Below, piece after piece: positions 1 to 36,048 of a DNA stretch of 36,048 bases. The notes under the pieces are model-generated. The model had not been told where the DNA came from. It did no database searches and saw nothing but the letters and a program-made list of their open reading frames with translations. The DNA is from a bacterium (GTDB lineage Bacteria > SZUA-182 > DTGQ01 > JAFGSM01), in NCBI GenBank assembly GCA_049472355.1, contig JBLIRP010000034.1:1-36048 (forward strand). Reading direction: 5' to 3'. The translations under genes were made by a program, and so were the position numbers. The first letter of the stretch is position 1; every line of letters starts with the position of its first letter.

Positions 1-27
1 AGACCCCCGAAGCGCAGAAGGGTCTGA
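1..27 (+). CDS. rpsK: 30S ribosomal protein S11, 3' end (partial)
   Basis: Frame 1 reads RPPKRRRV*, the conserved S11 C-terminus, directly upstream of rpsD. Confidence 0.9.
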   Translation, partial: RPPKRRRV

Positions 28-43
28 GTCAAAAGGAGGTTAA

Positions 44-670
44 ATGGCACGATATCGAGAGTCAGTGTGTCGAATTTGCCGCAGAGAAGGAGAGAAGCTC
101 TTCCTCAAAGGGGAGCGCTGCTTCAAGGAAAAATGCGCCATAGAGAGACGAGGGTACCCGCCGGGGCAGCATGGGCAGAGGAGACAAAAGGTATCCGATT
201 ACGGAATGCAGTTGCGGGAGAAGCAAAAGGTCAAGAGGATGTACGGGCTGTTGGAAAAGCAGTTCCGCAACAACTTCTTCAAGGTGGAACGGCAGAAAGG
301 CATTACGGGTACAAACCTGCTCAGGCGGTTGGAGAGCCGTCTTGACAATGTTGTGTTTCGTCTCGGGTTTGCATGTTCGCGGAATCAGGCACGCCTGTTG
401 GTTACCCAAGGGCATTTCCTGGTAAATGGGAGAAAGGTCTCTATCCCTTCGTATCTCACAAGGCCTGGGGACAGTATCGAGGTAAAGGAAAAAAGCCGAA
501 AGATCGTTGCAATTCAAGAGAATATGGAAGCTGCACTACAGCGGGGCATACCGGGATGGCTGGAACTGGATGCAGAGAACTTTCGTGGTTCGGTTAAGGC
601 ACTTCCCACGAGGGAAGAGATCACTCATCCCATCCAAGAACAGATGATAGTTGAGTTATATTCCAAATAA
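44..670 (+). CDS. rpsD: 30S ribosomal protein S4 (Zn-binding Cys form)
   Basis: [38 protein letters not shown] and [22 protein letters not shown]. Confidence 0.99.
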
Positions 671-706
671 AGGATCTGTTTTAATGCCTACGGAGGGCCT
701 ATTTTA

Positions 707-1786
707 ATGTCTTACACAGGTCTGCAAAAGCCTAAGAAGATTGAATGTGATCCCGGTACCTTAACCGATACCTATGGCGAATTCGTGGTAGAACCGTTCG
801 AGCGGGGCTTCGCCGTGACCATTGGCAATTCCTTGAGAAGGATCCTGTTATCGGGGCTTGAGGGAGCTGCCGTGACATCGGTCAAGATCGACGCGGCATT
901 GCACGAATTTTCGACGATCCCCGGGGTCATTGAGGACGTGACCGAGATCGTCCTCAACATCAAGCGGGTTCTTCTTAAACTTCACGGGAATGAGCCACGC
1001 ATGATCCGCATTGACAAGCAGGGCCCCGGCGACGTCAGGGCGTCCGACATCGTCTGCGAGTCCCATGTGGAGGTGCTCAATCCCGATCATCACATTGCGC
1101 GCCTGGACAAGGGGGGGGCATTGCAAATGGAGATGGAGGTACAGAGGGGAATTGGCTACGTACCCGCTGAAATAAATACCTCCGAGGACAAGGAGATCGG
1201 GGTCATCCCCATAGATTCCATCTTTTCCCCGGTGCTGAAGGCGAATTTCCGGGTGGAACATACCAGGCTCGGCCAAGCCACCGACTTTGAAAAGCTCATT
1301 CTCCAGATATGGACGGACGGGAGTATCAACCCCGGCGATGCCCTGTCACAGGCCGCAAAGATCCTCCAGGATTATTGCGTCATATTCGTCAGCGCATTCG
1401 AAGAGGCCTCGGCGGAGGAGACGGAAATCCCGCAACCTGTCGAGGATTCGCCCGTGTTCAATGAGAATCTCAAGAAGGCCATCGATGAACTGGACATCCC
1501 CCTCAGGGCAGCCAATTGTCTGAAGAACGCCGATATCAGGACCGTTGCCGAACTCGTACAGAGGAATGAAAACGATATCATGCAGATCAAGAACTTCGGC
1601 CGCAAGTCGCTCAACTCGCTGAAGGGTATACTTGCCGACATGGGGCTCCATTTCGGCATGGATCTGAGCAACCTGCCTGCCGAGGCGCGAAAGGTGATCG
1701 AGGACCGCAACCAGAGCGTCCGGGCAGCAGACGAGTTCTCCGTCGAGGAGGGAGAGGATCTATCGGAATCCGAGGTTAATGTATAA
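707..1786 (+). CDS. rpoA: DNA-directed RNA polymerase subunit alpha
   Basis: EPFERGFAVTIGNSLRRILLS and HEFSTIPGVIEDV; alpha-CTD RAANCLKNADI..KNFGRKSL; canonical position after rpsD. Confidence 0.99.
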   Translation: MSYTGLQKPKKIECDPGTLTDTYGEFVVEPFERGFAVTIGNSLRRILLSGLEGAAVTSVKIDAALHEFSTIPGVIEDVTEIVLNIKRVLLKLHGNEPRMIRIDKQGPGDVRASDIVCESHVEVLNPDHHIARLDKGGALQMEMEVQRGIGYVPAEINTSEDKEIGVIPIDSIFSPVLKANFRVEHTRLGQATDFEKLILQIWTDGSINPGDALSQAAKILQDYCVIFVSAFEEASAEETEIPQPVEDSPVFNENLKKAIDELDIPLRAANCLKNADIRTVAELVQRNENDIMQIKNFGRKSLNSLKGILADMGLHFGMDLSNLPAEARKVIEDRNQSVRAADEFSVEEGEDLSESEVNV

Positions 1787-1819
1787 CAGCCATGAATCAG
1801 GGATAAGGGTTTATCAACA

Positions 1820-2479
1820 ATGCGACATAGGGTAAACGGAAGGAAATTCGACAGAAACACCGGCTCGCGCAAGGCGCTGTTCCGCAATCTCGCCACCCAG
1901 GTGTTCAAGCATGATCGGGTGGTGACTACGCATGCAAGGGCAAAAGAGGTCAGGCGGATCGTGGAAAAGCTCATTACCAAGGCACGACGAGAGGACCTCC
2001 ACGCACGACGCCAGGTATTGAGGGTGGTGACCGATAAGTCGGCAGTGAAGCGTCTCTTCGACATCATTCTGGCCAAGGTATCCAACCGCACCAAGGGCGG
2101 GTACACCCGGATCGTGAAGCTGGGGAATCGCAAGGGGGATGACGCCCCTATGGCCCTGCTCGAGATCCTGGAGCCCGGCGCAACCTCGGGAAAGTCCCGC
2201 AAAAAGAAGGCAGGAAAAGGAAAGGCAAAGGGGAAGAAGGCGAAGGAAAAGGCCGCCCCCGCTGCAAAGGCCGCCCCTGCTGAAAAGGCCGCCCCTCCAG
2301 AGGAAGCCCCCGTAACGGAACCCACAGCGGCTGAAGCGCCTTCGGCGGAAGAAACCACACCTGCCCCGGGAGCGGAACCCCCTTCGGATAAACATGTCCC
2401 TGAGGAGCGATCCGCCGGAGAGGCCGAAACGGATGAGAACGAAGATCAGGAGGCTGAGGAAAAGCCGGACAAGGACTGA
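1820..2479 (+). CDS. rplQ: 50S ribosomal protein L17 with long low-complexity C-terminal tail
   Basis: MRHR..RKALFRNLA and GGYTRIVKLGNRKGDDAPMA; follows rpoA; about 100 extra K/A/P/E-rich residues. Confidence 0.98.
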   Translation: MRHRVNGRKFDRNTGSRKALFRNLATQVFKHDRVVTTHARAKEVRRIVEKLITKARREDLHARRQVLRVVTDKSAVKRLFDIILAKVSNRTKGGYTRIVKLGNRKGDDAPMALLEILEPGATSGKSRKKKAGKGKAKGKKAKEKAAPAAKAAPAEKAAPPEEAPVTEPTAAEAPSAEETTPAPGAEPPSDKHVPEERSAGEAETDENEDQEAEEKPDKD

Positions 2480-2498
2480 CAACACCTTCGACACAAAC

Positions 2499-2540
2499 GG
2501 GGGATACAATTTTCACACGAAAAGGGTATCCCCTTTTTTT
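2499..2540 (+). terminator. Rho-independent terminator of the alpha operon
   Basis: Hairpin GGGGATAC-aa-TTTTC-acac-GAAAA-gg-GTATCCCC followed by T7, 20 bp after the rplQ stop. Confidence 0.85.
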
Positions 2541-2672
2541 ATGCCGCACTTATTGCTCGATACTGTATACGGCTTCTTCTTAATGCCTCAAGGCATTGCT
2601 TTGTTCTTAGATCCGAAGCGAGCCATACAGGCAAAGATACATCAATTTATTCATTACGCATTGTGATCCTCT

Positions 2673-3518
2673 ATGTGTGATACGATTCTGCGCATCGACG
2701 ACCTGGGGCTGGATAGTGATGAGCATCCGGGCGCCCGGGCCATTCTCGGGGGCATCAGCCTCACGCAGGCAAAGGGGGAATGGCTCGCACTCGCCGGCCC
2801 GAACGGGGCTGGGAAGACAAGCCTGGGGCTCATCATAAAGGGCCTCATCCACCCGACCAGGGGCAGTATCCGCATGTTTTCCGATGATAGCGATGAGGAC
2901 CTTGCGCTCAGGAGAAATCGGGTGGGATTTCTCTTCTCAAATCCCCGTGACCAGGTCTGCGCATTGACCGTGCGGTCCGATATCGAGTTCGGCCCTCTCC
3001 ACCACGGTCTCTCCAGACGCGAGGCACGTACGAGGGCCGACCATGCACTCGATGCCCTGGGAATCGCCCACCTTGCCAACCACACGACCCATTCCCTGTC
3101 CGGAGGGGAGCTCCAGAAGGTGGCCCTTGCAGGGCTCCTTGCACTCAATCCCGACTACCTGGTCCTGGATGAACCATCCGCCTTTTTAGGCCATCGGGAG
3201 CGCGATGAGCTGCTCGCGCTGACACGGGGCCTGCATGCCTCGGGCATGAGCATCCTCCTTATCTCCACCGGATGGGAAGAGATCATGATGGCCGATCGGG
3301 TGGCGGTCCTTCATAACGGCGGTGTGTGCTGGTGTTCATCCCCCTCCGATCTCCTGTGCAACGAGACCGTCACGGCACGCGCAGGTCTTTGTCGGCCCGA
3401 AATGCTCGCCCTGGCCGAACGGCTTGAAGGCAGAGGCTTCGTGCTCCCCGCCGGCATTCACGAGGTGAATGGAATGGCCCGGGCACTGGTCGCACTCACC
3501 GGAAAGGGACGGGATTAA
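2673..3518 (+). CDS. ecfA1: Energy-coupling factor (ECF/CbiO-type) transporter ATPase A1
   Basis: Walker A GPNGAGKT, TVRSDIEFGP, LSGGELQKVALAG, LVLDEP; tandem ATPase pair after rplQ. Confidence 0.8.
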   Translation: MCDTILRIDDLGLDSDEHPGARAILGGISLTQAKGEWLALAGPNGAGKTSLGLIIKGLIHPTRGSIRMFSDDSDEDLALRRNRVGFLFSNPRDQVCALTVRSDIEFGPLHHGLSRREARTRADHALDALGIAHLANHTTHSLSGGELQKVALAGLLALNPDYLVLDEPSAFLGHRERDELLALTRGLHASGMSILLISTGWEEIMMADRVAVLHNGGVCWCSSPSDLLCNETVTARAGLCRPEMLALAERLEGRGFVLPAGIHEVNGMARALVALTGKGRD

Positions 3519-4342
3519 TGGGGCTGGTGTTCGAGGATGTGTGCTTTGACTATGAGAACGACCATGCCCCTTATCTTCTCGAGCATGTATCCCTCACCGT
3601 CTCCGCGGGAAGCGTCCTGGGCGTATTCGGCCCGAGCGGCTCGGGCAAGACGACCCTTGCCCTCCTGGCGGCCGGCCTCCTGAATCCCCGTTGCGGAAGG
3701 GTCCTGGTGGACGGCTATCCCCCTCGCCGCCCGGGGACCAGCGTGTGCATGGCATTCCAGATCCCCGAGGACATGTTCCTGCGGGACTCCGTCTGCGACG
3801 AAATGGTAGGAACCTTACAGGAGAAGGGTCAGCAGAGAGAGGATGCCGCACAGCGTGCCCGTCAGGCAATCGTATGGGCGGGGCTTGAGCCGAAGGCCCT
3901 CTGGACCCGGCACCCCCTTCACCTGAGCCACGGGGAACTGCGGCGTCTCAGCCTTGCCCTGGTCTGGGAGCAGGACTGGGACGTATTGATTCTGGACGAA
4001 CCGACGGCGGGCCTGGAATGCCGGGTAAAGAGGGGAATGATGGAGGACATCGCCCGGCGCTGCCACTGCGAGGGGAAGATCGTGGTCATTGCCGGCCATG
4101 ACACCCCGCTCCTTCTCCCCCTCATCGATTACGGGATCGTGCTGCAGGGAGGAAAAATCCTCACCAGGGGAAGTCGCGAAGGGCTCCTGGAACATCACGA
4201 GATGGTTACCGCAGCGGGGCTCTCCCTCCCCCCGATGGCGGATCTGGCAATTACGCTGAAGGATGCCGGGTTGCCCATACACCGTATCTGGCTTGATTGC
4301 GAGCAGGCGTCAGAGGATATCGCGGCAATGCTTTCGGAATGA
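3518..4342 (+). CDS. ecfA2: ECF transporter ATPase A2
   Basis: GPSGSGKTT, FQIPED, P..LSHGELRR, LILDEPTAGL; C-terminal GLSLPPM motif; TAATG overlap with ecfA1. Confidence 0.8.
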   Translation: MGLVFEDVCFDYENDHAPYLLEHVSLTVSAGSVLGVFGPSGSGKTTLALLAAGLLNPRCGRVLVDGYPPRRPGTSVCMAFQIPEDMFLRDSVCDEMVGTLQEKGQQREDAAQRARQAIVWAGLEPKALWTRHPLHLSHGELRRLSLALVWEQDWDVLILDEPTAGLECRVKRGMMEDIARRCHCEGKIVVIAGHDTPLLLPLIDYGIVLQGGKILTRGSREGLLEHHEMVTAAGLSLPPMADLAITLKDAGLPIHRIWLDCEQASEDIAAMLSE

Positions 4343-4421
4343 TCCTGTGATATGTCATAAACTGATTACCCTCGCCAACCCTCTGCGTTACACACCGATA
4401 GGTAATTTCGTTCTTCATGCA

Positions 4422-5183
4422 TTAGTTGTTCAGGCTGAACATCAATGCCGCCTTTCTGTTCCGCAGGGATTGACGCAGCTTGTTGAGCCCCTCGTTGTGG
4501 TGGGTGGAGACCGTGGATTCGGCCAGCCCCAGCATTTGCCCCACCTCTTTCATCGTATAATCATCCCAGTAATAGAGGGCAAGAACCTGGCGCTGCTTTT
4601 CGGGCAGATCTCCCATCGCCTGTTCGATGATCGCCTTGAGCTCGTGCATGGTGAGATCCTCGATCATCCGCTTGTCCGAGTCGTCCGAAAGAAGGTTGAG
4701 GAAGCTGCACCCGTCCTCGGCATTCCCCATCATTTCGTCGATATCCTCGATGTGGACCAGGGTGGCTCCGTGGACCTGATTCTTTATCTCATAGAACTGC
4801 TCCAGTCCCATGTGAAGGTGCGAGGCCACCTCCTCGTCGCTGATCGCCCTTCCGTATCGTTGCTCCAGCCCCAGGATGGTTTGTTCCACCATCTTTGCCT
4901 TGTTCCTGACCGACCGGGACACGAAATCCATCCCCCGCAATTCATCCATGATCGCGCCCCGTATGCGGAACTTGGCGTAATTGCTGAACCGCTTCTGCTT
5001 GGATGGATCGTATTTTTGGGCGGCATCGATGAGCCCCATGATTCCCGCCTCCATCAGATCGTTCATATCAATGGATGCTGGGAGATAGTCGAGGATATTC
5101 GCGGCGATATTCTTTACCAGAAAGATGTGGTTCAGTATCAAATCCTTTTGTTCTTCCGTTTCAATTTGATGCATTTTTTTCAC
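4422..5183 (-). CDS. fliA: RNA polymerase sigma factor, FliA/WhiG (sigma28) family
   Basis: DLMEAGIMGLIDAAQKYDPS, FSNYAKFRIRGAIMDELR.MDFVSRSVR; region 4 LYYWDDYTMKEVGQMLGLAESTVS. Confidence 0.92.
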   Translation of the reverse strand: MKKMHQIETEEQKDLILNHIFLVKNIAANILDYLPASIDMNDLMEAGIMGLIDAAQKYDPSKQKRFSNYAKFRIRGAIMDELRGMDFVSRSVRNKAKMVEQTILGLEQRYGRAISDEEVASHLHMGLEQFYEIKNQVHGATLVHIEDIDEMMGNAEDGCSFLNLLSDDSDKRMIEDLTMHELKAIIEQAMGDLPEKQRQVLALYYWDDYTMKEVGQMLGLAESTVSTHHNEGLNKLRQSLRNRKAALMFSLNN

Positions 5184-5246
5184 CTTTCTCTGTCCTTTCT
5201 TGTTCCCCCTCGAAGGCGAGGCCCCGAGGGTGTTAGCAATGTTTCC

Positions 5247-6557
5247 TCAATAGGTATGTTCAATCGTTGCCTTTTTCTCGCGCGATAGGGACCTTTGGGT
5301 GAAATCCGCGGACGGCTTGCTTACCGCTGCGGGTGCATCCCCCGCAACAAGGGACTGCGGCAGGATGATGGTAAAGGTCGACCCCAGACCGGGCTCGCTT
5401 TCCAGCCAGATATCACCGCCATAGGGTCTCAAAAGCTCAAGGCAGGAGTGCAAACCGAGACCGTACCCGACACGCTGGGACTTTACCGCATCGCCGGTGG
5501 AGGCCTTTGTGGTGAAGAATGGTTCGAACACCTTTTCCTTGAGGTGCTCGGGGATCCCAATTCCGGTATCCTTCACGCTGATGTAAATCTGTTCCTTATC
5601 CTGGTAGGTGGTGATGGCGATCTCTTTTACCTGGGAGTCATACATCGCCTCGATGGCGTTCTTGACCAGATTGTCCAAGACCTGACTCAAATGGCTGTAC
5701 ACCATGTTTATTGTTTTCAGCGAGGGATCCAGGTCGTAGTTCTTTTTCACCTGATGCTTGAAGTAGAGGTCGGATTTAAAGAATTCCATCTCCTGGATGA
5801 TCATGTTGTTGATATCCAGCGAGCTCGGGGTGACCTCTCTCTCCATACTCGATTTTTTGAGGATGTTCTCCACGATTTGAAAGATCTTCTGGGAATTCTG
5901 GTAAATCGCTGTTACGTCCTGACTGAAACGCCCGAGGACCTCCAGGATCTCCTTGCGAAAGGGGTCCTGGGCCGAGTCCTCCTCGTGCATCCTCTCGATC
6001 TGATTCATCTCCGCCTGCAGCAGCTCCGCCCGCCCCGCTATGACCGTGAGTGGATTGAGTATATTGTGCACGACCCCCTGCACGGAGTTGCCGATAATGG
6101 CCTGCTTCTCCGCATGAATGAGTCGCTGCGTCCGCACCTCGACCGTTCGTTCCAGGTTTTTCCGGTGCAGCAGGTCCTTCAGCCTGAGGCTGATCATCTC
6201 TTTTGCACGACTGAGCGAAAGATAGAGAAGCTCCGGCTCGATCGGCTTGAGCAGAAAGTCACAGGCCTGATACTTGATCGCCTTGATGGCGATGTCGATG
6301 CGGTCGCAGCCGGTCATAACGATCATCTCCGCCACGCTGTTTCTCTTTTTGGCCTCCTTGAGTATCTCCAGCCCATCGATATCCGGAAGCAGGATATCAA
6401 CGAGCCCGAGATAGAATTTCTTCCTCTGTATCTGGGCCATCGCCTCCTGCCCCGTCAGGCACGTGACCGGTCGATACCCCTTTTTCTTCAGAATGATTCC
6501 CAGAAGTCTCAGGACCTCGGGTTCATCATCGACGACCAGGACCCTATCTATACGCAT
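5247..6557 (-). CDS. Hybrid REC-histidine kinase (REC-HisKA-HATPase), cytoplasmic
   Basis: VLVVDDE..LVDILLPDIDG..FLLKP receiver; H-box VVHNILNPL; N-box NLVKNA; DTGIGI, FEPFFTTK, GYGLGL. Confidence 0.93.
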   Translation of the reverse strand: MRIDRVLVVDDEPEVLRLLGIILKKKGYRPVTCLTGQEAMAQIQRKKFYLGLVDILLPDIDGLEILKEAKKRNSVAEMIVMTGCDRIDIAIKAIKYQACDFLLKPIEPELLYLSLSRAKEMISLRLKDLLHRKNLERTVEVRTQRLIHAEKQAIIGNSVQGVVHNILNPLTVIAGRAELLQAEMNQIERMHEEDSAQDPFRKEILEVLGRFSQDVTAIYQNSQKIFQIVENILKKSSMEREVTPSSLDINNMIIQEMEFFKSDLYFKHQVKKNYDLDPSLKTINMVYSHLSQVLDNLVKNAIEAMYDSQVKEIAITTYQDKEQIYISVKDTGIGIPEHLKEKVFEPFFTTKASTGDAVKSQRVGYGLGLHSCLELLRPYGGDIWLESEPGLGSTFTIILPQSLVAGDAPAAVSKPSADFTQRSLSREKKATIEHTY

Positions 6558-7384
6558 CGCACCTTTCCTCCCGGCTGCACATGAAATATGCGGCCTTTAC
6601 TCGGGTAAAGGTTGTCGTCCAATCGGGCAAAACTGTAGGGAGGCCATGGACCGCTGAGCTGGGGAATGTAGCCGTCCTCTCCCTGGATCTCCTCGAGCGC
6701 CTGTTTCACCTCTGTAATCTGCTCATCCGAGAGGAGGCAGGATATATTCAGCAGCATTCTCCTGTCCGCATCCCCCCCGGTGATCTGTTCGATCTGAAAA
6801 TCATTCAGATAGGGACGGACGCGATCCAGAAGGGTACGGGATGCCTGAACGATCTCCTTGGCAATGCACCGCTGCAACAGGCTCCGCTGCTTGTCCTTGA
6901 AGGCGCATGCAGCCTCGCCGCCGGCGCCGGCGATCATTTTCTCCATGACCCGCACCTGGGTATTGTTTCTGGCCACCCTCTTCATGAGCCCGTCATTGGG
7001 CCAGAAGATCTGAATGCCGTATTCCGCCTTGTCCTTGAGGTCTTCAAACCGCTCCTGGATGTGATCGTAGATATCATGTATCCATGCCTTCACCTTTTTG
7101 CCGGCATCTTCCTCATCCTCGCCCCGAATGATGCTCCCGAATCTCAGGGGGATGAGGGTCCCAAAGCATTGCCACGCCTCCTCCACCACCTTGTGATGGA
7201 TCATTGCCCAGTCAATGACCTTGTTTGCATCATCCACCTGAAAGGAATCGACCTCGCAGGGATGCATCAGGGCCATGATCTCCTTGCAGGTGATGCTTTG
7301 CACCGTCCGGTCATCCAGGCCGCTGGCCTTGAATTTGGACGAATTTCCCTTCTTTGTCAGGCAGTAAATATATATGCCGTCCAC
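6548..7384 (-). CDS. GvpL/GvpF family gas vesicle protein
   Basis: GIYIYCL N-terminus, HHKVVEEAW..TLIPLRFG, KAEYGIQIFW, MLLNISCL, LSGPWPPYSF. Confidence 0.9.
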   Translation of the reverse strand: MDGIYIYCLTKKGNSSKFKASGLDDRTVQSITCKEIMALMHPCEVDSFQVDDANKVIDWAMIHHKVVEEAWQCFGTLIPLRFGSIIRGEDEEDAGKKVKAWIHDIYDHIQERFEDLKDKAEYGIQIFWPNDGLMKRVARNNTQVRVMEKMIAGAGGEAACAFKDKQRSLLQRCIAKEIVQASRTLLDRVRPYLNDFQIEQITGGDADRRMLLNISCLLSDEQITEVKQALEEIQGEDGYIPQLSGPWPPYSFARLDDNLYPSKGRIFHVQPGGKVRCV

Positions 7385-7397
7385 AAAACCTCCTTGA

Positions 7398-8042
7398 TCA
7401 TGTACACGTTGAGTTCAGTACGTGCTCCCTCGATGTCCGTCCCAGAGTCTGATGCAGATCCAGCGTGAAAAAGCTGTGGGGAGGGAGCGGCTCGGACAAC
7501 CGCAGATCGATCCTGTCGCCTAACCGCTTACCCAACTCCTCCTTGAGCGTGGTGAATGTCTCCTGCTCCTCAGGTGACATTAAAATAGAGAGGTGAAAGC
7601 AAATGACCTGATTGATCGGTTCGTGAACCTTGAATTCATACCCCTTGTTTTCAAGCGCCTCAAAGATGTTGTGCTCGATGTTTCCTACCTCTTCCTTCCA
7701 GATCCCCATGAGATCGTATTCCGCCTTGTCCTGCGCATATGAAAGGAGTGACCTGAATCGTTGGGCACCCTCTTTGAGAATGGTGGAGATCTCCCTTTTC
7801 GTCTTTGCTATTGTTCCGAATCGAACGGGCAGGATGTTCCGATTGATTCCCGCCCTCTCCAGGATTATCTGATAGTTGAACAGGGCATCCACCCGTTCGA
7901 ACGGCATAAGCTGGCCGATATTGGAAACAGTTGAGTGGATGACTGCCGCTGCGAGGTTTTCATAGGTCACAAGGACATAGTCCCCCAACTGAGCCCCGAT
8001 GTCCCCTTCCGGTGACCACAAAATGGCCACGATCTGCCACAT
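7398..8042 (-). CDS. GvpL/GvpF family protein (shorter, divergent)
   Basis: YENLAAAV, ILPVRFGTIA, KAEYDLMGIW, PLPPHSF; AAGGAGG RBS; central helical segment shorter than in the neighbour. Confidence 0.8.
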   Translation of the reverse strand: MWQIVAILWSPEGDIGAQLGDYVLVTYENLAAAVIHSTVSNIGQLMPFERVDALFNYQIILERAGINRNILPVRFGTIAKTKREISTILKEGAQRFRSLLSYAQDKAEYDLMGIWKEEVGNIEHNIFEALENKGYEFKVHEPINQVICFHLSILMSPEEQETFTTLKEELGKRLGDRIDLRLSEPLPPHSFFTLDLHQTLGRTSREHVLNSTCT

Positions 8043-8206
8043 TGGATGCCCCCCTCCTTATTTAAGGTTTTCATGCAGTGAATCGATGCCGGTCGAACAA
8101 GAGCTTGTTCACAAATTGATCCTTACAAGAGCGAATCTCACAATAACAACGTATTATGAATCAACTTTATAAGGAGACTTGATCACAGGATTTTGTTCAA
8201 AAATAA

Positions 8207-8223
8207 AGCAAGCCCGGTGCCAA
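8207..8223 (-). promoter_or_regulatory. sigma54 (-24/-12) promoter
   Basis: Minus strand reads TTGGCAC-CGGGC-TTGCT, an exact match to TGGCAC-N5-TTGC(A/T), about 165 bp upstream of the 8042 start. Confidence 0.9.
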
Positions 8224-8309
8224 TCCATGGCATGGGGGGAATGAGTTTTGTATCTTATTGTAAATAAAGGAAATTAATCGATTGGCGTGAAGGGGATAGG
8301 GGGTAAACA

Positions 8310-8402
8310 TTGGGTATTTGGTTCCATATATATGGAATTTATGCCCTATCTATGGAACTGAATGGATAAAATTTACCGGAAAGTATGGAAAGCAATCCTA
8401 TA
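8310..8402. promoter_or_regulatory. Candidate upstream activator sequences (TATGGAA / TTCCATA repeats)
   Basis: Palindrome TTCCATATATATGGAA (8322-8337); TATGGAA also at 8351 and 8384; about 90-180 bp upstream of the sigma54 box, with an AT-rich tract between. Confidence 0.55.
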
Positions 8403-8477
8403 ATTGAACATATACTGACGATTATTGAACAGGTGTATTCTTGTGCGCAGCCCTCTTGACCGCATAATATCAACCGA

Positions 8478-10394
8478 TTATTCTAAACCGTACTTACGCA
8501 GCTTGTTGTAGAGGGTCTTATAGTCGATACCCAGCGCCCGGGATGCCTTGGCCTTATCCCAGCGGGTGTGCCGGAGGGTCAGCATGATCAGCCTTTGCTC
8601 CATCTTCTCCCGGAACCGGGCAACGATCTCCTTGAACTTCCCGCATTGATCATGGGTGGATACCTCCTCCAGCCAGTCAGGCAACCGGGCATGATCGACG
8701 TCATCCTCGTTGATGGAGAACTCGCGCATCTTTGCCAAAAGGGTCTTATAGTCCACGCCGAGTGCCCGGGCGGTCTTTGATTTGTTCCCCCGGTACTCCC
8801 GAAGGGCTTGCACAATCAGGGCGCGCTCCAGTTCACTCCCTATCCTTTTGTTAAGATCCTTCAGGGTGGTCCCGGGATTGAGAAATGCCTCCACCCCTGC
8901 GCACACCGGATCATCCGTATCCGTTTTGGGGGTGATGGCGTATTCCTCCATCTTCTTACCCAGCGTCCTCTGGCTTATATCCAGCCAGTCGCTGGCCTGC
9001 CGTATCTGATAATCCGATTCAATGAGCACCCGCTCGATATAGTACCTGTTTGCCTGAGACAGCACCTCCTGTTCCATCCTCTTGAGCGTGGACCGGGAGG
9101 GTATGAACAGAGAGAGCCGCACCCCCTTCCCCGTAAGATGCCTGTTCAACAACTGAGGGGGAAGGTGCTCCGGAAGGATCTTCTCCTCGGCCATTACCGA
9201 GGCCCCATTGATGACGTTTTTGAGCTGCCTGACATTTCCCGGCCATGTATAGTGCGCCAGGATATCCATGGCCTCGGAAGAGATCTCCTGGACCGGCACC
9301 CCCCGCTCCTGTGCCGCCTCCTGTGAAAAATGCTGCGCCAGTAATTTGACGTCGTTGAGCCGTTCCCGCAATGGGGGGAGATGGATGTGGAACTGATTGA
9401 TGCGAAAGAAGAGGTCCTCCCGAAAATGCCCCTTGTCCCGTGCCGCCTCCAGGTCGGTATTGGTCGCGGAGATGAGCCGCAAATTCAGATCGATGTAATC
9501 CTTCCCTCCCAGCGGGATGATCCTTCGTTCCTGCATTACCCTGAGGAGCTTGCTCTGGAAGTCCGATCTCAGGTTTCCCAGCTCATCGAGGAACAGGGTG
9601 CCGCCCTGGGCCATCTCAAACAACCCTTTCTGCTTGTGATCGGCCCCGGTAAAGGCCCCCCGCTCGAAGCCGAAGACCTGGCTCTCGAACAGGGTCTCGG
9701 GGATGGTGGCGCAATCCATCGGGGTAAAGGGGCCATCCTTCCTCAGGCTGTTGTAATGTATTGCCTGGGCGACCAGTTCCTTTCCCGTGCCGTTCTCGCC
9801 GGTAATGAGCACCGAGAGATCGCTCGGCGCAACCTTGCGCAGCTTGTCAAACAGGTGGAACATCTGCGGGTCTGCGGTGACGATCGAACTGAAATTGAAT
9901 CGCTCCTGGAGTCGTTTCCTGAGCATGACCACCTCTTCCTTGAGCCTTTTGTCCTCTAAGGCCCTCATAATCGAAAACTTTATCTCCTCGAGGTGGTAGG
10001 GCTTGGTAAAATAGTCGTATGCCCCGGTCTTAATGGCCTGCACCGCGTCCTTGATGCTCTCGTGGCCGGTGAGGATGAATACTATGATCTCCGGATACGA
10101 CTCCCGGATGCGCTTCAGTGCCTCCAATCCGTTCATCCCCGGCATCTTCACATCCAGGAATACGATGTGGGGGCCGTAATCGGGAATCGTTCTCAAGGCC
10201 TCCATCCCCCTCTCCGCGACCCTCACTATATGCCCCTCCTTCTCCATGAAGTTGATGAGGGGCCACAGTATCTCCGGCTGGTCGTCGACCAGGAGGACAC
10301 GCGCGGCATCATAATGGTGAGATGGATATGAAGGATCACGAGATGCGGGGGCATCAGACTCTCGGTTATGCATCCCCATGCTTACGGGATTCAT
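8478..10394 (-). CDS. sigma54-dependent response regulator (NtrC family: REC-AAA+-three Fis-type HTH modules)
   Basis: REC VLLVDD..FLDVKMPG; GENGTGKE, GAFTGA, LFLDE, FREDLFFRI, WPGNVRQL; three C-terminal HTH-like repeats. Confidence 0.95.
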   Translation of the reverse strand: MNPVSMGMHNRESDAPASRDPSYPSHHYDAARVLLVDDQPEILWPLINFMEKEGHIVRVAERGMEALRTIPDYGPHIVFLDVKMPGMNGLEALKRIRESYPEIIVFILTGHESIKDAVQAIKTGAYDYFTKPYHLEEIKFSIMRALEDKRLKEEVVMLRKRLQERFNFSSIVTADPQMFHLFDKLRKVAPSDLSVLITGENGTGKELVAQAIHYNSLRKDGPFTPMDCATIPETLFESQVFGFERGAFTGADHKQKGLFEMAQGGTLFLDELGNLRSDFQSKLLRVMQERRIIPLGGKDYIDLNLRLISATNTDLEAARDKGHFREDLFFRINQFHIHLPPLRERLNDVKLLAQHFSQEAAQERGVPVQEISSEAMDILAHYTWPGNVRQLKNVINGASVMAEEKILPEHLPPQLLNRHLTGKGVRLSLFIPSRSTLKRMEQEVLSQANRYYIERVLIESDYQIRQASDWLDISQRTLGKKMEEYAITPKTDTDDPVCAGVEAFLNPGTTLKDLNKRIGSELERALIVQALREYRGNKSKTARALGVDYKTLLAKMREFSINEDDVDHARLPDWLEEVSTHDQCGKFKEIVARFREKMEQRLIMLTLRHTRWDKAKASRALGIDYKTLYNKLRKYGLE

Positions 10395-10397
10395 TGC

Positions 10398-12473
10398 TCA
10401 CTCCCTTTCCTTTGGTTGCATGCGATAGGGTAACTGCATGTATACGCGGGTCCCCTTGCCTTCCTCACTCTCTATCCAAATTCTTCCAAAGTGATCCTCG
10501 ATGATCCGTTTGGACACGGTCAATCCCAGCCCGATTCCTTTGCTCTTTTTTGAAAAGAAGGGCTCGAAGACCCGCTCGATCTCATCCGGTTTGATGCCGG
10601 ATCCGGTATCCTGAAACAAAATCACCACCCTCTGCTGAATCGGCTCATTCCGTGTGCATATGGTAAGGATTCCACCATGCGACATGGCCTGTATCGCATT
10701 CACCGTCAGATTGATGCATACCTGGCCGATGTACTCTTCGTCACACACGATCGGCGGCAGATTCGCGTCGAGTGCAAGCCGCACCTCGATATGCCTCCTG
10801 CGGCACCTTCCACCGAGCAGGGACGCCATTCTGCGCACGCATGCATTGATATCGGTCGTTGCAAAGGACAGGGAGCGCGGACGGGCAAAATTCATCAATT
10901 CATTGATGATCGAGTCGATCAATTCACAGCCTTCGGACATCACCCCCAGATGCTCCTGCAGCGGGTTATTCTCCCCCTCCATAATGGAATGCAGGTACTG
11001 AAGGGAGCCGGAGATGGCGGAGAGGGGGTTTCGAACCTCATGGGCCACACCTGAGGCGAGTTGGAGCATGGCCTCCATTCGTTCCCTGCGCGTGCGATCC
11101 TGTGCCATCGACCTGGTTCTGGTCACCTCCTCGATGATGAGAAGGGCATCCGGTTCCCCCGCCGCCTGGCCATAGAAGGGGATGAGCCTGATCTCCAATG
11201 TCCTTCCCTGGTGCAGGGCTCCCCCCATGGCCGCATCTATGGGGAGGGCGGTTTCACCCCGCATGCCTCGCTCGATGATCGGTTGCACGCAGGAAAGGAG
11301 ATCGGGGGGCAGACAGTCGGCGAGGGGGTGATTGACGACCTCTTCGTATGCACGGCCGAAGAGATCCAGGAACGACCGGTTGGCGAAGAGGGTATTCCCA
11401 TCCCTGCCGATGAGGGCGATCCCGGCAGGGATACCGTCGAGCACTCCCTGCTGGTACCGGGACATGGATTGCAAAGACTCGGCTGGAGGATGTTCAAGGT
11501 TTCCCCCGGGCGCCGGGAGGCCTCTGAATCTGGCGCGCAGCCTGTCGGGGTCGGCAAGATCCAGGGCGATTCCCAGCACCCCGGTAAAACCACGGTATGC
11601 ATCGTGCATCGGGGAGGTGCTGATGATCATGGGCCGCTCCTTGCCGGCGGAATCCCTCAGGGAGATCTCCCACTCCTGCGGTCTTTCCATAGCCATGGAC
11701 CGATTCAGGGTCACCGCATCCGCCTTTTCAAAGAGCAACGAAAAGAAGGAACTGCCGATCAGGGTATCCCGGGGGTAGCCCAATGACTCGATCTTGGGAT
11801 TCACGTAGGTGAACCTGCCGTCGCCGTCGAGGGTAAAAATGATGTCGTTCGCCTTTTCCAGGATGTTGTTCAGGTAGTAATCCGCCTCTGCGGCCTTTGC
11901 AACGAGGGCGCCTTCGCGTTCCTTCAGTTGCTCGCAGGTCTGTTTGAGCTGTTTCAGCAGTCGGCGATTTTCCAGTTCCAGCCGCTGCCGTTCGAGACAG
12001 TTTTTCACCACATTGTGGAGGGTGGAGAGTTTGATCGGCTTTGTCAGATAGTCATAGGCGCCCGCCTTGAAGGTCTTGCGCACGGAATCAAGGCTCTCAT
12101 ACCCGGTGATGATAATCACTGCGGTATCCGGGCTCAACGCAGCGATTTTCTGCTGAAGCTCGGTGCCGTCCGCCTCTTCCAGGTGGAGATCAAGGATGAC
12201 CAGGTGAAGGAACTGATTTTTGACGATTTCAAGGGCCTGGGATGGGTCCGCACTGGTAAAGACCAGGAATCCGATGGATCTGAGAAATTCCTTGATCGAT
12301 TCCCTGATCCCCTCCTCGTCGTCCACCACCAGTATCCGCGAGGGTGTCGCTTCCCAGGGATCAGGGAGATCCTGGCTTATCTTGGGGATGTGGTCGATTC
12401 TGGGTCGCTTCCGGGCCTGACTCACCCTTCCTCCCGTATACATGAATGAAGGCCGCTCCATTGTCCATACCAC
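10398..12473 (-). CDS. Hybrid sensor kinase REC-PAS-PAS-HisKA-HATPase (start uncertain)
   Basis: ILVVDDE receiver; PAS motifs IIFTLDGDGRFTYVNP and IALIGRDGNTLFANRSF; H-box VAHEVRNPL; DTGSGI, GIGLGL; 3 bp from the activator gene. Confidence 0.93.
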   Translation of the reverse strand: MVWTMERPSFMYTGGRVSQARKRPRIDHIPKISQDLPDPWEATPSRILVVDDEEGIRESIKEFLRSIGFLVFTSADPSQALEIVKNQFLHLVILDLHLEEADGTELQQKIAALSPDTAVIIITGYESLDSVRKTFKAGAYDYLTKPIKLSTLHNVVKNCLERQRLELENRRLLKQLKQTCEQLKEREGALVAKAAEADYYLNNILEKANDIIFTLDGDGRFTYVNPKIESLGYPRDTLIGSSFFSLLFEKADAVTLNRSMAMERPQEWEISLRDSAGKERPMIISTSPMHDAYRGFTGVLGIALDLADPDRLRARFRGLPAPGGNLEHPPAESLQSMSRYQQGVLDGIPAGIALIGRDGNTLFANRSFLDLFGRAYEEVVNHPLADCLPPDLLSCVQPIIERGMRGETALPIDAAMGGALHQGRTLEIRLIPFYGQAAGEPDALLIIEEVTRTRSMAQDRTRRERMEAMLQLASGVAHEVRNPLSAISGSLQYLHSIMEGENNPLQEHLGVMSEGCELIDSIINELMNFARPRSLSFATTDINACVRRMASLLGGRCRRRHIEVRLALDANLPPIVCDEEYIGQVCINLTVNAIQAMSHGGILTICTRNEPIQQRVVILFQDTGSGIKPDEIERVFEPFFSKKSKGIGLGLTVSKRIIEDHFGRIWIESEEGKGTRVYMQLPYRMQPKERE

Positions 12474-12582
12474 TGATTACGCCGTATCTTAGTCGAACTT
12501 CCATGATCCGTCAAGCATTCGGCTCATATTATGGAACAATCGCCTTTCTCCATTCTGCATGTGGAAAATATTCCATGATTTC

Positions 12583-12609
12583 TTATCGGCCTTTATCCGG
12601 CGTTTCCCG
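12583..12609 (-). promoter_or_regulatory. Possible sigma28-type promoter for the kinase/activator operon (-10 only)
   Basis: Minus-strand GCCGATAA (12590-12583) is a perfect -10 box; the -35 box is poor at canonical spacing. Confidence 0.3.
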
Positions 12610-12731
12610 GAGGGCGTCCTCTCCCTTCATCCATGCGGTATTCAGAAGATATACCGGATACCCCACAGGGCCGATCCTCCTTCTGACCGTGCCGCGACCG
12701 TGGAAACATCCCCCAAAGGTGACAAACCATC

Positions 12732-12758
12732 GAAGATTAGGCCCTCTTCTACCGATAA
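12732..12758 (+). promoter_or_regulatory. Possible sigma28-type promoter
   Basis: GAAGATTA-N11-ACCGATAA against consensus TAAAGTTT-N11-GCCGATAA, upstream of the first receiver gene. Confidence 0.4.
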
Positions 12759-12881
12759 AAAGGTAACGGCATAGCTGTTGAATCGACAACAAGGGTGGGG
12801 CAAGGCACCCCTTCCGGTCAGGACGGATCACCAGCGTTGGGGTGTAAAACGCATAACCATCTATAAAAAGAGGTTTTGAAC

Positions 12882-13247
12882 ATGTTCAACATACTGGCTG
12901 TCGATGATGATTGCATGATCTGCGATGTCATATCCGATTTTCTCAAGGGAAAGGGGTATGGTGTTCGAACAGCCCGATCGGGCGAAGAGGCCCTGAATTT
13001 GATCTCCATGGAAAAACCCGATCTGGTGCTCCTGGACATGATTATGCCCGGTATGGGAGGAGAGGCGACCCTGAAACAGATCAAGGACCTGTACATCGAC
13101 CTTCCCGTGATAATGGTGACGGTTATGACCGATGAAAAAAAGGCCCTCAACCTCCTGGCGGAAGGGGCATCTGATTACATTACAAAGCCGATCGATTTCA
13201 AGTACCTGGAAAAGAATCTCTCGGTGTGGGAATCCCTCAAGGCATAG
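12882..13247 (+). CDS. Single-domain response regulator (CheY-like receiver)
   Basis: ILAVDDD, LVLLDMIMPGMGG, VIMVT, YITKP; ATG at 12882 aligns with the paralog start (ORF track starts at 12876). Confidence 0.93.
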   Translation: MFNILAVDDDCMICDVISDFLKGKGYGVRTARSGEEALNLISMEKPDLVLLDMIMPGMGGEATLKQIKDLYIDLPVIMVTVMTDEKKALNLLAEGASDYITKPIDFKYLEKNLSVWESLKA

Positions 13248-13364
13248 GATTCACCCCCGGTGGTGTTGCGTGAGTAAAACCAGCCTCATCCCTGCCAACC
13301 GATTCCACACCCCTTCCGGACTCTTGCCATTTACTGCTTCTTTGGATTCCCCCTCCAGGGGGGT

Positions 13365-13391
13365 GAAAGGCGGCCCGCCTTTGGCCGATAA
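13365..13391 (+). promoter_or_regulatory. sigma28-type promoter
   Basis: GAAAGGCG-N11-GCCGATAA: perfect -10 box with (T/G)AAAG at canonical spacing, 80 bp before the second receiver gene. Confidence 0.55.
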
Positions 13392-13471
13392 ACATAATAG
13401 GAACACAACGGTATTCCATGGGGTAAAACGGCAGGTTACGAGGGGGAAACTCAGGAAAAGAGGGGGAGTCG

Positions 13472-13843
13472 ATGTTTACCGTGTTGACCGTTGACGATGA
13501 TTGCATGATCTGCGACACCATATCCCTTTACCTCACCCAGAAGGGATACAGCGTCACGTCCGCCGCCTCGGGGGAGGAGGCGTTGGAGGCCATCGACCGG
13601 GAAAGACCCAACCTTGTTCTCCTGGATGTGGTGATGCCCGGCATGGGCGGCGAGGAGACGCTCAGGGCGATAAAGAGCCGCTACACGGACCTCACCGTCA
13701 TCATGATCACCGTCATATCCGACACCATGATGGCGTTGAAACTGCTCCAGGAAGGCGCCTCAGCCTTGATCAGCAAGCCGATCAATCTGGATTTGCTGGA
13801 AAGAAACATCTCTGTTTGGAAGATGATCAAGGATTGCCTGTAA
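13472..13843 (+). CDS. Single-domain response regulator, tandem paralog of 12882-13247
   Basis: VLTVDDD, LVLLDVVMPGMGG, VIMIT, LISKP; colinear with the upstream receiver. Confidence 0.93.
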   Translation: MFTVLTVDDDCMICDTISLYLTQKGYSVTSAASGEEALEAIDRERPNLVLLDVVMPGMGGEETLRAIKSRYTDLTVIMITVISDTMMALKLLQEGASALISKPINLDLLERNISVWKMIKDCL

Positions 13844-14024
13844 GGTATGGTGTACGCAGGTGTTGGCCGCTCTATTTACTTTGTCTTCCTCAAAAAAAAT
13901 GTCAGGCCGATGCACATTCTCTAAGACCCGCCTTCCAAAAGAATTCAGAAACGGCGATCCGCGGGCACACCCGCGAATCGCCGTTGAGAGCAAAACAAAG
14001 CGATGTTCAATGAGTCATGCGCCC

Positions 14025-14558
14025 TCAAATCCCCCATATCTGCAAGGCGTTCAGAAGCGTTCCGATAGGACTCACTGCGTACGGATACGTGAGATATTCC
14101 CTATTGGCCACCGGCACCCACTGATTGCCCCATGAAAAGGGGGTCGGCGGCAGGAATGCCCAGTTGCCGGTCAAGGTAATGGGTATGGGCCTGTTTAAGA
14201 TCGGATCAAACAGTTGATTCGGGGGCCAGCATCCGAATCCAAAGAGTTGATCCCAGTAAGCAAGCCCTTGGGTGCTGTTGAACAGGAGCCATGGATAGCC
14301 CATGGACGGATCCCATGTGAGTGCGGGCTGGACAGGCAGAACCGTGCTCGGGGTAAGGCTCGTCACAAGGGGTGAGCCGATTCCGGTTTTAAAACTGGTG
14401 CTGTTGAGAACCGGAGACCAGAGAGGCCACAGCGTGTTGTATGGAGGAATCGCCGCCCAGTATTGCGCGTTGATTGATGGCGAAACAATGAAGACGGACA
14501 CTATAAGGATAACAGGGACGATAATCGCCCATTTAGGTATTCCTTTTGTTCCAAACAT
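14025..14558 (-). CDS. Secreted Pro/Trp-rich hypothetical protein
   Basis: Signal peptide (MFGTKG..hydrophobic..SINA|Q); mature part AQYWAAIPPYNTLWPLWSPVL..PVQPALTWDP..PWLLFN; start chosen at ATG 14558. Confidence 0.7.
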   Translation of the reverse strand: MFGTKGIPKWAIIVPVILIVSVFIVSPSINAQYWAAIPPYNTLWPLWSPVLNSTSFKTGIGSPLVTSLTPSTVLPVQPALTWDPSMGYPWLLFNSTQGLAYWDQLFGFGCWPPNQLFDPILNRPIPITLTGNWAFLPPTPFSWGNQWVPVANREYLTYPYAVSPIGTLLNALQIWGI

Positions 14559-15145
14559 ACATGGATCCCTTCGATGATAAAAATTGTGTGGATTCGTAAT
14601 CGTGCTCCATGCCTGAAAGATCGTCATCGTTTCCCTTCTGAGCATCACCTCCTTTCCATAGGACAGATTATGACAGATGGTATGGAATAGGTTCCCACCT
14701 CCTTTCATTCCCGGATTGCCGTCTCACGAGAGCGTGAGGAATAGGATAAATCCGGTGGACAAGGGTACGGTTATGACCGGTCCTGCGGAAAAGGCATCTC
14801 CTGACACTGCAACCCATAGCTGCATATCACGCATTGCCCCTCCCATTATCCCGCCGGGTGCGTAGGAGAAGCAAGGCGGAATGGGGGTCCTTCAACACTC
14901 GGGGGAATAGGGGATAAGATATTCCGGATGACCGATTCTGCCTGCACTTTTCTCCTGAAAAGGCCGTTCGCAAAAAGAAACGCAAAGATCGAAATACGGG
15001 GCAATCCTGTTTTTATAGCCTGTTTATATAAAGACGAACATCCGGGAGCACTTCTTATTGGAGGATGCAGGGCGTCTCTCCACCTCCCCAGGCTACCCCT
15101 CCATTCCCGTGCCCTCGGCCATCGAGGTGACCGGCGGGGAGTCGT

Positions 15146-15214
15146 GCCGGCCTTTACCATGCTTAAATAATGACGAAAAAATGCCTTCAATTCGGATACG
15201 GCAGCGGATTTCAC
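15146..15214 (-). pseudogene. Phd/YefM-family antitoxin, N-terminal fragment
   Basis: GTG-KSAAVSELKAFFRHYLSMVKAG resembles the Phd N-terminus (..SELKA.LS.YL..VKAGE), then similarity stops; GAGG RBS. Confidence 0.7.
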
Positions 15215-15242
15215 AAATCCTACCTCTTTTGGTCTTATATAT

Positions 15243-15259
15243 ATGACTATTATAGTCAT
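15243..15259. promoter_or_regulatory. Palindromic operator upstream of the antitoxin fragment
   Basis: Perfect inverted repeat ATGACTAT-T-ATAGTCAT, about 30 bp upstream of the start; typical of type II TA autorepression. Confidence 0.6.
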
Positions 15260-15326
15260 TTAAATTTTATTTTAGATACGAGGGTTAGTCAAATCCCAGC
15301 CTTCGCAGTCCTTGCGCAGGTTTACT

Positions 15327-15406
15327 ATAAATGATCATGGATGTTCTCATCTTAAAAATCTTCCTTGTATAATTCCCGGTTCGAGCAATCGCAGCCGGAC
15401 TTCAAC
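15327..15406. repeat. ~80-bp diverged direct repeat, copy 1 (copy 2 at 18964-19044)
   Basis: ataaatgatcatggatgttctc..ttcgagcaatcgcagccggacttcaac aligns end to end with 18964-19044, with a few mismatches. Confidence 0.9.
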
Positions 15407-15410
15407 AAAC

Positions 15411-15453
15411 TCTCCTTCTGCACACCGCTGGTAAAGATCCGCAAGGGTTTCAT
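15411..15453 (-). pseudogene. Very short DUF4062-like N-terminal fragment
   Basis: MKPLRIFTSGVQKE resembles the RIFISSVQKE start of DUF4062 proteins; only about 14 codons. Confidence 0.4.
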
Positions 15454-15666
15454 GACTTCACCAGCTTGAAGTTAACCTGATACCGATAAAAGGCGATATT
15501 GGGCAGGATGTCATCTTGCACTGATGCCAATCGACCGCCTGCAATTCACGGCCAGTTAAATGAAACGCTCATGAACCGGATGAAACTGCGAATGTAGAAT
15601 GTAGAAGTGCAACGCAGATGAGCCTTCGGCTCACAAAGAAGCATGAAAATGCCCCAAAGGGGATTT

Positions 15667-15951
15667 TCAGATGAAATCAGGCGCATTGACTTGTTCGGCT
15701 TTTTTACTATCTAAATAAAGAGTATCAGGACATAAATCTTGTCCATTTTCCCATTGCATACTCACCCAAAAAGGTCTTACTGTTTTGAATAAACTTGCAT
15801 CTCTCAACTCCTTGAATATTCCTTTATTGAGATAGGGCTTCATGTTAAAAATTTTAACTTCATTATTATCAATAGATAATATGGCTTCTTGATCCTGGAA
15901 TTTAACATGGATATCTGGTGCCTTATTCTTCCTATTATCAAAAAAATACAT
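15667..15951 (-). pseudogene. In-frame deletion fusion of a DUF4160 / DUF2442 TA-like pair
   Basis: MYFFDNRKNKAPDIHVKFQDQEAILSI (DUF4160-like) joined to DNNEVKIFNMKPYLNKGIFKEL..QWENGQDLCPDTLY (DUF2442-like). Confidence 0.7.
15677..15699 (-). other. Truncated attC-like half site
   Basis: GCCGAAC-AAGTCAATGCGCCTGA at the DUF2442 3' end resembles R''/L'' boxes; the partner arm is absent. Confidence 0.35.
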
Positions 15952-16981
15952 TGTATGCTGCAACAAGTTTATATCGCACAAACTGACAAAATGTTTTAAT
16001 GCCGGAATCGCCCCAGAGCCGGTCAGAGATGTCCTTATGCACTATATATATTGTGTCGTCGAAATCCCAGAACATAATAGTTTTCCCCTTGGGTTTGAAC
16101 TTGAGCAGGTCATCTATATTGCGCAGGTTGGCTACATGCAGCATGAGGTAGTCTGCCTGGGTAGCGCTGATATCCTCGTACAGCTTTTTCGTCAGGCCGT
16201 CGAAATGCAGATATGTTGATGATGTAAGCCAGAACACTTGACCGGTTGCTATGTTAGGATAATTTCGATTTACGTACTTGATTACATCGCTGGAAATGGA
16301 GCTTATCAATACGTCGTTATCGCGTTTGCGGGTCTGGATATCAGCTATGATATCATCGACCAAGCGCTCGTCTTCTTGATTGTCTCCCTGCGACTTTATT
16401 TCAATGTTAAGTTTCTTGCTAAGAATGCCAATGACTTCATCATAGGCAGCGATTTCTCCACAGGTCATTTTAGATAATTCTGCAAATGTCGTATTGCCTA
16501 TAGCTCTCATGTTGCCATACAATCTGAGCATCCTTTTGTCATGATAGACGACTATCCTTCTGTCTTTCGAATATTGAACGTCGAACTCTATAAAGGCATA
16601 TTTGCTGTTTTTGTCTGCGGCCTTAAGAGCCGCCATTGTATTTTCCCTATGTTCTTCAGATGCGCCACGATGCGCGCCTGCCGTGCATCTGCATCCGTAA
16701 TGGACTCGATTTTTTATACCCTCCTGTTCGAGAATTTCGTCGAGCCTTGCGACGTAGGGCGGCATGGCGCAACCGGTTACCATTGCTGCAAGCAAGATTA
16801 ATGTGGAGACAAGGGAAAAACCGTATTTTTTGGGGGACAGATTCTGGCCGAATGCTGATCCGGCTGCGCTGCTTGCGCGGATGTAAAGGATTTCAACCTG
16901 CAGAAAAATCCTACGGGATACGAAGCCGCGCATGATAGAAACCAATCTACGCAATATTGAAACAGCTTTCTCGGTCATCAT
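15938..16981 (-). CDS. Glycerophosphodiester phosphodiesterase family protein (possible lipoprotein; start uncertain)
   Basis: AHRGAS..RENTMAA, IEFDVQYSKD..VVYHD, LNIEIK, LISS; hydrophobic stretch ending VTGC. Confidence 0.88.
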   Translation of the reverse strand: MMTEKAVSILRRLVSIMRGFVSRRIFLQVEILYIRASSAAGSAFGQNLSPKKYGFSLVSTLILLAAMVTGCAMPPYVARLDEILEQEGIKNRVHYGCRCTAGAHRGASEEHRENTMAALKAADKNSKYAFIEFDVQYSKDRRIVVYHDKRMLRLYGNMRAIGNTTFAELSKMTCGEIAAYDEVIGILSKKLNIEIKSQGDNQEDERLVDDIIADIQTRKRDNDVLISSISSDVIKYVNRNYPNIATGQVFWLTSSTYLHFDGLTKKLYEDISATQADYLMLHVANLRNIDDLLKFKPKGKTIMFWDFDDTIYIVHKDISDRLWGDSGIKTFCQFVRYKLVAAYNVFF

Positions 16982-17004
16982 TTCTAAATATCGAACCCTG
17001 CGCA

Positions 17005-17295
17005 TGACCTGCCTTGTGTGGACGCAATCTCACCCTGTACAATCCCTTTGTGTGGGCTTCCGGCACGTTAAAACCGTTGCCAACCGCTTCTTTGTTTCTG
17101 ACGTGGCTGTATCGCTTTGGGGGGGGTACGTCCCCCCTGCGGCCTGCAGTATTCCCTGTGTACGCTTCAGGCATGTCATTTCTCTCGGAATGAAATACTG
17201 TTCCATACCTGCAACACTCGGTACTGGTAGCTGGTTAGGCCTTGCCAGGGAGGGACTTGCACCCTGCAAGAAGCGCCAGGCTGCTTTTGGCGCAC
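17005..17295 (-). mobile_element. Group II intron 5' fragment (domain I), no RT ORF
   Basis: Begins GTGCG; GCGCC..GGCGC stem, AGGGTGCAAGTCCCT hairpin, CCGAGTGTTGC..GAAGCGTACACAG; starts immediately after GTTG of the attC R' box; 3' boundary approximate. Confidence 0.72.
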
Positions 17296-17356
17296 CAACG
17301 TCGCCGCTCACAGGCCGCGAAGTACGAGCGGCCCTTGTGCAGCCGAATTGTTAGGC
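17293..17356 (-). other. Integron attC site
   Basis: GCCTAAC (overlaps the cassette stop) - GCTGCACAAGGGCCGC..GCGGCCTGTGAGC - GTTGG; 64-bp imperfect palindrome with an extrahelical G. Confidence 0.85.
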
Positions 17357-18193
17357 AGTGTTCTCTTTGCCCTCTTTAGCTTCAACCTCAATAAAGACTT
17401 GCTCATCCTCGCCCAACTTATTCGTAGGGGCAATAAAAGCAATATCGCTTTTTGCACAGAAACGTATTTGCGGCCTCAGGAGCACCCTTATACGGCTTTT
17501 ATCAGATTTTATTGAGCCATAGAAAACTAAAAACAGGGTGCCACGTAACAGTGGCCCATACTCTGTTAGGACCCGTTTGTTTATCCTCCATTCGACAACC
17601 GGACAGTTCCGCCTTTCATCGAAAAATTGATATAGAAACCAGTTTTTTTGGTTCTCAGTGTAAGATTCCAGAACATTTGATCCAAACATTAAACCACTTG
17701 CAACATAGTCAAGAAGTGGAAGACTAGATGCACCGATTTTCACCATGTCCGCAGCAGTTTTCGGTGTCTTTTGCAAAGCAAGCTCCCAGATACTTTTGGT
17801 ATTCCTGGATGGATGCAGTGTACTAAGCATTGCAGAGATCGGAACCGCCTCAGGAGCATTTCTGACAGGCTCCAAAATAATATGGACGGCAAGTGCGCTT
17901 TCGTCAACGAGCTCTTTCATCCAGTCCCAATAGAAGCCCTCAGTAACTGTTATCCCGAATGCCCAATCATAACGATATATCAATTGCTTCGTTGTGGTAT
18001 CCTGAGAGCCTGTCGTTCTTGATATTATTGGATTGTCTTCACCTTGGAGACTTAAATACCAACGCTGAATGAACTCCTTCTTTTTTTCCAAAGGAGGGTA
18101 CTTACCGTCCGAAAGAATCTGCACAATAGGAGAGATAGTCTTGTAATCCCTAGCAAGAAAGTCAAAAACCATCCTTTTAATCTGTGTACTCAT
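17351..18193 (-). CDS. Hypothetical protein (gene cassette)
   Basis: Long AT-rich ORF whose TAA lies within R'' of the attC; GAGGAAG before ATG 18193 (ORF track starts at 18220); no family recognised. Confidence 0.75.
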   Translation of the reverse strand: MSTQIKRMVFDFLARDYKTISPIVQILSDGKYPPLEKKKEFIQRWYLSLQGEDNPIISRTTGSQDTTTKQLIYRYDWAFGITVTEGFYWDWMKELVDESALAVHIILEPVRNAPEAVPISAMLSTLHPSRNTKSIWELALQKTPKTAADMVKIGASSLPLLDYVASGLMFGSNVLESYTENQKNWFLYQFFDERRNCPVVEWRINKRVLTEYGPLLRGTLFLVFYGSIKSDKSRIRVLLRPQIRFCAKSDIAFIAPTNKLGEDEQVFIEVEAKEGKENTA

Positions 18194-18431
18194 ATCTTCC
18201 TCTGTATTTTTCACCCGCATCGGCAGGCATCGCCTGCCTTACGGGCCATTAAGAAGGATTGCACCTTTCACCGATAGTTAAGCAGGTCTGGTGCAGTGCA
18301 CGTTGAAATCCATTATAGCATTTAGCTTGAGAACTTTTCACCAATGTGCTTCGATACCTTGTATAGGTCTATGCAATGCAACCTTTGCAATCTGTCTGGA
18401 AGTTGGTCAGGGCACCACCTCCCTTTACAGA

Positions 18432-18742
18432 GGCATCCTTTGCCTCGCGGCTGCGCTTCTCCACCAGGGAGGGCCAGAGGATGCTCGTGTAGGGATGCCT
18501 GGCTGCTTTGCGATGCGCTCAGCAAGACCCATCTCCACGATCCTCCTAAGGTACATGACCGCCACCTTGTGGCTCATCAGTTCAACAAACCGAAGATCGT
18601 GGGATATGAAGAGGTAGGAGAGCCTATGTGTCTCTGGAGGTCCTTAAGAAGGTTCACCACCTGGGCCTAAACGGAGGCATCGAGGGCGCTGGTGATCTCG
18701 TCCGCGACGATGAACCTGGCACCCACCGCGAGTGCCCTGGCG
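18432..18742 (-). pseudogene. Diverged partial copy of the oppF-like ATPase gene (22732-23044)
   Basis: Aligns base by base with 22732-23044 (ARALAVGARFIVADE..SHKVAVMYL..EKRSREA); has a stop codon and single-base deletions. Confidence 0.92.
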
Positions 18743-18743
18743 T

Positions 18744-18975
18744 CCGTGAGTGTGCCGGTGCAATTTTTTTTTATTGTGACATAGACTATTGTCTGATCTT
18801 TTTCTGCTTGTTTTTTTGCACGATTGATACTCCAATCATTGAATTCTTTATCTCCTTCCAGAAGCAGGGCGATATGGGCATTGTTGGGAATTTTTTCACA
18901 AAATTCCGGATGTTCTCTCATATATCCATCAAATTCAATTCCAAGAACGCTGCTTCTTCTTTCATAAATGTTCAT
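18744..18975 (-). pseudogene. DUF5647-like small protein, frameshifted and truncated
   Basis: MNIYERR..IEFDGYMREHPEFCEKIPNNAHIAL.LEGDKEFNDWS; extra A in an A9 run near the end, then abuts the oppF fragment. Confidence 0.6.
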
Positions 18976-19044
18976 GGATGTTCTCCTCTTAAAAACTTTT
19001 CTTTGTACAATTCCCAGTTCGAGCAATCGCAGCCTGACTTCAAC
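18964..19044. repeat. ~80-bp diverged direct repeat, copy 2
   Basis: Matches 15327-15406. Confidence 0.9.
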
Positions 19045-19205
19045 TGGTAGGGTGACTGGTGGGGTGACTGGTGGAGTGACTGGTGGGGTAATTGGGAACC
19101 TTGGAGCCCCCCCGTTGGCTCTGACTCTGGCTCTGGCTCCGACTCTGGCTGCGACTCTGGCTGACATCCGACTTCCCCTGTGACTTGCCCTGCGACTTGC
19201 CTGTG
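19043..19205. repeat. Three adjacent 12-bp tandem repeat blocks
   Basis: (ACTGGTGGGGTG)x4 at 19043-19090; GACTCTGGCT-type units at ~19116-19163; (GACTTGCCCTGY)x3 at 19170-19205. On the minus strand they encode TPPV, QPES and GQVT repeats. Confidence 0.9.
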
Positions 19206-19215
19206 TTGCACTGTG

Positions 19216-19465
19216 TGGGCCGACCTGTGACTTCGCCTCGATGGCAACCAGAAGAGTGCCATCACGGACAATAAGAAGATCCCATTCTTTTGTTACATCC
19301 ATCCATCTGTGCCCCGCCCGTTACGGCACTGCGCAGCCCCTGGTCTGCTTTCCCGGTCTGCTTCTGCTTGTCCTTCTGCCCCTGCCGCGTCTTCCAGTAA
19401 TGGGCTACAGCCTGACCAGATCGTTCAGCCAGACTTCGAATGATATCGTCAAGGTTCATAGGCAT
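19216..19465 (-). pseudogene. PaeR7I/XhoI-family type II restriction endonuclease remnant
   Basis: AVAHYWKTR..ADQGLRSAVTGGAQMDG, then out of frame TKEWDLLIVRDG.LLVAIEAKSQVGP; internal deletion and 3' truncation; begins just after the attC R' box. Confidence 0.8.
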
Positions 19466-19499
19466 AGTGTATCAGATTTCTCTTCTGTTTATTATTACT

Positions 19500-19595
19500 G
19501 GCCAACGACCAGGCATCACCAGCTTTGCGCCCTTAAAACCGAGCACGCAATTTCACGGCGGCGGGTAGCAACGTCTGCTGCATGTAAAGTTGGCC
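19500..19595 (-). other. Integron attC site
   Basis: GGCCAAC..CATGCAGCAGACGTTGC..GCAAAGCTGGTGATG..GTTGGCC; complementary R boxes and bulged bases; 96 bp; 10 bp after the HNH stop. Confidence 0.88.
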
Positions 19596-19605
19596 TTTCA
19601 TTAAT

Positions 19606-20295
19606 TTATTGAATTTTATCTCGTTTTTCAATATTGTGCCGAGCACATAATAATTGGATGTTTTCAGCAACGAGAGAAGATCCGCCTTTAGAATATGGAA
19701 TAATATGATCAAAATGTAGATTATCATTACTACCACAGATAACACAACGACCTTTATCTCTTTTCCAAACTTGAAGTTTTACAGAGGCAGGAATTACTCG
19801 GCTATGCTCTAAATCATGAGTTTCGTATGAATATGGCATTTGGTCTTCAACTAGTTCCAGTTTAAATTTAAATACATTACGAGCATTACTGATTTCAAGA
19901 CAAGAGTCGATTAATTTAAATAAACCATTATATACCCAAATACCAGCATGTATCTTTTCATATACTTTGACAATCTCTGGATCAGCTATGCCATTTTTAT
20001 ACTTTTGTGCAGCATCAAAAAACAAGCCATTTTGAGTAAAAGAACCTCCCGGATTTCGCATAGATTGGTCAATCAATTAAGGGGCATTAATGCCCTTTGT
20101 TTTTGGTATATCATGTCCTTCATAAATTAATACATTGCCATTATTTTCAATTCTGTCAGCATATGGTGCATTAGTTCTCAAGCTCATCAAGATTACACTG
20201 TAATTGCCACCAAGACGAAAATTCATTTCTCGTTGAAGATTTACACTTTCTTCGCGGCACATATCTAAATATGATATGACATCTCCTGTTTTCAT
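19606..20295 (-). pseudogene. HNH endonuclease with SRA-like N-terminal domain, interrupted by an in-frame TAA
   Basis: ORFs 20077-20295 and 19606-20076 share a frame (NAP*LIDQ); PYADR..LIYEGHD, GIWVYNGLF, CVICG..LHFDHIIPYSKGG..NIQLLCARHN. Confidence 0.8.
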
Positions 20296-20330
20296 CTAGT
20301 TCGGTTAAGTTAATTTAGGTTCAGTGGTAG

Positions 20331-20389
20331 TCACCTGCGCCGAACGAGCGCCAGCGAGTGAGTCGTCAGGTGTAGCGCCTTTGTTAGGT
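20331..20389 (-). other. Integron attC site lacking R' (truncated)
   Basis: ACCTAAC-AAAGGCGCTACACCTGAC..GCAGGTGA; no GTT box follows. Confidence 0.7.
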
Positions 20390-20426
20390 CAGTTAATGTT
20401 TCCTTACCTTTGATTAATTCCCTTCT

Positions 20427-21008
20427 CTATTTCTTAATTTTGGTTTCCAAATTGAATTTTTGAAGCAACCAGTCCAGTACGGCTTCCTGATCCTGAATAG
20501 TCGCTCGACGGATTTGAGCAAGCAGGTGAATTCGATCCGGTTTTGGTAGTGATGTATTCTGCAATCCCTCATTGCAGTTCGTGCAAACCGCTCGCAAATT
20601 ATACGGCGTATCTTCGCCGCCTTTCGACTTGTCTATTATATGGCCTATCGTCAACCGTACAGTTCGATTTCCTCCGAACGGGTCGGGGTCGCCAGCCGCG
20701 ACTCCACACATTTGGCAGGTGTATCCATTTCTTTCAAGTACCCAAGCACGAGTCTCCTTGGAAATGCCGCGTGTGAAGGCGGGCACTCGCTCAATTGTCT
20801 CCATAACATATTGATTTGGTTTTAAGCTCGCACGGTCCTTGTGGGAAAGGATTTGATAGCCGTCCTCATTGCGAAGCTCGCGAACCCTTCGTGCCCACTC
20901 TACGGCCCCTCCGCTAGCCTTTTGAATATCCTTTGACTCAAGCACTTTGCCAATGTTCTGGAGAAAAAACTCAAGAATTAACTGCTTTGATCCGGGCTTT
21001 CTTGACAT
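20427..21008 (-). CDS. HNH endonuclease, probable restriction enzyme
   Basis: wHTH-like WARRVRELR; CQMCG..LTIGHIIDKSKGG..NLRAVCTNCNEG; overlaps the MTase 3' end. Confidence 0.85.
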   Translation of the reverse strand: MSRKPGSKQLILEFFLQNIGKVLESKDIQKASGGAVEWARRVRELRNEDGYQILSHKDRASLKPNQYVMETIERVPAFTRGISKETRAWVLERNGYTCQMCGVAAGDPDPFGGNRTVRLTIGHIIDKSKGGEDTPYNLRAVCTNCNEGLQNTSLPKPDRIHLLAQIRRATIQDQEAVLDWLLQKFNLETKIKK

Positions 21009-21883
21009 GGCGTGTACTCTCCTTGCCCATCAGGGTGTACAGATTCCAGGTTTAAAAATAATTGCAGTTGTCTCGTACGTTCCTTGCACATCTGGGCATA
21101 TACCGGATTCAACTCAATCAGAATTGCCATGCGACCTAGCTCGTTTGCCACCAGTCCAGTCGTTCCAGAACCGCCGAATGGGTCTAGAATCACATCGCCC
21201 TCACGCGATCCAAGCAGAATACATCGTCGCGCCAACTCACGCGGGAATGAGGCTGGGTGTCCATTGCCGCTTGGATCGGGACCGAGTATCCAGTAGTTAC
21301 GGAGATTCGCGCCGCTCGCCTCCCTAACACCATTTGCGTTATAAAAGTAATTTGGGGATTTAGCAAACAGAAAAACTTCTTCCGTTGCTCTCGTGGGCCT
21401 ATTCTTCACACTTTCAGGCATCGCTGTTTTTTTTATCCATGTTATTTTGGATCTCAACACCCACCCATCCTCCTGCAAAGCAAAGGCGATGCGCCAGGGT
21501 AGCCCTATTAAATCCCTATCCTTGAGTCCCCAGCAATTAGGAACTTTGCAGTTGCGTTTTTGGATTAGTTTTTTTGTGTTCCCGACCATGGCATTCGGGC
21601 CGCAATTACCCGTTCCGCCGTTTCTTGCATAGCCGTCGCCAACATTAAGCCACACCGTCCCATCCTTACGCAGAACACGACGAACCTCACGAAATATTGC
21701 TATGAGGTTTTCGACGTAAAGTTCTGGCGATGGCTCGGCTCCGATCTGTGCAGGATGATCGTAGTCACGTAGTCCCCAATATGGCGGAGACGTTACACAG
21801 CATTGTATGGATTCAGCCGCCAGCGTTGGTAAAATCGTGAGGCTATCACCGATCAAAACCTGCAAATAATTCATGTGAGCCAT
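20978..21883 (-). CDS. Site-specific DNA methyltransferase, beta class (probably N4-cytosine, M.Cfr9I/XmaI-like)
   Basis: TSPPYWGLRDY before ILDPFGGSGTT; DLIGLPWRIAFALQEDGW, AMPESVKNRPTR, HPASFP. Confidence 0.92.
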   Translation of the reverse strand: MAHMNYLQVLIGDSLTILPTLAAESIQCCVTSPPYWGLRDYDHPAQIGAEPSPELYVENLIAIFREVRRVLRKDGTVWLNVGDGYARNGGTGNCGPNAMVGNTKKLIQKRNCKVPNCWGLKDRDLIGLPWRIAFALQEDGWVLRSKITWIKKTAMPESVKNRPTRATEEVFLFAKSPNYFYNANGVREASGANLRNYWILGPDPSGNGHPASFPRELARRCILLGSREGDVILDPFGGSGTTGLVANELGRMAILIELNPVYAQMCKERTRQLQLFLNLESVHPDGQGEYTPCQESPDQSS

Positions 21884-21933
21884 TATTTTTTTGCACCCTT
21901 TATATCACGGTCACCGATAGTTTTCAGCAAAAC

Positions 21934-22024
21934 TTCTACCGAAAAAAGCTCACCGGGTTGTCGGCGCAATTGAAAAGAGCCATGCAACCACGGACCGGCC
22001 CGACAAGTCCGGTGGTAGTTAGCC
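21934..22024 (-). other. Degenerate integron attC site
   Basis: GGCTAAC..CACCGGACTTGTCGG..CCGACAACCCGGTGAGC..GGTAGAA (GTT appears as GGT); about 50 bp upstream of the MTase start. Confidence 0.65.
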
Positions 22025-22548
22025 CGCCTTTTACATCGTAATCCTGATGAAATTATCAAGGGTATCCTCAGAATAGTCAAGGGGCACAACTACAAAATCT
22101 CGCCCTGCCTTTTGGGGTAAGGGATTTACTGACACGTTTGAGACAAAATATCCAAGCAACTTATCCTCTCTCGATTTCGGATTCTCACAGGCCGCGTGAT
22201 AAATAAATACTCCCTGAAGGTTTGAAAAAGTCTTGATTCAATGGGCTTGCGATTATAATTACTCATGTGCGACGAATACCCTTTTTCACGCCTGATATAG
22301 AAAATACTAACAGAGGCATGGTGTGTCAACAGCAAAAAAAGGATAGCAAGAAAAGGACGTTACCAGATGAAGCCAGGTACGTCAGATATGAGGTATATAG
22401 CCGGAGGGAGTGAATGAAAGAGGATGGACGGCGCACGATGTGTGCAAACAATGACGGCGTACGATACGGGTGCATGATATGGGCATATGATTTGGGCGCG
22501 CGAGCCGTAGTGTGCGAGCAGTGGTCTGCGAGCGCTATGGCAGCGGGC

Positions 22549-23622
22549 TCACAGCGGGAAGTGGCATGCCACCTTGTGGACGTCGCCGATGTCGTGAAGC
22601 TGGGGCTCGGAGCAGGGATCGGTGCAGATCGAGGGCCGTCCCTGGGCCTCGTACACGGGGCAGCGTGGTGCGAAGCGGCAGCCGGTGTGGGGCCGGGCGA
22701 AGTCGAACACCCCCCACCCTCCCCTGGCTGCGGCATCCGTTGCCTCGCGGCTGCGCTTCTCCACAAGGGATGACCAGAGGATGCTGGTGTAGGGGTGCCG
22801 GGGCTGGTTGGCGATGCTCTCGGCAAGACCCGTCTCCACGATCCTGCCCAGGTACATGACCGCCACCTTGTGGCTCATCAGTTCCACCACCCGCAGGTCG
22901 TGGGAGATAAAGAGGTAGGAGAGCCCCAGGTGCCTCTGGAGGTCCTCGAGGAGGTTCACCACCTGGGCCTGGATGGAGACGTCAAGGGCGCTGGTGGGCT
23001 CGTCCGCAACGATGAACCGGGCGCCCACGGCGAGTGCCCTGGCGATGCCCACCCTGCGCTTTTCCCCGCCGGAGAGCTCGTGCGGGAGGCTGGTGAGGGC
23101 GCTCTTTTTGAGGTGCACCTGCTCCAGGAGCTCGTGCATCCTCCGGTCCACCTCCGCGTCGGACACGTCGTGGTGCACGGTGATCGCCTCCTTGAGGATG
23201 GCCCTGATGCGCATGGCGGGATTGAGGGCCGCGTCGAGGTCCTGGAAGATCATCTGCATCCTTTTCCGGAAGGGACGGAATTGACGCTGGGAGAGGCCGG
23301 TGACATCCACCTCGTCGAAGAAGATCCTCCCGCCGGTGGGAGGGGTGAGCCTCAGGATGATCCTCCCGATGGTGGTCTTTCCGCACCCGGACTCGCCCAC
23401 CAGCCCCATGGTCTCGTGCTCCTTGATGTAAAAGCTCACGTCGTCCACCGCGGGGATCACCCCGGCGCCTCCCTTGAGCCCGGAGAAAAGACCGCGGTGC
23501 TGGGCGAAATATTTCTTCAGGTGCTCCACCTCCACGATGGTCCTGGGCACATGCACCCTCCGCTCCTGCAGGGGGACCTGTGCGTCTGCGCTTTCCGGTA
23601 TCACGACCTGTGTTTCTTCCAT
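22549..23622 (-). CDS. Oligopeptide/dipeptide ABC transporter ATPase (OppF/DppF-like)
   Basis: AVDDVSF, GESGCGKTT, PHELSGGEKRR, IVADEPTSALDVSIQAQ, HPYT; C-terminal GCRFAPRC..C..ACH. Confidence 0.93.
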   Translation of the reverse strand: MEETQVVIPESADAQVPLQERRVHVPRTIVEVEHLKKYFAQHRGLFSGLKGGAGVIPAVDDVSFYIKEHETMGLVGESGCGKTTIGRIILRLTPPTGGRIFFDEVDVTGLSQRQFRPFRKRMQMIFQDLDAALNPAMRIRAILKEAITVHHDVSDAEVDRRMHELLEQVHLKKSALTSLPHELSGGEKRRVGIARALAVGARFIVADEPTSALDVSIQAQVVNLLEDLQRHLGLSYLFISHDLRVVELMSHKVAVMYLGRIVETGLAESIANQPRHPYTSILWSSLVEKRSREATDAAARGGWGVFDFARPHTGCRFAPRCPVYEAQGRPSICTDPCSEPQLHDIGDVHKVACHFPL

Positions 23623-23626
23623 GCGT

Positions 23627-24727
23627 CTATTCCTCGTAGAGCCAGCAGCGCATCCGGTGACCGGGGGTCGCCTCCTCGAGGCCGGGCTCATGGTGCGCAC
23701 ACCGGTCCCTTACCCTGTCGGTCACCCGGTTGCACCGGGCATAGAAACGGCACCCCTCGGGCACGCTGATGGTATCCAGCACGTCCCCCTCAATCGCCTG
23801 GAGGTACCCCTTCTCCCTGATATGTTCCTTGTTGGGTATGGAGGCGAGGAGCGCCCCGGTGTAGGGGTGCTTGCATGCACATGCCGGGGAGAGAACATCA
23901 GCGGCAGGGCCGTATTCCATGACCGTGCCCCCGTACATCACGGCCACGTTGTCCGCAAGCCTGCCGATCACGTTGATGTCGTGGCTGATGAGCATGGTGG
24001 TGGTCCCCACGGTCTCCTTGAGCTCGGCAAGGAGGTCCACAATCCTTGACTGGATGGTGGCATCAAGCCCCGTGGTGGGCTCATCCGCGATGAGAAGCGA
24101 CGGCTCGGAGGCGAGGGCCATGGCGATCATCGCCCGCTGGCACATGCCCCCTGAGAGGCCGTAGGGGTAGTTGTCGTAGCGAAGCCGGGGCGAGTCCATC
24201 TTCACCCTCTCCAGCCAGTGCAAGGCCCGCGCGCGCGCCTCGTTCGGATCACTTATTCCGGTGTTCAATAGCACCGACTCGCTGATCTGGCTGCCGATGG
24301 TCTCGAAGGGATTGAGGGAGGACTTGGGGTTCTGGAAGATCATGGCGATCCGGCGTCCCCGCACCCCGCGCATCATCCGCTCCCTGTTTTTTCGCCACCC
24401 GGCCGCATCCTTGGAAACCTTCATGATCTTCCCGTTTTTCTTGGTCACCCGGACAAAGCGTTCCAGCCCCTGCAAAAGGTCCATACGCTCCCCATTCGGG
24501 GTGAAGGTGATGCTGCCGCTGATCACGCCCGGCTCGGTGTCGATCAACCCCATGACCGAGAGGGAGGTGACGCTCTTTCCGCTGCCGCTCTCCCCCACGA
24601 TGCCGAGCGTCTCCCCCCGGTTGATCCGCAGGGATACCCCATCCACCGAGCGGACAAAGGCCTGCCGGGTCCGTGAATGGAAGTAGGTGCGAAGGTCCTC
24701 TATGGCCAGCACAGGCGTGGTGCTCAT
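23627..24727 (-). CDS. Oligopeptide/dipeptide ABC transporter ATPase (OppD/DppD-like)
   Basis: GESGSGKSVT, MIFQNP, LSGGMCQR, ADEPTTGLD; C-terminal 4-Cys cluster; ATG 24727 overlaps the permease stop (ATGA). Confidence 0.93.
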   Translation of the reverse strand: MSTTPVLAIEDLRTYFHSRTRQAFVRSVDGVSLRINRGETLGIVGESGSGKSVTSLSVMGLIDTEPGVISGSITFTPNGERMDLLQGLERFVRVTKKNGKIMKVSKDAAGWRKNRERMMRGVRGRRIAMIFQNPKSSLNPFETIGSQISESVLLNTGISDPNEARARALHWLERVKMDSPRLRYDNYPYGLSGGMCQRAMIAMALASEPSLLIADEPTTGLDATIQSRIVDLLAELKETVGTTTMLISHDINVIGRLADNVAVMYGGTVMEYGPAADVLSPACACKHPYTGALLASIPNKEHIREKGYLQAIEGDVLDTISVPEGCRFYARCNRVTDRVRDRCAHHEPGLEEATPGHRMRCWLYEE

Positions 24728-25626
24728 CGTCCCCGCTTCACCTCCAGTATGTTGTTGAGCCCATCGCCGAGCAGGTGAAACCCCAGGATGGTGAAGAGGA
24801 TGGCGAGGGCCGGTGCGGTGGAGGGCCAGAACTTTCCCTTCATGAAATAGTTTGCCCCCGACTGCACCATGTTCCCCCACGAGGGGATCGGCTCCTGCAC
24901 CCCGAACCCCAGGTAGCTGAGGCTGGTCTCGATGAGGATCACCTCCGCCATGCCGAGGGTGGCCTGGATGATCAGCAGCGACCGGCAGTTGTGCCACAGG
25001 ATGTGCTTGAGGATGATGATCCGGTTGGAGAGACCCAGGGCGGAGGCCGCCTCGATGAAGTTCTTCTGTTTGAGGAACCGGATCTTCTCCTTGATCAGCG
25101 AGGTGACCACCGGGATGTTCATGATCCCCACCACCAGCATGATGTAGTAGATGTTCGGCTTGAATGCGGCAACCACCAGCAGGATGAGGACCAGCCGGGG
25201 GAAGGAGTCAAGCAGGTTGGAGCCGTAAGTGATTCCCGTGTCAAACGGCCCTCCCCAGTATCCGGCGAGCACCCCCAGGAGGGTTCCCGCCAGCAGGGCT
25301 ATGGCAATGGCTGCCAGGCCGGGCAGGAAATAGGCCTGGATCCCCAGGATGAGCCGGGCCAGGATATCCCTTCCCATGAAGTCCGTGCCCAGCAGGTGGC
25401 CGGCGGTCCCCGGGGGGGCCAGCAGGAGGCTGAAATCCATCTCCTGGGCGCCATGGGGAAGGAGGTTGCATGCACCCAGGACATAGGAGACCAGCACGAA
25501 GCACAGGATCACCAGGCCGTATCCCATGCAGACGAGGTCCTTCCGCTCCGCCTTTCTCCACCATGAGAGGTGCGGATGCTCCCCCCTTTCCAATGGCGCC
25601 TGGCGGTATCGTTTCATGATCCCCAT
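24724..25626 (-). CDS. ABC transporter permease (OppC/DppC-like)
   Basis: HLLGTDFMGRDILAR, FIEAASALG, ETSLSYLGFG..PSWGNM, GFHLLGDGL. Confidence 0.93.
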   Translation of the reverse strand: MGIMKRYRQAPLERGEHPHLSWWRKAERKDLVCMGYGLVILCFVLVSYVLGACNLLPHGAQEMDFSLLLAPPGTAGHLLGTDFMGRDILARLILGIQAYFLPGLAAIAIALLAGTLLGVLAGYWGGPFDTGITYGSNLLDSFPRLVLILLVVAAFKPNIYYIMLVVGIMNIPVVTSLIKEKIRFLKQKNFIEAASALGLSNRIIILKHILWHNCRSLLIIQATLGMAEVILIETSLSYLGFGVQEPIPSWGNMVQSGANYFMKGKFWPSTAPALAILFTILGFHLLGDGLNNILEVKRGR

Positions 25627-25630
25627 CCCG

Positions 25631-26590
25631 TTACTCCTTCGATGCCCGCGGGTTGACCGTGACGTACACCATTCTCTGGAGCATGCTGCCCATGCGCACG
25701 ATGAGCGCGGCCAGGATGGTGATCCCCATGATCAGGGGGTAGTCCCTGTCCTGGGCCGCCTGCCATGCCATCCTTCCCATGCCCGGCCAGTTGAACACCT
25801 GTTCCACCACCACGGCCCCACCCAGGATGAAGGGGATCTTGGAGGCAATGATCCCGGTGATGGGAATGAGAAAACCCTCCTTGAACGCATGCCGCCATAC
25901 GGATGCCCCCTTGGCCAGTGCCGTGCGGATATAGTCCTCGGTGAACACCCTCGCCATCTCCTCCCGCAGGGACCTGACGATCTCGCTCATGGTGCCGTTG
26001 CCAATGCCGAGGACGGCGACGGGAAGGAGAATATAGAGCCAGCTCAACCGCTGGGTACTGGAAAAACCGAAGGCAATGGGAAAGAGCCCGAAGGTGTGCA
26101 TGAAGAAGTAGATGACGATGTATCCCAGCCAGAAGACCGGCAGGGCCGAGAACACGTAGGCGACCATGGTGAATACCCAGTTGTGAAGGTTCATGCCCTG
26201 GCGTGCGGAAAAAAGGGCGATGGGCACGGCGATGAGCAGGGTGACCAGCATGGAGCCCACGGTGAGCAGAAGGGTGTTGATCCCCACCCGTATGACCTCC
26301 CGCAGCACCGGGAGGCCGGTGCGGATGGAGGTGCCGAAGTTCCCCCGCAGCATCCTTCCCAGCCAGGAGAGGTACTGGGCATACCAGGCGGTGGACACCC
26401 CCATGGCCTCCCGCACCCCGTTCACCGCCCGGGCCCCCATCTCCCCCTGGAGGAGGATGCTGAAGGGGTCCCCGGGCGAGAGGTAGATGATCACGAATAC
26501 GGTGAGGCTCACCCCAAGGAGCAGGAGCAGGGTGATGCCCAGCTCCTTGAGAAACAGACATGCCACCGGTTTAACTGCGGAAGCCTTCAT
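25631..26590 (-). CDS. ABC transporter permease (OppB/DppB-like)
   Basis: SPGDP, GNFGTS, DYIRTALAKG, VEQVFNWPGMG, RDYPLIMG. Confidence 0.93.
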   Translation of the reverse strand: MKASAVKPVACLFLKELGITLLLLLGVSLTVFVIIYLSPGDPFSILLQGEMGARAVNGVREAMGVSTAWYAQYLSWLGRMLRGNFGTSIRTGLPVLREVIRVGINTLLLTVGSMLVTLLIAVPIALFSARQGMNLHNWVFTMVAYVFSALPVFWLGYIVIYFFMHTFGLFPIAFGFSSTQRLSWLYILLPVAVLGIGNGTMSEIVRSLREEMARVFTEDYIRTALAKGASVWRHAFKEGFLIPITGIIASKIPFILGGAVVVEQVFNWPGMGRMAWQAAQDRDYPLIMGITILAALIVRMGSMLQRMVYVTVNPRASKE

Positions 26591-26608
26591 CGCTCATCTC
26601 GCCGTTTC

Positions 26609-28219
26609 CTATTTCTGTGCCATGTACCAGTCATCCGCAAAGGAGAAGAACTTGTACGGATGAATGGCCACATGCCGCAGTTTCTTGTTGTATGCCGCAT
26701 AGTTGGTCAAGGTCCACAAAAAGGTATACGGATTCTCGTCGGCGATGATCGCATGGAGCTTCCGGTTGATGGTCCGGCGTTTTTCGTGATCAAGGGTCAG
26801 CTTGCTCTCGACGATGAGGCTGTCCACCTCCGGATTGGAATAGCCGCCGAAGTTGTTCTTCCATGCGCCTATCTCGGCGGAGTGGAACAGGGAGGAGATG
26901 TCCGCCGAATCGTCGAACACCCACGAGGCAAAGATCACGTCAAAGTCGTTGTTGAGGAAGACATCCTCCTTCCAGGAGAGCCACTCCTTGAATTCCACGT
27001 TGATGTGCACGCCGATCTTCTCCAGGTAATTCTTGAAGGCGAGCACCACGCGCTTGACCGCCTCGCTCTCCTTTTCGATGGGCACCTTCAGGGTGAGGGA
27101 GAGCTCCTGGCCGTCCTTTTCCATGACCCCGGTGGTCCCCCGGGTGAACCCCGCCTCCTTCAGCAGTTCGATGGCCTTGTCCGGGTCGTAGGTGATGGGC
27201 TGCACATCCAGATTGTACGCCCAGCTTCCCGGTGCATAGGGACCGGATACAATGGTCCCCTGGCCGTTGAAGAAGGAATCGAGCATCTCCTGCCTGTTCA
27301 CCGCATAGGTGAAGGCCTTTCTCACCCGCTTGTCCGCAAGGAGCGGCTTGCGATGGTTGTAGCCGAAGAAGGAGTATGACAGCGCATTATACGGCTGCAG
27401 CACGAATCGCTTATCGCCCTGGATCTCGGGGATGTCCCTGGGATTGACCAGCACGATCATGTCGATGGCGTTGAACATCAGGGCCTGGCCCATGATGTTC
27501 TGGTCGGCGAAGGGCTTGGCCACGAACCGGTCGATATACGGCCTGCCCTTGAAGTAGTGCTCATTGGCAACCAGGACCAGCTCGTTGTCGGTGGTGATGT
27601 TCTGGAGCATGTACGGTCCTGTTCCGATGGGCCGGTGCACGAAGGGGTCCTCCCGGGTAAGGTACTCGGAGTTGCCCGGTCCGTGCTGGGGGATAATCTT
27701 GAAGCTGAACTTGGCGAGCGCGTTGAGTATGGGCCTCTTGAGCTCGAACTGCACCGTGTAATCGTCGATCTTTCTCGCCTCCCTGATGAATTCGTAGCGC
27801 ACCTTGAGGGAGGTGATTGTCTTGGGGTGCATCATGATGTTGTAGGTAAACAGCACATCGTCTGCGGTGAAGGGCTTCGCCTCTTCTTCTCCCCGGGGAT
27901 GCCAGGTGACATCCTTGCGCAGGTAGAAGGTATAGGTAAGGCCGTCCTCCCCGATGTCCCACTGCTCCGCCAGGTCGGGGACGATCTCCTGCCGCTCATC
28001 GATGGTCACCAGGCCGTTGAACAGCAACTCGGTTATCCTCAACGAGATCATGTCGTTGCCGGTGATGGGGTCCAGTATTGCAGGCCTGCCGTATTCACCA
28101 TAGTTGAGCAGGCCCCCACTCTGGCCTTCCCCCCCCTTTTCCATGGCCCCTGCGCGGGGCGCCGCCATAATGCCTATGACCAACAGCACAACCAACAGCA
28201 TGCACGATACGCGCTTCAT
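26609..28219 (-). CDS. ABC transporter substrate-binding protein, family 5
   Basis: Signal peptide from ATG 28219; LDP, PDLAEQW..TYTFYLRKDVTWH, PIGTGPY, DKRVRKAF, NFGGYSNPEVD. Confidence 0.93.
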   Translation of the reverse strand: MKRVSCMLLVVLLVIGIMAAPRAGAMEKGGEGQSGGLLNYGEYGRPAILDPITGNDMISLRITELLFNGLVTIDERQEIVPDLAEQWDIGEDGLTYTFYLRKDVTWHPRGEEEAKPFTADDVLFTYNIMMHPKTITSLKVRYEFIREARKIDDYTVQFELKRPILNALAKFSFKIIPQHGPGNSEYLTREDPFVHRPIGTGPYMLQNITTDNELVLVANEHYFKGRPYIDRFVAKPFADQNIMGQALMFNAIDMIVLVNPRDIPEIQGDKRFVLQPYNALSYSFFGYNHRKPLLADKRVRKAFTYAVNRQEMLDSFFNGQGTIVSGPYAPGSWAYNLDVQPITYDPDKAIELLKEAGFTRGTTGVMEKDGQELSLTLKVPIEKESEAVKRVVLAFKNYLEKIGVHINVEFKEWLSWKEDVFLNNDFDVIFASWVFDDSADISSLFHSAEIGAWKNNFGGYSNPEVDSLIVESKLTLDHEKRRTINRKLHAIIADENPYTFLWTLTNYAAYNKKLRHVAIHPYKFFSFADDWYMAQK

Positions 28220-28338
28220 GGTTTCCCCTCCCTTTGTGTGATATGAACCATTCCGGAGCAATTGCTCGGTATCCTTCCCCTTATCGCACAATGTATTGAA
28301 AAATTACATTGTGAAACTTTTTAACCCATGTCTTATCG

Positions 28339-29847
28339 TTAAAATATCTTGACATCCCCTGCGCTCCTCTCCTCCATTGAATACACCCCCTGCAGGGCGA
28401 CCTGGATCTGGCGCACCGCCGGGAAGTGGGCGCTCATGGCGAAGTAGATCTCCAGCGCCTCGGAGAACTGCCTGGTGCGGTAGTATGCCTCGGCAAGATT
28501 CACCAGCATCAGGGGGTCATTGTATTCGATCCTGTTTTTGTTCCCCTTGTCCCGGCCCGCCTCCATGAACAGGAGCGCCTTGTCGTGGTCCTTCCTCTCC
28601 AGGTAGTACTTGCCGAGCGCGAAGTGAACGGCGGAAAGCCGCTTTCCCTCACCCTGCTCGGTCAGGGTGGTCGCCCTGGTAACCGCCTCCGGGCTCTCGA
28701 TATTCAACCTGCTGCACGTCAGGAGGATATCCGCAAGGATAAAGGGGTCCGCATGCTCCCTGGTCAGGCTGTTCAGGAGGGCGAGGGCGTCGGCCTTGCC
28801 TCCGTTCCGGTAACGATTGGCAGCCTGCCGTACCTGGGCCATGCATTTATACTGCTCGGACATGGAGGCGGATGAGATGAACACATCGGTCATGGCAATG
28901 GAGCGGTCGATATCGCCGGTCAGGGCGTACGCTTCGCCCAGGTAGTAGCGCGCCGCGTCCTGCACCTTCGGGTGGGTGAGGGCCTTTTCCAGGTATTCCA
29001 CACTCGCCTTTCCATAGAACTGGGAAAGGACCCTGAGCAGGGCGAGGTCGTAGAAGCGGATCACCTTGTGTGCGACAGGGGACTCCTCAAAGGAACACTG
29101 CATCATGTCCGCGCGCCTGAGCAGATCGATCCCCTTTAGGATCCGTCCCATGCTCCCGTACACCCCGATGGCATTGGCAAGGAGCCGCATGGACGGGACA
29201 CCGCCCGATGCCTCCACCATGGCAAGCGCCCTTTCAACCATTGCGGCAGGGTCCTTCTGTACAAGCCCTGCTGCGCAGTATGCAGCGGCAACCTCGGAGA
29301 GCGCCACCGGATCACCCTTATCAACGGCGGCCCAGAGCTTCAGCGCATCCTGCCGTTTTCCCTGCTCATACAGGGCGGCACCGAGACCCACCCGGGCAAT
29401 GGCCATGTAGGTCGCGCTTACCCCCTTGCATGCGAGGAACCGAGTGAAACAGGCAGCGGCCTTTTCCGGGGTCCCTGCCTCCAGGAGTGTCTCGCCCAAA
29501 AAGAGGTCCACGAACCTGCTCCTGCCCTCCCCCTTTTGCGCGGACAGCCTGGTGAGATAGTCGAGGTGCACGGAAACGGATGCACGAGACAGTTCCCGAT
29601 ACAGCTCGGCATTCTTGAGGCATGCCATCCCCGTGGTGAGATAGAGCCGCCCCTGGTCACCCGCCTTGGCCTCGGACAGAAGCGTCACCAGCATATCTGC
29701 GGCCTCTTCGTACCGGTGCCGCGCGTACAGATCCATGCCGCGCTTGAGGGGGTCCTCAGCCGAATGCAGGGGTGTACAGAGAAAGGACATCACCAGAACG
29801 CTTGCACACACCCATTTCATACAGTTTTTTTTCACCATGGCAGTCAT
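28339..29847 (-). CDS. Secreted tetratricopeptide repeat protein
   Basis: Signal peptide; several TPR-like helical pairs (YYLGEAYA, HFALGKYY, VNLAEAYY); ATGA overlap with the upstream gene. Confidence 0.8.
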   Translation of the reverse strand: MTAMVKKNCMKWVCASVLVMSFLCTPLHSAEDPLKRGMDLYARHRYEEAADMLVTLLSEAKAGDQGRLYLTTGMACLKNAELYRELSRASVSVHLDYLTRLSAQKGEGRSRFVDLFLGETLLEAGTPEKAAACFTRFLACKGVSATYMAIARVGLGAALYEQGKRQDALKLWAAVDKGDPVALSEVAAAYCAAGLVQKDPAAMVERALAMVEASGGVPSMRLLANAIGVYGSMGRILKGIDLLRRADMMQCSFEESPVAHKVIRFYDLALLRVLSQFYGKASVEYLEKALTHPKVQDAARYYLGEAYALTGDIDRSIAMTDVFISSASMSEQYKCMAQVRQAANRYRNGGKADALALLNSLTREHADPFILADILLTCSRLNIESPEAVTRATTLTEQGEGKRLSAVHFALGKYYLERKDHDKALLFMEAGRDKGNKNRIEYNDPLMLVNLAEAYYRTRQFSEALEIYFAMSAHFPAVRQIQVALQGVYSMEERSAGDVKIF

Positions 29848-31379
29848 TCCTTTAACCGTGCGATGTACACATGATCCCACTGCTCCACCTGTGCCCGGAA
29901 GGCGACGGCCCCTTCAGCCGAGCAGGTGACATCGTGGTTCATCCTGGTATCTGTTGAAAGGAGGATGGAGGTCCCCTTCTCGATATCCGTCACATAGAGA
30001 GGATTGTATGCCTTCCGGTCGTTCTTCACGTAGATGATTCGCGTGCTGTCCGGCATCCATGCGGGTCCCCGCTCGATGTCCGGGACCACGTCCCATGCCG
30101 CCACCTTCGCGACAAGCCCCTCACCCTCCGCAGGGTCCGATCCATCGGCGGCAATAACGATGATGCACCAGATCCGTGGATCATTTCCCGGATTGTAATT
30201 GGAATAAAAGGCGATTCGTTTGCCGTCCGGAGACCATGTAGGTCGCAGGTCGTCATACGTCCAGGTGGTGAGGGGTTTCAGCGTCTCCCTGGGTCTTGAC
30301 ACATCGCCGATCAGATAGATATCGTGATTCTCGTTGCTGCCGTAAAGCATGACGAGACTCCTCCCGTCCGGTGACCACTGGGGATAGAGATACTCCTTTG
30401 CACCCTGGGTGAGCCGGGTGGTATACCGGTTTTCAATATCCATGAGGTAGACGTCCGCCTTGCCCGATCGGCCGGAGACAAATGCAAGGTGCCCGCCGCC
30501 CGGAGACCACTGGGCGTGCCCATCCTTGCCCCCGTGCTCGGTCAGCCTTGTGGTGGCGGCGCTTCCCAGGTCGCACAGGTACAGATCGTAGTTGCCGCCC
30601 CCGCCGTTGCTCATGAACACGAAGCGGTCCCCGCCCGGAGACCAGCTTATACCCGAATTGTAGCTTACCTCTTCGAACACACCCGGGAAGAAAAAGTCCA
30701 TTTCATCCCCTGAATCCTTTGACTGAAAGTATATCGTCTGCACCGGGGAGCCGTCCGGCCGGAGGATGACGATCTCCTTGCGCTCGCCGATGCTCCGTTC
30801 GTAGGCGATCATTGCGCCGTTCGGCGACCACACGGGGTTGGAATCGTTGTGCCCGCGCTCGATGCTGGTGAGGGAGCGCACATACAGCGGCTTGAGCACC
30901 TGCTCGAGTGCATGCATCTCTCCGACAGAAAGAGACTCGCCCAGGACGTTCCCCTCCCTTTCCAGGGATGCGCTGTGGGTCTCCGGCTCCTGCCCGATCT
31001 CGGCACCCTTCCCGTCAATCACCCCCTCCGTTGCACCGCTGGTTTCCCCACCCTTTACCTCGGGATTTCCGAACACCCTGCGTCGCTCGGAGCGGCGGGA
31101 ACCGTTTGAATGATGCACGGAATCGTACTCAGGCACGGCCCCTTCCTCCGCATCATGGATGCCGCCGGGGCTTTCCGTCACGCGATGCCCCGGAACGCAG
31201 ATCGGCTCCCCTTCGGACATGCCCGTGTCGCTCCCCTCCGCATCCATCTCATCACCCTGCCGGAGCGATTGCAGCACCGTGTACTCGGGGAGAGGAAGGT
31301 ACGCCCGCCCCGTAAACGGGATGAATATGAGGAGCGCACCTGCGACGCACCACAGAAGCCATGTTCGTGCCCTGCTCAA
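29844..31379 (-). CDS. TolB-like PD40 beta-propeller protein with disordered N-terminal linker
   Basis: Repeated P.WSP.G motifs (PVWSPNG, WSPGG x2, PQWSPDG, PTWSPDG, PAWMPDS); probable TTG start after GAGGGAGG; signal-like N-terminus. Confidence 0.85.
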   Translation of the reverse strand: MSRARTWLLWCVAGALLIFIPFTGRAYLPLPEYTVLQSLRQGDEMDAEGSDTGMSEGEPICVPGHRVTESPGGIHDAEEGAVPEYDSVHHSNGSRRSERRRVFGNPEVKGGETSGATEGVIDGKGAEIGQEPETHSASLEREGNVLGESLSVGEMHALEQVLKPLYVRSLTSIERGHNDSNPVWSPNGAMIAYERSIGERKEIVILRPDGSPVQTIYFQSKDSGDEMDFFFPGVFEEVSYNSGISWSPGGDRFVFMSNGGGGNYDLYLCDLGSAATTRLTEHGGKDGHAQWSPGGGHLAFVSGRSGKADVYLMDIENRYTTRLTQGAKEYLYPQWSPDGRSLVMLYGSNENHDIYLIGDVSRPRETLKPLTTWTYDDLRPTWSPDGKRIAFYSNYNPGNDPRIWCIIVIAADGSDPAEGEGLVAKVAAWDVVPDIERGPAWMPDSTRIIYVKNDRKAYNPLYVTDIEKGTSILLSTDTRMNHDVTCSAEGAVAFRAQVEQWDHVYIARLKE

Positions 31380-31398
31380 GTGGGTAGTCCCTCCCTCT

Positions 31399-33981
31399 TT
31401 ATATGAGGTCCTGGATCTGCGACCAGTAGGTCTCGGCAGCTTCACGCATCTTCATGAAGGTGCTGTTCTCCTTCAAACTGTCGGGAAAGAAATCGAAGTA
31501 TTCCCTCCAGGCAAGGTCGGCGTTCTCGAGGATGGACGCCTTCTTGGTAACCAGATAGAGCTTGTTCAGGGAGATGGCAAGGTAGTAGTAGGTGTCGTGC
31601 AATGCCTCGTCATAGTAAGCAGCGGGGAAAAAGCGCGTATTCTGCTTGGCAACCTGGAGGTTTGTGATCGCCTTGGCAAAACACTGCGCAGCGGATTCCC
31701 TGTCGGCGGTGACCAGGGTGTCACCCTTTTCGTAGTATGCATGCCCAAGATTGGTGTGGGTCACCGCAAACTGCTTATAGATAAGCTGCTCGTTCTCAGG
31801 CAGGGAAAGCACTTTTTCGAACTCCCGGATGGCGGCATCGTAATCATCCCGCGCATCCATATAAAGCCTTCCCAGCCTGCATCGGATGACCGAGTAATCG
31901 GGGTGACCCTTTTCCGCATTGAGATAGGAGGCAATGGCGGCATCGATGTCTCCTTCCTCCTCTTCGCGCTCACCGATCCTGAGAAAATCCTTGAACAGCC
32001 GTATCCGGTTGTTCCCGGTGCGATCCACCACCTTCTCATTAAACTCCATGATTTCCTGCCAGTCCCGGAAATCACCCCCTGCGGAGAGAAGCACCCGGTG
32101 AAATCCGAAACCAACCCCCTTCCCCTCCAGGAGCGGGGTGGTGCCGAACTTTTCCTCATCCACGAACACCTGGGCGGAGGAGGGCTGGGATTCCACTTTG
32201 AACAACGCATTGTTCACCTGAAGGACGAATTCCTTGACCCCCTTTTCCTGATCCACCCGTATCTCATCGCTCACCCGCTGATACCCGTGCCGGTAGACTA
32301 CGATATCGTAGCTTTTTCCCAGGCGTATGGGGACGACCACCTTGCCGTCGCCGCCGGTGGTGCCCACCCATTTGTCCTCCAGGTAGACATTGACGCCCGG
32401 CAACGGGTTCACATCGGGCGCCAGTCCCCCTTTGGCCAGGATGATACAACTGTTTTTGGCGTCCCGCATCTCCTCGTCCCGGTAGAGAATGCGGACCACC
32501 TTGTCACCGATGTTGACCGATTCACCCTTGTTCAGGCTGTCGATCTCGACCCATGACCGCATGGAGTCCGTATTGTTCACGCGGAGGGTGCCGGCATCCC
32601 GGTATCCGGTGATTTTCCCGGACTTGTCCGTGGTGGGGCTCATGAGCGCAAACCGCATTCCGGTCCCGACCTTGTAGTCGTTTCTCCCCAGGTTGATCTC
32701 GTAATTCCCGTTTTTTTCAGCGGTAACGATCGTCCCCTCGAAGGGGAACTGATCCAGGATATTCCGGACGATCTGTTTTGCAGTGTTCTTGATGTCCCTA
32801 TCACCCCGGGCGACATTGATCTGGCTGAGAAGGAGCTTCCCGTTGGAGGTGTGGACCTTGGTTTCGATGGTCATATCCCCTGCCTGCATCGCCACGCTGC
32901 CCAGGATGATCATATCCACGGTTTCGATGAGGGGGGTGTCCTGCCATCCGTTGGTGATCATTTCCCCGGTATCCAACCTGGCCTGCTTCATCTTTTCCTT
33001 CAGCTCCGCCGTGGGGACCTCCTTGAAGCTGAAGTAGCTGAAGAGGTTGTTTCCCACCGCCTCCTCGATCCTCAGCAGGGACCCGGTGATGTCTTCCTCA
33101 GGGGTATTGCTGACATACCCGTAGATACCCACCCTGATCGGTTTGGGTTTGGCCTGGTAGAAAAACCGCTGGATGGTCTTCCTCCCTTCCAATGCAACGG
33201 ACGTCTTCCAGGTGGCGGGCATATACCCCTCGGCTGCAAGCTCGAGGGTCATCTTCTTTCCTGGTTCGCCGTTCCATACGTAGGGGAACGTCCCCTTGGC
33301 GTTGGTTTTCCCCACTATCTTCTTTCCTATGCGCACCGCGACATCGGGGATACCCTTCTCCATGCCGTATTCGTCGGTGAGGGCGGCGACGGTGAGTATC
33401 GCCTCCTTGTTAAGGGGAACCTCTAATCGCTGGCCCGGTTCAAACGCCACGGTTTTCCTCCACGTGGAATACCCCTTCTTGCTCACGTGCACGAGGAATC
33501 CCTTCTTCGGCATGGTCGAATAGGTATAGCGGACCTCGCCCTTCTCATTCGTTGCCCCGGCCTTTTTACGGCCGATGGTGACGGCGGCCCCGGCAAGGGG
33601 ATTCCCCTTTTCCGCCACCGCAAGGGTGATGTACTTGGTGGCAGTGAAATCCACCTGGAATGAATACCTGTCCACCCCCCCTTTGGGAGGGATCTTCATA
33701 ATGAAGGATTCCTTCCAGGGTTCGGTCTCGTATCCCGGCGCCTCCATGAGCGCGGAGACCTGCACCTCCCTCCCCGGCTTCCGTTTGATCAGCTTGACGA
33801 ACTGCCCGTTCTCGTCCGTCACCCCCTCCTCCATCTCGTCCACCAGGATTCTGGCATTCGCTGCGGGTTTGCCGTCGAGGGTGGCCTTTACCTCAAGTTC
33901 GAGCCCCTTCCTGCGCGCGCAGGAAAAGAGCATAAGCGATGCGAGAAGGACAACAAAAAGTTTTCCCTTGTGCATGGCCAT
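31399..33981 (-). CDS. Multidomain lipoprotein: beta-sandwich (carboxypeptidase-regulatory-like) repeats, CsgG/FlgT-like region, PEGA, TPR
   Basis: Lipobox LFSC; repeated G.T...G motifs; EGTIV..YEINLG (FlgT-C-like); VESQPSSAQVFVD..GTTPL (PEGA); C-terminal TPRs; AAGGAGG RBS before 33981. Confidence 0.8.
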   Translation of the reverse strand: MAMHKGKLFVVLLASLMLFSCARRKGLELEVKATLDGKPAANARILVDEMEEGVTDENGQFVKLIKRKPGREVQVSALMEAPGYETEPWKESFIMKIPPKGGVDRYSFQVDFTATKYITLAVAEKGNPLAGAAVTIGRKKAGATNEKGEVRYTYSTMPKKGFLVHVSKKGYSTWRKTVAFEPGQRLEVPLNKEAILTVAALTDEYGMEKGIPDVAVRIGKKIVGKTNAKGTFPYVWNGEPGKKMTLELAAEGYMPATWKTSVALEGRKTIQRFFYQAKPKPIRVGIYGYVSNTPEEDITGSLLRIEEAVGNNLFSYFSFKEVPTAELKEKMKQARLDTGEMITNGWQDTPLIETVDMIILGSVAMQAGDMTIETKVHTSNGKLLLSQINVARGDRDIKNTAKQIVRNILDQFPFEGTIVTAEKNGNYEINLGRNDYKVGTGMRFALMSPTTDKSGKITGYRDAGTLRVNNTDSMRSWVEIDSLNKGESVNIGDKVVRILYRDEEMRDAKNSCIILAKGGLAPDVNPLPGVNVYLEDKWVGTTGGDGKVVVPIRLGKSYDIVVYRHGYQRVSDEIRVDQEKGVKEFVLQVNNALFKVESQPSSAQVFVDEEKFGTTPLLEGKGVGFGFHRVLLSAGGDFRDWQEIMEFNEKVVDRTGNNRIRLFKDFLRIGEREEEEGDIDAAIASYLNAEKGHPDYSVIRCRLGRLYMDARDDYDAAIREFEKVLSLPENEQLIYKQFAVTHTNLGHAYYEKGDTLVTADRESAAQCFAKAITNLQVAKQNTRFFPAAYYDEALHDTYYYLAISLNKLYLVTKKASILENADLAWREYFDFFPDSLKENSTFMKMREAAETYWSQIQDLI

Positions 33982-34067
33982 GATGCGCCTCCTTCGGATC
34001 AATGGATCCCTGGGGGATACCCTGCCGGGATCACGTGTGGGTCATCGGTTGGTCAATGGATGCCCCC

Positions 34068-34523
34068 TTACATGAGGGGCGGCTGTATATTGACTTCCCC
34101 CGGATTGATTATCTTGTCTTCGTCCGAAAGCGATGATTTGATGGATGTGCGTTTCCCCTCCCGGATTCGTTTGAGGGTCAGATGCACCTCCTGGGCGGAG
34201 CAGGATCCCAGCTCCACGGTCCTTGTCTCCGTTGCATACCCGATCCTGTTCGCCTCCACCTTATAGATGCCTGGCTTCAAGGCACTCTTCGGGGATTCGA
34301 ATCGTCCCTGATCATCTACAACCGCCGAAAAGGATGCCTCTTCCAGCCGGGCGGTGGTGTTGATCATATTGACCACGGTGCCTTTGGGGCTTTCTCCGGC
34401 CACCGGTGTCAAACTGCTGTCCAGCAGTTGCACCGTTCCGTGAATTGCAGGTGAACACCCGATAAGGCAGGCAATAAGAAGGATGCCCGCTCCATACATC
34501 AAAACGCTCACTCTCCGTGCCAT
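34068..34523 (-). CDS. Small lipoprotein with carboxypeptidase-regulatory-like domain
   Basis: Lipobox LIGC; IHGTV..DDQGRF..LKPGIYKVEANRIGY; AGGAGG RBS. Confidence 0.8.
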   Translation of the reverse strand: MARRVSVLMYGAGILLIACLIGCSPAIHGTVQLLDSSLTPVAGESPKGTVVNMINTTARLEEASFSAVVDDQGRFESPKSALKPGIYKVEANRIGYATETRTVELGSCSAQEVHLTLKRIREGKRTSIKSSLSDEDKIINPGEVNIQPPLM

Positions 34524-34625
34524 AACGTTCCCTCCTGTCCCTTACATGGAACCTTGTTAAACAACCTCCTCACGCTTTTTCCTGTAATAGAGGTATAGAT
34601 ATATATGATGGTATGCTTACTAATC

Positions 34626-34652
34626 TATTCGGACATTTTCATGAAATCTTTT
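34626..34652 (-). promoter_or_regulatory. Possible sigma28-like promoter of the nine-gene operon
   Basis: AAAAGATT-N11-TCCGAATA against TAAAGTTT-N11-GCCGATAA; correct spacing but several mismatches. Confidence 0.3.
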
Positions 34653-35307
34653 GGGGGAAATGCAATTGATCATTATCGTATGGAAAAGGTAGGGTCATGG
34701 AGACGGAGATGAATAACGTGCTGAAGCGCAAGGGCCTCCTCGTCGCAACTCAAGGAACACGAAGCAGCCATCAGGGCGCAGAGAGGATAAATCCCTGGCA
34801 TTCAATGATTAACTTAATGAATAACGTAATGAAATGTCAAAAATTGAAATATTATCAACCTGGATCCGCCATCACTGAGTATAAACCGGCACATTGGATA
34901 AAATCAATTATGAGGAATATGCATTTAGCATCGAGTCTCAGGGGTACCCACATGAAAAGTTCGAGCGGGTCACCAATGCCAATAACCTGCAATCCGTATG
35001 AAATGCCCCGGTGCGTTAGGAGTTGATCATAACGCTCACTGGACAACAGACCAATTAGAGCAGACCCAGGTTCCGCTGCAACTGGTATATGACAAGGCTG
35101 CTTGCCACAATATTCACTCGACGCAGATATATACCAGGTGGTGCCAGTGGAGATGGAGTCTATTTTTTTGACAACGATCTAATTGACGATGTAAGCCTTA
35201 TAGGACATATTTTATCAAACCATGGATATATGCAGCAAAAAGAACCCTTCGAAAAACTATCGGGGTTAGATCACAACTGCTCACCAAATCGTGTGATAGG
35301 ACGTCCT

Positions 35308-36048
35308 TGTAATACCAACATGATAATGTCCAATTACGCCAAAGTAGAAATGTCCGAAACTGGAGCTGCTATAATTTCCCGAGTTAAGGAAGGAGGGGGT
35401 TATGGCAGGAGAGGGCATTATCATGTTGAGGCAAAAGGAGTTACAGAGGCTCCACATACTAAAGAAACTGAAAGAGGGATCGATTAGTGAAGAGGATGCA
35501 TCGGCACTCATGGGGGTAAGCAGGAGGCAGACGAGGAGGCTGATACGGAGGGTGTGGGAAGAGGGTGATACGGGGGTAATACACCAGTTACGGGGGAGGA
35601 AATCGAACCGGAGATTATCCGAGCAGATACGGCAAAAGGTGGTGGAGCTATATCAGCGGCAGTATAAGGGTTTTGGGCCGACTTTAGCCACAGAAAAGCT
35701 TATGGAGAGGGATGGTATCAGGCTGAGTGATGAGACCTTGCGCAAGTGGCTCATAGAAGAGGGCATAGCGTATCCTCGAAGGAAGAAGCGGCCGCATAGG
35801 CGGTGGCGGGAGAGAAAGGAGTATTGTGGGCAGATGGTGCAGCTTGATGGATCGCACCATGACTGGTTTGAGGGCAGAGGTCCACAGTGTGTGTTGATGG
35901 GATATATCGACGATGCCATCGGAGAGGTATTTGGGCGTTTTTATGAGTATGAAGGCACGATACCGGCGCTTGATAGTTTCAATCGCTACATAGACAAATA
36001 TGGCATTCCGTTGAGTGTATATGTTGATAGGCATTCCACGTACCGATC
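35308..36048 (+). mobile_element. IS1202/ISNCY-type insertion sequence, left end (runs off the window)
   Basis: Starts TGT; subterminal repeats TGATAATGTCC (35321) and TAGAAATGTCC (35345); a transposase follows. Confidence 0.8.
35402..36048 (+). CDS. DDE transposase, ISNCY/IS1202 type (partial, absent from the ORF track)
   Basis: Manual translation: MAGEGIIMLRQKELQRLH..GVSRRQTRRL..YKGFGPTLATEKL..ETLRKW..GQMVQLDGSHHDWFEGRG..MGYIDDA..YGIPLSVYVDRHSTY. Confidence 0.92.
   Translation, partial: MAGEGIIMLRQKELQRLHILKKLKEGSISEEDASALMGVSRRQTRRLIRRVWEEGDTGVIHQLRGRKSNRRLSEQIRQKVVELYQRQYKGFGPTLATEKLMERDGIRLSDETLRKWLIEEGIAYPRRKKRPHRRWRERKEYCGQMVQLDGSHHDWFEGRGPQCVLMGYIDDAIGEVFGRFYEYEGTIPALDSFNRYIDKYGIPLSVYVDRHSTYR

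Follow-up and report, generated by a model that had tools for sequence, protein, structure and literature searches.

A putative sigma54-to-sigma28 cascade that includes a GvpF/GvpL pair, with no gas-vesicle shell gene found, in an uncultured bacterial family

The 36,048-nt stretch of DNA analysed here (the window) carries a regulatory cluster that is conserved in one uncultured bacterial family, and in which two genes of the GvpF/GvpL family lie within the predicted operon of a FliA-type sigma factor. The best reading of the cluster, as proposed from the sequence alone, is a sigma54-to-sigma28 cascade, which is supported by conserved gene order and promoter boxes. In our interpretation, GvpL and a trimmed GvpF, designated as GvpF*, would be a selected pair that serves a new client as chaperone or adaptor, no shell gene having been found; we give this combined reading a probability slightly above one half (about 0.55). 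All the genes placed by the sequence-only reading were recovered where it had put them, including the adjacent activator and REC-PAS-PAS kinase (8478-10394 and 10398-12473, both on the minus strand). The features are as follows.

4422..5183, minus strand: fliA, FliA/WhiG (sigma28) factor (TIGR02479), the sole FliA in the genome
5247..6557, minus strand: REC-HisKA-HATPase kinase, soluble, with D54, H164, and the N and G boxes intact
6548..7384, minus strand: gvpL-type gene, 278 aa, complete GvpL/F domain (PF06386, E 1.5e-51)
7398..8042, minus strand: gvpF*, 214 aa, trimmed GvpF-DnaJ derivative
8208..8222, minus strand: sigma54 -24/-12 promoter box, 0 mismatches to consensus, in 5/5 genomes
8323..8431, minus strand: conserved upstream block with invariant columns in five genomes, predicted enhancer
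8478..10394, minus strand: NtrC-type sigma54 activator, REC-AAA+-three Fis-type HTH (HTH_8), GAFTGA present
10398..12473, minus strand: REC-PAS-PAS-HisKA-HATPase kinase, soluble (no hydrophobic stretch)
12731..12758, plus strand: sigma28-type box before receiver 1 (CGAAG, 16-nt spacer, ACCGATAA)
12882..13247, plus strand: single-domain receiver 1, 71-98% identical in relatives
13364..13391, plus strand: sigma28-type box before receiver 2, also in G001
13472..13843, plus strand: single-domain receiver 2, tandem duplicate of receiver 1 (61% identity)

Conservation of the arrangement in relatives had been set as a test of the proposal, and the order PAS kinase, NtrC-type activator, sigma54 box, gvpF*, gvpL, REC kinase, fliA, and divergent receiver was found in four of the five family relatives. 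The fifth (63% complete) showed the receiver and the first kinase only, at a contig end. The order is identical in all four relatives with a gvp match, which span two genera, and in one of them (G004) the same cluster is flanked by different genes. Among the five loci examined, receiver 2 is restricted to the genome of the window (G000) and G001. These counts come from related metagenome-assembled genomes (MAGs) and hence are not independent samples; all the family genomes are incomplete (63-97%), that of the window being 87.5% complete.

The perfect sigma54 box heading the gvp operon is the sole consensus match in the window (8222-8208, minus strand) and stands at the same place in every genome with the operon. 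In the window alone, 2.35 sigma54 matches with up to one mismatch are expected by chance; the sigma54 and sigma28 boxes are credible because they are conserved, and neither exceeds chance within the window. Genome-wide, 40 intergenic sigma54 boxes occur at the right spacing vs. 1-9 at seven other spacings, and a sigma54 gene is present in four of the five genomes tested. The activator has the characteristics of a sigma54 enhancer-binding protein, namely REC, AAA+ with GAFTGA, and HTH, along with a sigma54 gene and a target box; its three Fis-type HTHs, like the gvpF* deletion and the origin of receiver 2 by tandem duplication, had escaped the sequence-only reading. The upstream block, 100-210 nt above the box, contains a TGTTCA direct repeat and TTCCAT/ATGGA half-sites. 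Each of these patterns has two matches genome-wide, and only the one described here has a sigma54 box below it. The block is a predicted enhancer for the triple-HTH activator.

In the proposed cascade, the soluble PAS kinase would phosphorylate the activator, which would bind the conserved block and yield one transcript spanning gvpF*, gvpL, the REC kinase gene, and fliA. A hairpin between the last two genes has no T-run and was not called a terminator; promoter and terminator scans performed at chance level. The PAS kinase probably starts at an ATG near 12443, and its counterpart in G005 has a single PAS. A candidate site for feedback by sigma28 upstream of the PAS kinase was rejected: its score of 9.9 in G000 and G001 fell to 1.8-6.2 in four other genomes.

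The fliA product scored 206.2 bits against TIGR02479 (FliA_WhiG; cut-off 189.6) and is 79-98% identical in four relatives. Flagellin was found in none of the six family genomes vs. all seven other genomes of the order, and flgM and flhA in none of three family genomes, G000 among them, vs. both controls, while PilT is present in 5/5 genomes tested. Sigma28 factors with non-flagellar roles include WhiG of Streptomyces and sigma28 of Chlamydia, and FliA can be kept without flagella. With the E. coli sigma28 consensus, the window gave 22 matches vs. 20 expected, and the E. coli pattern with its 15-nt spacer occurred at just two intergenic sites; the receiver 1 box has a spacer of 16, one longer. 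At this spacer, G000 gave 11 intergenic matches vs. 3-9 at other spacers, a modest enrichment, and G003 showed no excess. The sigma28-like promoters noticed before the two lone receivers recur: the receiver 1 box is present in 6/6 family genomes, its -35/-10 letters being those that flagellated relatives have in their promoters of fliC and flgM, and the receiver 2 box is shared with G001.

We then scored promoters with a sigma28 matrix trained solely on receiver, flgM, and fliC promoters (threshold, 11.8 bits), the target genes having first been chosen from pattern matches in family genomes. A box of at least 11.8 bits precedes the C83-type ATP synthase operon in 12/12 genomes of the order, compared with 0/9 for the other ATP synthase operon and 16/572 for random upstream regions. 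Boxes also precede the Rieske gene (5/5 family and 6/7 other genomes) and the HD-GYP gene (7/7 genomes). Flagellated genomes have these targets boxed too, including G006, in which one flagellar FliA was found, and the regulon is therefore older than the module. The conserved boxes and the presence of a single FliA in the genome make this protein a candidate for recognition of TAAA-type/GCCGATAA promoters. With no FlgM found to restrain it, FliA would transcribe a non-flagellar programme comprising the lone receivers, the HD-GYP protein, the Rieske-cytochrome b-multiheme operon, and one of the two F-type ATP synthases. Such a programme may switch both the energy metabolism and the surface behaviour of a cell that has type IV pili and no flagella. 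Tyr/Gly-rich exported proteins were also considered as FliA targets and rejected, many of them being preceded by sigma54, not sigma28, boxes.

The scheme shares with sigma54-then-sigma28 flagellar hierarchies the succession of an enhancer-binding protein, sigma54, and a FliA-family factor, and here, as in flagellar and non-flagellar sigma28 systems, receiver, CheW, and HD-GYP genes have sigma28 boxes upstream. It differs in that no flagellar genes or FlgM were found, that gvp-derived genes lie inside the fliA operon, and that an F-type ATP synthase and the Rieske-cytochrome b operon are among the predicted targets.

The two gvp genes scored 176 and 82 bits against PF06386 (cut-off, 23.6). The gvpL product falls in the GvpL clade of the tree and its profile matches 6L5D and 4QSG, although its score was below the stricter NCBIfam GvpL equivalog cut-off (143 vs. 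200). Relative to the GvpF-DnaJ proteins that are its nearest relatives, GvpF* has lost the central helical insert and the J domain (about 47 internal and 74 terminal residues). In prediction it nevertheless retains the GvpF fold: an AF2 model built from 108 rows had a pLDDT of 89 (a five-sequence input gave 40), and its best Foldseek matches were 6L5D and 4QSG (E about 1.5e-8). Purifying selection acts on both gvp genes, with dN/dS values of 0.19 (gvpF*) and 0.11 (gvpL) in the closest genome pair and 0.06 and 0.05 between G002 and G004, where dS is near saturation; these values are comparable to that of rpoA (0.13), and fliA gave 0.05. The decay that would mark them as leftovers of a broken gvp cluster was not seen. 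Both proteins are on long tree branches. The source clades, GvpF-DnaJ and gvpL following gvpK, are 27-33% identical to them (L053-L128, G026), and a plasmid search returned distant gvpL genes only (23-27% identity in the best 15 of 28 matches).

Reports on gas-vesicle systems describe GvpF as a chaperone and GvpL as a binding platform, with contact between the two (PMC9501494, PMC11445434), and the solved GvpF/GvpL structures are presented there as leaving the working mechanism unexplained (PMC11445434). Likewise, one F-type and one L-type copy are present here, and they resemble the assembly factors of 4QSG and 6L5D in their PF06386 match and predicted two-domain fold; unlike for those factors, no GvpA/J/M/S, GvpK, or GvpG client was found. 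The 10-nt overlap of the gvpL 3' end with the kinase start had been taken as a hint of binding. This hint is lost, because the codons of the conserved GvpL tail PGGKVRCV spell the GGAGG ribosome-binding site and start codon of the kinase. Co-folding of GvpF*, GvpL, and the REC kinase scored the kinase at 0.00, which counts as neither support nor counter-evidence. The pair may act as signalling partners, as had been proposed.

The lack of gvpA, gvpJ, gvpK, gvpG, and gvpN in the window was confirmed, and it extends for both gvpA and gvpK to all six family genomes, two of which are 97 and 93% complete. In G000, a custom gvpA profile run over six frames gave a best E of 7.7, eight gvpG queries had zero matches, and queries for gvpA, G, K, O, and ArsA returned weak AAA/ATPase matches only, with no orthologue; no other gvp genes were found across this genome. 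Among 401 genomes, in contrast, all eight GvpF/L carriers outside the class have gvpA. In a set of 42 metagenome loci of at least 5 kb, 40 have gvpA-family or gvpK genes and none has fliA. The large gvp clusters found in bacteria from anoxic waters and sediments (L053-L128, G026) have shell genes and no fliA; five of the 42 loci also have a kinase, and kinases from three real gvp clusters had best matches other than the window's kinases. Because no shell gene was found in the family, the buoyancy switch that had been suggested is unlikely. Assembly genes have been kept intact in a family in which no shell gene or flagellin was found, and GvpF* and GvpL have therefore probably acquired a function beyond gas vesicles.

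The cluster had also been regarded as a detached relative of the gvrA operon of Serratia. As in Serratia, known here by its published description, an NtrC-type activator and two GvpF-family genes lie beside other regulators. In Serratia, however, F2 and F3 are needed for vesicles and the output is a neighbouring shell operon, whereas here the output is FliA. The gvpF2/F3 operon is described there as transcribed from a sigma70 promoter, and gvpA1 as driven by sigma54 (PMC4982088). Here, sigma54 heads the gvp genes, its box separates them from the activator in 5/5 genomes, and there is no gvpA operon, shell gene, gvpH, or gvpZ-like neighbour. Furthermore, five sister-family genomes have activator orthologues (43-46% identical), and in three of these five loci a full-length REC-kinase orthologue directly follows the triple-HTH activator, with no gvp gene between them. 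Descent from the Serratia operon is not supported, and for orthology to GvrA, GvrB, GvrC, GvpF2, and GvpF3 the sister-family orthologues and the best matches of the gvp-cluster kinases are indirect evidence against. Since the activator, the kinase, and a non-flagellar second FliA occur in the sister family in the absence of gvp genes, the module resembles a mosaic specific to the lineage, and the cascade parts therefore need no gvp genes there. No sigma54 box was found above the second fliA in G008, G009, and G011. In the best trees, FliA clusters with family f3's second FliA (93/86, 82/83). This candidate grouping may be affected by long branches, and competing topologies survived the AU test (p-AU 0.07 and 0.19); it is favoured by the neighbouring genes in G010 and G007.

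How the pair might work divides the remaining explanations. We tentatively consider GvpF*/GvpL a heterodimeric holdase gating a protein of its own transcript, either the kinase or FliA. A fuller version, in which the heterodimer stands in for FlgM or modulates the kinase and so gates, post-translationally, a sigma28 that drives a switch to the second ATP synthase and respiratory chain in a flagella-less host, is somewhat more doubtful. The cascade could instead be real and the pair co-induced chaperones without any signalling role, acting on a client encoded elsewhere that is hydrophobic, self-assembles, or belongs to the membrane, such as pilins, membrane subunits of an ATP synthase, or the Tyr/Gly-rich exported proteins of the lineage. 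The family is known for binding hydrophobic GvpA-type proteins, GvpF* descends from a DnaJ fusion, many of the genome's sigma54 boxes lie upstream of Tyr/Gly-rich exported proteins and of a pilin, and the sister family signals without gvp genes. However, the gvp genes lie between activator and kinase, ahead of fliA, in 5/5 genomes, the J domain useful for folding has been lost, and no client was found; we regard this explanation as unlikely.

Two further explanations deny the pair a new function. The gvp genes may be slowly eroding passengers, retained for promoter spacing and the kinase ribosome-binding site, which would fit the residues lost from GvpF*, the long branches, the low NCBIfam score of gvpL, and the start signals in its tail. 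Nevertheless, their reading frames are open at 59-97% identity with synonymous sites saturated, the same clean deletion occurs in all five genomes, the predicted fold is confident, and true decay, as in the broken gvp cluster beside the same activator in G007, shows stops and fragments instead. Erosion is strongly disfavoured by dN/dS and very improbable. Least probable of all is that the operon regulates gas vesicles in the ordinary way, its structural genes being too diverged to detect or missing from the assemblies: the incompleteness of every MAG, the G007 remnant, and a full gvp cluster in the same class (G014) speak for it, but the searches that were negative in the six family genomes were positive in G014 and the eight outside carriers, the gvp and ArsA queries gave no orthologue in G000, and this locus is the only one at which a sigma54 box accompanies the enhancer pattern.

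GvpF and GvpL are otherwise known solely as gas-vesicle assembly factors, and a selected pair without shell proteins offers a route to what the fold binds, while GvpF* reveals dispensable parts of GvpF. A gvpL/F annotation alone is an unsafe basis for inferring buoyancy. The sigma28 box at the ATP synthase and Rieske-cytochrome b operons across the order points to a sigma28-controlled energy state. If true, the gate model would give GvpF/L their first role apart from gas vesicles, and would reveal a sigma28 regulon for bioenergetics that extends across an entire bacterial order; judging from listings, we found no open-access paper on GvpF/L without a shell or on sigma28-boxed ATP synthase or Rieske operons.

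In the metatranscriptome run X1, short contigs cover parts of fliA, gvpL, and receiver 1 (3/6 runs examined). These contigs are blind to strand, transcript starts, and co-transcription, may reflect DNA carry-over, and were not used as support. Among the six metatranscriptomes, one contained 12% of the words.

The genes that the sequence-only reading had named were all present, each confirmed by Pfam and NCBIfam: a PAS kinase, an NtrC-type activator, gvpF* and gvpL (encoding 214-aa GvpF-type and 278-aa GvpL-type proteins), a REC kinase, fliA and two lone receivers. Neither kinase is membrane-bound and nor is the activator; all three proteins are soluble with intact catalytic motifs, and the activator bears three Fis-type HTH domains. 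The sigma54 box exists at 8222-8208 and is the sole match within the window. Neither sigma54 nor sigma28 motifs reached significance when the window was taken by itself; they are credible because they are kept in relatives, and the sigma54 box and a repeat block 100–210 nt above it were conserved in five of five genomes.

GvpL/F was found in 8 of the 41 genomes searched, including four of the five family relatives. The arrangement proved conserved, with an identical order (PAS kinase, activator, gvpF*, gvpL, REC kinase, fliA) and a divergent receiver 1 in all four; genes past fliA differ in one of them (G004). In G003 (63% complete), a contig end carries receiver 1 and the beginning of the PAS kinase. 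Between the source genome (G000) and relative G001, dN/dS was 0.19 for gvpF*, 0.11 for gvpL, 0.14 for the kinase, 0.05 for fliA and 0.13 for rpoA; in deeper pairs synonymous sites were saturated, yet protein identity was 59–75%. Two further features of the window are as follows.

14025-14708, -, exported protein, rich in Pro and aromatic residues and without a Pfam family, adjoining the module
18667-21883, -, AT-rich island that encodes a DNA methylase and two HNH nucleases and holds an XhoI/DUF5647 gene

Of the other loci examined, only that of G001 has the former beside the module; the latter is likely a restriction-modification insert.

The lack of gvpA, gvpK and flagellin noted in the window extends to the family (0/6 genomes each), "absent" meaning not found in metagenome-assembled genomes. 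A profile built from 11 GvpA-family proteins had no match across six frames of G000, and flgM and flhA were not found in the three family genomes searched. PilT was present in 5/5 and chemoreceptors in 3/3 family genomes examined, and flagellin-family genes occurred in all seven other genomes of the order. As a baseline, gvpA accompanied GvpF/L matches in 8/8 outside-class genomes (401 searched). The nearest outside gvpL relatives lay on 80 metagenome loci, of which 38 below 5 kb were excluded; 40 of the 42 kept had gvpA-family or gvpK genes, and none had fliA. Large gvp clusters (L035 and L053-L128) also contained CDC48, ArsA, Hsp20, DnaJ-type and actin-like (Volactin) genes, with up to four GvpF/L paralogues.

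In a long-branched tree built by quick search, the 278-aa protein was placed in a clade of gvpL genes located after gvpK, and the 214-aa protein in a GvpF-DnaJ clade; 110 of the latter's 148 next-best matches have an HPD motif beyond residue 250. The 214-aa protein is without ~47 central and ~74 terminal residues, and its confidently predicted model (pLDDT 89) resembles both solved GvpF structures. GvpF is described as a chaperone and GvpL as a platform in PMC9501494 and PMC11445434. We consider that GvpF* and GvpL are functional without gas vesicles, with a probability of roughly 85%. The GvpF/L fold may have a new function here, a possibility open to testing. The overlap of gvpL with the kinase start had been taken to hint at partnership; this hint was lost, because the DNA of the conserved tail encodes the kinase ribosome-binding site and start codon. 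That the two proteins act upon the kinase or FliA, and not upon an unrelated client, is a tentative and rather doubtful idea.

The module had been regarded as a detached relative of a Serratia operon, which was compared here through its published description. According to the part of PMC4982088 consulted, the Serratia gvpF2/F3 operon is under a sigma70 promoter while sigma54 drives gvpA1, and GvrB and GvrC are called regulators with domains unnamed; here, in contrast, gvpF*/gvpL are headed by a sigma54 box. This difference in promoter layout and the sister family argue against such a descent: full-length orthologues of the triple-HTH activator occur in five sister-family genomes, and in three of these a REC kinase 42–43% identical to the window's lies directly 3', with no gvp gene or sigma54 box between. 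A partial activator in G007, best matched by the window's (112 vs 99 bits), adjoins a broken gvp cluster in which pieces of gvpL, gvpK and gvpF-DnaJ persist; the gvpF-DnaJ pieces form a common supported subclade with GvpF*, and the gvpL fragment did not group with the window's gvpL. This decayed cluster (L033:7500-12871), divergent from the activator, has a broken gvpF-DnaJ and gvpK and gvpL fragments, and gvpA was not found in it. A FliA is located outside the flagellar cluster in five sister genomes, with a sigma54 box above its unit in G010 and G007 and none in G008, G009 or G011. In G010 it comes after a REC kinase best matched by the window's (213 vs 114 bits). Trees join the family FliA to this non-flagellar paralogue; alternative topologies were not rejected. 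From the sister-family genes without gvp and the G007 remnants, we infer that the module is a mosaic, its activator, kinase and FliA being order-wide and its two gvp genes having survived from a gas-vesicle cluster, and not a detached Serratia operon. In G010 (L161:2142-5833), a membrane PAS-HisKA protein and the REC-kinase precede the non-flagellar FliA; the REC-kinase is without ATP-binding G boxes, and it and the PAS-HisKA protein are possibly a pseudokinase pair.

A sigma28-type box precedes receiver 1 in all six family genomes, its letters being identical to those of the fliC and flgM promoters in relatives that have flagella. Pattern and matrix scans yielded further candidate targets: other receivers, REC-kinase, CheW-chemoreceptor and HD-GYP genes, as well as a Rieske-cytochrome b-multiheme operon and one of the two operons that encode F-type ATP synthases. 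The pattern scan gave 62 sites outside G000, of which 40 were retrieved. A new matrix was then trained exclusively on receiver, flgM and fliC promoters. The genomes behind the promoter counts are kin. Before the boxed ATP synthase operon the matrix scored 11.8–20.7 bits in 12/12 genomes of the order, with a constant spacer and at most 1 in 100 shuffles scoring as high; none of nine copies of the other operon, the control, and 16 of 572 random upstream regions reached 11.8 bits. Before the Rieske gene (15 of 22 matches scored), values were 11.9–20.7 bits in 5/5 family and 17.4–18.2 bits in 6/7 other genomes, and 1.9–10.3 bits for G009 and three extra paralogues. The HD-GYP gene has a box in 7/7 genomes examined and adjoins flagellin in sister genomes. 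The divergent pilT beside the Rieske operon (box upstream in 3/4) is a weaker lead.

The predicted sigma28 regulon predates the module, because flagellated members have it too, and the window's FliA is the sole candidate reader of sigma28 boxes within the family. We think a predicted cascade probable as a whole: the PAS kinase would act on the activator, the activator on the sigma54 operon, the operon would supply FliA, and FliA would serve a programme of energy, c-di-GMP and receiver genes. For comparison, the sigma28 factors WhiG and that of Chlamydia are non-flagellar, and flagellar hierarchies run from sigma54 to sigma28. The module is real and conserved, and is a novel arrangement of known parts; an open-access literature search found no report of GvpF/L without gvpA within a sigma cascade, nor of an ATP synthase driven by sigma28.

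The two ATP synthase operons of G000 (C83:1-5144, L207; C61:46000-53400, L301) encode alpha subunits 51% identical, and both types were found across the order; in the C61 type, the a-subunit is 426 aa long and has two Pfam matches, and alpha, extended at its N-terminus, reaches 603 aa. At C71:13500-15300 (L209), the HD-GYP gene is followed by a cold-shock gene, a pair that looks like a scar of flagellin loss because flagellated relatives have both beside flagellin. Three tandem Hsp70-family genes (C60:23687-30033, L217) have a candidate sigma28-like box upstream. The whole G000 genome contains ~40 intergenic sigma54 boxes, many preceding exported Tyr/Gly/Pro-rich low-complexity proteins and one a type IV pilin.
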